Position numbers and translations under genes: made by a program
In this document: positions 1-64,000 of the stretch, one piece after another
How positions within the stretch are numbered: the stretch's first letter is position 1
Layout of the letters: every line of letters starts with the position of its first letter
Notes under the pieces: model-generated
Told to the model about the DNA's origin: nothing
Seen by the model: the letters and a program-made list of their open reading frames with translations, nothing else
Databases searched by the model: none
Origin: Pseudomonadota bacterium
GTDB taxonomy: Bacteria > Pseudomonadota > Gammaproteobacteria > Nitrosococcales > Methylophagaceae
Length of the DNA: 64,000 nt
Assembly (NCBI GenBank): GCA_030576275.1
Contig: JALIBN010000008.1
Span: 3,925-67,924, forward strand
Direction of reading: 5' to 3'

Positions 1-163
1 AGCATGGTTGCAACAACGTGATTTTGTCACTCCTGAAGATATTCAAGATATCGCCTTTGATGTATTACGCCATCGTTTGATTTTATCTTATGAAGCTGAA
101 GCAGAAGGTATTACCACTGGTCGTGTTATTAAAGAATTAATTGCCCGTGTTGCCGTTCCTTAA
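1..163 (+). CDS. MoxR-like AAA+ ATPase, C-terminal end (5' part outside window)
   Basis: Frame 2 is open from the window edge to TAA 161-163. It reads AWLQQRDFVTPEDIQDIAFDVLRHRLILSYEAEAEGITTGRVIKELIARVAVP, which is MoxR C-terminus-like. DUF58 and Bat genes follow, as in MoxR operons. Confidence 0.6.
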   Translation, partial: AWLQQRDFVTPEDIQDIAFDVLRHRLILSYEAEAEGITTGRVIKELIARVAVP

Positions 164-178
164 GCAGGATAATCAAAG

Positions 179-1072
179 GTGAACTCTGCGCTACAAACTA
201 ATACTGACCTAGTTTCGATTCGGTTAAACACACTGATTGATCTGGCCAAATCAATCTCCATGTTAAAACTACGTCGTCATCAAATAAAAGCTGGCCAAAA
301 CGGTGAGTATGTATCTCGATTTAAAGGCCGCGGCATGGAGTTTGATGAAACTCGCATCTATCAAGCCGGCGATGATATCCGAAGTATCGATTGGCGAGTA
401 ACAGCACGTAGCGACAAGACGCATACCAAGGTTTATCGAGAAGAGCGCGAGCGTCCGGTGTTTATTTCGGTGGATTATCGCCCCGCCATGGCCTTTGCAA
501 CGCGCGGTGTTTTTAAGTCGGTTCAGGCGGCAAAAATAGCAGGCTTGTTAGCATGGTTGGCTCAAGCCAATGGCGATAGAATTGGTGGCCAAATATTTAA
601 TGAACACGGCTGTCAGGAAATCAAACCCAAAGGCGGCAAGCATGCAGTGTTACACTTTTTAAATGCTTTAGTGAAACCTGATTGTGCAAATGATGCCAAC
701 GTGTCATTGGAAGGCGTATTAACTAGGCTTATTCAACACACTCGGCCAGGTAGTTTAGTGTATGTGATCAGTGATTTTCGAGGTTTGACTGATACGGCTG
801 AATTGCATCTATCAAAATTAGGTCGTCATTGTGAGGTGGTGCTAATTAACATTTACGATCCACTAGAAAGCCAACTGCCAACTAAAGGCCGCTTTCGCTT
901 TACCGATGCCATACGCGACATCATTGTCGACAGTAGCGATAATCAACGATTAGCGAAATATCAACAACGCTTTCAGCAACAACAACTTCATTTACAAACG
1001 CTAAGTAAAAAATGGCAAATGACCTTGTTGCAATGCAGTACCAAAGATGATCCGCTAGAGGTTATACGCTAA
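179..1072 (+). CDS. DUF58 domain protein (MoxR-associated, vWA-like)
   Basis: 297-aa ORF with a GTG start. The motif YQAGDDIRSIDWRVTARSDKTHTKVYREERE is the DUF58 signature. It lies directly downstream of the MoxR end. Confidence 0.8.
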   Translation: MNSALQTNTDLVSIRLNTLIDLAKSISMLKLRRHQIKAGQNGEYVSRFKGRGMEFDETRIYQAGDDIRSIDWRVTARSDKTHTKVYREERERPVFISVDYRPAMAFATRGVFKSVQAAKIAGLLAWLAQANGDRIGGQIFNEHGCQEIKPKGGKHAVLHFLNALVKPDCANDANVSLEGVLTRLIQHTRPGSLVYVISDFRGLTDTAELHLSKLGRHCEVVLINIYDPLESQLPTKGRFRFTDAIRDIIVDSSDNQRLAKYQQRFQQQQLHLQTLSKKWQMTLLQCSTKDDPLEVIR

Positions 1073-1536
1073 TGGAACAAAGTTTAGCTTTACGGGACAT
1101 TCATTTACCTGAGGCCATTTCTTGGTGGCCACCAGCGATGGGATGGTGGTTATTACTAGTATTAATTCCCCTGCTCGTTTTTGGCGCTTGGTGGTTATAT
1201 AAACGCCTTACCCGTAACACGACAGTCAAAAGTGCTAAACGCCTGCTCGCAACGATCAAAGAGGAGCCCAATACCGATGATTTGCAAAAACTACAACAAC
1301 TCTCAACCTGGTTACGTCGCGTCTCAATCAGTCTCGCACCCCGCCAAAAAAGTGCAGGTTTAACCGGTAGAGCATGGTTAACGTATTTAGATAATGGCGT
1401 TGATGGATCTCCTTTTAGCGAAGGTATTGGGCAATGCTTAGCCGAAGTACAGTTTAGACAATCCGCACCTGATGAGCTGGATATTAATGGCTTAATCACA
1501 CTTTGTGAAACGTGGTTAAAAGGACAGAAACCATGA
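1072..1536 (+). CDS. DUF4381-like small membrane protein
   Basis: The ATG overlaps the upstream stop (TAATG). It has an N-terminal Trp-rich TM segment, WWPPAMGWWLLLVLIPLLVFGAWW. Its position between DUF58 and BatA is typical. Confidence 0.55.
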   Translation: MEQSLALRDIHLPEAISWWPPAMGWWLLLVLIPLLVFGAWWLYKRLTRNTTVKSAKRLLATIKEEPNTDDLQKLQQLSTWLRRVSISLAPRQKSAGLTGRAWLTYLDNGVDGSPFSEGIGQCLAEVQFRQSAPDELDINGLITLCETWLKGQKP

Positions 1537-2525
1537 TTCATTTTGACTGGCCTTGGCTGTTACTTGCCCTCCCATTGCCCTTGTTAGTACGTTGGTTAGT
1601 GCCTTCACAAACACCTGCTGAACAGGCCGCTTTAAAAGTCCCGTTTCTTGATGATTTTGGGAGTGATGAAACCACCAAGGTTTCACCTCAACAGCAATGG
1701 CCATTAATTTTAGCTGCTATCGCTTGGGTATTATTGGTGTCAGCAAGCTGTCGTCCACAATGGTTGGGTGAACCCATTGAACAAGCCATATCAGGTCGAG
1801 ACTTAATGTTAGCGGTCGATGTGTCAGGTAGTATGCAACAAGAAGACTTCATTATTAGTAACCAGCGTGTCGATCGTTTATCAGCTACTAAACGAGTTGC
1901 TACCAACTTTATCGATCGCCGAGTGGGTGATCGTCTGGGTTTAATATTGTTTGGGACCACGGCTTATGTGCAAACACCACTGACCTTTGATCGCCAAACG
2001 GTGGCCACCTTATTAGATGAAGCCTTTATTGGCATCACCGACGATAAACCAGCGACATCGATTGGCGATGCTATTGGTCTCGCTGTAAAACGCATGGAGG
2101 ATCAGCAAGCAAATAGCCATGTACTTATTCTGCTCACCGATGGCGCTAATACGGCAGGTGAAGTGTCACCATTACAAGCGGCTGAGCTAGCGGCAAGTCA
2201 TCAACTGAAAATTTATACGATTGGTATCGGTGCCGATGAAATGATTATTCGAAGCTTATTTGGTGATCAGAAGGTGAATCCATCTAGCGATTTGGATGAA
2301 AAGACATTAACAGCCATCGCAGATAAAACGGGGGGGAAATATTTTCGTGCTAGAAATACCCAAGAACTTGAAAAGATCTATCAATTGCTTGATCAACTAG
2401 AACCAGTAGAAAAAGATAAGCAATACTTTAGGCCGCTGAACGAGCTTTACCCATGGCCTTTGGGGCTCGCTTTGTTGCTCGCGGGGATTATTTCACTTGT
2501 TCGATTAGTGGGGCGCTTAAGATAA
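1533..2525 (+). CDS. batA: vWA-domain membrane protein BatA
   Basis: Start placed at ATG 1533, which makes an ATGA overlap with the upstream stop. It has an N-terminal TM segment, the MIDAS motif AVDVSGSM, and a C-terminal TM segment (LGLALLLAGIISLV). Confidence 0.8.
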   Translation: MIHFDWPWLLLALPLPLLVRWLVPSQTPAEQAALKVPFLDDFGSDETTKVSPQQQWPLILAAIAWVLLVSASCRPQWLGEPIEQAISGRDLMLAVDVSGSMQQEDFIISNQRVDRLSATKRVATNFIDRRVGDRLGLILFGTTAYVQTPLTFDRQTVATLLDEAFIGITDDKPATSIGDAIGLAVKRMEDQQANSHVLILLTDGANTAGEVSPLQAAELAASHQLKIYTIGIGADEMIIRSLFGDQKVNPSSDLDEKTLTAIADKTGGKYFRARNTQELEKIYQLLDQLEPVEKDKQYFRPLNELYPWPLGLALLLAGIISLVRLVGRLR

Positions 2526-2527
2526 TC

Positions 2528-4384
2528 ATGAGTTTTGATGACTTTCATTTTATAAGACCATATTGGTTTCTAGTGCTGTTACCGGCGGCAATATTTATCA
2601 TACTTTCACTTAGAAATAAGCTCGCTTATGGCAACTGGTCAGAAGTATGTGATGACGCTTTACTGCCATTCATTTTGCAAGACAGCGATAAACACCCTAA
2701 GCGACGCTGGTCTTCAATTGCGATGTCAATTGCTAGTCTATTAGCCATTATTGCCTTAGCAGGCCCTACCTGGGAACGCTTGCCAACACCCACTTTTCGT
2801 AATGATGCGGCATTAGTGATTGCACTCGACCTTTCTCGCTCGATGAATGCTACCGATATCAAACCTAGTCGCTTAATTCGGGCGCGTTATAAAATTGCCG
2901 ATATATTGCAACAGCGTAAAGATGGCTTAACCGCCCTGATGGTTTATGCTGGCGATGCATTCACCGTGACACCATTAACTAGCGATAGTGCGACGATCAG
3001 CAACCAACTCAATGCATTAAATACCGACATCATGCCAAGTCAGGGAAGCAATACACTGGCCGCACTCAACCTAGCCGTTGAATTATTACAACAAGGAGGA
3101 CAACAACAGGGTTCAATTTTACTTATTGCTGATGCCATTAATGCTGATTCAGTTGCCCAAGCTAAAGATGTTTTAGGTAACTATAAACTATCTATATTGG
3201 GTATTGGCACGATCGAAGGTGCCCCGATTAAGATGGCAGACGGTGGTTTTTTGAAAGATAGTCAAGGCAATATTGTTGTACCAAGATTAGTCACATCACA
3301 ACTTACATCCCTTGCCCGCACTGGCGGTGGTACTTATCAAACTATCAGTAGCGATGATAGTGATATTAAATCCCTAATAGCCAATACTAATGCTGCCACC
3401 ACACAACAAGCGACGGATGACTCCAAACATTTGGTCGAACAATGGATTGAACAAGGGCCTTGGTTATTGCTAATTTTATTACCATTGGCAGCTTTATACT
3501 TTAGAAAAGGCTTGCTGGTCATTCCCCTGATCGTTTTAATGAATTATCCACAAGATAGCTATGCCTATGAGTGGCAATATTTATGGAAAACACCCGATCA
3601 ACAAGCACAACAGGCATTCAATGAACAGCAATATGGACAAGCAGCCGCTCAGTTTCAATCACCTGAATGGCAAGCCGCGGCGCAATATAAAGCTGAAAAA
3701 TATCAACAAGCCGCTGAGACTTTGCAGCCGCTTGAGCAACACAGCGCTGATATTTATTACAATCAAGCAACTGCTTTAGCTAAAGCAGGTAAATTAGAAC
3801 AGGCTTTGAAAACCTATCAAAAAGCATTGCAGCTTAATCCTGAGCATCAAGATGCGCTTTACAATAAAAACCTTGTCGAAGAGGCTTTGCAAAAAGAGCA
3901 ACAAGATCAAAAGCAGGATAAAGATAAAAACAAGCAACAGTCCGATTCAGCCAAGCAAAAACAAAGCGATGATAAAGACAGTAAGTCGTCAGAACAATCA
4001 GATAATCAACAAGATCAGCAGAATAAACAGTCAGAAGACGCTACTAACGATCAAGCTAGTCAAGATCAGAAAGAACAAAACAATGAACATGATAAAGCTC
4101 AGCAACAAGCAGAAGATGAACAGCAAAAATCTACTGAAGCGGAACAAAAAGATCAAGCCAAGCAAGCTGAATCAGAGCAAGCTTCAAAAAAACAACAAGA
4201 TGCACATAAAGAATCCGCTCAGCGGCAAACTGATCAAAAATCTAATGCTGACAGTGAACAAAAACAAGCACAGGAACAATGGCTCAAACGTATTCCCGAT
4301 GATCCTGCCGGTTTATTAAAACGCAAATTCAAATATCAATACAGTCAAGGTAATCAAAGCACTCAACAGGAAAAAACATGGTAA
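2528..4384 (+). CDS. batB: vWA plus TPR membrane protein (BatB/BatC-like) with low-complexity acidic/Gln-rich tail
   Basis: Start at ATG 2528 (MSFDDFHFIRPYWF). It has TM segments, the MIDAS motif ALDLSRSM, and a TPR-like segment (YYNQATALAKAGKLEQALKTYQKALQLNPEH). A Q/D/K/E-rich tail follows. Confidence 0.8.
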   Translation: MSFDDFHFIRPYWFLVLLPAAIFIILSLRNKLAYGNWSEVCDDALLPFILQDSDKHPKRRWSSIAMSIASLLAIIALAGPTWERLPTPTFRNDAALVIALDLSRSMNATDIKPSRLIRARYKIADILQQRKDGLTALMVYAGDAFTVTPLTSDSATISNQLNALNTDIMPSQGSNTLAALNLAVELLQQGGQQQGSILLIADAINADSVAQAKDVLGNYKLSILGIGTIEGAPIKMADGGFLKDSQGNIVVPRLVTSQLTSLARTGGGTYQTISSDDSDIKSLIANTNAATTQQATDDSKHLVEQWIEQGPWLLLILLPLAALYFRKGLLVIPLIVLMNYPQDSYAYEWQYLWKTPDQQAQQAFNEQQYGQAAAQFQSPEWQAAAQYKAEKYQQAAETLQPLEQHSADIYYNQATALAKAGKLEQALKTYQKALQLNPEHQDALYNKNLVEEALQKEQQDQKQDKDKNKQQSDSAKQKQSDDKDSKSSEQSDNQQDQQNKQSEDATNDQASQDQKEQNNEHDKAQQQAEDEQQKSTEAEQKDQAKQAESEQASKKQQDAHKESAQRQTDQKSNADSEQKQAQEQWLKRIPDDPAGLLKRKFKYQYSQGNQSTQQEKTW

Positions 4385-6150
4385 ATACGTTTACATCGAC
4401 CATTTTAATAGCCCTTAATAAGGGGCAAGTCGTCAGATCATCTATATCTGTGATGTTGTTATTTATGCTATTTTCAGCGTCAGTCAGTGCCGCTAAAATT
4501 GTCGTAGCTGTTGATAGAACTCCTATTACAATTACTGACTCATTCCAATTAACCTTTTCCACAACAGACTCACCTGATGACGATCCTAACTTTGCTCCGT
4601 TGAAACAAGACTTTGACATTCTTAATCAACAGAAAAGTAGTCAATTATCTTGGTTAAATGGCTCAACTAAAAAAACGATTCGATGGACGTTGAGTGTGAT
4701 GGCAAAACGGAGTGGTAACTTACAAATACCGGCGATTTCTTTCGGCAATGATATGTCTCAACCTTTATCAATAACGGTCATTGAAACAACACCATTGAAT
4801 GCGATATCGGAATATAATGAGTTATTTCTAGAAGTTGAAGCAAGCCCCACTAATGCTTATGTACAGGCGCAAGTTCTGTATACCGTACGCTTGTATCAAA
4901 GGATTAATCTTGCTCAAGCGACACTGTCAGATCCTAAGCTTGATAATGCTGTAGTTGAAAAACTAGGGGAAGATCATCAATACAATACAAAATTAAAAGG
5001 CGTGTCTTATCTGGTAACCGAACGCAAATATGCCATTTTTCCTCAACAAAGTGGTGTAAATACAATTGCGCCTTTAGTGTTAACAGCAGATGTCATCACT
5101 GATGACCCTCGTTCACGTTTTAATAGTTTTTTCAGTAACCAAAACACGCTCACTAAGCGTATTTTATCAAAAGAAATTAACTTAAATTTACAAGCTACAC
5201 CTGCCGGTTTTGAGGGCGATCATTGGTTACCCGCCGAACAACTAGCGTTAAAAGAAACATGGTCAAATGATACTTTACAAGTCAAGGTTGGCGAACCCAT
5301 CACCCGTACCCTAACAATTCTTGCCAAGGGAGCAACGTCAAGTCAGTTACCAGAACTCAGCACGCAACAAGTTACCCAGGAGCTTAAAGTTTATCCTGAT
5401 CAAGCTGTGATTAACGATCAAAAATCTGGCGATGGCATTATTGCCATACGCGAACAAAAAATAGCGTTTATAGCCTCAACAGCCGGTAACTTCATTTTAC
5501 CCACAATCAATGTCCCTTGGTTTAACACTCAAACTCAAGAGATGGAACAGGCCCAACTTCCGGCAGTGACATTAGTCGCAATAGCATCGGAACCAGCAAA
5601 CCCAAGTGTTAAGGCTCCAGCAATACAGTCATCGCAACAACCGCCAGAAATAACGCCAACACCATCTGCTATCGCACCCAGTAATATTTGGTTCTGGGCA
5701 ACACTGGGGTTTGGCATTGCTTGGATGCTCACTTTATTATTTATATTCTGGTCGCGTTTTAACAAACCCCGAATAAAGATAAAATCTACAATGGAAAACA
5801 CTCCCGTTAAACTGAAAGAAATCATCAAAGAACTTAAAATAGCCTGTGCGGAAAACAATCCACAATCCGCCCAACAGGCGCTTATTAAATGGGCAACGTT
5901 CAGCTATAAAATTACCAACTTAGTTGAGCTGAATACCTATTGTGATGCTGCTTTTCAAGCTGAATTAACGAAACTTAATCAGGCTTTATATGGCAAGGAC
6001 AAACTGGCGTGGGATGGTTCAGGATTGTTGCAAGAGGTTGTGGCTAAGCAAACCAAACAATCTTCGTCTAAAAGTGTCGATGAGCCGTTAGTGCCACTCT
6101 ACCCTTCACAACGACAGTCGATCAATAATCGCACCGATGGCGGTGGTTAA
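4378..6150 (+). CDS. batD: BatD-like (oxygen-tolerance family) membrane protein
   Basis: The ATG overlaps the batB stop (ATGGTAA). It has a signal-like segment (MLLFMLFSASVSAAK), a large extracytoplasmic part and a late TM segment (WFWATLGFGIAWMLTLLFIFW). It is the last gene of the Bat operon. An alternative start is at 4453. Confidence 0.7.
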   Translation: MVNTFTSTILIALNKGQVVRSSISVMLLFMLFSASVSAAKIVVAVDRTPITITDSFQLTFSTTDSPDDDPNFAPLKQDFDILNQQKSSQLSWLNGSTKKTIRWTLSVMAKRSGNLQIPAISFGNDMSQPLSITVIETTPLNAISEYNELFLEVEASPTNAYVQAQVLYTVRLYQRINLAQATLSDPKLDNAVVEKLGEDHQYNTKLKGVSYLVTERKYAIFPQQSGVNTIAPLVLTADVITDDPRSRFNSFFSNQNTLTKRILSKEINLNLQATPAGFEGDHWLPAEQLALKETWSNDTLQVKVGEPITRTLTILAKGATSSQLPELSTQQVTQELKVYPDQAVINDQKSGDGIIAIREQKIAFIASTAGNFILPTINVPWFNTQTQEMEQAQLPAVTLVAIASEPANPSVKAPAIQSSQQPPEITPTPSAIAPSNIWFWATLGFGIAWMLTLLFIFWSRFNKPRIKIKSTMENTPVKLKEIIKELKIACAENNPQSAQQALIKWATFSYKITNLVELNTYCDAAFQAELTKLNQALYGKDKLAWDGSGLLQEVVAKQTKQSSSKSVDEPLVPLYPSQRQSINNRTDGGG

Positions 6151-7398
6151 ATGGCTTAGATCCGCTGAGCTAATAACATAAGGCGGCATAATATAAATCA
6201 GATTTCTAAAAGGTCGGATCCACACGCCTTGATCGACAATAAATTCTGATAACCAATCCATATATTGATCCATCGGCTGATGTAGCTCAACCACGCCGAT
6301 AGCCCCCTTCACTCTCACTTCTTTTACAATCTCATTAGATTGATATGGCAACAACTCATTTATCAGTTGCTGTTCGATAGCTTTCACTTGGCCTTGCCAA
6401 TCAGATTCCAATAATATGTCTAAGCTTTCACAGGCCACGCGGCAAGCTAATGGATTGCCCATAAATGTGGGGCCATGCATCAATGCTCCGGTGCCATCGG
6501 TCGCGATGCCATTAACCACTTTATCAGTACACATCGTAGCAGCTAGCGTCATATAGCCGCCCGTGAGCGCTTTACCTACACATAAAATATCTGGACAGAT
6601 ATCTGCTTGTTCATAGGCAAATAAACTACCCGTTCGACCAAAACCTGTGGCTATTTCATCAAGAATTAATAAGATATCATATTGATTACACAATGCTCGT
6701 ATTTGACGGAGATATTCAGGACAATAGAAACGCATTCCGCCTGCACCCTGCACTAGAGGCTCAATAATAACGGCGGCTATTTCCTGCTGATTGTCAGTTA
6801 ATAACTGGCGAAATTCAGCAATATCGCTATCTTGCCACTCTTCATCGGTGCGACACGTTGGCGCAGGTGCAAAAAAATGTTTAGGCAATACTTGCTCAAA
6901 CATGCTGTGCATACCATTTTCTGGATCACTAACTGCCATGGCACCAAAGCTATCGCCATGGTAGCCATTACGAACAGTTAATAATCTTTGCTTGCTAGTA
7001 AAACCCTGAGCAAACCAATATTGAATGGCCATTTTAATCGCTACTTCCACCGAAATCGAACCGGAATCAGCTAAAAATACGTACTGCAAAGGTTCTGCAG
7101 TCATGTCGATTAATTTACGCACTAAATCAACCGCAGGCTGATGAGTCAGCCCTCCAAACATCACATGTGACATTTGATCAATCTGATATTTTGCGGCATC
7201 GTTCAGCCGTGGATGATTGTAACCATGAATAGTCGACCACCACGATGACATGCCATCAATAATCTCACGGCCATCTGCTAAGCATAGTCGAACGCCCTCA
7301 GCGGATGCCACTTCATGAATAGATGATGGTTTAACAAGACTACTGTATGGATGCCAAATATGTTGAGCATCAAAGATTAGATTTTTATTGCTTTTCAT
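6106..7398 (-). CDS. bioA: adenosylmethionine-8-amino-7-oxononanoate aminotransferase
   Basis: 430-aa class-III aminotransferase. Motifs: HIWHPYS, SWWSTIHGYNHP and DEIATGFGRTG. The PLP lysine context is GKALTGGY. Confidence 0.9.
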   Translation of the reverse strand: MKSNKNLIFDAQHIWHPYSSLVKPSSIHEVASAEGVRLCLADGREIIDGMSSWWSTIHGYNHPRLNDAAKYQIDQMSHVMFGGLTHQPAVDLVRKLIDMTAEPLQYVFLADSGSISVEVAIKMAIQYWFAQGFTSKQRLLTVRNGYHGDSFGAMAVSDPENGMHSMFEQVLPKHFFAPAPTCRTDEEWQDSDIAEFRQLLTDNQQEIAAVIIEPLVQGAGGMRFYCPEYLRQIRALCNQYDILLILDEIATGFGRTGSLFAYEQADICPDILCVGKALTGGYMTLAATMCTDKVVNGIATDGTGALMHGPTFMGNPLACRVACESLDILLESDWQGQVKAIEQQLINELLPYQSNEIVKEVRVKGAIGVVELHQPMDQYMDWLSEFIVDQGVWIRPFRNLIYIMPPYVISSADLSHLTTAIGAIIDRLSL

Positions 7399-7536
7399 AC
7401 TGATAATTTTAGCAGTGTGTGAGCCGTTAAACGAGATTAATTATTTCAATTATCCCTAACTGTGAACCAATAGGCTTCCCATACTGTGAAAATACTGAGA
7501 GAATGCTGCTTTATGCATCTACTATAGAGTTTAGCG

Positions 7537-9090
7537 ATGAAACGAAATAGACTAATCCCATCATCTAAACAAGCCAATATATTTTCTACAAAACCACGCT
7601 TTGCTAAGCGCAGTCACTTATTAGCACTGTCAGTACTTACGTTTGCAGGCGTATTTATTACAGGCATTGTTTTAGCGACTATCCAACCCGCAGACACAAG
7701 TTTGGAATCTAAAATTATAGATTTGCCTAATTTGTCCGCAGAAATGCAATCAATACCATCGATATCTACTCTCCACAATAAAAAAGAGAATTTGGCCGCG
7801 ATTAGCGCCATTGATACTCCTGTTGCTAATGCTGAAGTTGCTACTACATCTATCGAAAAACATGATATCGAAATTGCGGCAGTTGAACAGCAAGCAATTG
7901 ATGATTTGCAATATACAGTTAAAACCAATAACAAAACTAACGCTAACTCAGAACAGGCATCAACATCTAAATCCGAATTAAATTGGCATGAAGTAACCGT
8001 TAAATCAGGTGATAATCTATCACTTATTTTCCAAAGCGTTGGACTTGGTGCGAGTGATACCCATAACATCACTCAATTGGGAAAAGACATAAAACCATTG
8101 CTTAATCTTAGACCTGGCCAAGTATTAAGGTTCGGTTTTGACAATATGCAAGATCCTAAAACTTTACAGCAACTACAGTTACAACTTAGCGCTATTAAGA
8201 GCTTAGATATTAAACTCACCGCTGAAGGTTATAAGACAAATCTAGTCACTCGTGAAGTTGAAAAACGTCAAACGAATGCGACAGGTACCATTAAAAGCTC
8301 TTTATTTGAAGCCGGTATCGCAGCAAACTTATCTGATAACTTAGTGATGGAGTTAGCTTATGTATTTGGATGGGATATCGATTTTGCTTTAGATCTTCGC
8401 CAAGGTGATAATTTCACCGTAGTTTATGAAGAAGATTATTTGGATGGTAATAAAATTGGTGATGGCGATATTTTAGCCGCAGAATTTACTAATCATGGCA
8501 ATACATATCGTGCAGTTCGTTACAAGGATGACAAAGACTCAAGCCATTACTACACGCCAAATGGTGAGAGCATGCGCAAAGCTTTTAGTCGTACACCCGT
8601 ACATTTTTCTCGTATCAGTTCTAAGTTCAATCCTAACCGAAAACACCCCATTCTAAAGACTAGTCGTCCACATCAAGGAGTGGATTACGCGGCAGCTATC
8701 GGCACACCTATTCTCGCGACTGGTGATGGCAAAGTTGATTTTGTTGGTAATAAAGGTGGTTATGGGCGTACGGTCATCCTATCTCATGCTGGTAAATACA
8801 CCACGTTATATGCACATATGTCTAAGTTTAAAAAAGGTATCAATAGAGGCAGCCGCGTTAAGCAAGGAGACGTGATTGGTTACCTTGGTATGAGTGGCCT
8901 AGCCACAGGCCCGCATTTACATTATGAGTTCCGAATTAATGGTGTTCACCGTAATCCGCTTACGGTTGCCTTACCAAAAGCAGAACCATTACCTAAGAAA
9001 TATCGAAATGATTTTAACCAAAAGTCACTTCCCTTATTAGCTCAACTTAACAATCTTAGCGAAATACGTTTAGCGCTTAACGATAGATAA
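7537..9090 (+). CDS. M23-family murein endopeptidase (MepM/YebA-like) with N-terminal anchor
   Basis: It has an N-terminal TM segment. The C-terminal M23 motifs are HQGVDYAA, GDGKVDF and GPHLHYEF. Confidence 0.85.
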   Translation: MKRNRLIPSSKQANIFSTKPRFAKRSHLLALSVLTFAGVFITGIVLATIQPADTSLESKIIDLPNLSAEMQSIPSISTLHNKKENLAAISAIDTPVANAEVATTSIEKHDIEIAAVEQQAIDDLQYTVKTNNKTNANSEQASTSKSELNWHEVTVKSGDNLSLIFQSVGLGASDTHNITQLGKDIKPLLNLRPGQVLRFGFDNMQDPKTLQQLQLQLSAIKSLDIKLTAEGYKTNLVTREVEKRQTNATGTIKSSLFEAGIAANLSDNLVMELAYVFGWDIDFALDLRQGDNFTVVYEEDYLDGNKIGDGDILAAEFTNHGNTYRAVRYKDDKDSSHYYTPNGESMRKAFSRTPVHFSRISSKFNPNRKHPILKTSRPHQGVDYAAAIGTPILATGDGKVDFVGNKGGYGRTVILSHAGKYTTLYAHMSKFKKGINRGSRVKQGDVIGYLGMSGLATGPHLHYEFRINGVHRNPLTVALPKAEPLPKKYRNDFNQKSLPLLAQLNNLSEIRLALNDR

Positions 9091-9097
9091 AACTCAA

Positions 9098-10210
9098 GTG
9101 AGTTATTTTATTGGGGTAATGTCAGGGACTAGCCTTGATGGAATTGATGTTGCGTTAACATCGCTATCGGAATCAGGCGAATTCCGGCTCGTTGTAGCAG
9201 AAACGTTTCAGTTTCCTGAAACGCTTTATCGGAAACTTCAACTGCTGATAGTTAATCAGGCATCTAATCTACAAGATCTTGGTGAAATTGACATTGCTTT
9301 AGGTCAATTAATCGGTTCATCAATCAATACATTACTAGCCGCACAAAAGCTAGATGCCAAAGATGTTACTGCGATAGGTAGTCATGGCCAAACCGTATTT
9401 CATTCTCCCCTTGGAGAATTTCCATTTAGCTTGCAGATTGGCGATGCTAGCCTTATAGCTGAAATCACTGGCATTACGACCATAGCTGACTTTCGCCAGC
9501 GTGACATAGCCGCTGGAGGCCAAGGAGCGCCACTTGTTCCTGCATTCCATCAATCATTATTCAGAACGGTTAATGAAGATAGAGTAATCGTCAATATCGG
9601 TGGTATTAGCAATATTACTTTGCTACCGGCCTCATCAGATGGATCTGTTATTGGTTTTGATACTGGACCAGGTAATGTACTTCTTGATTATTGGACTAAA
9701 TTAAAACTGAACAAACCTTACGATCACTCAGGTGAATGGGCGGCTTCAGGAAAATGCAATAATGAAATTCTAAGAACTTTGCTTGACGAGGCTTACTTTA
9801 AACAAGCCATTCCTAAAAGTACGGGGCGTGAATTATTCAACAAGCAATGGTGTGAGACCAAATTAGCTGGCTACAAACAAGAAATTCCCCCTTCTGATAT
9901 CCAAGCAACGCTTACCGAACTAACTGCACAAACTATTGCTAATGATATTTCGACTTATGCCAAGTCTTATAGTTCAGTATTTATATGTGGTGGTGGTGCT
10001 CACAATAATCATCTAATGAACCGGCTACAAGCTTTGCTTAGCGACAAAAAAATTGCTACAACAGCCGCCTTGGGTCTACACCCAGACTGGGTTGAAGCGG
10101 GTGCATTTGCATGGTTAGCCTATAGAACGATTAACAACAAAACCGGCAACTTACCTTCTGTTACTGGTGCCAAGCACCCAGTAGTACTGGGTGCTATTTA
10201 CCTCGCCTGA
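9098..10210 (+). CDS. anmK: anhydro-N-acetylmuramic acid kinase
   Basis: GTG start. The N-terminus YFIGVMSGTSLDGIDVAL and the motif GGGAHN are typical of AnmK. Confidence 0.9.
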   Translation: MSYFIGVMSGTSLDGIDVALTSLSESGEFRLVVAETFQFPETLYRKLQLLIVNQASNLQDLGEIDIALGQLIGSSINTLLAAQKLDAKDVTAIGSHGQTVFHSPLGEFPFSLQIGDASLIAEITGITTIADFRQRDIAAGGQGAPLVPAFHQSLFRTVNEDRVIVNIGGISNITLLPASSDGSVIGFDTGPGNVLLDYWTKLKLNKPYDHSGEWAASGKCNNEILRTLLDEAYFKQAIPKSTGRELFNKQWCETKLAGYKQEIPPSDIQATLTELTAQTIANDISTYAKSYSSVFICGGGAHNNHLMNRLQALLSDKKIATTAALGLHPDWVEAGAFAWLAYRTINNKTGNLPSVTGAKHPVVLGAIYLA

Positions 10211-10221
10211 TCTAATTATAT

Positions 10222-10605
10222 TTATTCATCTAAAGATTTCTCGTAAGCCTCTGCTGATAAAAGTCCATCTATGTCAGCTACATTATCTGGATGAATTTTA
10301 AACAACCAACCATCGCCAAATGGTTGTTGATTTATTAGTTCAGGCTCATCGACTAATGCCATATTAATTGCTGAGATCTCACCACTCACTGGCATATAAA
10401 TATCTGATGCTGCTTTAACTGATTCTAACAACATACATTCTTCTTTTGCCGCAAAACGCTGCCCGACTTCTGGTAACTCAGCAAACACAAGGTCACCGAG
10501 TAAATCTTGAGCATGCTCGGTTACACCTACCGTTAATTCGCCGCCATCTTCAGGGCGAACCCATTCGTGTGTTTCTGCATATTTTAAAGAACTAGGGTCA
10601 CTCAT
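10222..10605 (-). CDS. gcvH: glycine-cleavage H-type lipoyl carrier protein
   Basis: Motifs are YAETHEWV and the lipoyl-lysine motif ESVKAASDIY. I prefer ATG 10605; the track start at 10611 is TTG. The ATG lies 2 nt after the malQ stop. Confidence 0.85.
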   Translation of the reverse strand: MSDPSSLKYAETHEWVRPEDGGELTVGVTEHAQDLLGDLVFAELPEVGQRFAAKEECMLLESVKAASDIYMPVSGEISAINMALVDEPELINQQPFGDGWLFKIHPDNVADIDGLLSAEAYEKSLDE

Positions 10606-10607
10606 AT

Positions 10608-12056
10608 TCAACTTCGCCCATATAATTTATTTAAGTTTTTCAATTTAGGTACACAGTCCTCATCAACCATGTCCCAATCAAGTTGCCATGCCCAGTTACC
10701 TTCAGTAGTACCGGGTACATTCATTCTATGTTCTCCACCCAAGGCCAATAAATCTTGCATGGGAAGCACTGCTAACTGTGAAACAGATTGAAGTAGAGCG
10801 CGAACCAGTAACCATGGCATCGCTTCTGTCGTTTCGCCAAAATATTCATGGACATGCGCTTTGGTAGTTTCATCCAAGCTATCAAACCAACCCATAGTCG
10901 TATCGTTATCATGCGTTCCCGTATAAGCAACGCTATCTTGGCAATGTTGATGTGGTAAATATGGATTACTAGCATCGCCACCAAAGGCAAATTGCAAAAT
11001 CTTCATACCTGGCATGCCATATTTTTCACGTAAAGCAGTCACTTCATCAGTAATAATGCCGAGGTCTTCAGCAACTAAAGGCAGTTCGCCAAAAGTGGCT
11101 AATAAGGCACCAAACAATGCATCTCCCGGTGCAGGTACCCATTGTCCTTCGACTGCCGTAGCACAATCGGCAGGGATTTCCCAACAGGCTTCAAATCCTC
11201 TGAAATGATCAATACGTATTAGATCAAATAAATCCAGCTGTGTTTGTAAGCGACGTTGCCACCATAGAAAGCCCGTTTTACTATGTTCATCCCAACGATA
11301 GAGTGGATTTCCCCAACGTTGACCTGTTTCAGAAAAATAATCTGGTGGTACGCCCGCCACTTTTTCTGGCTGCCCATTACTATTTAAGGTAAATAATTCC
11401 GGATTAGCCCAAACATCAACACTATCATGTGCAACAAAAATAGGCATGTCACCAAACAATAATACACCATGCTCATTGGCATAGCTTTTCAAATCTTGCC
11501 ACTGCTGCGCAAAGATAAATTGCTCAAACCGCCGAATATTCAATGCATCTTTACGATCAATACACACTTTTTGTAGTGCCATTTCATTTCGGTCACGTAA
11601 GCCTGCTGGCCATTGAAACCATGCTGTTTGTTGCTGCAACAGCCTAATCTCACGAAACAATACATAATCTTCTAACCAATATTGCTGTGAATCAATAAAA
11701 CTAGTAAATGCTTGCTTATCTTCGTCACTTGCTCGCATTATAAACTGGTAGTAAGCTTGCGCGATTTTAGCCGAACGCTTTAACCCATCGATTTCGACTG
11801 CATTAGCCCATGGTTTCTGCTTAAGCATCTTCATACAAATTAGCTTTGTATTCCCAGCATGTGCAGATAAACACTGATAAGGGGAACCATCACTATGTGT
11901 GGGCCCTAAAGGCAACATCTGCCAAACAGAGACGCCTGCTTTTTCTAATAAATCAACAAATCGATAGGCATCTTCGCCTAATCTCCCTGAAGGTAAACTA
12001 GTAATATGGAGTAAGATACCAGTTCTTCTCTTATGAAACACCCGTGCTTGTTTCAT
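10608..12056 (-). CDS. malQ: 4-alpha-glucanotransferase (amylomaltase, GH77)
   Basis: 482 aa. GH77-typical motifs: GILLHITSLPS, RIDHFRGF, GMPGMKILQFAF and YTGTHDNDT. Confidence 0.9.
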   Translation of the reverse strand: MKQARVFHKRRTGILLHITSLPSGRLGEDAYRFVDLLEKAGVSVWQMLPLGPTHSDGSPYQCLSAHAGNTKLICMKMLKQKPWANAVEIDGLKRSAKIAQAYYQFIMRASDEDKQAFTSFIDSQQYWLEDYVLFREIRLLQQQTAWFQWPAGLRDRNEMALQKVCIDRKDALNIRRFEQFIFAQQWQDLKSYANEHGVLLFGDMPIFVAHDSVDVWANPELFTLNSNGQPEKVAGVPPDYFSETGQRWGNPLYRWDEHSKTGFLWWQRRLQTQLDLFDLIRIDHFRGFEACWEIPADCATAVEGQWVPAPGDALFGALLATFGELPLVAEDLGIITDEVTALREKYGMPGMKILQFAFGGDASNPYLPHQHCQDSVAYTGTHDNDTTMGWFDSLDETTKAHVHEYFGETTEAMPWLLVRALLQSVSQLAVLPMQDLLALGGEHRMNVPGTTEGNWAWQLDWDMVDEDCVPKLKNLNKLYGRS

Positions 12057-12059
12057 AAA

Positions 12060-13757
12060 TTAACCACCGCGCCGCATGGTTCCACCTTGCTCAATACCGC
12101 CTCCACCTTGTGAAACAGCTGCTGACAGAGTATCTGGCACTTCTTCACCTAACATTTGGTAAAGATTGGATAAATGCAGACGGAACAAACGCTCAAAGTC
12201 ACTAACACTATCTGATGAGTTGTAATCACCAAACCACCAGAACCAATCTGAACCTTCACAGATTGCCAATTGCCTTTGCAAAGCATTTAATGTTTCTGGA
12301 TCAAATTTTTCCTTTGCCATCACCTTGTCGTAGCACTGTTTCGCTTCACTTAAAAGGTCCCAGCCGTGATTTTTATCTTTATCACCGATCCATGTTGAAT
12401 ACGAACCATAAACCCAACTACCACCGACCATTTTCGGTAACTCAGTTGCTTGCACACCTTTTTTCAAACATTCAGAGAAGGTGGTTAAATCAATTTCAGG
12501 ATGTTCCGCTAAGCGCGTATAGAGCGTTTGCAAGAAATAATAACCATTATAAGAATAATATTCCCATGCATTTTCACCATCTAATATAACGGAGACCACC
12601 CGGTCTTTTTCGTCTTTTGAATTAGATTTAATGGTTAATAAATGTTTAATGAAATCGTCTACAGCATCATCTGCGCCCCACTTAGTATAAGTAAAACCGA
12701 TTAAATCTGAGAGTCCATCGTCACGATAGAAACAAGCCGGTGATGCACCGGGTAATTTGTATGGTTTGTGAATACTTGCATCCTGAATACCAGATAACTG
12801 CAAACTATTTCGCAATACATTTTCACCAGAGGCAGCCCAATCAAAACCGTGCTGGGTGATTATTTTTAATGTTTCAGTTGAAACGGCACCTTCTGATGGC
12901 CAGCATCCTTTAGGTCTAAAACCAAAAAATGATTCAAAAACGCGTAAACCTTCTTCCATATGCCAATGTACACGTTCTTCACCACCCGGATATTTTGTTA
13001 TTTTAGGCAACGGCGCATCAGGCATTGCTTCATGCGTCGTATTAATATCGAGCAATAAAGGCACAATGGGATGAGCATAAGGAGTTACCGATAGTTCAAC
13101 ACGACCCGTTTCAGCTAAGCGACGATAACGAGGAATTAAATCACTGAGCAATTCACCAATGACGGTCATTAATTGACGACGATCGTGGAAGGTAAAGTGC
13201 TTACCTTTCTTCATTAATTCTTGAATCCGAACATCAGAGCGTCTGACCGATTCACCGATCCAGGCCAGATGGTACCACACCACTAGATCAATCATAAATT
13301 GGTCGTTGATATAATACAGTCTACTAGGCAGTTGTAAAAACCATCGCGCCATTTTCACTAATTTTTCAAAGCGTGGAAATGGTGCGATCAGTTTTTCTTC
13401 ATTGGCTCGTAAACAATCATTAATCAGCTTTTGTCGCTCTTCAATATGCACAGGTTGCACAGGAGAGTCTAAGGCAATTAACAAAGGATCTTTCAATCGA
13501 CCTGTGCCTTTGAAGCGAGATTTTAACTGTTGATCGTAATCGTCAATTTGCTCAATTAATGTTGGTGCAAAGTTAACGACCGCCTTAGCCCCTGGCACAT
13601 TTTCTAAATGCCAGGCCATATCAACATAATCTTTAATCGCATGTAAATAAGTCCAGGGTAACTGATACATTCCCCCCAAAGGTTCACTATATTGTGGCTG
13701 GTGCATATGCCAACATATAACTACTTTTAACTTATCTGCCATAAAAATTGAACTCAC
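12060..13757 (-). CDS. glycoside hydrolase family 57 protein (alpha-glucan acting)
   Basis: It has the N-terminal GH57 signature CWHMHQPQY. At 565 aa it sits between glgC and malQ. The start may be ATG 13742 instead of GTG 13757. Confidence 0.8.
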   Translation of the reverse strand: MSSIFMADKLKVVICWHMHQPQYSEPLGGMYQLPWTYLHAIKDYVDMAWHLENVPGAKAVVNFAPTLIEQIDDYDQQLKSRFKGTGRLKDPLLIALDSPVQPVHIEERQKLINDCLRANEEKLIAPFPRFEKLVKMARWFLQLPSRLYYINDQFMIDLVVWYHLAWIGESVRRSDVRIQELMKKGKHFTFHDRRQLMTVIGELLSDLIPRYRRLAETGRVELSVTPYAHPIVPLLLDINTTHEAMPDAPLPKITKYPGGEERVHWHMEEGLRVFESFFGFRPKGCWPSEGAVSTETLKIITQHGFDWAASGENVLRNSLQLSGIQDASIHKPYKLPGASPACFYRDDGLSDLIGFTYTKWGADDAVDDFIKHLLTIKSNSKDEKDRVVSVILDGENAWEYYSYNGYYFLQTLYTRLAEHPEIDLTTFSECLKKGVQATELPKMVGGSWVYGSYSTWIGDKDKNHGWDLLSEAKQCYDKVMAKEKFDPETLNALQRQLAICEGSDWFWWFGDYNSSDSVSDFERLFRLHLSNLYQMLGEEVPDTLSAAVSQGGGGIEQGGTMRRGG

Positions 13758-13804
13758 TATAAAAATAAAAAGGTTGGTGCATTTCTCTGCATGAAACTAA
13801 CAAA

Positions 13805-15070
13805 TTATCTAACATAACGATAATTCTGTCCTAACATTTCAGGAGTAACTAACACCACACCAGATGGAGATATTTCATATTTTTCTGCGTCTGCAATGGG
13901 GTCTTCGCCAATAATAGTGCCATCAGGAACTTCACAACCTTTATCTAGGACGACTTTGGTCAACCGACAGTTTCTTCCAACAGTTACATCCGGTAGGACG
14001 ACACAATTATTAAGTGTTGAATAGCTTTGTATTGCTACTTTAGAAAACAACACAGAATGCCTTACTACCGCACCAGAAATAATACAGCCGCCAGAGACCA
14101 TAGAATCAACAGCCATACCTCGACGGTCATCATCATCAAATACAAATTTTGCTGGAGGTAATTGCGCTTGATGTGTCCAGATTGGCCAATCATCATCGTA
14201 TAAATTCAATTCAGGCGTGATGCCTATCAGTTCTAAATTAGCAGACCAAAATGCATCAATAGTACCCACATCGCGCCAGTAACCTGGGTCATTTCCTTGT
14301 ACATCTTTATAGGGAAATGCTAGTACTTTATATTTGGCAATCAGAGCTGGGATAATGTCATGTCCAAAATCATGTGTTGAATTGGGTGTATCCGCATCTT
14401 TAATTAATTGTTCATATAAAAATGCCGCATTAAAAACATAAATACCCATTGAGGCTAACGCAGAATCTTTTCTACCAGGCATCGGCGTTGGGTTATCGGG
14501 CTTTTCATCGAAGGCGACTATACGACGATTGACATCAACCGACATAACACCAAAGGCTTTTGCTTCTTCCAATGGCACTTCTAAACAACCAATTGTCATG
14601 TCTGCGCCTTGCGCGACATGTTCAGCTATCATGTCACCGTAATCCATTTTGTAAATATGATCGCCGGCTAGAATAAGTACATATTCTGGGCCATGATTTC
14701 TTAAAATATCGACATTTTGATAAACAGCATCCGCTGTTCCGGTATACCAACCCTGTTCAGTTCGTTGCGAAGCAGGTAATAACTCAACAAACTCACCCAA
14801 CTCACCGCGCATAAAGCCCCAGCCCTGCTGAATATGGCGCATTAATGAATGCGCTTTATATTGGGTTAATACGCCAACCCTACGTATCCCTGAATTCACA
14901 CAATTTGATAAGGGGAAATCGATGATTCTAAATTTACCACCAAACGGTACCGCTGGTTTTGCTCGCCAATCAGTTAACTGCTTAAGTCGAGAGCCCCGCC
15001 CTCCTGCTAGAACAAGTGCTAAAGTATCGCGAGTAAGACGACTTACGAATCGCGTGCTATTATCTGCCAT
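13805..15070 (-). CDS. glgC: glucose-1-phosphate adenylyltransferase
   Basis: Start moved to ATG 15070 (MADNSTRF). The motif is [37 protein letters not shown]. Confidence 0.9.
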
Positions 15071-15175
15071 ATGAGTTCTCCGTTGGCTGGTTAACCTAAT
15101 CGTTACTAATTGGCTATTAGCCTGCCACAAGCACTCAAATACGGCAATAAAAAAATAAAATTTAGGATCCAAATC

Positions 15176-17350
15176 ATGATTGTAGCCAAAACATTATCCG
15201 ATGACTTAATTAAAATTATAGAAGCTAGTCACCATGATCCTTTTAGTATCCTTGGGCCGCATACCAATCAAGAGACAACAACCGTTACGCTTTTTTTGCC
15301 AGATACCAGTAAAGCTTGGTTGAATAATGACATTGTTTTAAGCCGCATTGAAGGCACTGATCTTTTCCAATGGACTGGCAATAGCATCGATCTCATCTTG
15401 CCGTATAAAGTTAATCGCCTCACAGGCAGTGGCATTCCTATTAGTCAGGTTGATCCATATTGCTTCCCTCCCCAACTATCAGAATTTGATATTCATTTAT
15501 TTTCTGAAGGTAAACATTGGCATGCTTACCGAATTTTAGGAGCTCATCAACAACAAATTGATGGAGTTGATGGTGTCTTGTTTGCAACTTGGGCACCAAG
15601 TGCTCAGCGCGTCAGCGTTGTAGGCGGTTTCAATAGCTGGGATGGGCGATGTCACCCCATGCGTGTCCGCGGTGGTAGTGGTGTATGGGAATTGTTTATC
15701 CCAGGACTTACCGCTGGTGACTTATATAAATTTGAAATTAAAAATCAACACGATGGTTCACTTCATTCAAAAATGGACCCTTACGCCCAACAAGCTGAAT
15801 TACGTCCAGGAACCGCATCGGTTGTAGCGACAACAAGTGTTCATCAATGGCAAGATTCTGACTGGATGACAAAACGCCAAGGCACCGACTGGTTACATCA
15901 ACCACATTCAGTTTATGAAGTACATTTAGGTTCATGGAGACGTAATGAACTAGGCGCGTTCCTCACCTATCGCGATTTTGCTGAGCAAATGGTTCCCTAC
16001 GTAAAAAAAATGGGCTTTACTCATATTGAACTATTGCCTATTACAGAACATCCACTTGATATCTCTTGGGGCTATCAAACAACAGGCTATTTCTCACCTA
16101 CCAGTCGTTTCGGTACGCCTGATGAACTGCGCTATTTTATTGATCAATGTCATCAAAATAACATTGGTATCATTCTTGACTGGGTACCGGGACATTTTCC
16201 TAAAGATGCTCATGGTTTAGCTAAATTTGATGGCAGTGCCCTGTACGAACATGCTGATCCTCGCCAAGGGGAACATCAAGATTGGGGTACATTAATTTTC
16301 AACTATGGCCGAAGTGAAGTTACTAACTTCCTGTTATCTAGCGCTTTTTATTGGCTAGAAGAATTCCATATCGATGGTTTGCGTGTAGATGCAGTAGCGT
16401 CAATGCTGTATCTCGATTATTCACGTGAAGATGGGCAGTGGATACCTAATCAATACGGTGGCCGCGAAAATCTTGAAGTAATTGATTTCTTGAAACAAAT
16501 GAACACCGTATTGCACAAAGAACACCCAGGCTGTTTGATTGCCGCTGAAGAATCAACATCCTACCCAATGGTCTCGCGTCCTGCACATATGGGGGGACTT
16601 GGTTTTTCAATGAAATGGAATATGGGTTGGATGCATGACATTCTTGAATATATGAAAGAAGATGCTATCCATCGTCGCTACCATCACGATGCGCTAACAT
16701 TCGGCTTGCTATACGCTTTCACCGAAAACTTTGTCTTACCGTTTTCACATGATGAGGTCGTTCATGGCAAAAAATCAATGCTCAACAAAATGCCCGGTGA
16801 TGATTGGCAGCGCTTTGCTAATTTAAGGTTGCTTTACACCTTCATGTTTACATACCCAGGTAAGAAGTTACTGTTTATGGGCTCAGAATTTGCTCAAGGT
16901 ACAGAATGGAACAGTGAACAAGCTTTAGATTGGTATGTACTTGAGTATCCGCTTCATAAGGGCATGCAAACACTAGTAGCTGACTTAAATAAAACTTACA
17001 CTGAAACACCCGCGTTGCACGTGCATGATTTTGATCCGCATGGTTTTGAATGGATTGATTGTAATGACCGCGAACATTCCATACTCAGTTACCTTCGTAA
17101 AAATGGTAATGACTTTGTCATAACAATCTTCAATTTCACTCCTGTACCTAGAAAAAATTACCGGATAGGTGTGCCTGAAGCAGGATGTTATGAAATCATG
17201 CTGAATTCAGATTCTGAATTTTATGGTGGTAGTAACTTTGAAAATAAGCTTGAAATTGTTGCTGAAAAACAACCCTGGTCAGACCGACCTTATTCTGTTT
17301 CGCTAAACCTTCCGCCACTTGCAGGTTTAGTATTACGTAAAATAGGCTAA
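15176..17350 (+). CDS. glgB: 1,4-alpha-glucan branching enzyme (GH13)
   Basis: Start at ATG 15176 (MIVAKTL). Catalytic-region motifs: [25 protein letters not shown] and [10 protein letters not shown]. Confidence 0.9.
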
Positions 17351-17362
17351 ATTGTTCATCTC

Positions 17363-18145
17363 ATGTCCAAACAAAATAGTTTATCTCGACGAGAATACGA
17401 TAAACAGAAAGAAATCTTACAGATTGAGCTCTTAAAAGTCCAAAATTGGGCGAAGAAGAATGGCGAACGTATTATTGTATTGTTCGAGGGGAGAGATGCC
17501 GCCGGCAAAGGCGGGGCTATAAAACGCTATATGGAACATCTTAACCCTCGCGGCGCACGCGTAGTAGCATTAGAAAAGCCTGGTAATACAGAACGGGGTC
17601 AGTGGTATTTTCAACGCTATGTTGAACAATTGCCCACTGCTGGTGAAATCGTCTTGTTTGATCGTTCATGGTATAACCGTGCCGGCGTAGAACGGGTGAT
17701 GAATTTCTGCACTGAAGATGAATATCAGCAATTTTTAGTTCAAGTACCAGAATTTGAGAAAATGTTAATTGATAGTGGTGTTCGTCTATTCAAATATTGG
17801 TTTTCTGTAAGTCGTGATGAAGAATTTTCGCGCTTTCAGGATAGAAAGAAAGATCCTTTAAAACGCTGGAAGCTCAGCCCTATAGATGTGGCATCACTCG
17901 ACAAATGGGATGATTATACTGCGGCAAAAGAAGCCATGTTCATGTATCGCCATACCCCGCGCTCGCCATGGACTGTGGTGAAATCAAATGATAAAAAGCA
18001 AGCGCGTTTAAATTGCATGAGCCACTTTCTTAATAACTTACCTTACGATGATAAAGAAACAAATATTATGGCCATTGCTGATCCAAAATTGGTCTATGAA
18101 CCCGTACTACATGTTTTCTCACGGAGGGAAAAAGATGTCTCTTAA
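17363..18145 (+). CDS. ppk2: polyphosphate kinase 2
   Basis: 260 aa with the PPK2 Walker A motif FEGRDAAGKGG and FDRSWYNRAGVERV. Confidence 0.85.
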   Translation: MSKQNSLSRREYDKQKEILQIELLKVQNWAKKNGERIIVLFEGRDAAGKGGAIKRYMEHLNPRGARVVALEKPGNTERGQWYFQRYVEQLPTAGEIVLFDRSWYNRAGVERVMNFCTEDEYQQFLVQVPEFEKMLIDSGVRLFKYWFSVSRDEEFSRFQDRKKDPLKRWKLSPIDVASLDKWDDYTAAKEAMFMYRHTPRSPWTVVKSNDKKQARLNCMSHFLNNLPYDDKETNIMAIADPKLVYEPVLHVFSRREKDVS

Positions 18146-18362
18146 CAATGAATACGTGCATGCAGAACAGGTTGTCGAACATTTTAAGGCAACGTTACCT
18201 ATAAGTATCAACAAGCTAATCACAAAAAAACACTATGACGAACTTACGCTAATGATTGAGTCAGCCATCAATGTATCGGTTGTTTCTACACTGGAAAAAA
18301 ATGCCAAAAAGCTAGAAATTCTGGCACAAGAAATACGCTCTCAACAAAAAGATAGCATTTAA
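18135..18362 (+). CDS. hypothetical small protein (75 aa)
   Basis: ATG 18135 overlaps the ppk2 3' end by 11 nt. I recognise no family. The coding call rests only on ORF length and the coupled arrangement. Confidence 0.35.
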   Translation: MSLNNEYVHAEQVVEHFKATLPISINKLITKKHYDELTLMIESAINVSVVSTLEKNAKKLEILAQEIRSQQKDSI

Positions 18363-18408
18363 TGTTTGTCAGCTTGTAGCTTTTGCCAAGCTAGTTAAAA
18401 GTTAGCTA

Positions 18409-19818
18409 TCATTCTTCTGCTAATAATTTAAATGTAGCTAACGCACGATTACGTCCAACACTCAAATCAACCATCGGTTCAGGATAGCCTCTCGGTCTAT
18501 TCATTTTTGTTGGCATATGAATTTCTTTGTCAGATAAATGAGCTAGTTCAGGTACGTAATGGCGAATAAATTCACCTTCTGGATCAAAACGCTTAGATTG
18601 TGTAACAGGATTGAAGATCCTGAAATAAGGTACAGAATCAGTGCCCGTTGATGCTGACCATTGCCATCCCCCATTATTAGCAGCTAGCTCCCCATCAATA
18701 AGATGCTGCATAAACCAGCGTTCACCTAAGCGCCAATCTAGCAATAAATGTTTACTCAAAAACATGGCAGTGACCATACGTAATCTATTATGCATCCAGC
18801 CGCGAGCAAGTAACTGTCTCATTGCAGCATCAATAAGTGGAAATCCTGTCTGGCCTTGTTGCCATGCCATTAATTCCTGCTCATTTTGACGCCATTCAAT
18901 TTTCTCTGTTAGCGGTTTCCATGGCTTATGACGTGAAACATACGGATAATCTATCAGCACATGTTTATAAAACTCACGCCATAACAGTTCATTCTGCCAA
19001 ACATGTACGCTGTCATTAGGTTCACAATATTGCCAAGATGCATTCCAACACTGACGTACTGAAATAATACCGCTCGCTAGATAAGGCGATAAGCGACTAG
19101 TGCCGCCTAATGAAGGGATATCACGGTGTTGTTTATAATTACCGATAGTTTTCTGACAAAAGTTAACAAGCCTTGAAAAGGCATGGTGTTCCCCAGCAGG
19201 CCAAAAATGCTGGATATCTTGTGAGATATTTGGCCATATTATATCTTTAAGCCCAGACTCTTCTGCCAACTCCGGCAAAGTGATAGCTATTTGTGACGGT
19301 GGTGTAGGGTATAAATATAACGATTGTTCCAGTTGTTGTTTAGCCTCTTTTGCAAAAGGCGTAAACACTTTAAACGGCGTGCCAGTTTTCGTTCTTACTG
19401 TCGAAGGCGGCAATAATAACTGATCATGATAATTTTGATACTCGACAGTAATTTTTCTACAACTATCAATCACATTTTGATCTCTAAGGCGCTCATTAAT
19501 GGGGTATTCATGATTAAAATGAAGTCGTTCAATTTCCCACTGTTGGCAGATTTTTTCAATTAAAAGGGGGATCTGTTGATAGCTGTCAACTTGGAAAAAA
19601 TGTAGCTCAATATTTAACTCGGCTAGCGCATTTTGTAAGCATAGTAAATTGCGCCGCCAAAAATCTATTTTCACATCGGCTTCATCATGTTCGCGCCATT
19701 GCTGTGGGGTAGCAATATATATTGCACTGACGGCTTTGCCTTGTTCGCAGGCATGATAGAGTGCAGGATTATCACTTACACGTAAATCATTACGAAACCA
19801 AACTAATTGATGTGACAT
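18409..19818 (-). CDS. phrB: deoxyribodipyrimidine photolyase
   Basis: Start at ATG 19818 (MSHQLVWFRNDLRVSDNPAL), which makes a TAATG overlap with the merR-type gene. C-terminal FAD-binding motifs are WREFY and NNGGWQW. Confidence 0.9.
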   Translation of the reverse strand: MSHQLVWFRNDLRVSDNPALYHACEQGKAVSAIYIATPQQWREHDEADVKIDFWRRNLLCLQNALAELNIELHFFQVDSYQQIPLLIEKICQQWEIERLHFNHEYPINERLRDQNVIDSCRKITVEYQNYHDQLLLPPSTVRTKTGTPFKVFTPFAKEAKQQLEQSLYLYPTPPSQIAITLPELAEESGLKDIIWPNISQDIQHFWPAGEHHAFSRLVNFCQKTIGNYKQHRDIPSLGGTSRLSPYLASGIISVRQCWNASWQYCEPNDSVHVWQNELLWREFYKHVLIDYPYVSRHKPWKPLTEKIEWRQNEQELMAWQQGQTGFPLIDAAMRQLLARGWMHNRLRMVTAMFLSKHLLLDWRLGERWFMQHLIDGELAANNGGWQWSASTGTDSVPYFRIFNPVTQSKRFDPEGEFIRHYVPELAHLSDKEIHMPTKMNRPRGYPEPMVDLSVGRNRALATFKLLAEE

Positions 19819-20723
19819 TATTGCTGTCCTATACTTACTAACCAAGCCTGAAATTTAGCTGATTGCCAACATTCACTAGCACTTCCTCCCTTAAATTTAA
19901 TCTCTAATTCAGTTAAATGTTCACTATGAATATCCGCTACCCGACCCGCACAAAATGAGTTACATGACCATGATGTTATAAGTTTGGATAACTGCTTCAT
20001 TTCTAGAATATTTAAACGTCGATCAGCAAATAAAATAATAGGGAGTCCATCTGTCTGATTTAATCTATTTAAGCATGCTATATCCTTGATGTTATTAATA
20101 GCATCAATTCGTAGACCTGCCTGTAATAACAAGCCATGAAATAACCAGTAATCTAATGAGGGTCGTTCAGAACCTAAATTGACTACCATGCAATGAGCGT
20201 TGGATTTTTGCTTATCAGCCCGTAATGTCATCAAGCTTATTTGTCGTTGCCAGCACTGCTGCCATAACTGTAATTCTAATTCGTAACCATGCTCTTTAGC
20301 TTGCCAACGCTCCTTTAATAAAAGCTGGAATGGTTGGTAAACATTTTCGCATAAGCTTATAAATGGTGTCGATTTATTAAGCAGATCGATCAATTGATTT
20401 AAACTTCGTGGCCTTAATTTAATGAGTTCAGTAAGTATCTTCTGTTGTGTCTTTAGCCAATGATTATGACTCTCTGGCACTTGTTTAAAGTCTTTATTAC
20501 TGGCTAGTAATGGGGCGACCTTACTGATAGATACGCCTCTATTAAGCCAGCCTATAATTAGATGAATTTCATCGATATTAGCCTGTTTGTAGCACCGATG
20601 TCCTTTGGGCGTTCTCTCCGGTTTAATTAAACCATAGCGTCGTTCCCATGCACGTAAAGTGACAGCTGCTACACCAGTTTGTTGGCTAACATATCCGATA
20701 TTGAATATTCGTTCAGATTGCAT
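19818..20723 (-). CDS. MerR-family transcriptional regulator (photolyase-operon associated)
   Basis: It has the N-terminal MerR HTH IGYVSQQTGVAAVTLRAWERRYGL. It overlaps both neighbours, ybgA-like and phrB. Confidence 0.8.
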   Translation of the reverse strand: MQSERIFNIGYVSQQTGVAAVTLRAWERRYGLIKPERTPKGHRCYKQANIDEIHLIIGWLNRGVSISKVAPLLASNKDFKQVPESHNHWLKTQQKILTELIKLRPRSLNQLIDLLNKSTPFISLCENVYQPFQLLLKERWQAKEHGYELELQLWQQCWQRQISLMTLRADKQKSNAHCMVVNLGSERPSLDYWLFHGLLLQAGLRIDAINNIKDIACLNRLNQTDGLPIILFADRRLNILEMKQLSKLITSWSCNSFCAGRVADIHSEHLTELEIKFKGGSASECWQSAKFQAWLVSIGQQ

Positions 20724-21657
20724 TTCGTAAACTCAAATCCTCGGGATAAGGTTGTAAATAAACCTGTTTGGCAATATAAGGATCGGGATGATTACTAAAG
20801 TGATGCTTTAATATGGTGATAGGCACTATCAACGGAACTTGTGCAGTGCGATATTGATCAATTATCTTAGAGATCTCTTGTTTTTCTTGCGCTGATAACA
20901 CTTTTTTCAAATAACCCTGTAAATGCATAAGTACATTGGTATGCGTTTTTCGTGATGCTAAGCTACTTAACTCTGTCATCAATAAGGTGAAATATCGTTC
21001 ACCTAAATCAGCGACGTCGTGCTTACCTGCATCCGCTAGCATACGCCCTAGCTCAACATAACGGGCCGGTGAATGAGCCATTAAACAATATTTATAACTC
21101 GCATGAAACTCAATAATGGCGTGATAACTCAATCCCTGCTGTTTAAGTTGTTGCCAATTATGATAAGCAAACACCCGTGTGATGAAGTTTTCTCGTAACG
21201 TGGCATCAGCCAATCGACCAGATTCTTCAACGGGTAATAAAGGCTTAGCCTCCATTACTGCTTTGGCGTAAACACCTCGACCAGCATCCGCCGCAGGATA
21301 GCCATTTTCTTGATAGACCTTGACCCGATAAACACCACAGCTGGGCGAATTTTTCATGAAGATATAACCACAAAGATCATCAAGCTGTTGTGCTTTATCC
21401 TGACTAAACTTATTCATCTTATCGGTGAAATTAATTGTGTTGTCATGGACAGCTACTACTTGAGGCGCATCAACATCACCAATCAAGCGAATAGGCCTGC
21501 GAGGAATAGTCATGCCTATACCAACTTCAGGACACTCCGCAACAAAATCAAAATAGCGTGACAGTGTTTCACTACACAAGCGCGAGTGTTTATGCCCGCC
21601 ATCGAAACGAACTTCGTTGCCCAGTAAACAGCTACTGATCCCTACTCTAATTTTCAT
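20713..21657 (-). CDS. ybgA: YbgA-like DUF523/DUF1722 protein
   Basis: I prefer ATG 21657, which has the SD AAAGGTG. The N-terminal ISSCLLGNEVRFDGGHK matches DUF523. It lies upstream of phr, as in E. coli ybgA-phr. Confidence 0.8.
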   Translation of the reverse strand: MKIRVGISSCLLGNEVRFDGGHKHSRLCSETLSRYFDFVAECPEVGIGMTIPRRPIRLIGDVDAPQVVAVHDNTINFTDKMNKFSQDKAQQLDDLCGYIFMKNSPSCGVYRVKVYQENGYPAADAGRGVYAKAVMEAKPLLPVEESGRLADATLRENFITRVFAYHNWQQLKQQGLSYHAIIEFHASYKYCLMAHSPARYVELGRMLADAGKHDVADLGERYFTLLMTELSSLASRKTHTNVLMHLQGYLKKVLSAQEKQEISKIIDQYRTAQVPLIVPITILKHHFSNHPDPYIAKQVYLQPYPEDLSLRNAI

Positions 21658-21766
21658 TGATGACACCTTTCTTAATTGACTTTAGAATAACAATACAAAA
21701 ATAGTTATACAACAATTTTATTTTGTATAGATATGTGTCATGATATGATTCAAGTAATCTAGGGCG

Positions 21767-22681
21767 ATGCATATGAGACATGTTTTAATAACAGGAGGTA
21801 CGGGACTAATAGGTTCCGCTTTATGTAAAAAATTGCTTGATAAAAATTATCAAATCACTGTGCTGAGCCGAAATCCAAATACTGTCCCCCAAAAATGCGG
21901 TCAACAAGTGGCAGGCATAAAATCACTTTCTGAAATAGGTGATAATGTTGTTATTGATGCTGTCATTAACTTGGCTGGCGAAGCGATTGCAGATAAACGA
22001 TGGTCAAAAACTCGCAAAACAGAATTGGAAGCCAGCAGAATAGATTTAACCCATGACCTTGTCGAGTGGATCGCTGAACGTCAGTTTAAACCAGAGTGTT
22101 TAATCAGCGGGTCAGCAGTTGGATGGTATGGTGATTGTGGTTCTGAGCTTATAACCGAACAGAGTAATTATCATGATGAATATACACATCATTTATGTGA
22201 AGCTTGGGAAAAATCAGCTTTAAAAGCTAAACAAACTGGGATCCGAGTTTGTATAGTGCGTACTGGTTTAGTATTAGCGGCAAAAGGTGGTTTTTTGCAA
22301 AAAATGTTACTACCATTCAAATTAGGTCTTGGCGGTAAACTGGGCCATGGAGAGCAATTTATGCCGTGGATTCATTTGACCGATATGACCAATCTACTCG
22401 CTTTTATATTAGAAGACCGTCGAGCTGATGGCGTTTTTAATGCCTGCTCTCCTAATCCCGTTACGAATAAAGTATTCACTGCCTCACTAGCAAGACAACT
22501 TCATCGTTTTGCATTTATTCCTGTGCCCGCACTGTTACTCAAGTGCTTATTAGGTGAAATGTCTCGTCTATTACTCACTGGACAGAACGCCAGACCTGAA
22601 AAAGCCCAATCAATGGGCTTTCACTTTGCTTATACTAATGTTACGTTAGCCTTAAATGATGTTTTATCCACTAATAAATGA
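21767..22681 (+). CDS. TIGR01777/YfcH-like NAD-dependent epimerase family protein
   Basis: It has the Rossmann motif ITGGTGLIGSAL. At about 300 aa, its C-terminal part resembles DUF1731-type proteins. Confidence 0.75.
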   Translation: MHMRHVLITGGTGLIGSALCKKLLDKNYQITVLSRNPNTVPQKCGQQVAGIKSLSEIGDNVVIDAVINLAGEAIADKRWSKTRKTELEASRIDLTHDLVEWIAERQFKPECLISGSAVGWYGDCGSELITEQSNYHDEYTHHLCEAWEKSALKAKQTGIRVCIVRTGLVLAAKGGFLQKMLLPFKLGLGGKLGHGEQFMPWIHLTDMTNLLAFILEDRRADGVFNACSPNPVTNKVFTASLARQLHRFAFIPVPALLLKCLLGEMSRLLLTGQNARPEKAQSMGFHFAYTNVTLALNDVLSTNK

Positions 22682-22687
22682 ATTAAT

Positions 22688-23713
22688 ATGACTAATAGAG
22701 CTGTTTTACTTGTTAATCTAGGTTCGCCTGATAATGCTGACACACCTTCTGTCAGACGCTATCTTAATCAGTTTTTGATGGATCGCTATGTGATTCAATT
22801 ACCCTGGTTAATACGCAGAATGATAGTCAGTTTATTTGTGTTACCAAAACGCCCAAAAGCATCAGCTGAAGCCTATAAAAGTGTTTGGATGGATGCTGGT
22901 TCACCATTAATCGTATTATCGCGTCGTTTAAAAGAAGCCGTGCAAGCAAGTTTAGAAATGCCAGTTTCAATAGCTATGCGCTATGGTAATCCTAGCATCG
23001 AAAGTGAATTATTAGCATTGAGTCAGGGGCCAGAGATTGATGAAATATTATATATTCCTTTATACCCTCACTATGCTGAAAGCACTGTCGCGACCTCTAT
23101 CGAAGAAGCTAAACGTATTATTGCTAAACACCAACTAAAGCTCACATTAACGGTAGTTGCCCCGTTTTATGACAATCCCGATTATATCGATGCCCTGGCA
23201 TTAAGTGCACAGCCCTATTTAAAAGAAGACTATGATCACATCTTGTTCAGTTACCATGGCTTACCAGAGTCACATATCACTAAACTCGACAAATCGGGTC
23301 AGCATTGCCTTCAACGATCTGATTGTTGCCAACAGCCCAATGATGCTCATAAAACCTGCTATAAACATCAGGTTATGCGTACTACGCAATTGTTGGTAAA
23401 TAAGTTAGGGCTAGCACAAGATAATTACTCAGTCGCCTTTCAGTCTCGTTTAGGTCGAGCCAAATGGCTGGGGCCGAATACTGAAGATCGCTTACGTGAA
23501 CTTGCCCGATCTAACGTAAAAAATGTATTAGTGATTTGCCCGGCATTTGTTACTGATTGTTTGGAAACATTAGAAGAGATTGCGATTAGAGGTCAAGAAG
23601 TATTCACTGAGGCCGGCGGCAAGAAACTAACCTTAATTCCGTGTCTTAATGACCATCCAGCATGGATTGATACATTAGCATCATGGTGTAAACCAACCAA
23701 GTCATCACCATAA
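22688..23713 (+). CDS. hemH: ferrochelatase
   Basis: 341 aa. Motifs: LLVNLGSPD, PLYPHY, FSYHGLP and the C-terminal CLETLEEI. Confidence 0.9.
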   Translation: MTNRAVLLVNLGSPDNADTPSVRRYLNQFLMDRYVIQLPWLIRRMIVSLFVLPKRPKASAEAYKSVWMDAGSPLIVLSRRLKEAVQASLEMPVSIAMRYGNPSIESELLALSQGPEIDEILYIPLYPHYAESTVATSIEEAKRIIAKHQLKLTLTVVAPFYDNPDYIDALALSAQPYLKEDYDHILFSYHGLPESHITKLDKSGQHCLQRSDCCQQPNDAHKTCYKHQVMRTTQLLVNKLGLAQDNYSVAFQSRLGRAKWLGPNTEDRLRELARSNVKNVLVICPAFVTDCLETLEEIAIRGQEVFTEAGGKKLTLIPCLNDHPAWIDTLASWCKPTKSSP

Positions 23714-23751
23714 TGCTAATACACCAATACTAAAGGGTCATTTTTTGAATT

Positions 23752-25389
23752 TTAATCTCGAAGAGAACGGATTAGTTTAATCAAGTTAGTAGTAGAACTA
23801 TCATGAGCTGAGATTTCAGCTCCATCTTGTAGATCAGGCAGAATAGCTTTCGCAAGCTGTTTGCCAAGCTCAACACCCCACTGGTCAAATGAGTTAATAT
23901 TCCAAATCACACCCTGAACAAATACTTTATGTTCATATAGTGCAACTAGCTGACCTAGCATTTCAGGTGTTAATTTAGGGACTATCAAGGTGTTACTTGG
24001 GCGATTACCAGGGAATACTTTATGTGGCAACAATGCCTCCAAAGCCTTACCTTCATATCCCTCTTCTGCCAATTCAATGCGTACTTCTTCAGCATTTTTG
24101 CCTTTCATTAATGCTTCTGATTGTGCTAAACCATTTGCTAACAAAATAGCTTGGTGGTCACATTCAGGATAATGGCTGTTAACTGGCAAGACAAAATCAA
24201 CAGGTATTAATTGTGTACCTTGATGGATAAGTTGGAAGTAGGCATGTTGACCGTTGGTACCAGGCGTTCCCCAAATAACAGGACCCGTTCTATAACTTAT
24301 ACGATGCCCTTCACGATTAGTCACTTTACCGTTACTTTCCATATCTAATTGTTGCATATGACTAGGAAAACGGGCGAGTGAGTGATCATAAGGCACTATC
24401 GCGTGAGTATGTGCACCGAAGAAATTAATGTACCACACACCTAATAAACCCATAATTACCGGCATGTTTTCAGACAATGGTTGGTTACGGAAATGGTTAT
24501 CCATTTCATGGCCACCATCAAGCAGTCGCTCAAAATTATCCATGCCTACATAAAGCGCAATAGGTAATCCAATGGCACTCCACAATGAATAACGACCGCC
24601 GACCCAATCCCAAATTTCAAACATATTCGCAGTGTCAATACCAAACTCAGTAACTGCTTTGGCATTTGTAGACACCGCGACAAAATGTTTAGCTACATCA
24701 GGCTGCTTAGCCGTTTTCAAAAACCACGAACGAGCTGATTGAGCATTGGTTAGTGTTTCTTGCGTAGTGAAGGTCTTAGACGCGACCACAAATAACGTTG
24801 TTTCTTGGTTAAGGTTCTCAAGTGTAGTACTTAGATCAGTACCATCAACATTGGATACAAAATGAACACTGATACCTTCAATGCCATATGGTTCAAGCGC
24901 ATCACATATCATCGCAGGACCAAGATCTGAACCACCAATACCAATATTTACGATATCTGTAATCTTCTTGCCAGAGTAGCCAAGCCATTCACCACTATGA
25001 ACTTGATGACAGAAGTTTTTCATTTGTGATAACACTGCATTGACAGCAAGCATCACGTCTTCACCATCAACCATTACTGGTGTATTACTTCGATTACGTA
25101 AAGCGGTATGAAGCACGGCTCTACCTTCCGTGTTATTGATCGCTTCACCAGAGAACATTCGTTCAATCCAGTCTGGGATATTGACTGACTCAGCTAACGC
25201 CAGTAATTTTTCCACGGTTTCTTTAGTGATACGATTTTTTGAATAATCTAAAAGCAAATCGCCACTTTTTAATGAAAAATTATGAACACGATCAGAATCT
25301 AATGCAAATTGTTCACGCATAGATAAAAATTTGAGGTCAGAATAGTGACGAACTAAGGACTGCCATTCAGGTATATTTAAGGGGGTCAT
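23752..25389 (-). CDS. pgi: glucose-6-phosphate isomerase
   Basis: 545 aa. Motifs: [21 protein letters not shown] and ESNGK. Confidence 0.95.
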
Positions 25390-25404
25390 TGTATTCTTCT
25401 ATTT

Positions 25405-26661
25405 TTATTGTTGTAAATAATCCGCTATTGCATTCCACGCAATAGTTTCTTGCTCGCCAGTTACCATTGTTTTCACGCCTACTACTTTTTTATTTATTTC
25501 ATCGTCACCCAAAATAAAAGTCCAGCGGGCACCACTTCTATCTGCACGTTTAAATTGGTTTTTAAAACTACCACCACCACAGTGAGTAATCAATTTTAAA
25601 TCAGGAAGCTGGTCACGCAACTGCTCTGCCAATAGTAATGATTGACTCGCGGCGGCCTCACCGACAGCGACTAAATACACATCAACTGCATCTGTCTCAG
25701 GTAAAGAGTCGGTTGCCTCTAATAGCGAAATTAAGCGCTCCAACCCAATGGCAAAACCAATGGCTGTTGCGCCTTTTCCACCAAGTTGAGCAACCAAACC
25801 ATCATATCGACCACCAGCACATATCGTGCCTTGTGAACCTAATTGGTCGGTAACCCATTCAAACACTGTTTTGCCATAATAATCTAAGCCACGTACTAAG
25901 CGAGGATTGATCTCATAAACTAAACCTGCCTGATCAAGTATTTGGCATAAGATAGCAAATTCTTGCCTCGATTCATCATCTAGGTGATCAATTAATTTAG
26001 GAGCGGCATCATTTAGTGCCTGCATTGCTGGATTTTTGCTGTCTAAAATACGCAATGGATTAGTATGAAGTCGTCGCTGACTGTCTTCATCCAATTCATC
26101 TTGATGCATTTCAAAATAGGCGACCAATACATCACGATATGCTAAGCGTGCCTCTGTAGAACCCAGTGAATTGATTTGTAAACTAGCACCTTTTAAACCT
26201 AATGTTTTCCACAAGCGCGCTGTCATCAAAATCATCTCAGCATCGATATCAGGTCCATTAAAACCATATGCCTCAACACCTACTTGATGAAACTGTCGAT
26301 AACGCCCCTTCTGGGGCCGCTCATGGCGAAACATTGGTCCCATATACCAAAGCCGTTGCGTTTGATTAAGCATGCCATTTTGCATCGCCGCACGAACACA
26401 ACCTGCAGTACCTTCGGGTCGCAAGGTCAAATTATCGCCATTACGATCCGCAAAGGTATACATTTCTTTTTCGACAATATCAGTCACTTCACCAATAGAG
26501 CGGCAGAATAACTCAGTTTTTTCAACAATCGGAAAACGAATTTCCTGATAGCCATAACTCGTTAACACTTTTTTCAAAGCAGACTCAACTGCCTGCCAGT
26601 AAGGTGTAACATCTGGGAGAATGTCATTCATTCCCCGAATAGAACGGATAATTTCAGCCAC
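25405..26661 (-). CDS. hisS: histidine--tRNA ligase
   Basis: 418 aa. Class II motifs include [19 protein letters not shown] and GGGRYDGL. Confidence 0.95.
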
Positions 26662-26663
26662 GC

Positions 26664-27788
26664 TTAACTTAGTACCTTTATTGGAATAATTTTTTCTGGA
26701 TGTGATACCTGTTGCTGACGGGCAATACGTTGTCGTATTTCCCGCTCCAACTCATCAACGATCGATTTATTATCGACCTTATGACTAGGCTTGCCATCAA
26801 CATAAAGTAAATTTGGCTCACCGCCTGCGAGTCCAAAAGTAGCCTCTTTTGCTTCACCAGGACCATTAACTACGCAACCAATAACCGCGACATCCATCGG
26901 CTCTAAAATATCTTCTAGACGACGTTCTAGTTCATTGACTGTGGAAATAACATCAAATTGTTGGCGCGAGCATGATGGGCAGGCAATTAAGTTTATGCCT
27001 TTATTTCTAATTCTAAGACTTTTCAAAATATCAAAACCGACACGAATTTCTTCAACCGGATCAGCTGCTAGTGACACCCTAATAGTGTCGCCAATACCCT
27101 CTGCTAATAACATGCCCAAACCGATAGCAGACTTCACTGAGCCTGAACGTAAACCACCCGCTTCAGTAATACCTAAATGTAAGGGTTGTTCAATTTGTGA
27201 TGCCAATATGCGGTAGGCTTGTACCGTCATGAACACATCCGATGCCTTTAAGCTCACCTTAAATTCGGGATAATTCAATCTATCCAGAATATCAATATGC
27301 CGCAAAGCTGATTCCACTAAGGCAGCAGGTGTTGGCTCACCATATTTTTTTTGTAAATCTTTTTCTAAAGAGCCGGCATTGACACCAATTCGAATTGGAA
27401 TTCCATGGTCACGTGCGCTATCAATAACCGAACGAACGCGGTCTTCTCGACCGATGTTACCTGGATTAATACGTAAACAATCAACGCCTAGTTCTGCCAC
27501 ACGTAGTGCAATCTTGTAATCAAAGTGAATGTCAGCAACCAAGGGTATATTGACTCTCTTTTTGATTTCACCAAATGCTTCCGCCGCATCCATACTCGGT
27601 ACAGAGACTCTTACAATATCAGCGCCTACATTTTGTAAGGCAATAATTTGTGCTACGGTTGCATTTACATCACAGGTTTCTGTATTGGTCATGCTTTGAA
27701 CAGCAATAGGGGCATCGCCACCCACAGGCACATTACCAACCATGATTTGTCTAGATTTTCTGCGAATAATATTGGTCGGTGATGCCAT
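26664..27788 (-). CDS. ispG: 4-hydroxy-3-methylbut-2-en-1-yl diphosphate synthase
   Basis: 374 aa. Motifs: [28 protein letters not shown] and CPSCSR. Confidence 0.95.
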
Positions 27789-28813
27789 TAAGACTCTGCT
27801 CCTAAAGTAAATCGTGCTACATCTCGTTCCGTAAACGCCGATGGGTCAAACAGTTCATCATTAAATCTAATTTGCGTAACTGATGCGCGACCAAGCGTAA
27901 CGGTGAAAGGAATTCGTCCCTTCAAGATAATTGAATCATTTTTTGTCATTAACTTATCAAGCAAAATCTTATTGTCTGCGTCCCTCACTTGAACCCAACA
28001 TTCATCACTAAAACGTAAATCAAGCATCGCTTCTAATGAGGTTAGCGTAGTATTTTCAGGCGTGAGTTTATTATTAATCGATTCTTCAGTTGAGGTTACC
28101 ACAGCATTTTCAGGCGTAAGTTCATTATTAATCGATTCTTCAGTAAGGTCGCCTTCTAATCCAACAGCCTCTAATTCTGTACCCATAACTATTTCGGAGA
28201 TATCTCTAGACGCATCTTTACTTTGTTCGCTATTAACCAGAATTTCCGTATCTGCGCTTACAAGTTGATCTTGCTCATTCATCTCTATCTGAGAGTATGG
28301 CACAATATCCTCATATTCTTTGCTGGTCTTATCTTTAGAAGAAGTAGAGTTGTTATCTGGCGTTGAGAGAAATGAAGGTGAAGCCTCCTCCATCCCAATC
28401 TCAGCCGTATTATCCATTTGCTGAAATGCAAGCCAGCCAATAACTAATACGATAATAAACAATAAACTGGGTAGCCAAACAAATTTTTTGTTAGTAATTT
28501 CAATTTGATTTCGAGCGACTGATAGAGTGGGTTCAGCTATAGTATATTCAATATTAAATGCCGCTAAAAACTCATCTTCTGGCAAACCAAGATACTTAAC
28601 ATAGTTAGTGAAGTAGCCTCTAGCATAAGCTCGGCCATGAAGTTCACTCCAGCTTTCATTTTCAATAAGTTCAATCGTCTGCTTAGAGAGTCTTAATTCA
28701 GTAGCAATATCTCCAATAGTTAATTTTTTCGCCTCTCTCGCCTGAGAAAGACGTTTGCCGAGTGTTAGGGTTTTATCGATTATTATTTCATTATCATTAA
28801 CATCGGTGATCAT
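27788..28813 (-). CDS. rodZ: cytoskeleton protein RodZ
   Basis: It has an N-terminal XRE-type HTH ([26 protein letters not shown]), one TM segment and a C-terminal DUF4115-like domain. It lies between ispG and pilW. Confidence 0.8.
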
Positions 28814-29587
28814 TTAATACTGTCCTTTTGTAACCTGTAGCGCCTCATCTGAATCAGGGAATCGAGCGCGTAAGATTAAGCTATAGCTAGCAACGGCATC
28901 TTTATCTCCCATTTTACTAGCTAGTTTAATAGCTAATAACAACGCTTGTGGTGACCATTGTGAAACAGCTTGATAGCGATCCAGATAAGATTTTGCTTGG
29001 TCATATTCAATATTTAGATAACTTAGTTCCGACATTTGTAATAATGATTTACTTAATCGTGGATTAATTTGTAAGGCTTTACGGAAATGCTGCTCTGCTA
29101 AGGTAGCATCAGGAATTAAACCAACACAAATCCCAGCATTTTCAAGTGCTTGGTCAGCATCAGTATAAAGTGGATTTTTTATTGCCTGTAAAAATCGTTG
29201 TTCAGCTTCTTTATAACGTTTCTGTTCGCACAAAAAAACACCATAATTGTTTTGTGCTTCAGAATAGTCGGGCGACCGTTCAACTGCTTCTTGGAAGTGA
29301 TGTTCGGCTTTTTCCATCTCCCCTAAGCGCTGGTATAAAACACCTATCGTATTATGCGTACTGGGTAAATTTGGGTCTTGCTGTAATGACCGTTGTAACT
29401 TATCCAATGCCACCTGATAGTCACCACGTTGCATATAGTTCAAACCTAATCGCATATTGATTTCTGCAGCTTTTTCATCCGGTGCAATATACTCAGTCGG
29501 TGTTCGCGTTCCACCAGTAGATGTGCAGCCTGCTAGTACTACAACTAGCATTAATACACCGCTCTTGGCCATTAATCTCGTCATCAT
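28814..29587 (-). CDS. pilW: type IV pilus biogenesis/stability TPR lipoprotein PilW
   Basis: It has the lipobox VLAGCTS and several TPR repeats. The conserved position is between rlmN and rodZ. Confidence 0.8.
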
Positions 29588-30684
29588 AGTGATGCAACAA
29601 GTTTTTGTGCCGCAAGGCGACGTTCTGCTCTCCGAGTTTTATCTTGCACTTCACCCGCTAACTGACCGCAAGCTGCTACAATATCATCGCCACGGGTTTT
29701 TCTCACTGTAGCCACTAATCCAGCATCAGTTAATTGTTTCTGAAAACGTAAAATTACTGTCTTAGACGAACATACATAATCCGTCCCCGGAAATGGGTTA
29801 AACGGTATTAGATTTATTTTGGTCGGTAGATCTTTCAAGATCCTTATCAAATCTTTGGCATCTTGGGCCGAATCATTTATATCTTTCAGCATTACATATT
29901 CAATGGTGATGTGACGACGTTGCTGGACGTCTACATAACGTTTACAAGCGGCTAATAATTCAGCAATAGGATACTTATCGTTCAGTGGGATAATTTCACT
30001 GCGTAATTTATCGTTAGCAGCATGTAGTGAGATGGCAAGACTAACGTGGCAATCTTCACGCAACTTATCAATCATCGGCACCATACCTGAGGTACTCAAC
30101 GTAACTCGGCGCCATGAGATACCATAGGCTAAATCATCACGCATTAGATTCATCGCAGAAATTACATTCTTGTAATTAGCTAACGGTTCACCCATGCCCA
30201 TCATCACGACATTAGTTACCACGCGATTACCCTTAGGATCTTTACCTAAGGCCTCATTAGCCAACCATACTTGCCCAATAATTTCGCTAGCGGTCAAATT
30301 ACGATTGAAGCCTTGTTGTGCTGTTGAACAGAACGTGCAGGCTAAGGCACAACCCACTTGTGATGACACGCATAAAGTGCCACGTCCTTTCTCTGGTATA
30401 TATACCGTTTCAATTGAATTACCGCATGACAATCGGATGATCCACTTTCGCGTGCCATCTGTTGAAATATGCTCATGCAACACTTCAGGTGGCTTAACTT
30501 CAGCAACCTCTAATAACTTTTCTCGTAAGACTTTGCTCAAATTCGTCATTTCAGCAAAATCAACGACCCTATATTGGTGAATCCATTGCAATAACTGACG
30601 CGCACGGAAAGATTTCTCATCAATCTGATCAAAAAATTCTTCTAGACCTCTAAGGTCTAAACCTAATAGATTCGTACGCGACAT
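29584..30684 (-). CDS. rlmN: 23S rRNA/tRNA adenine-C2 methyltransferase RlmN (radical SAM)
   Basis: Start moved to ATG 30684 (MSRTNLLGL); ATG 30690 is also possible. The radical-SAM motif is CALACTFC and the C-terminal motif is AACGQL. Confidence 0.9.
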
Positions 30685-30700
30685 AATCATTAACGCTCGC

Positions 30701-31132
30701 TTATCGTGTGCGTACACAAAGTTGATCTTCAGTAAAGAAATATGCAATTTCACGTGCTGCACTTTCAACTGAATCAGAACCATGAGCTGCATTTTCATCA
30801 ATGCTTTCTGCGAAATCTGCACGGATTGTGCCGGCTTCAGCATCAGCTGGGTTAGTTGCGCCCATCAAATCACGATTTTTCAAAACTGCGCCTTCGCCTT
30901 CTAATACTTGAACCATAACCGGGCCCGAAGTCATAAAGCTAACGAGGTCTTTAAAGAAAGGTCGTGCGCTGTGCTCAGCATAAAAACCTTCTGCTTGAAC
31001 TTGTGTTAAGTGAATCATTCTTGCTGCTACGATGCTTAAACCCGCTTTTTCAAAGCGTGAGTAAATATCGCCAATAACATTTTTTGCTACTGCGTCTGGT
31101 TTGATAATAGAAATGGTGCGTTCAATCGCCAT
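30701..31132 (-). CDS. ndk: nucleoside-diphosphate kinase
   Basis: 143 aa. Motifs: [12 protein letters not shown] and the active-site NAAHGSDS. Confidence 0.95.
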
Positions 31133-31306
31133 CTGTAATCTCCGATAAGGATAGTTAAATAAAAATAAGAGTATTTTAGCATTTTCTATCTAATCTGTTA
31201 GTTCTATTTAAATAAGAAGCGGCTATAAACTATTTTAATTTTGGTTTTCTATCACAAAACAATTACTATCTTATTAATTAATATTTTTTAGAGTGTTGTT
31301 ATTTGT

Positions 31307-32179
31307 ATGAACTCAACTTTTGAACGCATAGGACTTTTTATCCGTAAAGACGATCCCGTTATGGAAAAAGCAGTGGTTCAAATAACTGAATTCTTACTAT
31401 CTCAATCGCGGACTATTTTTGTCAATGAACCCCTTAGCTTTTTACCTGAACTAAAGGTCGTTTCGATTAGCGATTTCCCGCAACAGGTAGATCTTACGAT
31501 TGCTATTGGTGGTGATGGCACCTTACTCTCGGCATCAAGAGCGCTCTCTGGTAGTGGAATGTGCCTCGTCGGTATTAATGTAGGTCGTTTGGGATTTTTA
31601 GCCGATCTCACCTTAGCAAAACTAGCGCCGCAACTATCAGAAATTTTAGCAGGTCATTATCGAGAAGACACACGATTTTTAATGCAAGCTAGCGTTATAA
31701 ATGACACCGCAAAATTTATCGGCAAAGCGATGAATGATGTTGTCGTTCATTCGCATCAAAGCCTTCATATGATCGAATTTGAAACATATATAAACGGTCG
31801 ATTCTTAAACAGTCAACGTGCTGACGGTCTAGTCATTGCTACACCGACCGGATCAACCGCCTATGCAATGTCAGCCGGCGGACCGATTCTTGATGTCAAT
31901 CTTGACGTCTTAGTTTTGGCGACAGTCTGTCCTCACACTTTGAGTAATAGGCCTTTAGTTGTCGCAGCCAACAGTATCATTGATATTGTATTAAGCGATA
32001 ATAACGACACATCTGCCATGGTCACCTGCGATGGGCGTCCAGGCAAAGAATTACAAGCTGGTGATATCATTCGCATCGAACGCCATCCCAGCACTATCAA
32101 ATTATTACATTTGGAAGATCATGACCATTATTCCATCCTACGCGCCAAACTTGAGTGGGGACGTAAACTTACATGCTAA
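31307..32179 (+). CDS. nadK: NAD(+) kinase
   Basis: 290 aa. Motifs: GGDGTLL and ATPTGSTAYAMSAGGPI. Confidence 0.9.
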   Translation: MNSTFERIGLFIRKDDPVMEKAVVQITEFLLSQSRTIFVNEPLSFLPELKVVSISDFPQQVDLTIAIGGDGTLLSASRALSGSGMCLVGINVGRLGFLADLTLAKLAPQLSEILAGHYREDTRFLMQASVINDTAKFIGKAMNDVVVHSHQSLHMIEFETYINGRFLNSQRADGLVIATPTGSTAYAMSAGGPILDVNLDVLVLATVCPHTLSNRPLVVAANSIIDIVLSDNNDTSAMVTCDGRPGKELQAGDIIRIERHPSTIKLLHLEDHDHYSILRAKLEWGRKLTC

Positions 32180-33846
32180 CTAATTTAAGTGTCCGCCACT
32201 TGGCGGTAGTAGATGATCTGGAATTAAGTTTTACCAATGGTATGACCTCTCTAACAGGTGAAACTGGCGCTGGAAAATCTATTTTAGTCGATGCTATGAG
32301 CCTTGTTCTCGGCGATCGTGCCGATTCAAATATGATCCGTTTCGGTGAAGAACGTGCTGAAATTGCGGCTAGTTTTGATACTTCTCAAAACCCAGTTTTG
32401 CAAAAATGGTTAATAGAACAAGAGCTAGATGATGACGAACAATGTCATCTTCGCAGAACCATTAGCAAAGACGGGCGTTCGCGTGCTTATATCAATGGCA
32501 GAACAGTGCCACTCACGCAGTTACGTGCGATCAGTGAACGTACAATCGATATTCACGGCCAACATGCACATCAATCGCTCGTCCGCAATGAAACTCAGCG
32601 GCTGTTACTGGATACTGTCGCCAAAACAAAGCCTTTATTAGTTGACTTAGCAATCGCGTACAAACAGTGGCAAACAACCAAGCAACAACTCGCCGATATG
32701 AAGCAACAATCGCAAGAGTATGCTGCTCGCTTAGAATTATTGCGATACCAAGTTAAAGAACTCGAACCTTTAGAATTGACTGAAGATTTCGTTGAACAGT
32801 TATTACGCGATCAACAACTTATCGCCCATGCCTCACAGCTAAACGATGCCGCCGAGTCCAGCTTACATCAAATTTTTGATCAAGAAGAAGGCGCTGCATA
32901 CGACATTATTGCCAAAGTATTAGCCGACTTGGAAAAATTACAGAACATTGAGCCACAATTTGCCAATTTAGTAGAAGCGCTCAATTCAACAGTCATTCAA
33001 CTTGATGAATGTAGTACTGAATTACGCCATTATTTAGATAATACCGATCTTGATCCAAGTCGTTTAGATGAGATTGAATCGCAGTTAACGGTGTTACATA
33101 ATCTTGCACGTAAACATCATATAGAGATCGAATCACTGCCCGCTCACTACCAACAACTGTGCGAGGAATTAGCAAGCTTAGAAAACTTAGACAACCAAAA
33201 TGAACAGTTGCAACAAGTCCTAGTTGAACAAGAAAAAGTTTGTCTTAGCCTATGCAAAAAATTAAGCTCACAACGGTTAAAAGCAGCCAAACCCTTGGCA
33301 GAAGATATCACACGGACCATACAACAACTTGCCATACCTGGCGGTCGAATTGAATTGATAATCACTCCAATGGCCAATGGCAAATTTAATGAAATGGGCG
33401 CCGACCACATTCAGTTATTAGTGAGTACCAATCCTGGACAAGCCGCAGGAGAACTAGGTAAAGTAGCCTCTGGCGGTGAATTAGCGCGTATTAGCCTCGC
33501 TATTCAGGTTGTTACAGCTGGTACGCGAAGTGTACCAACACTAGTCTTTGATGAGGTCGATGTCGGTATCGGTGGAGGCATTGCAGAGATTGTAGGCAGT
33601 CATTTAAGGAAGCTTGCTCTCACTCAACAAGTTATTTGTATCACCCATTTGCCACAAGTTGCTGCGCAAGCACACCAACAATTACAAGTGAATAAAAAAC
33701 AGGGTCGAGCTAGTACGCATATAGAAATCACCCTACTTAATCAGCAACAACGTATCGAAGAAATTGCTCGCATGTTGGGCGGTGTAAATTTGACTGAAAC
33801 AACCCGCTTACATGCTAAAGAAATGCTAGAACACACACACGATTAA
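32173..33846 (+). CDS. recN: DNA repair protein RecN
   Basis: 557 aa. It has Walker A GETGAGKS, a long coiled-coil, the signature SGGELARISLAI and Walker B LVFDEVD. Confidence 0.95.
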   Translation: MLTNLSVRHLAVVDDLELSFTNGMTSLTGETGAGKSILVDAMSLVLGDRADSNMIRFGEERAEIAASFDTSQNPVLQKWLIEQELDDDEQCHLRRTISKDGRSRAYINGRTVPLTQLRAISERTIDIHGQHAHQSLVRNETQRLLLDTVAKTKPLLVDLAIAYKQWQTTKQQLADMKQQSQEYAARLELLRYQVKELEPLELTEDFVEQLLRDQQLIAHASQLNDAAESSLHQIFDQEEGAAYDIIAKVLADLEKLQNIEPQFANLVEALNSTVIQLDECSTELRHYLDNTDLDPSRLDEIESQLTVLHNLARKHHIEIESLPAHYQQLCEELASLENLDNQNEQLQQVLVEQEKVCLSLCKKLSSQRLKAAKPLAEDITRTIQQLAIPGGRIELIITPMANGKFNEMGADHIQLLVSTNPGQAAGELGKVASGGELARISLAIQVVTAGTRSVPTLVFDEVDVGIGGGIAEIVGSHLRKLALTQQVICITHLPQVAAQAHQQLQVNKKQGRASTHIEITLLNQQQRIEEIARMLGGVNLTETTRLHAKEMLEHTHD

Positions 33847-33854
33847 GACTTTGC

Positions 33855-34271
33855 TTATTTGGTCTTTTGGCAGTGACGACAAATGCCGTAAATATAGAGA
33901 CTATGATCGGTCATTTCAAAGCCTTTTTCCGCGGCAATATCGCGTTGGCGTTGTTCAATAACATCATCAATAAATTCTTCAATACGATTACAGCGCACAC
34001 AAAATAAATGGTCATGATGAGAACCATCTTCTAATTCAAATACAGCGTGACCACCATCAATACTCAATCGCGAGACTAATCCCGCACCTTCAAACTGGGT
34101 TAATACGCGGTAAACTGTCGCTAAACCTATTTCCTCGCCCATTTCTAACAAGGCTTTATATACATCTTCCGCACTCATGTGGCGAAGGTCAGATGTTTCT
34201 AAAATCTCTAATACCTTTAGCCTTGGTAACGTAACCTTCAATCCTGCCTTTCTTAAATCCTGACTTTCCAT
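33855..34271 (-). CDS. fur: ferric uptake regulator
   Basis: 138 aa. Motifs: LKVTLPRLKVLEIL, HHDH and CRHC. Confidence 0.95.
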   Translation of the reverse strand: MESQDLRKAGLKVTLPRLKVLEILETSDLRHMSAEDVYKALLEMGEEIGLATVYRVLTQFEGAGLVSRLSIDGGHAVFELEDGSHHDHLFCVRCNRIEEFIDDVIEQRQRDIAAEKGFEMTDHSLYIYGICRHCQKTK

Positions 34272-34347
34272 TGTATAGATGCCTCGTCGAAACTGTATGA
34301 TTAGCGTATCATCGCAACTTGGTTAATTAATATAGTACTTAATATAA

Positions 34348-34875
34348 ATGAAAAAGCTTCTCATTTACACCTTTTCCATCTTAATATTATCGCTTAGTGC
34401 TTGTAGCACTGATAAAATTCCTGGTGTTTATCGTATCGATATTCAACAAGGAAACGATGTTACCCAAGATATGATCAATCAACTAAAGCCTGAGATGACG
34501 AAGAAACAGGTCGCTTATGTAATGGGTACACCGTTACTAATTGATACTTTTCACCCTGACCGCTGGGATTATGTTTACAGCTTTCATCCAGGAAATGGCA
34601 ATCGCGAGCAACGACGCTTAACGCTGTTTTTTACGGATGACAAACTTGATCATATTGAAGGTGATACTCGTACTGTCAATCGTGAAAACCTACCAAAAAC
34701 TGAACGTGTAGATTCAAATATTGAGGTACCTTTGACGGAAAGAAAAACCGGTTTATTCCAAGGCATGCTTAATATGATTGGACTAGGTGATGACGATGAT
34801 CAAGAGATCATGAAAACTGATCCCAAGAAAATAGAAGCTAGCTCTCCAGCAGAAACAGAAGCGCCGCAACCTTAG
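34348..34875 (+). CDS. bamE: outer membrane protein assembly factor BamE
   Basis: It has the lipobox LSLSACS and the SmpA/OmlA core ([31 protein letters not shown]). It is adjacent to fur and recN, as in many gammaproteobacteria. Confidence 0.85.
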
Positions 34876-34885
34876 CTAGCGGTTC

Positions 34886-34920
34886 GGCATCACTGACAGA
34901 CATGTTCTGTCAGTGATGCC
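34886..34920. terminator. bidirectional hairpin between convergent bamE and carbonic anhydrase
   Basis: Perfect 15-bp inverted repeat ggcatcactgacaga / tctgtcagtgatgcc with a 5-nt loop, placed between two convergent stop codons. Confidence 0.6.
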
Positions 34921-34927
34921 ATTTCAC

Positions 34928-35566
34928 TCAGTTTGTTACAACTTCAAACGCACCTGTTTGAGGATTGAAGCATAATAAGTCGCCCGCAGCGATATCAAAA
35001 TACCAACCATGGAGACTCAGTTCTCCTCGAGCTACCCGCTGGCGAATACAAGAAAAAGTCATCAAATTAGCTAGTGATTCTAATATTGCGCGCTGCTCAC
35101 ATGCTTTAATTTGTGCTTCCGGCGAAGCCTCAGACAATGTTTCTTTCACCCAAGTTTTTGCAGATTTGGCTATCGACACCCAAGGATGAATAAATTGTGA
35201 TTGGGCGCTATCATCGCCATCACTTTCCCAGAGCGCTTTAATGCCACCACAGCTTGCGTGGCCCATGATAATAATGTTCTCAACCTCTAGATTATTTACT
35301 GCAAATTCTAAGGCAGCACTTGTACCATGGTAATCGCCACCCACTTCACAAGGCGGAACAAGATTAGCAACATTACGAACAATAAATAAATCACCCGGAT
35401 CACAATCCGTTAAAATCGCAGGATCAACACGAGAATCACAGCATGCGATCATCAGTGTTTTCGCTGGTTGCCCATCCTTCATACTGGCATATAATCGGCT
35501 ATCATCACCAAAATATTGAGTCTGAAAGCGTTTGAAACCATCTAATAATTTTTCTGTACTCGCCAT
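34928..35566 (-). CDS. beta-class carbonic anhydrase
   Basis: 212 aa. The zinc-ligand motifs are CCDSRVDP and GHASCGG. Confidence 0.85.
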   Translation of the reverse strand: MASTEKLLDGFKRFQTQYFGDDSRLYASMKDGQPAKTLMIACCDSRVDPAILTDCDPGDLFIVRNVANLVPPCEVGGDYHGTSAALEFAVNNLEVENIIIMGHASCGGIKALWESDGDDSAQSQFIHPWVSIAKSAKTWVKETLSEASPEAQIKACEQRAILESLANLMTFSCIRQRVARGELSLHGWYFDIAAGDLLCFNPQTGAFEVVTN

Positions 35567-35934
35567 ATATATCTCAAAAACTTTAAAAATGAATTAATTG
35601 TTAATTCTTGTGCCCAGAAAGTTAGTTACCTGTGGCTACTTCGAACAGGTAAATAGCCTTGTATGGCTATTAAATACTTTAAATTGTCTTACACGTCACA
35701 GCGTGATTTACTATATAGCTTAAGACCCGACAGCTCTCTTTAAATAAGCCCTCATTATAATTAAGAACAAAGCGCTTAGTGTTGAAATAAACTGAAATCC
35801 GATTGGGTACTGTTATTTCATCCTTGTCGACAACTCGTCTATAAGGCCGTTTTGCGTATGACAGCCAACACAAAGCCGCTGACTATGCTTTCAAACAATA
35901 GCCACTTTAATCACGGGGGTTAATGGAGAATAAC

Positions 35935-36007
35935 AAAAAATCTGCTACAACTGTAACAAGACAGTAGCATGATCAAAATGATCTCGTGTTAACGAGATCA
36001 TTTTGAT
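35935..36007 (-). terminator. tandem hairpins plus T-run downstream of the WY-repeat gene
   Basis: On the minus strand there is a 16-bp perfect stem at 36007-35972 (atcaaaatgatctcgt/acgagatcattttgat, loop gtta). A second hairpin follows at 35969-35943. A T6 run lies at 35940-35935. Confidence 0.5.
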
Positions 36008-36157
36008 ATTTAGAATAGGTATCAACACCTATATTAATAGATTACTTTCACCTGTATTGCCGATGCTCGTCGTTATATTGCCTATTCAAATAAGCCATTA
36101 ACCTAAGATCTGCCGACGGTGGAAGTAGTTATTATTACTACTAGAACTAAGTCCTAT

Positions 36158-37441
36158 TCAATCATTGGTCTGATTGACTCGAGTCGCCTCCAAGTTAGCT
36201 CGATACCATTTTTCCTTGCTAGCAAAGTGGCTCTTCATATCGGCGTCATACCAAGGTTTAACGTTACGGCTCGCTCGAGTGGCTTCTAAATTAGCTTGAT
36301 ACCATTTCTTTTTAGTTTCAGCATGAGGGTCAACATTTATATTAGCCTCATACCATGGCGTTGCAGTACTTTTAATTGATTGCAGATTCGCTTCATACCA
36401 TTTGGCTCGACTGGCGCGAGCAGTTACTAAGTTTGCTTCATACCATTTTCTCTTAGTTTCAAAATGGCCCTTCATCTCAGCGTTATACCAAGGCTTAACG
36501 TTACGGCTCACTCGAGCCGCTTCTAAATTAGCTTGATACCATTTCTTTTTAGTTTCAGCATGAGGGTCAACATTTATGTTAGCCTCATACCATGGTGCTG
36601 CAGTACTTTTAATTGATTGCAGATTCGCTTCATACCATTTGGTGCGACTGGCACGAGCGGCGACTAAATTAGCTTGATACCATTTCCTCTTAATTTCAAA
36701 ATGGCTTTTCATTTCAGCGTCATACCAAGGCTTACCAATTGTAGCCTCCTTGGCTTCATACCATTTATTTTGTGTTGCTCTTGCAGCTCTGGTGTTGGCT
36801 TCATACCACTTATTCTTAATATTTTTAGTTCTAATCAACGCAATATTGGCTTCATACCATTTCTTTTTAGTATCTGCATGCGGATCAAATGCTAAATTAG
36901 GATTCGCGTTATACCATGGTCTATTTTGACGGCTGATTCGTGCCGCTTCTAAATTGGCTTGATACCATTTCTTTTTAGCATCCGCATGAGGATCGACATT
37001 GATATTAGCCTCATACCAACGGCTAGCTGTAGTTGCTGTCATTTTTGTATTGGCTTCATACCATTTTACTCGACTTGCTCGAGCGGCTTCTAAATTACTT
37101 CGATACCATTCGCTTTTGATATCAGTCTGCGTATTAGCCTCATACCAAGGCGTTGGCGGTAAATTAGCCTCATACCATTTAGAACGGTTTTCTCTAACGG
37201 TTTTAACCGCCGCCTTTAAGTTGGCTTCATACCATTTATTTTTAGTATCTAAATGCTCTGCTAAACCAGCATCATACCAGTGTTTTCGGCTGATAACTGC
37301 AGGTTGACTATTCGCTTCGTACCAGCGTTTATCAGCCATTTTAGTTGTTTTTTTATTGGCTTGGTACCATTTAACCTGACTCGCACGTGCTGTTTGCAAA
37401 TTAGCTTCATACCATTTAGCTTTAATATCAATTGTACTCAT
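36158..37441 (-). CDS. uncharacterised WY(E/Q)AN tandem-repeat protein (427 aa)
   Basis: Start set to ATG 37441, which lies 7 nt after the strong SD AAGGGAGGTG; the track ORF begins at GTG 37471. I counted 27 WY-centred repeats. There is no signal peptide, TM segment or Cys. Confidence 0.7.
   Translation of the reverse strand: MSTIDIKAKWYEANLQTARASQVKWYQANKKTTKMADKRWYEANSQPAVISRKHWYDAGLAEHLDTKNKWYEANLKAAVKTVRENRSKWYEANLPPTPWYEANTQTDIKSEWYRSNLEAARASRVKWYEANTKMTATTASRWYEANINVDPHADAKKKWYQANLEAARISRQNRPWYNANPNLAFDPHADTKKKWYEANIALIRTKNIKNKWYEANTRAARATQNKWYEAKEATIGKPWYDAEMKSHFEIKRKWYQANLVAARASRTKWYEANLQSIKSTAAPWYEANINVDPHAETKKKWYQANLEAARVSRNVKPWYNAEMKGHFETKRKWYEANLVTARASRAKWYEANLQSIKSTATPWYEANINVDPHAETKKKWYQANLEATRASRNVKPWYDADMKSHFASKEKWYRANLEATRVNQTND
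36257..36730 (-). repeat. two near-identical 237-bp (79-codon) tandem units inside the WY-repeat gene
   Basis: Units 36257-36493 and 36494-36730 both encode PWY(N/D)AEMK.HFE.KRKWY.ANLV.ARASR.KWYEANLQSIKSTA.PWYEANINVDPHAETKKKWYQANLEA.R.SRNVK. They differ by only scattered substitutions. Confidence 0.85.
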
Positions 37442-37541
37442 TATTAACACCTCCCTTCTAGGTCTTGTCACTGTCTGATATTACATGAGTTCAAGATAAG
37501 TCCACAAGAGATTTATGCGATTTACGCACTAATTTGTTACA

Positions 37542-37967
37542 TTATTCAAAGCAATGTTTTTCGGCTTTTACTTGTTGAAATAAGGCAACCTTTTGTTCGA
37601 CTTCTATCATACGGCGTTGTTCCTTTTCTTCAACCAAGGCAGAGTAACCTAGGTAAGCAAAACCAAGCAGACCATGTACTATCGGAACACTGTCAAAAAC
37701 TATCAATGTAGTTGCTATTTGGTTAGCACCATCTTTATGAAATTCCGGTTTATAGCTATAGCGATAGGGCTGAAGATAGCGAATGGCACTATCAAGTTGT
37801 GCACAGCTTTGTTGATAAATCTCATCTGTTGCAACTTCCACTGGCGGCTCAAAATAAATCGGTTCTAACGGCACAGGTGGCATAGGCACAGCCTGAGCAG
37901 AGCTAATTACAAAGACAAAACTAATCACTACACATACTTTAGAAAGTGGCATGCTAATCATCTTCAT
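37542..37967 (-). CDS. hypothetical secreted/membrane-associated small protein (141 aa)
   Basis: It has an N-terminal signal peptide (VVISFVFVISSAQA|VP), a hydrophobic stretch (IVHGLLGFAYLGYSAL) and two Cys. I recognise no family. Confidence 0.55.
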   Translation of the reverse strand: MKMISMPLSKVCVVISFVFVISSAQAVPMPPVPLEPIYFEPPVEVATDEIYQQSCAQLDSAIRYLQPYRYSYKPEFHKDGANQIATTLIVFDSVPIVHGLLGFAYLGYSALVEEKEQRRMIEVEQKVALFQQVKAEKHCFE

Positions 37968-38306
37968 AGAACTCCATTTTAACTGTCATAGCATTGTTAT
38001 CGGCAGTTCAACATAAAAATCCATACCCTGTTGCTATATTTGCGCAATTATTTTTCCAGCCTGCTGATGTAGAATTAAATCCAGTGCTTCTTTAATGATA
38101 TGTCCACAGCTTATAGCTGTTTCGATCTCAGAATTACGATTGACGTCCATAATATCTGTCCGTGATTACTATCAATTACCGCAATATTTCCTTGGTCACC
38201 AACGATTCCAACCAACTGGCTTCACTCATTCTCGAAACTATACTATTTAGCCGCTCACTTCCCGATCGCATGCGATCAATTTGGATTTATCTATAAAATT
38301 AACAAG

Positions 38307-40706
38307 TCAGTCTTCATCGGCTGACTCTTTTTCATGCTTATGCACATCAATCCAAAGCTGTAGACGTTTAGCGATGGCCGCGTTAAAAGTTCCTTCAGGA
38401 TATTGCCCTTGTTCATCCAGTTGACCGACTTCAATACCTGAGAGTAAGGCCAGTGCCTGGTCAATTGAATCAACAGCATGGATCTGAAACTTATTGCCAG
38501 CCACCGCATCAATCACATCAGGTCTCAACATCAAATGCTGAACATTGCTGAGTGGAATAATAACGCCTTGCTCACCTGTTAGACCAAGCTTCATGCAGAC
38601 ATCAAAAAAGCCTTCAATTTTTTCATTAACACCACCAATAGCTTGAACTTCACCGTGTTGATTCATCGAACCAGTGATTGCTAATGATTGTTTTAATGGC
38701 AATTCAGCAATCGCAGATAACAAGGCACATAATTCAGCTGCTGTAGCACTATCACCATCAACCTCACCATAATTTTGTTCGAACACGAGACTTGCTGACA
38801 TAGACAGTGGTTGATCTTTGGCATAAGTCGAACCGAGATAACCACTCATAATCAACACCCCTTTAGAGTGTAAATCGCCGCCTAATTCAACTTCACGCTC
38901 AATATCGATAATATCGCCATCACCAAAACGGCAGTTAGCCGTCAAACGAGACGGCTGACCGAAACTGTATTCACCGATACCCAGAACGGTTAAGGCATTT
39001 ACTTCGCCTATGTGTACTCCGGTCACTTTAATACGAGTGATATTACGATCAATATGATCAATTAACTGGCCACGTATTCGATCAACACGTTGTTCACGAC
39101 TTTTTAACGCCTGCGTTACATGCTCCCGTGCGACCACGACAACCTGCTGCTTGCGTGCCCAATACGTTGATTCTCGTAATAAGTCAGTCATTGAGCCAAG
39201 ATGTAGTGACATTTTACTCTTCTCTTCCACCGACCGAGCAGCATGTTCAATCACTTTCGCAACGGCTTCTTTATCTAGATGAAGCAATCCTTCTTTTTGT
39301 ACTGTACTGGCAATAAGACGGGCATATAACAAATGATTCTCGGCTGTTCGTTCCATCTGATCTTCAAAATCTGCCACAACTTTAAATAACTCAGCAAATT
39401 CAGGATCATGCTCATAAAGTTGATAATATAAATGTCGGTCACCGAGCAATATCACTTTCAAATCGAGTGGTATAGGTTCAGGTTCAAGAGACACCGTAGC
39501 GACCAAACTGTACATCTGTTCTACGCTGTCAAAGCGAACTTCTTTTGAATGAAGTGCCCGCTTCAAGCCTTCCCACGAATACGGTTGCATAAGTAGCTGC
39601 TCCGCATCCAATATCAGATAACCACCATTAGCACGATGAATAGCACCGGCTTTAATCAAGCTAAAATCAGTGATCAAAGCGCCCATCATGGCCATATTTT
39701 CAACGCTACCTAGTAAACTTTGGTGGCTAGGAAAATTGTCATACACTACCGGAGCACCAATCGCATCTGCGTTATTAACGATTAGATTAATTTGATAACG
39801 CTTTAATAATGGACTGTCGATAGTGTGTGAAACTTCATCACCTTCATCATCTGGCTTTACAAATGCATCGACATTATTAAGTAAGTCTTTTTGCATGGCA
39901 TCAAAATACCGTTGTAGCCGATCAATCTTAGGGTAAGCATTTTTTAACTTATTTATCTGTCGGCTAATAACTTCAGTTGCTACTTCATCGTTCAATGCCG
40001 TTACTTTTGTCTGATTATCTCGTTCCCACTCACGCAATTCCAGTAAGGTATGTTGCAAATCCTCATGCAAAGTCGCGATTGCATCCTCAGTTTTTTCTTG
40101 CTGATCAACAGATAACTGATCAAATTCATCAGCAGTCATCGCTTCACCATTTCGCTGAGCAGCAAAGGCATAAGTGCCATCCTGCATGCGCAATAAAACA
40201 ATGCCTTTACGGTCTGCTTCTAATTGTAAAACACCAAACAAGCGAACTCGGTGTTTACGTGATGACTCGTCAATCGAACGCATTCGTCCGCGGTAATATT
40301 CATCGTCAAAGGCATGCGGTAACTCTTCCAATAAGTGATGGATTGCTTTCTCAATATCATGAATAAGTTGTGAACCTACTCCGTTTGCAAGCACTAAAAA
40401 CCAAGGTTTTTGTGGGTCGGTAAAATTATGTAAATACCCCCAATCTTTGCCATGAGGGCGGAGCTGAACATGTTCGTCAAGAAAACGCTTCACTAGCGTA
40501 TATTTACCCGATCCCGTGTCACCCATAACAAATAAGTTATAACCATTGCCTTCAATATTGACACCAAAGTCTACCGAATCTAATGCCCTAGATTGACCAA
40601 TAATGGTCGATAAGCCTTGCAATTCTCCCGTGGTTTTAAAGTTGAGCTGTTCGCTACTACAATGTTGATACAAACTATCTGGATGTAATTGGGTATTGAA
40701 ATTCAT
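38307..40706 (-). CDS. Lon-like AAA+ ATPase/S16 serine protease family protein
   Basis: 799 aa. It has Walker A GDTGSGKYT and a C-terminal Lon protease domain. The Ser-Lys dyad context is DGDSATAAELCALLSA and GGVNEKIEGF. Confidence 0.8.
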   Translation of the reverse strand: MNFNTQLHPDSLYQHCSSEQLNFKTTGELQGLSTIIGQSRALDSVDFGVNIEGNGYNLFVMGDTGSGKYTLVKRFLDEHVQLRPHGKDWGYLHNFTDPQKPWFLVLANGVGSQLIHDIEKAIHHLLEELPHAFDDEYYRGRMRSIDESSRKHRVRLFGVLQLEADRKGIVLLRMQDGTYAFAAQRNGEAMTADEFDQLSVDQQEKTEDAIATLHEDLQHTLLELREWERDNQTKVTALNDEVATEVISRQINKLKNAYPKIDRLQRYFDAMQKDLLNNVDAFVKPDDEGDEVSHTIDSPLLKRYQINLIVNNADAIGAPVVYDNFPSHQSLLGSVENMAMMGALITDFSLIKAGAIHRANGGYLILDAEQLLMQPYSWEGLKRALHSKEVRFDSVEQMYSLVATVSLEPEPIPLDLKVILLGDRHLYYQLYEHDPEFAELFKVVADFEDQMERTAENHLLYARLIASTVQKEGLLHLDKEAVAKVIEHAARSVEEKSKMSLHLGSMTDLLRESTYWARKQQVVVVAREHVTQALKSREQRVDRIRGQLIDHIDRNITRIKVTGVHIGEVNALTVLGIGEYSFGQPSRLTANCRFGDGDIIDIEREVELGGDLHSKGVLIMSGYLGSTYAKDQPLSMSASLVFEQNYGEVDGDSATAAELCALLSAIAELPLKQSLAITGSMNQHGEVQAIGGVNEKIEGFFDVCMKLGLTGEQGVIIPLSNVQHLMLRPDVIDAVAGNKFQIHAVDSIDQALALLSGIEVGQLDEQGQYPEGTFNAAIAKRLQLWIDVHKHEKESADED

Positions 40707-40799
40707 TTTTTTACTCTAGCCTTAGAAGATGCTTTTAGCTTAGGATACCCTACAAAATTATATAACTTAATATTTATCACACTGTCGGAGCACATAAGT

Positions 40800-41108
40800 A
40801 TGAGTAATCATGACTATGATGAACAACGTAATTTCTTCAGAATGAGTATTGAAACACTAATCACTTATAAAATTAAGAATTCTGATGGTCGTTCACACCA
40901 TGGCATCAGCGGTGATTTGAGTGCAACAGGACTATATATGTCAACAGATTCAGCACTTAAAGAAGGGGATGAAATAGTATTAGTGATGAATCCTAGTGGC
41001 GACCGTTTACCACCATTCACTGCAGAAGGCAGGGTGTTGCGAACGTCTAGCGCTGAGGATGATGTCAACAAATTTCATGTTTCTATAGAACTAACTAAAA
41101 CATCCTAA
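40800..41108 (+). CDS. PilZ-domain (c-di-GMP binding) protein
   Basis: Start at ATG 40800. The PilZ motifs are QRNFFR (RxxxR) and GDLSATG (DxSxxG). Confidence 0.7.
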   Translation: MSNHDYDEQRNFFRMSIETLITYKIKNSDGRSHHGISGDLSATGLYMSTDSALKEGDEIVLVMNPSGDRLPPFTAEGRVLRTSSAEDDVNKFHVSIELTKTS

Positions 41109-41156
41109 AAAAATAAAAACAAATTGACGATAACTAAAAGTCTTAATCCGAAATTG

Positions 41157-41828
41157 TTAAATCCAATAACTAGTTTTAGTCATCACTTTAGACATCAAAC
41201 CCATCATATGCTTAACCGGTTTAGATAAGATCGCGCCGCCAGCATTAAGTGCCAGCGTACCATGGTGTAATTCATCGATTCTCATCTGCTCTAATATGGC
41301 ACGACTTTTTTCATCGCGCACACTAATGGCTACTAAATGCTCATCTAAATGCTGAACAACTTGTTTTTCTGTCTCAGCAACAAAACCTAAACTCCATTTA
41401 TCACCAATTTTCCCAGCGACAACTCCCATAATAAAAGAGCCTGCATACCATAGGGGATTTAACACACTGGTATGCCCGCCCAGATAATCTAATCTATGCT
41501 GACACCATACAAGATGATCATTTTCTTCCAATGCCGCCTGCTCCATTGCTACTCGAACTTTAGGCAGGGTCGCGGTTAATGCTTGACCTTGATATAGAGC
41601 TTGAGCTGAAACCTCTCCCGCCTGATTAATCCTCATCAACCGAACTGATAATCGTTGTTCTTGCTTTGTCAGCTCGTGTTCAGTTAAACCACAGTCAGGC
41701 ATCAGACGCCCAGTCGTTTTTGGCTTACCAATGACGGTTGTCAATGCTTTATCTGTTTCAATTATTAGTCTATCAGTCAAACTATATTTTCGTGTATTCA
41801 CTTCATATCCCTCAAAAGATAACTTCAA
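41157..41828 (-). CDS. coq7: demethoxyubiquinone hydroxylase (Coq7 family, di-iron carboxylate)
   Basis: Di-iron motifs are EENDHL, AETEKQVVQHLDEHL and ELHH. The track start is TTG 41828; GTG 41801 is also possible. Confidence 0.8.
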   Translation of the reverse strand: MKLSFEGYEVNTRKYSLTDRLIIETDKALTTVIGKPKTTGRLMPDCGLTEHELTKQEQRLSVRLMRINQAGEVSAQALYQGQALTATLPKVRVAMEQAALEENDHLVWCQHRLDYLGGHTSVLNPLWYAGSFIMGVVAGKIGDKWSLGFVAETEKQVVQHLDEHLVAISVRDEKSRAILEQMRIDELHHGTLALNAGGAILSKPVKHMMGLMSKVMTKTSYWI

Positions 41829-42085
41829 TCAATGAACATCTCAACATGATTATTTTTGACCCGTGCAGCAATGACAATTTTTCCTTGAGCCAATAATTCT
41901 TTATATGAAACAGTCTGATTTCGACCTTTGTATTTTGCATAATACAAAGCATCATCAGCCATACTGATAATATCTGTTGCCCACTGTAGGCTCATCTGTT
42001 CAACAAAACCAATACTAATCGCTACATTGCCGAATTCAGGAAAACAGATGTAAACATTTTGGTTGAAAAAAATTATTGATCGTTT
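41825..42085 (-). pseudogene. remnant of a GGDEF (diguanylate cyclase) gene, C-terminal ~70 codons only
   Basis: A minus-strand open frame with no start codon reads ...FPEFGNVAISIGFVEQMSLQWATDIISMADDALYYAKYKGRNQTVSYKELL...FID*. This matches the end of a GGDEF domain (SIG...AD.ALY.AK..GRN). A stop lies immediately upstream at 42088-42086. Confidence 0.5.
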
Positions 42086-42292
42086 TCAAAACACTTGCCC
42101 ACAGCATCTTTCGGAAAGCCCGTCAATTAATGAGATGCTATGATTGTTTTTATATTCCATCATATAATGTATGAATATTAGACCGTCTGTAAGAAGTCCA
42201 TTTATCTATGAAATAGAACATATTTAACATCACTTTAATACTTCTTGCGCACAGAGTTCATTCTAGAAATAAATACTCGCCGTTACTGTTTA

Positions 42293-43243
42293 TCACAATG
42301 CGGCAAAAAAACGTTCTAATGTTGCCGCTAGTTGTCTAGGGTCAAATTTAGGCACGTAAGCATCAGCACCTACACCTTTACCCATGTCCATATTAGCGGC
42401 GGCTGTTAGTGATGAATGCATAATCACAGGTAAATGCTTGAATCGTGGATCTGCTTTTATCTTTTGCGTCAAAACATAACCATCCATCTCAGGCATTTCA
42501 ACATCAGTCAGCACAAGTTGAATTTCAGTAATAATATCGCGGTTCTCTTTTTCACATTTATCTGCCATACGATTGAGCATTATCCAAGCTTCAGCACCAT
42601 TAACAGCACCGATATGTTTCACGCCCATATGGTCGAGTGCTTTGGTTATTTGTTTACGGGCAATATTCGAATCATCAGCGAATAAAATAGTGTGCTGCCT
42701 ATCAGTATCTAATTTTTCGATACCGTCGAAAAGATTCTCATCATAGAAGCCTCCCGCATCAGCTAAGACTTTTTCAACATCCATAATCATTACTAATCGT
42801 TTATCGGACAATTCTGATACCGCAGTCACCAATCCACCAAGACGTTTTGATAGCAACGGTGGTGGCGCTTTTACTTGTTCCCAGTTTAACCGTTGAATAG
42901 TATCAACTGAATTCACCAAGAAGCCCTGAATATGTGTGTTGTATTCTGTGATCATCAATATTTTCGGTTCATCAGTCGACGTCAAATTACAGAATTTCTG
43001 TAAATTAATGATAGGTACCATCTCACCCCGTAAACTCACAAACCCCTCCACACCATCAGGCATTTCAGGCGCACTTGTAATCTCAGGAATATTCAATACC
43101 TCACGGACTTTAAATACATTGATGCCAAAGACTTCATTTCTACCAGTTTGGTCATTGGTACCTAGGCTAAATAACAGAACCTCTAGGTGATTTGTTCCTG
43201 CTAGTTTAGTGCGTTCATCAATAGAATCAATAAGTGTAGCCAT
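42293..43243 (-). CDS. cheV: chemotaxis protein CheV (CheW-like plus receiver domain)
   Basis: 316 aa. It has an N-terminal CheW-like domain. The C-terminal REC domain carries ILFADDS and LVLTDVEMPEMDG. Confidence 0.9.
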   Translation of the reverse strand: MATLIDSIDERTKLAGTNHLEVLLFSLGTNDQTGRNEVFGINVFKVREVLNIPEITSAPEMPDGVEGFVSLRGEMVPIINLQKFCNLTSTDEPKILMITEYNTHIQGFLVNSVDTIQRLNWEQVKAPPPLLSKRLGGLVTAVSELSDKRLVMIMDVEKVLADAGGFYDENLFDGIEKLDTDRQHTILFADDSNIARKQITKALDHMGVKHIGAVNGAEAWIMLNRMADKCEKENRDIITEIQLVLTDVEMPEMDGYVLTQKIKADPRFKHLPVIMHSSLTAAANMDMGKGVGADAYVPKFDPRQLAATLERFFAAL

Positions 43244-43654
43244 AGCGACCTTCTCTAGTTTCTGTTCGATTAAATTTAGTTGGAAACCTTAGACAAGTTG
43301 TCTTTGGCGCGATGCCAAATTAAAGTACTTCTTCGGAAGGTTCCTGTTCAATAATACCTGTTTATGCTTCATGCTACGAAAACTAATTGCCTTAATTACC
43401 GGATAAGCGGCAGTATTGTCCACATAGCCTACTTTATATAATCACTAAATATACTTACTTAAATAGTAATCACTTAAAAATAGCCAAACGACTATATAAC
43501 AAGCAAAACTCAAGCCGTGTTTCATTTGAAAAATTTACTCTTTTTGGCTTATTAGTGAACATTTTGAGCAAAGTCTATAGAAAAATAGTAGCTAATTGTG
43601 CTAAAGCCTATAGAATAGACATACTTGTAGACGTTCAAATAGCCTTCTAAAAGC

Positions 43655-43741
43655 TGGTACCGAGAGCGAGATTTGAACTCGCACTACTTCACATCCACTA
43701 GCACCTGAAGCTAGCGCGTCTACCACTTCCGCCATCTCGAA
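43655..43741 (-). tRNA. tRNA-Leu (anticodon CAG), possibly impaired
   Basis: 87 nt, colinear with E. coli tRNA-Leu(CAG): ...TGGCGGAAGTGGTAGACGCGCTAGCTTCAGGTGCTAG...GCGAGTTCAAATCTCGCTCTCGGTACCA. The anticodon loop is ttCAGgt. By eye, the acceptor pair 1:72 is U-U and the variable arm pairs poorly. Confidence 0.7.
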
Positions 43742-43784
43742 ATATAACGAGCGGCTACAATACCGATTGAGAAATTCACTGTCA

Positions 43785-45953
43785 ATGACAAAAGAAAACA
43801 CACAAGATCCACACTCTAAACGCGAAGCAGAAAACTACGAGAATCCGATTCCTAGTCGCGAATTTATTTTAGAGATTTTAAAACAAAATGACCGCCCCTT
43901 ATCACGCCGCGCAATTACTAAACTTTTAGCCATTAAAGGCGAAGACCAAACTGAAGCCCTGCGTCGACGTCTCCGTGCAATGGAGCGGGATGGTCAAGTA
44001 TTACGTAATCGTAAGAATGCCTATGGCATCGTCTCTAAAATGAACCTTATAACTGGCCGCGTCATGGGCCATCCAGATGGTTTTGGATTTCTAATTCCAG
44101 ATGAAGGCGGCGATGATCTCTTCTTAAACGACCGAGAAATGCATGTTGTTTTACATGGCGATCGGGCGATCGCAAGAATCAGCGGTGAAGATCGCCGAGG
44201 TCGTAAAGAAGGTCAAATTGTCGAAGTACTAGAACGTGGTAATCCCTTGGTTGTCGGGCGCTTAATTACTGATGCTGGGTTTTATTATTTAATACCGAAC
44301 AATCGTAGGATTAGCCAAGATATTTTAATCCCGCCAGAAAACTTAATGGATGCGCAAGTAGGACAAATTGTAGAAATAGAAATAACCGAACACCCCAATA
44401 AACATCGCTCACCATTAGGTAAAGTTGTAAATGTACTGGGTGACCATATGGCACCCGGCATGGAAATTGAAATTGCATTACGCGCTTTTGATTTGCCACA
44501 TATATGGTCGGTTAAAGCGCTTGATCAAGCAGAATCATTTGGCTCAGAAATACCTAAAGCAGAAATTGCAGGCCGACTTGATCTACGCGACCTTCCCCTA
44601 CTTACTATTGATGGCGAAGACGCTCGCGATTTTGATGATGCGGTTCATGCCGAAAAATTAAAATCAGGCTCATGGCGTTTGTGGGTAGCGATTGCTGACG
44701 TATCGTCTTATGTACAACCGAAAAGCCCACTCGACAAAGACGCACAAGAGCGTGCAACTTCAGTTTATTTCCCAAGCCAAGTGATCCCAATGCTACCTGA
44801 AGCATTATCGAATGGTTTATGTTCATTAAATCCTGATGTAGATCGCTTATGCATGGTTTGTGAAATGGTGGTTAATACTGAAGGTAAACTTGAGTCACAT
44901 CAATTTCATCAAGCAGTAATGAATTCTAAAGCACGTCTAACTTACAACAAAGTAGCCGCCATATTAGTGGATGGAGATGAGGCTTTACGTAACGAATATG
45001 CGGCCGTTTTACCTGGATTAGAAACAATGTATGACTTGTTTAAAGCCATGCTTAATGCCCGAGGAGAACGCGGAGCCATTGATTTTGAAATGACTGAAAC
45101 ACAGTTTGTTTTTGATGAAAATCGCAAACTTAAAACCATTGAACCTCGTCAGCGAAATGATGCACATCGCCTTATTGAAGAATTCATGGTCGCAGCTAAT
45201 GTTTCTGCAGCTCAATTCATATTAAAACATGAATTACCAGCCTTATTCCGAGTTCATGAAGCACCAGCAGAAGAAAAATTGGCTAGCCTTAGAGAATTTT
45301 TAGGTGAATTAGGTTTAGCGCTCGGCGGTGGTGATGAGCCAGAACCAGCACATTATGCCTCATTACTTAAAAATGCTCACAAACGACCTGATGCCCATTT
45401 AATTCAAACGGTCATGTTACGAAGCCTTAAGCAAGCCGTATATACCCCAGACAATGCGGGCCATTTTGGTTTATCGCTTGAAGCATACGCTCACTTCACC
45501 TCACCCATTCGCCGCTACCCTGATTTACAGGTACATCGTGCCATTCGCCACATCATTTCAGGTAAGAAAAAAGTCACTTGGCCTGCTACACACGATGAGA
45601 TGGTTAAACTCGGCGAACACTGCTCCATGGCCTCGCGTCGTGCTGACGAAGCGACTCGCGACGTAAGCGACTGGTTAAAATGTGAGTTCATGCAGGAACG
45701 TGTTGGTGAAGTTCACGAAGGTGTTATAAGTGGCGTAACGGGATTCGGCCTTTTTGTCGAATTAAGCGATATGTATATTGAAGGTTTAGTTCACGTCACC
45801 TCGTTAAAAAATGATTACTATCAATTTGATGCTGCTGGTCACCGATTAATGGGCGAACGAACTCGCAAAGTATATCGTCTTGGTGACAAGGTAGAAGTTA
45901 AAGTCATGCGAGTCGATCTTGACGAAAAGAAAATTGATTTAGAACTCAATTAA
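43785..45953 (+). CDS. rnr: ribonuclease R
   Basis: Start at ATG 43785. The RNB domain carries IDGEDARDFDDAV and FTSPIRRYPDLQVHR. A C-terminal S1 domain is present (GVISGVTGFGLFVEL). Confidence 0.9.
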   Translation: MTKENTQDPHSKREAENYENPIPSREFILEILKQNDRPLSRRAITKLLAIKGEDQTEALRRRLRAMERDGQVLRNRKNAYGIVSKMNLITGRVMGHPDGFGFLIPDEGGDDLFLNDREMHVVLHGDRAIARISGEDRRGRKEGQIVEVLERGNPLVVGRLITDAGFYYLIPNNRRISQDILIPPENLMDAQVGQIVEIEITEHPNKHRSPLGKVVNVLGDHMAPGMEIEIALRAFDLPHIWSVKALDQAESFGSEIPKAEIAGRLDLRDLPLLTIDGEDARDFDDAVHAEKLKSGSWRLWVAIADVSSYVQPKSPLDKDAQERATSVYFPSQVIPMLPEALSNGLCSLNPDVDRLCMVCEMVVNTEGKLESHQFHQAVMNSKARLTYNKVAAILVDGDEALRNEYAAVLPGLETMYDLFKAMLNARGERGAIDFEMTETQFVFDENRKLKTIEPRQRNDAHRLIEEFMVAANVSAAQFILKHELPALFRVHEAPAEEKLASLREFLGELGLALGGGDEPEPAHYASLLKNAHKRPDAHLIQTVMLRSLKQAVYTPDNAGHFGLSLEAYAHFTSPIRRYPDLQVHRAIRHIISGKKKVTWPATHDEMVKLGEHCSMASRRADEATRDVSDWLKCEFMQERVGEVHEGVISGVTGFGLFVELSDMYIEGLVHVTSLKNDYYQFDAAGHRLMGERTRKVYRLGDKVEVKVMRVDLDEKKIDLELN

Positions 45954-46019
45954 TAGCATTCTCACAAGCTGACACAAGGATGTGTTTCGATGATTTTCAC
46001 TAATGAAGCATTATTTATC

Positions 46020-46047
46020 TTGACCAAAATAATAAAGGCGGTAGAAT
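46020..46047 (+). promoter_or_regulatory. candidate sigma70 promoter for tRNA-His
   Basis: TTGACC (46020-46025), a 16-nt spacer, then TAGAAT (46042-46047). It lies about 65 nt upstream of the tRNA 5' end. Confidence 0.35.
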
Positions 46048-46111
46048 GTGCCGCTTAACTTCATGATCATTTGAAACATCAGTTTTCAAACATGTAGTGG
46101 CCATTTAAAAT

Positions 46112-46188
46112 GGTGAGTGTAGCTCAGTTGGTAGAGTCCCGGATTGTGATTCCGGTTGTCGTGGGTTCGAGCCCCATCATTCACCCCA
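46112..46188 (+). tRNA. tRNA-His (anticodon GUG)
   Basis: GGTGAGTGTAGCTCAGTTGGTAGAGTCCCGGATTGTGATTCCGGTTGTCGTGGGTTCGAGCCCCATCATTCACCCCA. It has the extra G-1 and encoded CCA, and is near-identical in layout to E. coli tRNA-His. Confidence 0.9.
46142..46188 (+). repeat. attL: 47-nt direct repeat (3' part of tRNA-His)
   Basis: gattgtgattccggttgtcgtgggttcgagccccatcattcacccca is repeated exactly at 49977-50023. Confidence 0.9.
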
Positions 46189-46312
46189 CTTTACTTTATC
46201 TAAAAGTAATCTTGGAACAAAGACTTACAAATCTCAAGTTAGTTGACATCGACTTATCGTCTTTATCAATTTACTGCACAGGTGCAAACCGAGTGCAAAA
46301 ATAGAGAATAGT

Positions 46313-47451
46313 ATGCCTTATTCAATCCTCAAAGCACCTTCACATAAATTCAAAATCCAATTCCGTTCACACCATATTCAAGGCTCAATCAACAGAACAT
46401 TCACCACCAAGGAAGAAGCAATCAACCTTGGAAAAGAATTAGATGCCAGCTTAGAAAAACTAATTCATGATGAGAAGGCAATCCCTGCTTACCCTCCTCA
46501 AACCCTCATAGACCCTACTTCTTCGACCTTGGCATTGATAGTAAGGGCAATCAACTAACACTATCTCATCTTATTGATAACTATCTTTTGTGGCACAACA
46601 GTCAGCCAGATAAAATTGATTATGGTGTAGCACCAAGACTTAGATGGTGGCGTGAGAATTACGGGCATATAGCTATTGAATCATTTACCGCTATTGATGT
46701 GTCAGAAGGTATTGAAAAGATAATATCTGGTAAAGGTATTTCAGATAAAAAGCCACGAACACCACAAACCAGCAATAGATATAAAGCCAATCTATCAAGC
46801 GTATTCACCTATGCCATCAAACCCAAAAGAGTACACGCTAAAGGCTTTCACACGCCCAAGGCAAGGTTAATCTCCAACCCTTGAAGATTGGTTTAAGGTG
46901 AACCTGAAGGCACTCCTCGCAGACGTAGCCTCACTCTAAATGAGCAAGAACGATTAATTGAAGCAAGCAAACAATCCGAATGGAAACCCATGTACGCCTT
47001 AGCTTTAATGGCACTAACTTGTGGTGCACGCAAGGATGAGTTAGTGGGACTAAGATGGAAAGATATAGACTGGTCAAGCAATACTGTTTTTGTATTACGC
47101 ACTAAAAATGGTGATTCCAAAGAAATGTCCATCATACCCAAACTTAAAGATTACCTATTCAAGTTATGGGATTCAGTGAAATTATCCACTAATAATATTA
47201 ACGTCAAAGACCATGTGATATTTCGAGGAACAGTATCACCATTCAGGTCATTCACAATGCATAAACAATGGATAAAAACCCTTGCACGTGCAGAAATAGA
47301 ACCTTTAGACGATAAGTATGGTGAACCCATTGCATTTCACTCATTACGTCACACGTTTTGCACCACTCTTCATAGAAATGGAGAGAACTTAAAGACAATA
47401 CAATCATTAGCAGGTCATCGAGATATATCAACCACCTTGCGCTATCGTTAG
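46313..47451 (+). pseudogene. tyrosine recombinase/integrase, disrupted
   Basis: It lies in three ORF pieces: 46313-46558, 46588-46884 and 46990-47451. There is one frameshift near 46520-46560. Two in-frame stops (TGA 46882, TAA 46894) separate pieces 2 and 3, which share a frame. Catalytic motifs are CGARKDELVGLRW, HSLRHTF and GHRDISTTLRY. Confidence 0.8.
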
Positions 47452-47513
47452 TCCTAGGCATTGAGGCAAGTATTGATAGCCGATCACAGGATGACTCTTC
47501 TTCTCAAAAATAC

Positions 47514-47895
47514 TTGGGCGTTCCAGATTTAGATTATCCTGCAAAAATCGACATAAGGTCCGCTTGGTCTCTTCAAGCTAGGCTTGGTCGCATCATAAAT
47601 GAACAAACATTACTTTATGTAACTGGCGGCTTTGCCGGCGCGAGAATCCAATCATCATTTTGCGATGTAACAGTACCAGAGTGTGAATCTCACTCTGACT
47701 CAGAAAATGGCTGGACTGCCGGTCTTGGAATTGAACATTTATTGACTGACTATCTATCGATTAAAGCAGGGTACAGTTATGCCGATTATGGTAGCAGAGA
47801 CCTATCAACAGCTGTTCTTTATGGTGACGGCTATTAATGAGAAGCAAAAATATACCGAACACTCATTCCAAGTTGGTATCGCATACCACTTCTAA
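47514..47895 (+). pseudogene. C-terminal fragment of an outer-membrane beta-barrel (OmpA-like porin family) protein, frameshifted
   Basis: It reads ...LLYVTGGFAGARIQ...GWTAGLGIEHLLTDYLSIKAGYSYADYG. After a frameshift near 47820-47835 it continues NEKQKYTEHSFQVGIAYHF*, with the typical terminal Phe. There is no signal peptide or N-terminal half. Confidence 0.55.
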
Positions 47896-47920
47896 TTTTA
47901 TTTAGATACTTATTAACTAA

Positions 47921-47962
47921 CTACAGGTTGCTGCATTATATGCGGCCTGTAGCTTCTTTTTT
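47921..47962 (+). terminator. rho-independent terminator after the OMP fragment
   Basis: Stem ctacagg...cctgtag with an inner stem ctgcat/atgcgg, followed by cttctttttt. Confidence 0.55.
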
Positions 47963-48399
47963 AAATTCTATTCTGATGTATATGAGAGTTATATACACAT
48001 ATCTCTTTAAACAATTAGCCCCCGCCCCCTCAATGCTTTTTAGCGAATCACATACAGAGTTTTTATGTGAGCGCTCCTCCTTCAGAACATCCCTGACGCT
48101 ATCATGAATTAAAACGTAAATCATAACCAGCATCCAGAAATCAAAAGCACTAACACCTAATTTATACCCACAAACACGCTCACTATAAAACTCATCACTT
48201 AAGGGCAATCTAATTGTAATAACTTAGCACCGCATTCAGATAATTGCAATTTCCATCTTGACTTTAACCTTACGACTGGATTAGGGTTCATTGCAACTAA
48301 CTATAAACAAGCCATTAACGCGAGAATTAATTACTAAACACAGTCAAGCAAAGCGGACTGGCTTAAGTGATTTTTAACACTAAGATAGGGGTATTTAAT

Positions 48400-49062
48400 A
48401 TGAAACAAGTATTTTTACTGATTTTTCTGCTGTCTTGTTTTGGCAATGCCATGGCTTGTTATGACGCGTCATTGAGCACCAAGCAAAACTTTGATAACTG
48501 TTTGGGCGAGGCTGAACAAGGTGATGCTAATGCTCAAAACTTTCTCGGACTTTTGTATGCTAATGGTCGAGGCGTATCGAAAGACTCCAAGCAAGCGGTG
48601 AAGTGGTATAAGAAAGCGGCTGAACAAGGTGAGGTTGATGCTCAATACAATCTCGGATACATGTACGCTAATGGTCGAGGCGTATCGAAAGACTACAAGC
48701 AAGCGGTGAAGTGGTATAAGAAAGCGGCTGAACAAGGTGAGGTTGATGCTCAGTACAATCTCGGATATATGTACGCTAATGGTCAAGGCTTAACGCAAGA
48801 CTACAAGCAAGCGGCGAAGTGGTACACAAAAGTGGCTGAACAAGGTGATGTTGATGCTCAGTACAATCTCGGATATATGTACGCTAATGGTCAAGGCGTT
48901 ACGCAAGACTATGTGATAGCCCTTATGTGGTGGAGTATTGCTGGTTCAACTGGTTTCGAAGAAGCAGTTAAAAACAGGGATATTGTTGCTAAAAAAATGA
49001 CACCGGAGCAAATACAAGAAGCGCAGCAGTTAGCACTAGAATGGGCGGCTAAACGCAACTAA
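48400..49062 (+). CDS. Sel1-repeat secreted protein
   Basis: ATG 48400 follows the SD AGGGG. It has a signal peptide (LLIFLLSCFGNAMA) and four or five Sel1 units (AVKWYKKAAEQGEVDAQYNLGYMYANGRGVSKDYKQ). Confidence 0.85.
   Translation: MKQVFLLIFLLSCFGNAMACYDASLSTKQNFDNCLGEAEQGDANAQNFLGLLYANGRGVSKDSKQAVKWYKKAAEQGEVDAQYNLGYMYANGRGVSKDYKQAVKWYKKAAEQGEVDAQYNLGYMYANGQGLTQDYKQAAKWYTKVAEQGDVDAQYNLGYMYANGQGVTQDYVIALMWWSIAGSTGFEEAVKNRDIVAKKMTPEQIQEAQQLALEWAAKRN
48562..48885 (+). repeat. three tandem 108-bp units (Sel1 repeats), first two nearly identical
   Basis: The units start at 48562, 48670 and 48778. The first two differ at only a few positions. Confidence 0.8.
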
Positions 49063-49188
49063 TATTAATCAGAGAAAATACATGAATAAATTATTGCTCG
49101 CTTTAGTTGTGGCTGCTTTTTCGCCCGTTGCTTTTTCCTGCAATAATCTTGTTAACGTGAATACAAAGGACAGACCTGCCTGGATGGC

Positions 49189-49410
49189 ATGGAGACTGGC
49201 TCTCTAGCTCGGTCCAGTTTTGTCAATGAAGCATGGTATGACGGCGAGAGCAATTACATGATAACCCAGCTAAAAGGCACCAATCACCACTACTGTAGAC
49301 TTCCTAGTCAGATTTGGAGTGCGCTGGTATACGCTAAGTCACACGGCAGGTATTACGGTCAAAAAATCAGGGGGAACTTCGATTGTCGCTTAGGGGGTGC
49401 CAAGCAGTAG
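49189..49410 (+). CDS. KTSC-domain protein (probably the 3' part of a frameshifted gene)
   Basis: SSFVNEAWYDGESNYMITQLKGTNHHYCRLPSQIWSALVYAKSHGRYYGQKIRG matches the KTSC domain pattern. A signal-peptide ORF (49082-49207, MNKLLLALVVAAFSPVAFSC...) lies just upstream in another frame. Confidence 0.5.
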   Translation: METGSLARSSFVNEAWYDGESNYMITQLKGTNHHYCRLPSQIWSALVYAKSHGRYYGQKIRGNFDCRLGGAKQ

Positions 49411-49545
49411 ATGATTTCTGACAATCATATCAGGCCAAGAAAAATCCTGAGTTTAATCAAGTAAAATCCCATGGGCTTATTTGGGGCAGATGCGTATCGT
49501 TTTACCTGCAAACTAAATTAACTAATCAACAAAAAGGTGATGACG

Positions 49546-49617
49546 ATGTGGACTAAACCAGAATACTCAGATATGCGTTTCGGCTTTGAAGTAACTATGT
49601 ATATCTGCAATCGTTAA
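49546..49617 (+). CDS. pqqA: coenzyme PQQ precursor peptide PqqA (23 aa), orphan copy
   Basis: It encodes [23 protein letters not shown], which matches the PqqA consensus MW.KP....R.G.EVT.Y...R with the invariant E-x-x-x-Y. The SD AAAGGTGA lies 6 nt upstream and a strong terminator follows. It is too short for the ORF track. Confidence 0.75.
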
Positions 49618-49644
49618 GATTCAGTTACAAAAAGCTTTTAAAGA

Positions 49645-49677
49645 GCTCCAGTAGTTAATTCTGCTGGGGCTTTTTTT
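49645..49677 (+). terminator. rho-independent terminator after pqqA
   Basis: 10-bp stem gctccagtag/ctgctggggc (two G-U pairs), loop ttaatt, then a T7 run at 49671-49677. Confidence 0.7.
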
Positions 49678-49823
49678 ATGTCTGGAGTTTATACAAACTA
49701 TAAAGCTAGCTCAGCTTTTACTTTTTTAATATTGAAGTCAGTGTTGCTAATAGCTTTTCTAGAATCACCCTCAAAAGTATCTGTACAGGTACTACTATAA
49801 TCTAGCAACTGCTCAACCCCTCT

Positions 49824-49835
49824 CCCCCCCCCCCC
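49824..49835. repeat. C12 homopolymer tract (G12 on minus strand)
   Basis: tct-cccccccccccc-ttt was read directly from the sequence. It lies 140 nt inside attR. Confidence 0.9.
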
Positions 49836-49976
49836 TTTAATTCTATACATAAAGTGAGAGATAAAAAGGTGCAGTTTGAGTGCAGATTTGTAGCTGTACA
49901 CCCCTATTTATATTCAAGCCAGCTATTGAAACTTAGTCATAACGTGATACAGTTACTACAGATTCAACCAGCTTGA

Positions 49977-50023
49977 GATTGTGATTCCGGTTGTCGTGGG
50001 TTCGAGCCCCATCATTCACCCCA
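49977..50023 (+). repeat. attR: 47-nt direct repeat copy of the tRNA-His 3' part
   Basis: Identical to 46142-46188. Identity breaks immediately on both sides. Confidence 0.9.
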
Positions 50024-50090
50024 TTATTTCTCAACTATATACCAATTTGTTATTGTTATTTGCATTCCTCTCCTTGCGATTAAACAAGAC

Positions 50091-50957
50091 ATGGCTATAA
50101 CTGAACAAGTTAACGCTGCATTAGCTGAATTGTCTGCAGATATAAAAATAACAAACTAGAATTACCCTCACCCCCTGACATCATACCTAAAGTTCGAGCT
50201 TTAGCTCATAATGACAACACTAATGCCGAAGACTTCGCTAATTTTGTCAAGTTTGATCCTAATATTTCTGGTCGGATTATTAAGATTGCGAATTCCGCTC
50301 TTTTTGGCACTCGTTTACATATAAGAGTGTTCAATTAGCCGTAGCAAGATTAGGTTTTTCTAAAATACAAAATTTGATCACCGGATTAGTTATTGCCCAA
50401 AATTTCATAAATGCTAAAACACGTGGCCTCGAAAATTATTTCAATGAAATCTGGCAACAAAGCAACAAGGTGTCAGCCATTTGCGATGTATTAGCTCATC
50501 AAAAAACTGATATTGATCCAGAACAAGCACTACTAGCCGGAATGGTTCACAATATTGGCGTGCTTCCACTCATACTACGATTAAATAAAATTTCAGCATT
50601 GAATAATGAGCCAAAACTACTCATTCACGTTGCCAATCAAGTCGTACCTAAACTTTATCCTAAGGCTGGTAAAATGATCTTAAATAAATGGAATTTCTCT
50701 CCAGTTATCGCTTCGGTTGCAATTACCCATAATCGACTAGAGAGAGAATCTACAGGCCCCATAGATTTGAATGATCTGGTATTAATTGCTTGTGAACTTA
50801 ATAAAATGTCTGACTTTACAGATAACGACACGATCCCCGAAACGTTCGTCAACTCAACATTGTTTCAAAGCTGTGGCCTAATTGGACCGAAGCATCCACT
50901 GATCTTAGTAATCTAAAAGATCAAATAGAACAAATAAACAGCAGTATCAAAATCTAA
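50091..50957 (+). pseudogene. HDOD-domain signalling protein, disrupted by about three frameshifts
   Basis: The pieces are MAITEQVNAALAELSADIKITN*, then ELPSPPDIIPKVRALAHNDNTNAEDFANFVKFDPNISGRIIKIANSALFGTRL..., then KSVQLAVARLGFSKIQNLITGL.... The last piece includes the largest intact ORF, 50374-50916. The apparent original C-terminus, KLWPNWTEASTDLSNLKDQIEQINSSIKI*, is in yet another frame. Confidence 0.6.
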
Positions 50958-51175
50958 AATAGCGGCACAAGTACAACTCACTTAAAAGTAATCCTCATCT
51001 CGGATTTCATAGAACTGCAATGAATTATTGGCTTGATGGCTCTTAAGATAATATTCTCTACAACGACTGTTACATATGCTCGCCAATACGGCATAGATAC
51101 TATCCACTTATTGAATCAACATTAATCTCTTTGGCAAAGTTTTATCGAACATCTAGGCGTTGATTTATCGCTGTT

Positions 51176-53908
51176 CTAAATATGGCTGATATTATTAATG
51201 TGTTTGAGTTTTCTAACCACGTATTTTTCAAATTCAACCAAAAATAGTACCGATGATGAAACCAAGATAATGAGAAGCCATGTAAACGCATCTAGCGCTA
51301 CGGTGTCGAATAGTTTCTGCATAGGACTTGTGTAGGTAAAAGCCAGCTGGAAAAGAACTAACAAAGCACTTGCCATTAAGGCATATCGGTTACCCAATAA
51401 TCCCGCTTCATTAAGCACTGAACCAGTAATGTAGCGTGAGTTAAATAAATAGAAAATCTCAAACATCACTAAGGTATTGACTGCTACTGTTCGCGCATAT
51501 TCCAAATCAACATTCTGACTACGTTCCCAAATAAACAATCCAAAAGTACCCAGCATCAGAATAAAAGACACAAATACAATTCGCCATAACAGTGCGGCCG
51601 TTAATAAGGGCTCATTAGTATTTCGTGGCGGACGCTGCATTACACTACTTTCTGCTGGTTCGAATGCCAAAACCAATGCCAATGTAACGGTTGTTATCAT
51701 ATTTACCCAGAGGATTTGCACGGGCGTAATGGGCAATGTTTGCCCCAGCAGAATTGCAGCAATAATCACCAGTGCCTCACCACCACTCGAAGGTAATATG
51801 AAAATAATGGCTTTTTTCAGGTTTTCGTAGACAGTACGGCCTTCTTCGATGGCATGCACTATAGAAGTAAAATTATCATCCGCCAGCACCATTACAGAGG
51901 CTTCTTTTGCTACCTCGGTACCATTTTTACCCATTGCCACCCCTACATCGGCTCGCTTTAACGCAGGCGCGTCATTCACCCCATCGCCAGTCATCGCAAC
52001 AACATGACCTTTGGCCTGAAGTGCCTTAACTAAGCGTAATTTATGTTCTGGACTTGAGCGAGCATAAATATCAATATCATCAACGACATTACACAAATCA
52101 TCATCAGTCATGGTTTCAATATCATGGCCCGTCAACACACGACATCCATCACCAATGTTCATTTTATTGCCAATTGCAAGAGCAGTAACTGAATGATCGC
52201 CGGTAATCATTTTCACTCGAATACCGGCAGATTGACACTGTTTAATGGCCTCACTGACATCCTCACGCGGGGGGTCAATCATGCCAACGATACCCAACAA
52301 AGTTAGATCATTTTCCACATCACTGTAGTTCAAATCACGATGCTCCGCATGGGTTTCTTTGGTGGCTATGGCCAATACACGTTGGCCATTTTTTGCTAAT
52401 GTATCCATTTGTTGCTGCCAATAAGCCAAATCAATTGGCTCATCCTTCAAACCAACACGTTGAAATTTGCTCATCACAAAAATACGCTCTGGCGCACCTT
52501 TTATGTAACTGACGCCTTTACCAAGATGATTATGATGCAAGGTGGCCATAAATTGATGTTCTGATTCAAACGGAATCACATCAGTACGAGGCCATGATTC
52601 ATGTTCAAAATCGGGGATCATGCCCGCTTTCATTCCGAGAGCGATCAACGCGCCTTCAGTAGGATCTCCTTGTAATAACCAATCACCATTTTGCTTTTTC
52701 AATACCGCATCGTTACATAATATGGCAGCACGACTCAGCTCATTTAATACTGGATGAACATTAAAATCGACTTCTTTATCTGCGCTTGAAAAATCACCAT
52801 GAGGATCGTAACCTACGCCAGTCACATCAAACAGGCCACCATAGGCTGTTACAACATTAGTGACCGTCATTTCATTTCGCGTTAATGTCCCCGTTTTATC
52901 AGAGCATATAACAGTCACAGCACCTAGCGTCTCCACAGCAGGTAAGCGACGAATAATCGCCTTGCGTGCCGCCATCCGCTGCACGCCAATAGCCAGTGTT
53001 ATGGTCATAATGGCTGGCAAACCTTCAGGAATTGCAGCTATAGCAAGACCAACTGCAGCAAGAAATAACTCAGCTATAGTGTAGTCATAAAGCCAGACAC
53101 CTAAAGCCATTGTTAGTACCGCAATAACAATAATAATACCTGTTAGTAATCGTGCAAACTCAGCCATCTTACTAATGAGTGGTGTCGTTAAGGTTTCAAC
53201 TTGTGACAACATAGCACTGATTAGTCCAATTTCAGTATCACTGGCAGTAGCAACAACCACGCCTGTACCCTGACCATAGGTCACTAATGTGCTGGAATAA
53301 GCCATCGATATGCGATCGCCTATCACTGCATCATCATCAACTACAGCAGTGATTTTATCAACAGGCATTGATTCGCCGGTCAACGCAGATTCTTGGATTT
53401 GCAGATTTTTTATTTTTATTAAACGTAAATCGGCAGGGACTTTGTCGCCTGATTGTAAATAAACTACATCACCGACCACCAACTCTTCCGCGGGGATAGT
53501 AATACGTTTGCCATCACGCGACACCACGGCCTGCGGCGAGAGCATTTTTTTTATCGCACGCAAGGCATCTTCAGCCTTGCCCTCTTGAATAAAGCCGATA
53601 AAGGCATTAATCACCACTACCCCAATTATCACGCTGGTATCTAACCAATGTCCTAACAAGGCGGTTATCAAGGCTGCGCCCAGTAATACATAAATCAATA
53701 TATTATGAAACTGAGATAAAAAACGTATTAGCGAACTACGTATTTTAGGCTCAGGTAAAACATTACGGCCATGCTCGCTAAGTCGTTTAGAAGCTTCTAG
53801 TTGAGTTAAGCCCTGCTGCGAGCTGGTTACTTGAGTTAGCACGTCTTGGTGTTCCATCGCGTGCCATTTAAAAGCTGAATCTTTAACGTCGACACGGTCG
53901 GAATTCAT
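51176..53908 (-). CDS. cation-transporting P-type ATPase (type II, Ca2+/Mg2+/Na+-like)
   Basis: Start at ATG 53908. Motifs: TGES, the phosphorylation site CSDKTGTLT, and MTGDGVNDAPAL. About 10 TM segments are predicted. Confidence 0.9.
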   Translation of the reverse strand: MNSDRVDVKDSAFKWHAMEHQDVLTQVTSSQQGLTQLEASKRLSEHGRNVLPEPKIRSSLIRFLSQFHNILIYVLLGAALITALLGHWLDTSVIIGVVVINAFIGFIQEGKAEDALRAIKKMLSPQAVVSRDGKRITIPAEELVVGDVVYLQSGDKVPADLRLIKIKNLQIQESALTGESMPVDKITAVVDDDAVIGDRISMAYSSTLVTYGQGTGVVVATASDTEIGLISAMLSQVETLTTPLISKMAEFARLLTGIIIVIAVLTMALGVWLYDYTIAELFLAAVGLAIAAIPEGLPAIMTITLAIGVQRMAARKAIIRRLPAVETLGAVTVICSDKTGTLTRNEMTVTNVVTAYGGLFDVTGVGYDPHGDFSSADKEVDFNVHPVLNELSRAAILCNDAVLKKQNGDWLLQGDPTEGALIALGMKAGMIPDFEHESWPRTDVIPFESEHQFMATLHHNHLGKGVSYIKGAPERIFVMSKFQRVGLKDEPIDLAYWQQQMDTLAKNGQRVLAIATKETHAEHRDLNYSDVENDLTLLGIVGMIDPPREDVSEAIKQCQSAGIRVKMITGDHSVTALAIGNKMNIGDGCRVLTGHDIETMTDDDLCNVVDDIDIYARSSPEHKLRLVKALQAKGHVVAMTGDGVNDAPALKRADVGVAMGKNGTEVAKEASVMVLADDNFTSIVHAIEEGRTVYENLKKAIIFILPSSGGEALVIIAAILLGQTLPITPVQILWVNMITTVTLALVLAFEPAESSVMQRPPRNTNEPLLTAALLWRIVFVSFILMLGTFGLFIWERSQNVDLEYARTVAVNTLVMFEIFYLFNSRYITGSVLNEAGLLGNRYALMASALLVLFQLAFTYTSPMQKLFDTVALDAFTWLLIILVSSSVLFLVEFEKYVVRKLKHINNISHI

Positions 53909-54378
53909 AATATAAGATCTCCAGAATAAGCCCAATAGCATGATTATATATTACTTATTTACAAATATTTTCCCAAGCTAAATTAAGTATTTACTAGTCT
54001 TAAATTACTTAGGAATTAAATACAATTGGTGGTCCTGACCAATAGTAATTAATTATCGTCCTGTAAAGCCATCTACGTGTAAATACTAGTTAACGCGTAA
54101 ATGGCCACATTAAAGCATTAAATACAATGACTTACCTTAAAACCCCATTAAACCATGTTAACTTTTCTTTACATAACAAACATCAGCCAACAAACTAAAC
54201 TGTCTAAAATCAACAATATACGGATTGGCATAATCAATGCCTATCATAAGAAGCTAATATACCAACTTGATTATAATTTTTTTTTAATAAGTAGTGTGAT
54301 TACATATGTAAATTGTCTTTAAAAAAGATTTAGAGTGGCTGATTAGCTAATTTGTATATTTTAATAAAGGTAAAGATT

Positions 54379-54603
54379 ATGACATTACAATCAACAAAAT
54401 CTTCTGCAAAAACGGTACTGACATCGTCCCCAATTAACACTCAAAAAGTAATAGTACCCGACAAGATAACCGCCACTAATCGTCATAGCCAGATTGAAAA
54501 AGAGGCTTACTACCTTGCAGAAAATGAAAACTTCAAAGGTGATTCAGTAGCTCACTGGTTACAGGCTGAGGCGAGTATTGATACAAAGCTAGCAGTTAAA
54601 TAA
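54379..54603 (+). CDS. DUF2934-like small protein
   Basis: ATG 54379 follows AAAGG. The C-terminal IEKEAYYLAENENFKGDSVAHWLQAE resembles the DUF2934 motif. Confidence 0.55.
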   Translation: MTLQSTKSSAKTVLTSSPINTQKVIVPDKITATNRHSQIEKEAYYLAENENFKGDSVAHWLQAEASIDTKLAVK

Positions 54604-54662
54604 AGGTCATTTTAGAAACAATATCATAGTGAGAAAACAATTTTAATTAAGGAGCATAGATT

Positions 54663-55100
54663 ATGGCTATTCAACGTTACAAACCACTTAGTTTATTAGA
54701 TGAACTACAACGCGATGTATCGACTTTATTTAATACGCCAGCATTAGCAACTAATTTTGATAGCGAAGAATGGTCTCCAGCTGTCGACATCAAAGAAACA
54801 AAAAATGATTTTGTCATTCATGCCGATTTGCCTGGAGTAAAGTCGGAAGATATTGAAGTGACAGCTGAAAATGGTGTTCTTACGATCAAAGGCCAACGTG
54901 AAAGCGAAAAGAAAGAAGAGAAAGACAACTACAAACGCATTGAGCGTTTTAGTGGCAGTTTTATGCGTCGATTTACCTTACCCACTACTGCCGATCTCGA
55001 CCACATTTCAGCGAAAACTAAAAATGGCGTATTGGAACTACATGTACCTAAAACTGAAAAATCGCAAAGTAAGCGTATTGAAATTAAGACAGAAAAATAA
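54663..55100 (+). CDS. Hsp20/alpha-crystallin family small heat-shock protein
   Basis: 145 aa with an alpha-crystallin core (WSPAVDIKETKNDFVIHADLPGVKSEDIEVTAENGVLTIKGQR...GSFMRRFTLP). The SD is AAGGAG. Confidence 0.9.
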   Translation: MAIQRYKPLSLLDELQRDVSTLFNTPALATNFDSEEWSPAVDIKETKNDFVIHADLPGVKSEDIEVTAENGVLTIKGQRESEKKEEKDNYKRIERFSGSFMRRFTLPTTADLDHISAKTKNGVLELHVPKTEKSQSKRIEIKTEK

Positions 55101-55120
55101 ACATACCTAAAGTAGTAGTA

Positions 55121-55153
55121 GCTCTGCAGTAAGACTTACTGCAGAGCCTTTTT
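55121..55153 (+). terminator. rho-independent terminator after hsp20
   Basis: Perfect inverted repeat gctctgcagtaag-a-cttactgcagagc followed by c-ttttt. Confidence 0.7.
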
Positions 55154-55276
55154 ATAGCAACGCTAGGACACTTTTAATTAAGACCATTATGTAGATTTTA
55201 ATAACAGTGATGCAAAGATATATTTGCAATTGACGAAGCTATATAGCAGCCCATATCAAAATCTGGGGATAAATAA

Positions 55277-55603
55277 ATGAGTAATAACCATACGCCTTTA
55301 TTCACGGGGGTCATCGTTTATGATGACCAATTAGTCTCTTTAACTGAATTATGTCGAAACTATGCATTGTCAGCTGAGCAACTTTTATCGATGGTCGAGT
55401 ATGGCATTATCGAACCATTAAATTTTCAATTAAGCCATATCCATTGGCAGTTCACCGGTAATAATACCCTACGAGTGCAAAGAGCGCTCCGCTTACAACA
55501 TGATCTTGATCTTAATATTGCCGGCGCCGCATTGGCGATTGAATTATTGGATGAAATCAAAGTATTAAAAGATAGACTTTCTTATAAAAAGTACAAGCAT
55601 TGA
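55277..55603 (+). CDS. MerR-like chaperone-modulator (CbpM-like) protein
   Basis: 108 aa. VSLTELCRNYALSAEQLLSMVEYGIIEP and the C-terminal NIAGAALAIELLDEI resemble the CbpM/MerR_2 family. Confidence 0.55.
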   Translation: MSNNHTPLFTGVIVYDDQLVSLTELCRNYALSAEQLLSMVEYGIIEPLNFQLSHIHWQFTGNNTLRVQRALRLQHDLDLNIAGAALAIELLDEIKVLKDRLSYKKYKH

Positions 55604-55661
55604 CTAGCTCATTCAAAGAGTACAACAAGGCTTCACCACGTTCGTTACCTCTCAGATGCTA

Positions 55662-56552
55662 TTACACCATTGCCTGCCCTAATTGAATGGCGGTGCCAGC
55701 AGAAAATTCCTGTTTAAATAGTTCAGATTCTAATGGCAACAAGATTACTACCGTTGATCCCATATTAAACCGACCCATTTCCTCACCTTTTTGTAATGTG
55801 ATGGCTTGTTCACCATTGTAATCCCAATGTTGAATATTTTTACCATAAGGCGGCGTTATCTTTCCTGACCATACGGTTTCCATACTGCCGACAAAAATAG
55901 CTCCTACTAAAACCATAACAATCGGACCTTGCTCGGTATCAAATACAGTTACTACACGTTCATTTCGCGCAAATAACTTAGGTACAGTGCGTGCAGTGCG
56001 TGGATTAACCGAAAATAACTTTCCTGGAATATACGTCATTTTCCGTAACGTACCGGTGAGAGGCATGTGAATACGGTGATAATCTTTTGGTGATAGATAG
56101 ATAGTTGCAAACTGACCTTGATCAAACCGTTCGGCTAACAGTTCATCACCGCCCAACAATTCCAACACACTATATTCGCGACCTTTTGCTTGCACAAGCT
56201 GACCTTGGACAACGTTGCCAATCTGACTAATCACACCATCTACAGGTGAGGTAATAACCCCTTCACCCTCCGCAATATGGCGCATACCAACCCGTAAGGC
56301 TCGTGTAAAAAAAGCATTGAAACTCGGGTAAAAGGCTAAGTCTGTTTGCGCCGCCTCGCTGATATTGACCTTGTATTTCGCGGTAATAAACCGAATAAAG
56401 CTATTTTTAAACCACGTAACTTCGCTACGAGTCAGCTTATGCATCAACACCGACAGGCTATGCTGGGGAATAAGATACTGAGGTAGGGTGATTATTTTAT
56501 CCCATAATGTTGCATCATTTTTTTGTGAACGATTTATCTTGTTTGTAGCCAA
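55662..56552 (-). CDS. psd: phosphatidylserine decarboxylase proenzyme
   Basis: It has the self-cleavage motif FNMGSTV near the C-terminus and YHRIHMP. The start is uncertain (TTG 56552 in the track). Confidence 0.9.
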   Translation of the reverse strand: MATNKINRSQKNDATLWDKIITLPQYLIPQHSLSVLMHKLTRSEVTWFKNSFIRFITAKYKVNISEAAQTDLAFYPSFNAFFTRALRVGMRHIAEGEGVITSPVDGVISQIGNVVQGQLVQAKGREYSVLELLGGDELLAERFDQGQFATIYLSPKDYHRIHMPLTGTLRKMTYIPGKLFSVNPRTARTVPKLFARNERVVTVFDTEQGPIVMVLVGAIFVGSMETVWSGKITPPYGKNIQHWDYNGEQAITLQKGEEMGRFNMGSTVVILLPLESELFKQEFSAGTAIQLGQAMV

Positions 56553-56634
56553 TTGTATTCTGCCCCTTTCGCCTATTTGATAAGCTTGTCATAATTTTGT
56601 TTTTTTAGATTTCAACTCGTGAGTATATCAAGCT

Positions 56635-57048
56635 ATGCACAAATCTATTCAAATCCTATTGATGCTTTTACTGGCAATGATGATTTCACCAACATGGGCC
56701 GAGGAGGATACGCCAGCTAATACTAAAGCGATTTATTATGCTATAGAAGAACCCTTCACTATTAATTTTCTAAATCAAAGCGAACAAAAAGCACGTTACT
56801 TACAGATAAAAGTCACATTAATGGCACACAACCAAGAGATTATTGATAGTGCCGCATCAAACTTACCTATGTTACAAGATGCCTTGCGGACTTTATTCTC
56901 TGCTCAAACGTCAGAGAACGTAAATTCAGTAGAAGGTCGAAAAAGGCTACAAACGGCATCATTAGACACCGTTAAAACCATCTTAGAAGAAGAAACAGGC
57001 AGAGATAATCTTGATGCAGTTTATTTCACGAGCTTTGTTTTACAGTAA
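56635..57048 (+). CDS. FliL-family protein, paralogue with cleavable signal peptide
   Basis: 137 aa. It has a signal peptide (LLMLLLAMMISPTWA|EE). Its body aligns with the FliL next door (YY.IE.P...NF...RYL..K..L.A...VEG...L......YFTS..LQ). Confidence 0.7.
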   Translation: MHKSIQILLMLLLAMMISPTWAEEDTPANTKAIYYAIEEPFTINFLNQSEQKARYLQIKVTLMAHNQEIIDSAASNLPMLQDALRTLFSAQTSENVNSVEGRKRLQTASLDTVKTILEEETGRDNLDAVYFTSFVLQ

Positions 57049-57050
57049 AT

Positions 57051-57066
57051 AGGCACGTTAATTGCT
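57051..57066 (+). promoter_or_regulatory. sigma54 (-24/-12) promoter for the fliL-flhA operon
   Basis: aGGCACGttaaTTGCT has the GG and GC elements 12 nt apart. That is a near-perfect match to TGGCACG-N4-TTGCW. It lies 37 nt upstream of the fliL ATG. Confidence 0.55.
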
Positions 57067-57102
57067 AAACTAAAAACATCAACCTACAGGAAGAGAGTCG
57101 AC

Positions 57103-57606
57103 ATGGCAGAAACACAAGACGATATTGAAATCATCGAAGAAGGTGGTAACAAATCAAAATTATTGATCATTATTATTGTTGTCTTGATTTTAATACTTGC
57201 TGGCGTCGGTGCCATGATGTTTATAGGTGGAGATGATAAATCTGCCGTATCAGATGAATCAGTAGCTGTCGCGGTAAAACAAACACCGATTTATTACACC
57301 CTAGAAAAACCTCTAATCGTTAATTTTGGCGAACAAAGCCAAGGAGCGGTGCGTTATTTATCAGTTAAATTAAAAGTAATGGCACGCGATCAGCTTGTTA
57401 TTGATTCATTCACTCTCAATGAGCCTGCTATTCAACATGAATTACTCATGCTGTTACTTGGTCAAAAATATGACGAACTCAACACAGTTGAAGGCACTAA
57501 AGCACTGCAACAAAAAACACTTGCAACTATTAATGAGGTATTAAAAGCTGAAAAAACATCAGGTGAATTAGAATCCGTCTATTTCACCAGTTTACTCATG
57601 CAATAA
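57103..57606 (+). CDS. fliL: flagellar basal body-associated protein FliL
   Basis: 167 aa with a single N-terminal TM anchor (LLIIIIVVLILILAGVGAMMFI) and a FliL domain. It is the first gene of the fliLMNOPQR block. Confidence 0.85.
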   Translation: MAETQDDIEIIEEGGNKSKLLIIIIVVLILILAGVGAMMFIGGDDKSAVSDESVAVAVKQTPIYYTLEKPLIVNFGEQSQGAVRYLSVKLKVMARDQLVIDSFTLNEPAIQHELLMLLLGQKYDELNTVEGTKALQQKTLATINEVLKAEKTSGELESVYFTSLLMQ

Positions 57607-57610
57607 GACT

Positions 57611-58627
57611 ATGGCTGTTCACGATATACTTTCACAAGACGAGGTCGATGCCCTATTAAGTGGTATGGGCGGCGGTGACATTGAAACTTCTGACGAAGAA
57701 GTAGATAAAGGTGGCACACGAAATTATGACTTCGGTAACGAAGACCGTATTATCCGTGGACGCATGCCAACACTGGAAATGGTCAACGAACGTTTTGGTC
57801 GTCTTTTCCGCATAAGCCTTTTTAACATGCTACGTCGTTCAGCTGAAATATCTGTTACTGGTGTACAGTTAATGAAATTTTCAGAATACATTCATACTTT
57901 GTTTGTACCAACCAGCCTAAATTTAATTCATATGCATCCACTGCGTGGAACGGGTCTAATTGTATTCGAGCCTAAACTTGTATTTACAATCCTTGATAAT
58001 TATTTTGGCGGTGATGGTCGTTTTCAAGCTCGAATTGAGGGTCGGGAATTCACTGCCACAGAGTTACGTGTTATTCGTATGGTTTTAGATCAATGCTTCG
58101 CCACATTAACCGAAGCCTGGTCTCCCGTAATGGATGTACGCTTTGAGTTTGTTAACCACGAAGTTAACCCGCAGTTTGCTAATATTGTTAGCCCTAGTGA
58201 AGTATTGGTTATTTCTACTTTTCATATTGAATTAGATGGTGGTGGTGGTGATATACACGTCACGCTCCCATATTCTATGTTAGAACCAATCCGTGAATTA
58301 TTAGATACCGGTTTGCAAAGTGATAGTGCCTCTGATGATGGCCGTTGGGCCGCATCAATGAAGGAAGAAATCTTAGCCGCGGATGTCCTATTGACAGCTG
58401 AATTAGCACACGTTAAATACAGTCTACAAAAAATACTTAATTTCAAAGTAGGTGATATTTTACCGATTGAAATGCCAAAGACAGTGGTTGTAAAAGCAGA
58501 ACATGTACCCGTATTCAACGCTACTTTTGGCGAACATAAAAATAAAGTAGCGTTAAAAGTTACCAATCTCATTGAGCACCCTAAGGATACAACACCTCAA
58601 TACCATCTCCAGAAGAGTAAAAAATAA
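57611..58627 (+). CDS. fliM: flagellar motor switch protein FliM
   Basis: 338 aa. The N-terminal CheY-binding motif is ILSQDEVDALL. Confidence 0.95.
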   Translation: MAVHDILSQDEVDALLSGMGGGDIETSDEEVDKGGTRNYDFGNEDRIIRGRMPTLEMVNERFGRLFRISLFNMLRRSAEISVTGVQLMKFSEYIHTLFVPTSLNLIHMHPLRGTGLIVFEPKLVFTILDNYFGGDGRFQARIEGREFTATELRVIRMVLDQCFATLTEAWSPVMDVRFEFVNHEVNPQFANIVSPSEVLVISTFHIELDGGGGDIHVTLPYSMLEPIRELLDTGLQSDSASDDGRWAASMKEEILAADVLLTAELAHVKYSLQKILNFKVGDILPIEMPKTVVVKAEHVPVFNATFGEHKNKVALKVTNLIEHPKDTTPQYHLQKSKK

Positions 58628-59073
58628 TGAGTGAAGATAATAAAACTGACCAAGAAGTGGCTGATGAATGGGCATCTGCATTGGAAGAACAAGGCACCGA
58701 TGTAGAAGAGGATCCATGGGCAGCAGCATTAGAAGAACAATCTGATTCTGAAAAAGCCAACCCAGCTCCCGTCACTCACCTTGATGATGACGCTAAACCT
58801 CGCTCCCACGCCGAGTTGAATTTAGCTATGGTGTTAGATATTCCAGTGACTATTTCCATGGAAATAGGCCGTGCTAAAATCAATATTCGTAATCTACTGC
58901 AACTTAGCCAAGGCTCTGTAGTTGAATTAGATCGCCTTGCCGGTGAACCAATGGATGTTTTAGTCAATGACACGCTGATTGCTCACGGCGAAGTAGTAGT
59001 GGTCAATGATAAATTTGGTATTCGATTGACTGATGTTATCAGTGCTGAAGAACGCATCAAAAAATTACGATGA
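58627..59073 (+). CDS. fliN: flagellar motor switch protein FliN
   Basis: It has an acidic N-terminus and a C-terminal SpoA domain (LDIPVTISMEIGRAKINIRNLLQLSQGSVVELD). It makes a TAATG overlap with fliM. Confidence 0.9.
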   Translation: MSEDNKTDQEVADEWASALEEQGTDVEEDPWAAALEEQSDSEKANPAPVTHLDDDAKPRSHAELNLAMVLDIPVTISMEIGRAKINIRNLLQLSQGSVVELDRLAGEPMDVLVNDTLIAHGEVVVVNDKFGIRLTDVISAEERIKKLR

Positions 59074-59522
59074 TGGCGCACATATTTAAAGTCGTAAGTA
59101 TGTTGGGGCTAAGCTTATGGTCTGTAATAGGTTTTACAGCGGAGCAAAGCAGTACACTGGCTACGAAAACATTAACCACTCCCCCAGTTTCTACTAGTGC
59201 TTTATTAGAGACCTTATTAGGTTTGTTTGTTGTACTAGCCTGCATCGCATTTTTAGCTTGGCTACTTCGTCGCACTGGCCGTTTTCAAACGACAGCGAAT
59301 GGCGAAATGAAAATAATTACCAGTTTGGCGCTAGGGCCTCGTGAACGTGCCGTGCTTTTGCAAGTCGGTGAGCAGCAAATATTGGTTGGCGTGACCTCAC
59401 AACATGTGCAGACCTTACATATCCTCGAAACACCTGTAAGCACGACAACCATAAAAAACAATTCAAACACTACTTTTGCTGAAAAATTTCAGCAGGTTCT
59501 GCAACAGAGAGCTAAATCATGA
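59070..59522 (+). CDS. fliO: flagellar biosynthesis protein FliO
   Basis: Small single-TM protein ([18 protein letters not shown]) between fliN and fliP, with overlapping start and stop codons. Confidence 0.8.
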
Positions 59523-60259
59523 TCCGTTGCTTGCTCAGTCTAGGTCTATTACTAATGCCTTTATTTGCCATGGCGGCTGATCCTGGCATTCCAGCACTGA
59601 CTCTTACGACTGATGCAGATGGCGAACAAAGTTACACCGTAACACTACAAATTTTAGCATTAATGACCGTCTTAACCTTGCTTCCTGCAGCATTAATGAT
59701 GATGACATCATTCACCCGTATTATTATTGTCCTGTCTATTTTACGACAAGCGATGGGTGTGCAATCCACTCCATCAAATCAAGTGCTAATCGGGTTATCA
59801 TTATTTTTAACTTTTTTTATCATGAATCCGGTATTTGATGCCGCATACCACAATGGGGTTAAACCCTATATGGACGGGCAAATGGAGATGATGCCCGCCG
59901 CTGAAAAAGCCAGTCAACCGTTCAAAGATTTTATGCTGGCACAAACCCGTGAGACTGATATTGAATTATTTGCCGGAATTGCAGGTCATCCAGCATTGGA
60001 ATCAGCCCAAGATGTGCCATTTAGTTTATTACTACCGGCCTTTGTTACCAGCGAACTTAAAACGGCTTTTCAAATTGGCTTTTTAATTTTTATTCCATTT
60101 TTAATTATCGACTTAGTCGTCGCTAGTGTACTAATGGCGATGGGGATGATGATGTTATCCCCCATGCTAATTTCGTTACCCTTTAAGCTGATGTTGTTTG
60201 TGTTAATAGATGGCTGGGCTTTATTGATGGGTACTTTAGCTTCTAGCTTTTACGTATAA
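59519..60259 (+). CDS. fliP: flagellar type III export protein FliP
   Basis: Conserved [20 protein letters not shown] and [27 protein letters not shown]. Confidence 0.95.
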
Positions 60260-60261
60260 TT

Positions 60262-60531
60262 ATGACACCTGAAACAGTTCTAACCATCATGCAACAAACA
60301 CTGCATATCATTACATTATTGATTGCCGTGATCTTATTGCCAGCCTTATTTGTAGGCTTATTGGTTAGCATGTTTCAAGCCGCGACCTCAATTAATGAAC
60401 AAACCCTGAGTTTTATCCCAAAATTATTAGTTACTATTGCAGTATTAGTATTTGCAGGTCCTTGGATGTTAAGCCTACTTATGGGTTATGCCACACGCAT
60501 CTTTGAAGACATTCCTTTTTTGATCGGTTAA
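60262..60531 (+). CDS. fliQ: flagellar type III export protein FliQ
   Basis: 89 aa with two TM segments and the motif ATSINEQTLSFIPK. Confidence 0.95.
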   Translation: MTPETVLTIMQQTLHIITLLIAVILLPALFVGLLVSMFQAATSINEQTLSFIPKLLVTIAVLVFAGPWMLSLLMGYATRIFEDIPFLIG

Positions 60532-60543
60532 TCGACCTTCCTT

Positions 60544-61326
60544 ATGGATTTATCTACTGCTGAAATATCCGGTGTAATGGGTAGTTATTTATGGCCGTTT
60601 TTTAGGATTGCCGCTTTAGTCATGGCTGCGCCTATTTTCAGCAGTAATTTTGTCAATAATCGCAGTCGACTACTTATCGCTATTGCAATAAGCATCGTTA
60701 TCGTTCCTGCTATCCCTAATGCCGCACCAGCTGTAGAGCCACTTAGTGGCCAAGGCTTAATGATAGTCGCCCATCAAATTTTAATCGGTGCCTGCATGGG
60801 GTTTATGTTGCAGTTCCTATTTAATGCTTTCATTATCGGCGGGCAAATTATCGCTATGCAAATGGGCCTAGGTTTTGCCTCAATGATTGATCCACAAAAT
60901 GGCGTAACGGTACCTGTTATCAGCCAATTCTATTTAATTTTTGTCACATTAGTGTTTATTAGTCTTAATGGCCATTTAATTTTAATCCAAGTGCTTGCAG
61001 AGAGTTTTGTTACCCTCCCCATTATGTCCTCTGGTCTACCTGTTAGTAGCTTTCGGGATATTGTCGGCCAAGCTAGTTGGATGTATGCTTCAGGTGTACT
61101 TGTTGCTTTACCTGCAATTGGCTCCTTAATGATGGTCAATCTCGCTTTTGGTATTTTATCGCGTGCAGCACCCCAGATTAGTCCCTTTTCGATTGGTTTC
61201 CCGATGACCATTATTCTGGGGTTTTTCGTTATATATTTTACTTTACCAGCGGCATCAAATCACTTAGTGAATATGGCTGATTATATGCTACAAACTATAC
61301 GTTTATTGGTGCAACCAAATGGCTGA
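60544..61326 (+). CDS. fliR: flagellar type III export protein FliR
   Basis: 260-aa polytopic membrane protein in the conserved position after fliQ. Confidence 0.9.
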   Translation: MDLSTAEISGVMGSYLWPFFRIAALVMAAPIFSSNFVNNRSRLLIAIAISIVIVPAIPNAAPAVEPLSGQGLMIVAHQILIGACMGFMLQFLFNAFIIGGQIIAMQMGLGFASMIDPQNGVTVPVISQFYLIFVTLVFISLNGHLILIQVLAESFVTLPIMSSGLPVSSFRDIVGQASWMYASGVLVALPAIGSLMMVNLAFGILSRAAPQISPFSIGFPMTIILGFFVIYFTLPAASNHLVNMADYMLQTIRLLVQPNG

Positions 61327-62452
61327 AGAAACTGGTCAAGACAAAACGGAAGAGCCCTCTGCCAAGCGTCTGAATGACGCTCGCGAAAAAGGGCAAGTAC
61401 CCCGTTCTAAAGAATTCACCACCGTTTTGGTACTCATTGCCAGTGCCGCTGGCATGATGTTTTTAGGTGAACGGATGATCCGAAGTGTGTCTGAAGTCAT
61501 GACAAAATCATTCAGTTTTAGTCGCAAAGAAATATTTAACCCCGTAGAAATGGCTCATCACATTATTTATGCCTTGCAAACTATCTCTTTAGACTTAGGT
61601 GCCTTTTTAGGCATTACTGTATTAGCAGCACTGATTGCACCAGCAAGTACTGGCGGCTGGAATTTCTCAGCTCAAGCTATGGGTGTGAAATTGGAAAAAC
61701 TAGATCCTATAAAAGGTCTAAAACGTATTGTCGGCCCGCAAGGCTTAATTGAGCTGATTAAGGCACTAGCAAAATTTTTACTTGTTGGCATTATCTCCAC
61801 TTTAATTATTTGGAGTTTACGTGACCAATTATTGTCACTCGGTCAGCAAGAAGTAAATGCTGCAATGGCCGATCTTGGCATGTTGGTGCTTTGGGTCTTT
61901 ATGGCTATCTCCAGCAGTTTAATTTTGATCGCCCTCATTGATGTCCCTTTCCAACATTGGAATCATATCCGTCAACTTAAAATGACGAAGCAAGAAGTCA
62001 AAGATGAAAGCAAAGAAAGTGATGGTAACCCTGAGGTCAAAGGCCGGATCCGTCGCATGCAAATTGAGATATCACAACGACGCATGATGCAAGATGTACC
62101 TCAGGCTGACGTGATTATTACCAACCCTACTCACTATGCTGTTGCTCTACGCTATGACCAAACAGGTAATGGAGCCCCAACTGTTGTTGCCAAAGGAGTC
62201 GACTTAATTGCACAACAAATTCGAATGGTGGGAGAGGCAAATGAAGTACCCGTTTTATCCGCTCCGCCATTAACTCGCGCTATTTATTTTAGTACCGAAA
62301 TAGGTGAAGAAATCCCTTCTGGTCTATATATTGCAGTAGCTCAAGTATTAGCGTTTGTCTTCCAGTTACGTCGCTATAATACTCGTGGTGGTCGTAAGCC
62401 TCATATTAAACCGGAGGACCTGCCAATACCAGATGAACTAAAAAGAGATTAA
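61319..62452 (+). CDS. flhB: flagellar type III export switch protein FlhB
   Basis: It starts with EETGQDKTEEPSAKRL and carries the autocleavage motif NPTH(Y) in ITNPTHYAVAL. Confidence 0.95.
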   Translation: MAEETGQDKTEEPSAKRLNDAREKGQVPRSKEFTTVLVLIASAAGMMFLGERMIRSVSEVMTKSFSFSRKEIFNPVEMAHHIIYALQTISLDLGAFLGITVLAALIAPASTGGWNFSAQAMGVKLEKLDPIKGLKRIVGPQGLIELIKALAKFLLVGIISTLIIWSLRDQLLSLGQQEVNAAMADLGMLVLWVFMAISSSLILIALIDVPFQHWNHIRQLKMTKQEVKDESKESDGNPEVKGRIRRMQIEISQRRMMQDVPQADVIITNPTHYAVALRYDQTGNGAPTVVAKGVDLIAQQIRMVGEANEVPVLSAPPLTRAIYFSTEIGEEIPSGLYIAVAQVLAFVFQLRRYNTRGGRKPHIKPEDLPIPDELKRD

Positions 62453-62460
62453 AGCTACCA

Positions 62461-64000
62461 ATGGAAAAGAATGATTTATTTACGCGTTTAAAACCAATGT
62501 TCAGCGGCAGTATGGGCGCCCCGATAATTGTTGTGGCATTACTTGCCATGGTGGTTTTACCTCTCCCCCCGTTCCTTTTAGACTTACTTTTTAGTTTTAA
62601 TATTGCGTTATCTTTAACCATTATGTTGGCGAGTATTTACGTACTCAAACCATTACATTTTGCATCATTTCCTGCCATATTGCTGATTGCCACCCTATTA
62701 CGTCTGGCCTTGAATGTCGCTTCTACCCGTATCGTGCTGATGGAAGGACACACTGGTACTGATGCCGCCGGTAAAGTAATCGAAGCCTTTGGCGAGTTTG
62801 TTATTGGTGGTAACTACACCGTTGGCTTTGTAGTGTTTGCAATCCTGGTTATCATTAACTTTGTCGTCGTAACCAAAGGTGCCACTCGTATCGCCGAAGT
62901 CAGCGCCCGTTTTACCTTAGATTCGATGCCAGGTAAACAAATGGCGATTGACGCCGATCTTAATGCAGGACTGATAGATCAAGATCAAGCTCGCAGTCGC
63001 CGCGAAGAAATTATGCAAGAATCTGATTTTTACGGTTCTATGGATGGTGCTAGTAAATTTGTTCGTGGTGATGCGGTCGCCGGTATTTTGATTCTGTTCA
63101 TCAACATCATTGGTGGTTTTATCATCGGTGTTGCTCAACATGATTTAAGCTTTGCTGAAGCCGCTCATAACTACACCTTGCTTACCATTGGTGATGGTCT
63201 GGTTGCTCAAATACCATCTTTATTATTATCCACTGCTGCAGCGTTATTGGTCACCCGCACCACGAAAGAAGAAGATATGGGTGCAGAAGTCGTTAAGCAA
63301 TTATTCAAAGATCCTAAAACCTTAATCGTCACCTCAGCTATTATCGGTGCGATGGGACTGATACCTGGCATGCCGAATCTACCCTTTTTAATTCTTGCTT
63401 GTTCTGGTGGCTTAGGTGCTTGGTTATTACTTGAACGTCAAAAAGCTGCCACTGCACTTCCCGTAGTGAATGCTCCCGTTGAAACACCCAAAGAACAACG
63501 CGACCTGAGTTGGGATGATCTCAACCCTATTGATCCTATTGGTTTAGAAGTTGGCTACCGACTTATTCCATTGGTTGATAAAAATCAGGGTGGTCAGTTA
63601 ATGAATCGAATCAAAGGCATACGAAAAAAGATATCACAAGAATTAGGTTTTTTAATTCCGCCTGTTCATATTCGCGATAACTTGGACTTAGCACCAACAG
63701 CCTATCAAATCACTTTATTTGGCGTCACCTTTGGTGAGGCTGAAATTCATCCCGAACGGATGATGGCCATTAACCCAGGTCAAGTTTTTGGCGAATTGGC
63801 CGGCATAAAAAGTAAAGATCCTGCGTTTGGTCTAGATGCAGTGTGGATTGAGCCTAATCAAAGAGAACATGCACAAGCACAAGGCTACACCGTGGTGGAT
63901 GTTGATACCGTTATTGCAACTCATTTAAGTAAAATATTACAAACCCATGCTCAAGATTTATTAGGCAGAGAAGAAGTTCAGCAACTACTTGATAATCTTG
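62461..64000 (+). CDS. flhA: flagellar type III export gate protein FlhA (3' end outside window)
   Basis: It is absent from the ORF track because it has no stop inside the window. Translated by hand from ATG 62461: MEKNDLFTRLKPMF...FTLDSMPGKQMAIDADLNAG...MDGASKFVRGDA... Confidence 0.95.
   Translation, partial: MEKNDLFTRLKPMFSGSMGAPIIVVALLAMVVLPLPPFLLDLLFSFNIALSLTIMLASIYVLKPLHFASFPAILLIATLLRLALNVASTRIVLMEGHTGTDAAGKVIEAFGEFVIGGNYTVGFVVFAILVIINFVVVTKGATRIAEVSARFTLDSMPGKQMAIDADLNAGLIDQDQARSRREEIMQESDFYGSMDGASKFVRGDAVAGILILFINIIGGFIIGVAQHDLSFAEAAHNYTLLTIGDGLVAQIPSLLLSTAAALLVTRTTKEEDMGAEVVKQLFKDPKTLIVTSAIIGAMGLIPGMPNLPFLILACSGGLGAWLLLERQKAATALPVVNAPVETPKEQRDLSWDDLNPIDPIGLEVGYRLIPLVDKNQGGQLMNRIKGIRKKISQELGFLIPPVHIRDNLDLAPTAYQITLFGVTFGEAEIHPERMMAINPGQVFGELAGIKSKDPAFGLDAVWIEPNQREHAQAQGYTVVDVDTVIATHLSKILQTHAQDLLGREEVQQLLDNL

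What the first reader, a model, noticed from the sequence alone, without database searches (positions are those of the whole stretch)
36158..37441. 427-aa protein made almost entirely of 27 WY(E/Q)AN repeats, with no family I can name
This minus-strand ORF has a strong SD (GGGAGG 7 nt before ATG 37441). I count 27 copies of [KRP]-W-Y-[EQDNR]-[AS]-[NEDGK], spaced 10-19 residues apart. As far as I can see, every Trp and every Tyr in the protein lies in one of these WY dipeptides. There is no Cys, signal peptide or TM segment, and the rest is dominated by K/R/E/A/N/T.

The motifs fall into five sub-types that form a 79-aa super-repeat:
- PWYxAEMKxHFExKR
- KWYxANLVxARASRx
- KWYEANLQSIKSTAx
- PWYEANINVDPHAETKK
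- KWYQANLEAxRxSRNVK

It is not Sel1 (compare the genuine Sel1 protein at 48400-49062). It is also not TPR, MORN, pentapeptide or choline-binding repeats. A regular aromatic-plus-basic periodicity suggests a helical solenoid that might bind a polymer such as nucleic acid, polysaccharide or polyP. That is inference only.
Basis: partly seen in the sequence, partly recalled or inferred. Interest (0 to 1): 0.75.

Follow-up and report, generated by a model that had tools for sequence, protein, structure and literature searches.

The report
Trp-Tyr repeat protein of Methylophaga
This is a real, strongly conserved gene found so far only in marine methanol-using bacteria (Methylophagaceae); its basic, helical protein is built from 27 copies of a 15-residue "KWYEAN" unit that otherwise occurs in phage DNA-cutting and DNA-binding proteins, so it probably acts on DNA, although nobody has tested what it does.

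Summary
The minus-strand ORF 36158-37441 encodes 427 aa with 27 WY dipeptides, which account for every Trp and every Tyr, and no Cys.

It is a real gene:
- Syntenic orthologues occur in 51 Methylophaga/Methylophagaceae genomes, mostly as intact ORFs of 200-430 aa.
- dN/dS is 0.03-0.14.
- A sigma-70-like promoter and a Shine-Dalgarno site (SD) are conserved upstream.

No curated family or solved structure matches (Pfam, NCBIfam, PHROGs, PADLOC, PDB sequences, Foldseek).

The unit is not unique, however. The same 15-residue module, [KR]-W-[YR]-E-A-N-x-[ED]-[KR]-x-[RK]-E-x-x-[RK], forms arrays in phage zinc-ribbon/HNH endonucleases, in a phage helix-turn-helix (HTH) protein and in many small array-only proteins. 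A profile-profile comparison gives 98% probability, E = 1.7e-14, in register. Eight controls that permute positions within the unit score 5-20 against 65.5.

All family members are basic (pI 9.05-9.8). AlphaFold2 predicts long helices broken at Pro-rich linkers, but their packing is unreliable.

Best reading: a stand-alone, non-enzymatic helical repeat array that acts on DNA. The function is inferred, not shown. It belongs to an uncurated repeat family, is of moderate interest, and is not Sel1, TPR, MORN, pentapeptide or choline-binding.

The parts
36158..37441 (-). Coding sequence of the 427-aa WY-repeat protein (27 units; stop codon at 36158-36160)
   Evidence: Translation and motif count. 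Orthologues in 51 genomes. dN/dS 0.03-0.14.
36731..37441 (-). N-terminal half (aa 1-237, units 1-15): an old array of diverged units that are orthologous unit by unit to those of other Methylophagaceae
   Evidence: Alignments A1 and A2. Orthologous units keep 44% identity at non-motif positions, against 19-22% for non-orthologous units.
36223..36734 (-). Lineage-specific tandem duplication of a 237-nt (79-aa, five-unit) super-repeat: 2.2 copies at 90% identity
   Evidence: Tandem Repeats Finder. Codon comparison. The close relative L004 lacks exactly one 79-aa copy.
37450..37455 (-). Shine-Dalgarno sequence GGGAGG, 8 nt upstream of the ATG
   Evidence: Sequence. A purine-rich GGAG/AGAGG element sits at the same place in relatives.
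37478..37507 (-). Conserved sigma-70-like promoter: -35 TTGTGG (37507-37502), 18-nt spacer, TG (37485-37484), -10 TAATAT (37483-37478)
   Evidence: An alignment of 22 upstream regions shows conserved CTTGT...TGTAnTATC blocks. It is a consensus match; activity was not tested.
37542..37967 (-). Conserved upstream neighbour p141: a small protein with a signal peptide, a hydrophobic stretch and two conserved Cys. A functional link to the WY gene is unproven.
   Evidence: It lies directly upstream of the WY gene in almost all loci, even where the Lon-like gene is absent. No family hit.

Best explanation
**What it is**
The ORF is an expressed-looking, single-copy chromosomal gene. By the searches run here it was found only in Methylophagaceae. 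Its product is a cytoplasmic, strongly basic, alpha-helical tandem-repeat protein.

**How it is built**
The building block is a 15-residue module, K-W-Y-E-A-N-L-x-x-A-R-x-x-x-K. The same module forms arrays in phage zinc-ribbon/HNH endonucleases, in a phage HTH protein and in many small array-only proteins. In Methylophagaceae the module has been expanded to 11-29 units. The catalytic, zinc and HTH domains are all absent.

**Most likely mechanism (inferred)**
The array is a non-enzymatic nucleic-acid-binding surface, most probably for DNA. Lys and Arg would contact phosphates. The invariant Asn and the Trp-Tyr pairs would either pack the helices together or contact bases. Each unit has its own conserved variable residues. 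The protein would therefore act as a lineage-specific architectural or protective DNA-binding protein.

**Shown versus inferred**
- Shown: a real gene, a conserved family, the shared module, basic charge, and predicted helicity.
- Inferred: DNA binding and the cellular role.
For: **Real, constrained gene**
- 51 loci in Methylophaga/Methylophagaceae genomes, mostly with intact ORFs.
- The same synteny throughout: COQ7, PilZ, (Lon-like), p141, WY, (MBL), carbonic anhydrase, BamE, Fur.
- dN/dS 0.03-0.14.
- A conserved promoter and SD upstream.

**Shared module**
- The exhaustive phmmer search and the profile search retrieve zinc-ribbon + array + HNH proteins at E = 1e-10 to 1e-4.
- The nuclease arrays have a strict 15-residue period.
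- The unit logos agree at positions 1-6, 11, 12 and 15.
- hhalign of four-unit profiles gives 98.3% probability, E = 1.7e-14, score 65.5, in register 1-60/1-60. Eight within-unit permutation controls score 5-20.

**Association with DNA-acting domains**
- 15 of the 25 non-family hits carry Pfam HNH domains.
- phrog_1035 'endonuclease VII' spans the array region.
- Phage genomes and contigs carry array+HNH, zinc-ribbon+array+HNH and array+HTH_3 proteins.

**Charge**
- Every family member examined has pI 9.05-9.8 and net charge +8 to +30. The nuclease arrays have pI 9.2-11.2.

**Helicity**
- AlphaFold2 on aa 1-237 gives mean pLDDT 78.7 and is all-helical.

**Unit-specific conservation**
- Orthologous units share 44% identity at non-motif positions, against 19-22% for non-orthologous units. 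This argues for position-specific roles, not a generic filler.
Against: - No experiment or solved structure shows that the 15-residue array binds DNA in any protein. In the nucleases it could equally be a spacer or an oligomerisation element.
- The AlphaFold2 tertiary arrangement is unreliable (pTM 0.18 and 0.30). Foldseek finds nothing.
- The gene sits among housekeeping genes with no DNA-related neighbour. Its constant partner p141 is a secreted or membrane protein.
- E-values between repeat proteins are inflated, because one matching unit makes every unit match. The effective evidence is one ordered 15-residue motif plus the shared period.
- Expression was not verified. The only Methylophaga proteome paper found could not be mapped to this gene.
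Confidence: 0.4

Rival explanations
1. It is a fibrous or coiled-coil scaffold or oligomerisation protein. The 15-residue period gives long amphipathic helices that pair or bundle, as in non-heptad pentadecad-type coiled coils. On this reading the module serves in phage nucleases as a dimerisation or spacer rod. In Methylophagaceae it serves as a structural element, possibly working with p141.
For: - AlphaFold2 predicts helices of 31-47 residues spanning two or three units, not one helix per unit.
- Many phage arrays (QKAWYEANKDKVAAQ) contain no helix breaker at all.
- Array length varies freely, from 3 to 12 units in phage proteins and 11 to 29 in the family, as expected of a rod or spacer.
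- The constant neighbour p141 is a non-cytoplasmic protein.
Against: - About 30% of nuclease units have Pro at position 7. In the family's 15-residue units, Pro stands at position 1 in 29% and at position 9 in 25%. The array therefore cannot be a continuous helix.
- The hydrophobic stripe is narrow and includes the invariant polar Asn.
- A strong net positive charge is conserved in every member. A neutral scaffold would not need it.
- Unit-specific residues are conserved among orthologues.
- The WY gene has its own promoter, so co-function with p141 is not implied.
Confidence: 0.25
2. It is a stress-protective hydrophilin, or a binder of polyanions other than nucleic acid. Examples are an LEA-like helical protein that protects a halophilic methylotroph against osmotic stress, or a binder of polyphosphate or polysaccharide.
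For: - The composition is very hydrophilic: ILVMF make up only 12-15%, and the protein is rich in A, K, E, N and T.
- The repeats are amphipathic and helical.
- The family was found only in a group of bacteria known (from my own knowledge) to be salt-loving.
- Aromatic residues next to Asn or Glu are typical of sugar-binding surfaces (my own knowledge).
Against: - LEA-type proteins lack Trp and have 11-residue repeats. No LEA or other Pfam hit was found.
- There is no signal peptide, so extracellular polysaccharide is an unlikely ligand.
- This reading does not explain why the same module is fused to HNH and HTH domains in phages.
- Unit-specific conservation and low dN/dS are stronger than expected for a bulk protectant.
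Confidence: 0.1
3. It is a diverged member of a known helical repeat family (Sel1, TPR or HAT-like) that the family models fail to recognise.
For: The genuine Sel1-like protein in the same window (48367-49062) has the motif KWYKKAAEQG, which superficially resembles KWYEANL.
Against: - There is no Sel1 or TPR hit even at E <= 10.
- The period is 15-17 residues, not 34-44.
- The protein has only 3 Gly in 427 residues, whereas Sel1 and TPR depend on conserved Gly/Ala positions (my own knowledge).
- A family profile against PDB sequences finds no TPR or Sel1 structure.
Confidence: 0.04
4. It is not a functional gene, only an open frame created by a DNA repeat, or a decaying pseudogene.
For: - Three relatives (L001, L042, L045) have a frameshift or a gap inside the gene.
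- Antisense ORFs of 73 and 102 aa overlap the gene.
Against: - Most of the other loci keep the frame intact across about 45% protein divergence.
- dN/dS is 0.03-0.14.
- Only the C-terminal 237-nt unit is repeated at the DNA level.
- The promoter and SD are conserved.
- The disruptions lie in long internal duplications or at N-gaps, which is typical of assembly trouble.
Confidence: 0.02

Closest known systems
15-residue KW[YR]EAN arrays of phage zinc-ribbon/HNH endonucleases (annotated 'HNH endonuclease' or 'endonuclease VII'; phrog_1035), and array-only or array-HTH phage proteins
   Same: - The same 15-residue period.
- The same ordered motif: K-W-Y/R-E-A-N at positions 1-6, a basic residue at 11, an acidic residue at 12, and a basic residue at 15.
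- Basic charge and helical propensity.
- The profile-profile match is in register.
   Different: - The Methylophagaceae protein has no zinc ribbon, HNH or HTH domain.
- It is much longer: 11-29 units against 3-12.
- Position 7 is Leu, Ile or Met instead of Pro, Lys or Arg.
- It mixes 14-, 15- and 17-residue units, including a DPHAD insert.
- It is a vertically inherited chromosomal gene in a housekeeping neighbourhood, not a phage gene.
- The module itself has no model in the copies of Pfam-A and NCBIfam used here, and I found no paper describing it.
Sel1 and TPR helical hairpin repeats
   Same: Both are alpha-helical tandem repeats with a conserved aromatic residue and Ala on the packing face. 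Both contain a 'KWY..A' string.
   Different: The period is 34-44 residues, not 15-17. Sel1 and TPR have Gly-dependent turns. No HMM hit was found. Secreted Sel1 proteins carry signal peptides, and this one does not.
Modular nucleic-acid-binding helical repeats (TALE, PUF, PPR)
   Same: Long arrays of short helical units, in which each unit has its own conserved variable residues. The arrays are basic. This is a functional analogy only.
   Different: There is no sequence or profile similarity. The one PPR-like hit, P0039, is a chance WY match. Those units have 33-36 residues and two or three helices. No base-specifying code is known here.
[quoted passage not shown]
   Same: Short modules repeated next to HNH or GIY-YIG nuclease domains. 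One hit, P0035, appears by eye (not tested) to combine a GIY-YIG-like N-terminus, a NUMOD3-like SEETRQKMS string and KKWYEENPEA repeats.
   Different: No NUMOD Pfam model matches either the window protein or the phage arrays. The motif is different.
Non-heptad (pentadecad, 15-residue) coiled coils such as the stalks of trimeric autotransporter adhesins
   Same: A 15-residue periodicity in predicted long helices, and a conserved Asn. The comparison comes from my own knowledge and was not tested.
   Different: There is no signal peptide, anchor or head domain. Pro-rich breaks are frequent. The hydrophobic positions fit the a/d/e/h/l core pattern only in part.

Membership tests
Sel1 repeat (Pfam PF08238) | Match to the Sel1 HMM; 36-44-residue units with conserved Gly/Ala positions | tested here: not met
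   No Sel1 hit at E <= 10. The period is 15-17 residues and the protein has 3 Gly.
TPR | Match to TPR HMMs; a 34-residue helix-turn-helix unit | tested here: not met
   No TPR hit. A family profile finds no TPR structure in the PDB.
Pentapeptide repeat | Tandem A(D/N)LXX pentapeptides that form a beta-helix; HMM match above cut-off | tested here: not met
   The only trace is NCBIfam HetL at 26 bits against a cut-off of 260. The models are all-helical.
Choline-binding / cell-wall-binding repeats and MORN | Repeats of about 20-23 residues rich in Gly and aromatics, with an HMM match; choline-binding proteins are secreted | tested here: not met
   No Pfam hit. No signal peptide was seen by eye. 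The period is 15-17 residues.
Phage nuclease-associated 15-residue array (uncurated) | A strict period of about 15 residues | tested here: met
   Family spacings are 14, 15 and 17, with 15 the most common at 335 of about 890 intervals. The nuclease arrays have spacings of 15 or multiples of it.
Phage nuclease-associated 15-residue array (uncurated) | The ordered motif K-W-[YR]-E-A-N ... [RK]11-[ED]12 ... [RK]15 | tested here: met
   Unit logos. hhalign gives 98.3% probability, E = 1.7e-14, in register; permutation controls score 5-20.
Phage nuclease-associated 15-residue array (uncurated) | Fusion to a zinc ribbon, HNH or HTH domain | tested here: not met
   The window protein has no Cys and no HNH, HTH or zinc-ribbon hit. 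Array-only proteins do exist in phage contigs, so fusion is not obligatory.
Phage nuclease-associated 15-residue array (uncurated) | Phage or mobile-element context | tested here: not met
   The chromosomal housekeeping synteny is conserved in 51 genomes. No relative was confirmed in viral contigs. No defence-system hit.
NUMOD1/3/4 | Match to the NUMOD HMMs | tested here: not met
   No hit in the window protein or in the phage array proteins.
DNA-binding protein (functional class) | Direct binding to nucleic acid | not testable with these tools
   Only indirect support is available: basic charge and association with DNA-acting domains.

The most novel reading that the evidence does not exclude
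The KWYEAN unit is a new modular DNA- or RNA-recognition repeat, one unit per nucleotide or per short step. Phage homing-type nucleases would use it to read extended target sites. Methylophagaceae would have domesticated it into a 27-unit stand-alone reader whose unit-specific residues (positions 7-14, conserved among orthologues) spell a fixed chromosomal target. That would make it a TALE/PUF-like programmable scaffold of only 15 residues per unit.
Probability: 0.08. Interest if true: 0.85.

Novelty: new variant of a known kind. Interest (0 to 1): 0.5.

Why it matters
- It defines a protein family with no model in the copies of Pfam-A, NCBIfam, PHROGs or PADLOC used here and no solved structure. 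The searches here found the family only in Methylophagaceae. It is under strong selection there, so it probably matters for the biology of these abundant marine methylotrophs.
- It links that family to a short helical module that is common in phage HNH endonucleases, HTH proteins and small phage proteins. No Pfam-A model, solved structure or paper searched here describes that module. Working out what the module does would annotate many phage genes at once.
- If the module reads DNA, its small unit size would interest people who engineer DNA-binding proteins.

Tried and rejected
- **Curated libraries.** Pfam, NCBIfam, PHROGs and PADLOC gave only sub-threshold noise for the WY protein: Vesi_VP2, Fimbrillin_C, HetL, HspQ and phrog_8331.
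- **PDB by sequence.** Neither the single sequence nor the family profile found anything.
- **Word-indexed protein search.** With the protein and with the family profile it returned only 1 and 7 hits. An exact look-up showed that none of 10 family sequences is in that collection, so counts from it say little about how the family is distributed.
- **AlphaFold2 on the single full-length sequence.** Poor: pLDDT 55.6, pTM 0.18.
- **The 28-sequence family alignment.** I therefore modelled aa 1-237 with metagenome fragments plus trimmed nuclease arrays. That gave good local confidence but pTM 0.30. Foldseek of this model against the PDB and BFVD found nothing.
- **Alignment A4.** It included whole HNH proteins and mis-aligned the HNH domains to the C-terminal repeats, so I did not use it for modelling.
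- **Viral contigs.** No relative of the full-length family was confirmed.
- **Rfam.** Nothing in the region.
- **Literature.** Searches for the motif strings and for Methylophaga proteomics found no description. The supplements of the M. thiooxydans proteome paper (PMC6548844) could not be mapped to this gene.
- **Hits set aside.** P0030 (acidic WY..LLG repeats) and P0039 (PPR-like) are chance WY matches.
- **Phase variation at poly-A tracts.** Considered and dropped: the window gene has only one A7 run.
Full report
**1. The observation**

Translating window 36158-37441 on the minus strand gives a 427-aa protein plus a stop codon. A script counted 27 WY dipeptides. The protein has 27 Trp and 27 Tyr in total, so every one lies in such a pair. 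There is no Cys. The spacings are 15, 15, 15, 15, 19, 10, 13, 15, 15, 17, 17, 19, 17, 15, 12, 15, 15, 15, 17, 17, 15, 15, 15, 17, 17, 15.

The residue before W is K, R or P in 25 of 27 units. GGGAGG lies at 37455-37450, 8 nt before the ATG at 37441. The 79-aa super-repeat is real, but it covers only the C-terminal part. Tandem Repeats Finder reports a 237-nt period, 2.2 copies and 90% matches at 36223-36734. The two full copies differ at 11 synonymous and 9 non-synonymous codons.

**2. It is a real, conserved gene**

The window matches a contig of NCBI assembly GCA_030577615.1. A scan of one genome per species (185,579 species) with peptide patterns from the protein found 51 loci that encode relatives. 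All are in Methylophaga or Methylophagaceae. They include the cultured M. sulfidovorans DSM 11578, M. lonarensis MPL, M. thiooxydans DMS010, M. muralis Bur 1 and M. pinxianii.

Most loci carry an intact ORF in the same frame:
- 368-432 aa in the majority;
- 202-267 aa in a few lineages;
- 22, 26 and 27 units in the three closest relatives.

Locus L004 lacks exactly one 79-aa super-repeat compared with the window.

Gene order is the same everywhere: COQ7, PilZ, a Lon-like protease (absent in some), a 140-aa unknown protein (p141), the WY gene, an MBL-fold gene (absent in the window lineage), beta-carbonic anhydrase, BamE, Fur.

Nei-Gojobori estimates for ten orthologue pairs give dN/dS of 0.03-0.14 for the nine pairs where dS was not saturated. 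Upstream regions from 22 loci share a sigma-70-like promoter and a purine-rich ribosome-binding site. In the window the promoter reads TTGTGG, 18 nt, TG-n-TAATAT.

Three relatives are interrupted: L001, L042 and L045. In each case the break is a frameshift or a run of N inside a long internal duplication, which points to assembly trouble, not decay.

**3. Architecture of the family**

The 28-sequence alignment shows that units are orthologous column by column.
- Most Methylophaga proteins contain an old internal duplication of about 185 aa (about 12 units).
- Recurring unit types include PWYEANMVxHLDTKK, KWYEANLxxAVxxVRAxR and KWYEANLHPDPHADIKK.
- The window lineage has rebuilt its C-terminal half with the recent 79-aa duplication.

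In protein pairs below 60% identity, orthologous units keep 44% identity at non-motif positions. Non-orthologous units keep 19-22%. The array is therefore old and is not being homogenised, and each unit is under its own constraint.

In 15-residue units the logo is [K/P/H]-W-Y-E-A-N-[L/Q/M]-x-x-[A/H]-[R/K]-[E/D]-[T/S]-K-K. In 17-residue units a DPHAD-type insert is added. All members examined are basic, with pI 9.05-9.8 and net charge +8 to +30. They have only 12-15% aliphatic or Phe residues.

**4. Known families**

Pfam, NCBIfam, PHROGs and PADLOC give nothing above threshold. No Sel1, TPR, MORN, pentapeptide or cell-wall-binding model appears even at E <= 10. PDB sequences give nothing with either the protein or the family profile.

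It has 36-residue units with the motif KWYKKAAEQG, which is clearly a different repeat.

**5. The unit is shared with phage nucleases**

The family profile search and the exhaustive phmmer search of 1.84 billion cluster representatives returned two kinds of hit. One kind was metagenomic fragments of this family. The other was a second tier of proteins of about 180-480 aa (E = 1e-10 to 1e-4) with this layout: an N-terminal CxxC...CxxC zinc ribbon, then 3-10 tandem copies of RKW[YR]EAN[P/L/K]E[KR]xxExxR, then an HNH nuclease domain.

Evidence that the two repeats are the same module:
- The nuclease arrays have a strict 15-residue period.
- Their logo agrees with the family logo at positions 1-6, 11, 12 and 15.
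- hhalign of gap-free four-unit profiles gives 98.3% probability, E = 1.7e-14 and score 65.5, aligned 1-60 to 1-60.
- Eight controls applied the same random permutation to the 15 positions of every nuclease unit, which keeps composition and period. They score only 5-20.

The similarity therefore lies in the ordered motif, not in composition or periodicity. E-values between repeat proteins remain inflated, because units are not independent.

**6. Where the module occurs**

- 15 of the 25 non-family hits carry Pfam HNH domains.
- phrog_1035 ('endonuclease VII') spans their array region.
- Close relatives sit in Ralstonia, Streptomyces, Bacillus and Gordonia phage genomes, annotated as HNH endonuclease or endonuclease VII.
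- One hit lies in a phage replication module.

A DNA pattern for two WYEAN motifs 15 residues apart found 19 stretches in viral contigs. Their architectures are zinc ribbon + array + HNH, array + HNH-like, a Cys-rich N-terminus + array + HTH_3, and array only, up to 12 units. A four-unit profile also retrieved 50 small array-containing proteins of 45-105 aa from metagenomes.

No Pfam-A model in the copy used here covers the array in any of these proteins. One precomputed accession, PF27269.1 on P0061, is missing from that copy and could not be inspected.

**7. Structure**

AlphaFold2 on the single full-length sequence was poor: pLDDT 55.6, pTM 0.18, all-helical. I therefore modelled aa 1-237 with metagenome fragments of the family plus trimmed nuclease arrays, which aligned in register.

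The result has mean pLDDT 78.7 but pTM 0.30. The helices are 3-44, 53-93, 104-147, a kinked stretch at 153-184, and 189-235, with breaks at Pro-rich linkers. Helicity is thus well supported. A one-helix-per-unit solenoid is not. The packing is unknown. Foldseek found nothing in the PDB or BFVD.

Pro occupies position 7 in 30% of nuclease units, and positions 1 or 9 in a quarter to a third of the family's 15-residue units. The array therefore cannot be a single continuous helix.

**8. Most likely function**

The protein has no catalytic, zinc-binding or HTH domain, no signal peptide and no transmembrane segment. What it shares with the phage proteins is the array alone. In phages that array is fused again and again to domains that act on DNA. 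The array is basic in both settings.

The best-supported reading is a stand-alone, non-enzymatic DNA-binding (or more generally nucleic-acid-binding) helical repeat protein. It was probably derived from, or shares ancestry with, the phage module. It became fixed in the Methylophagaceae ancestor as a chromosomal gene with its own promoter. I give this 0.4.

The main rival, at 0.25, is that the module is a rod or oligomerisation element and that the Methylophagaceae protein is a structural scaffold. The long predicted helices and the freely varying unit number favour this rival. The conserved positive charge, the frequent prolines and the unit-specific conservation argue against it.

The other readings are less likely:
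- an LEA-like protectant or a binder of other polyanions: 0.1;
- an unrecognised Sel1 or TPR protein: 0.04;
- a non-gene: 0.02.

**9. Novelty and interest**

The gene is presumably annotated only as a hypothetical protein; source names could not be checked, because the family's sequences are missing from the named protein collection. The family and the 15-residue module have no model in the copies of Pfam-A, NCBIfam, PHROGs or PADLOC used here and no solved structure, and I found no paper on either.

It is a new type within the known kind "alpha-helical tandem-repeat protein", not a new kind of system. Interest is moderate at 0.5. The Trp/Tyr pattern and the lineage restriction are striking, and the phage link makes the function testable. 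No open question is resolved, though, and the function remains inferred.

Noticed in passing
window 37542-37967 (-): p141 is a 141-aa protein with a signal peptide (SSAQA|VP), two conserved Cys, a hydrophobic stretch and a conserved C-terminus KAEKHCFE. It has no hit in Pfam, NCBIfam or PADLOC. It lies directly upstream of the WY gene in almost every Methylophagaceae locus, including those without the Lon-like gene.
   Followed up: partly
window 35567-36157: In most Methylophaga an MBL-fold hydrolase gene sits between the WY gene and the beta-carbonic anhydrase gene. In the window lineage it is gone without trace, leaving 590 nt of non-coding DNA. A 64-aa ORF (35679-35873) in this spacer is only weakly conserved.
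   Followed up: partly
window 35972-36007: A perfect 16-bp-stem hairpin (AUCAAAAUGAUCUCGU-UAAC-ACGAGAUCAUUUUGAU) lies about 150 nt downstream of the WY stop codon. The folding z-score is -5.3. It occurs once in the window and in none of the fetched relatives. A weaker hairpin followed by a T6 run comes just after it. Together they may be the terminator or a protein-binding palindrome.
   Followed up: partly
L001:6049-7280, L042:10013-11300, L045:10001-11400: Three relatives, including the isolate M. muralis Bur 1, have a frameshift or an N-gap inside the gene. The break is always within the roughly 185-aa internal duplication. Several metagenome fragments (P0009, P0010, P0015) end in frameshifted 'NG[TI]K..' text. 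This is probably assembly or sequencing trouble, not decay.
   Followed up: partly
L056-L074 (viral contigs); P0042-P0091: The 15-residue KAWYEANK[DE]K module is common in phage contigs and takes many architectures. Examples are fusion to an HTH_3 domain (L056), a zf-DBF finger (P0083), and array-only proteins of 45-217 aa. No Pfam-A model in the copy used here covers the array.
   Followed up: partly
P0061 (metagenome protein): This protein carries a precomputed Pfam accession, PF27269.1, that is absent from the local Pfam copy. I could not establish what it models. It was not listed for P0003-P0005, which have the same zinc ribbon and more repeat units.
   Followed up: no
window 38307-40706 (-): A 799-aa Lon-like protease (AAA_32, LonB AAA-LID, LonC helical and Lon_C domains) lies two genes upstream. 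It is present in most but not all Methylophagaceae loci. It gives a weak BrxL-like hit in PADLOC (E = 3e-4).
   Followed up: no
It has a signal peptide and 36-residue units with the motif AVKWYKKAAEQG...AQYNLGYMYANG. I checked it by eye only, not by HMM.
   Followed up: partly
protein collections used by the search tools: None of 10 full-length family sequences, including the window protein, is in the 15-billion-protein collection by exact look-up. The 50%-identity representatives hold only fragments of the family. Hit counts from those searches therefore understate the family.
   Followed up: yes
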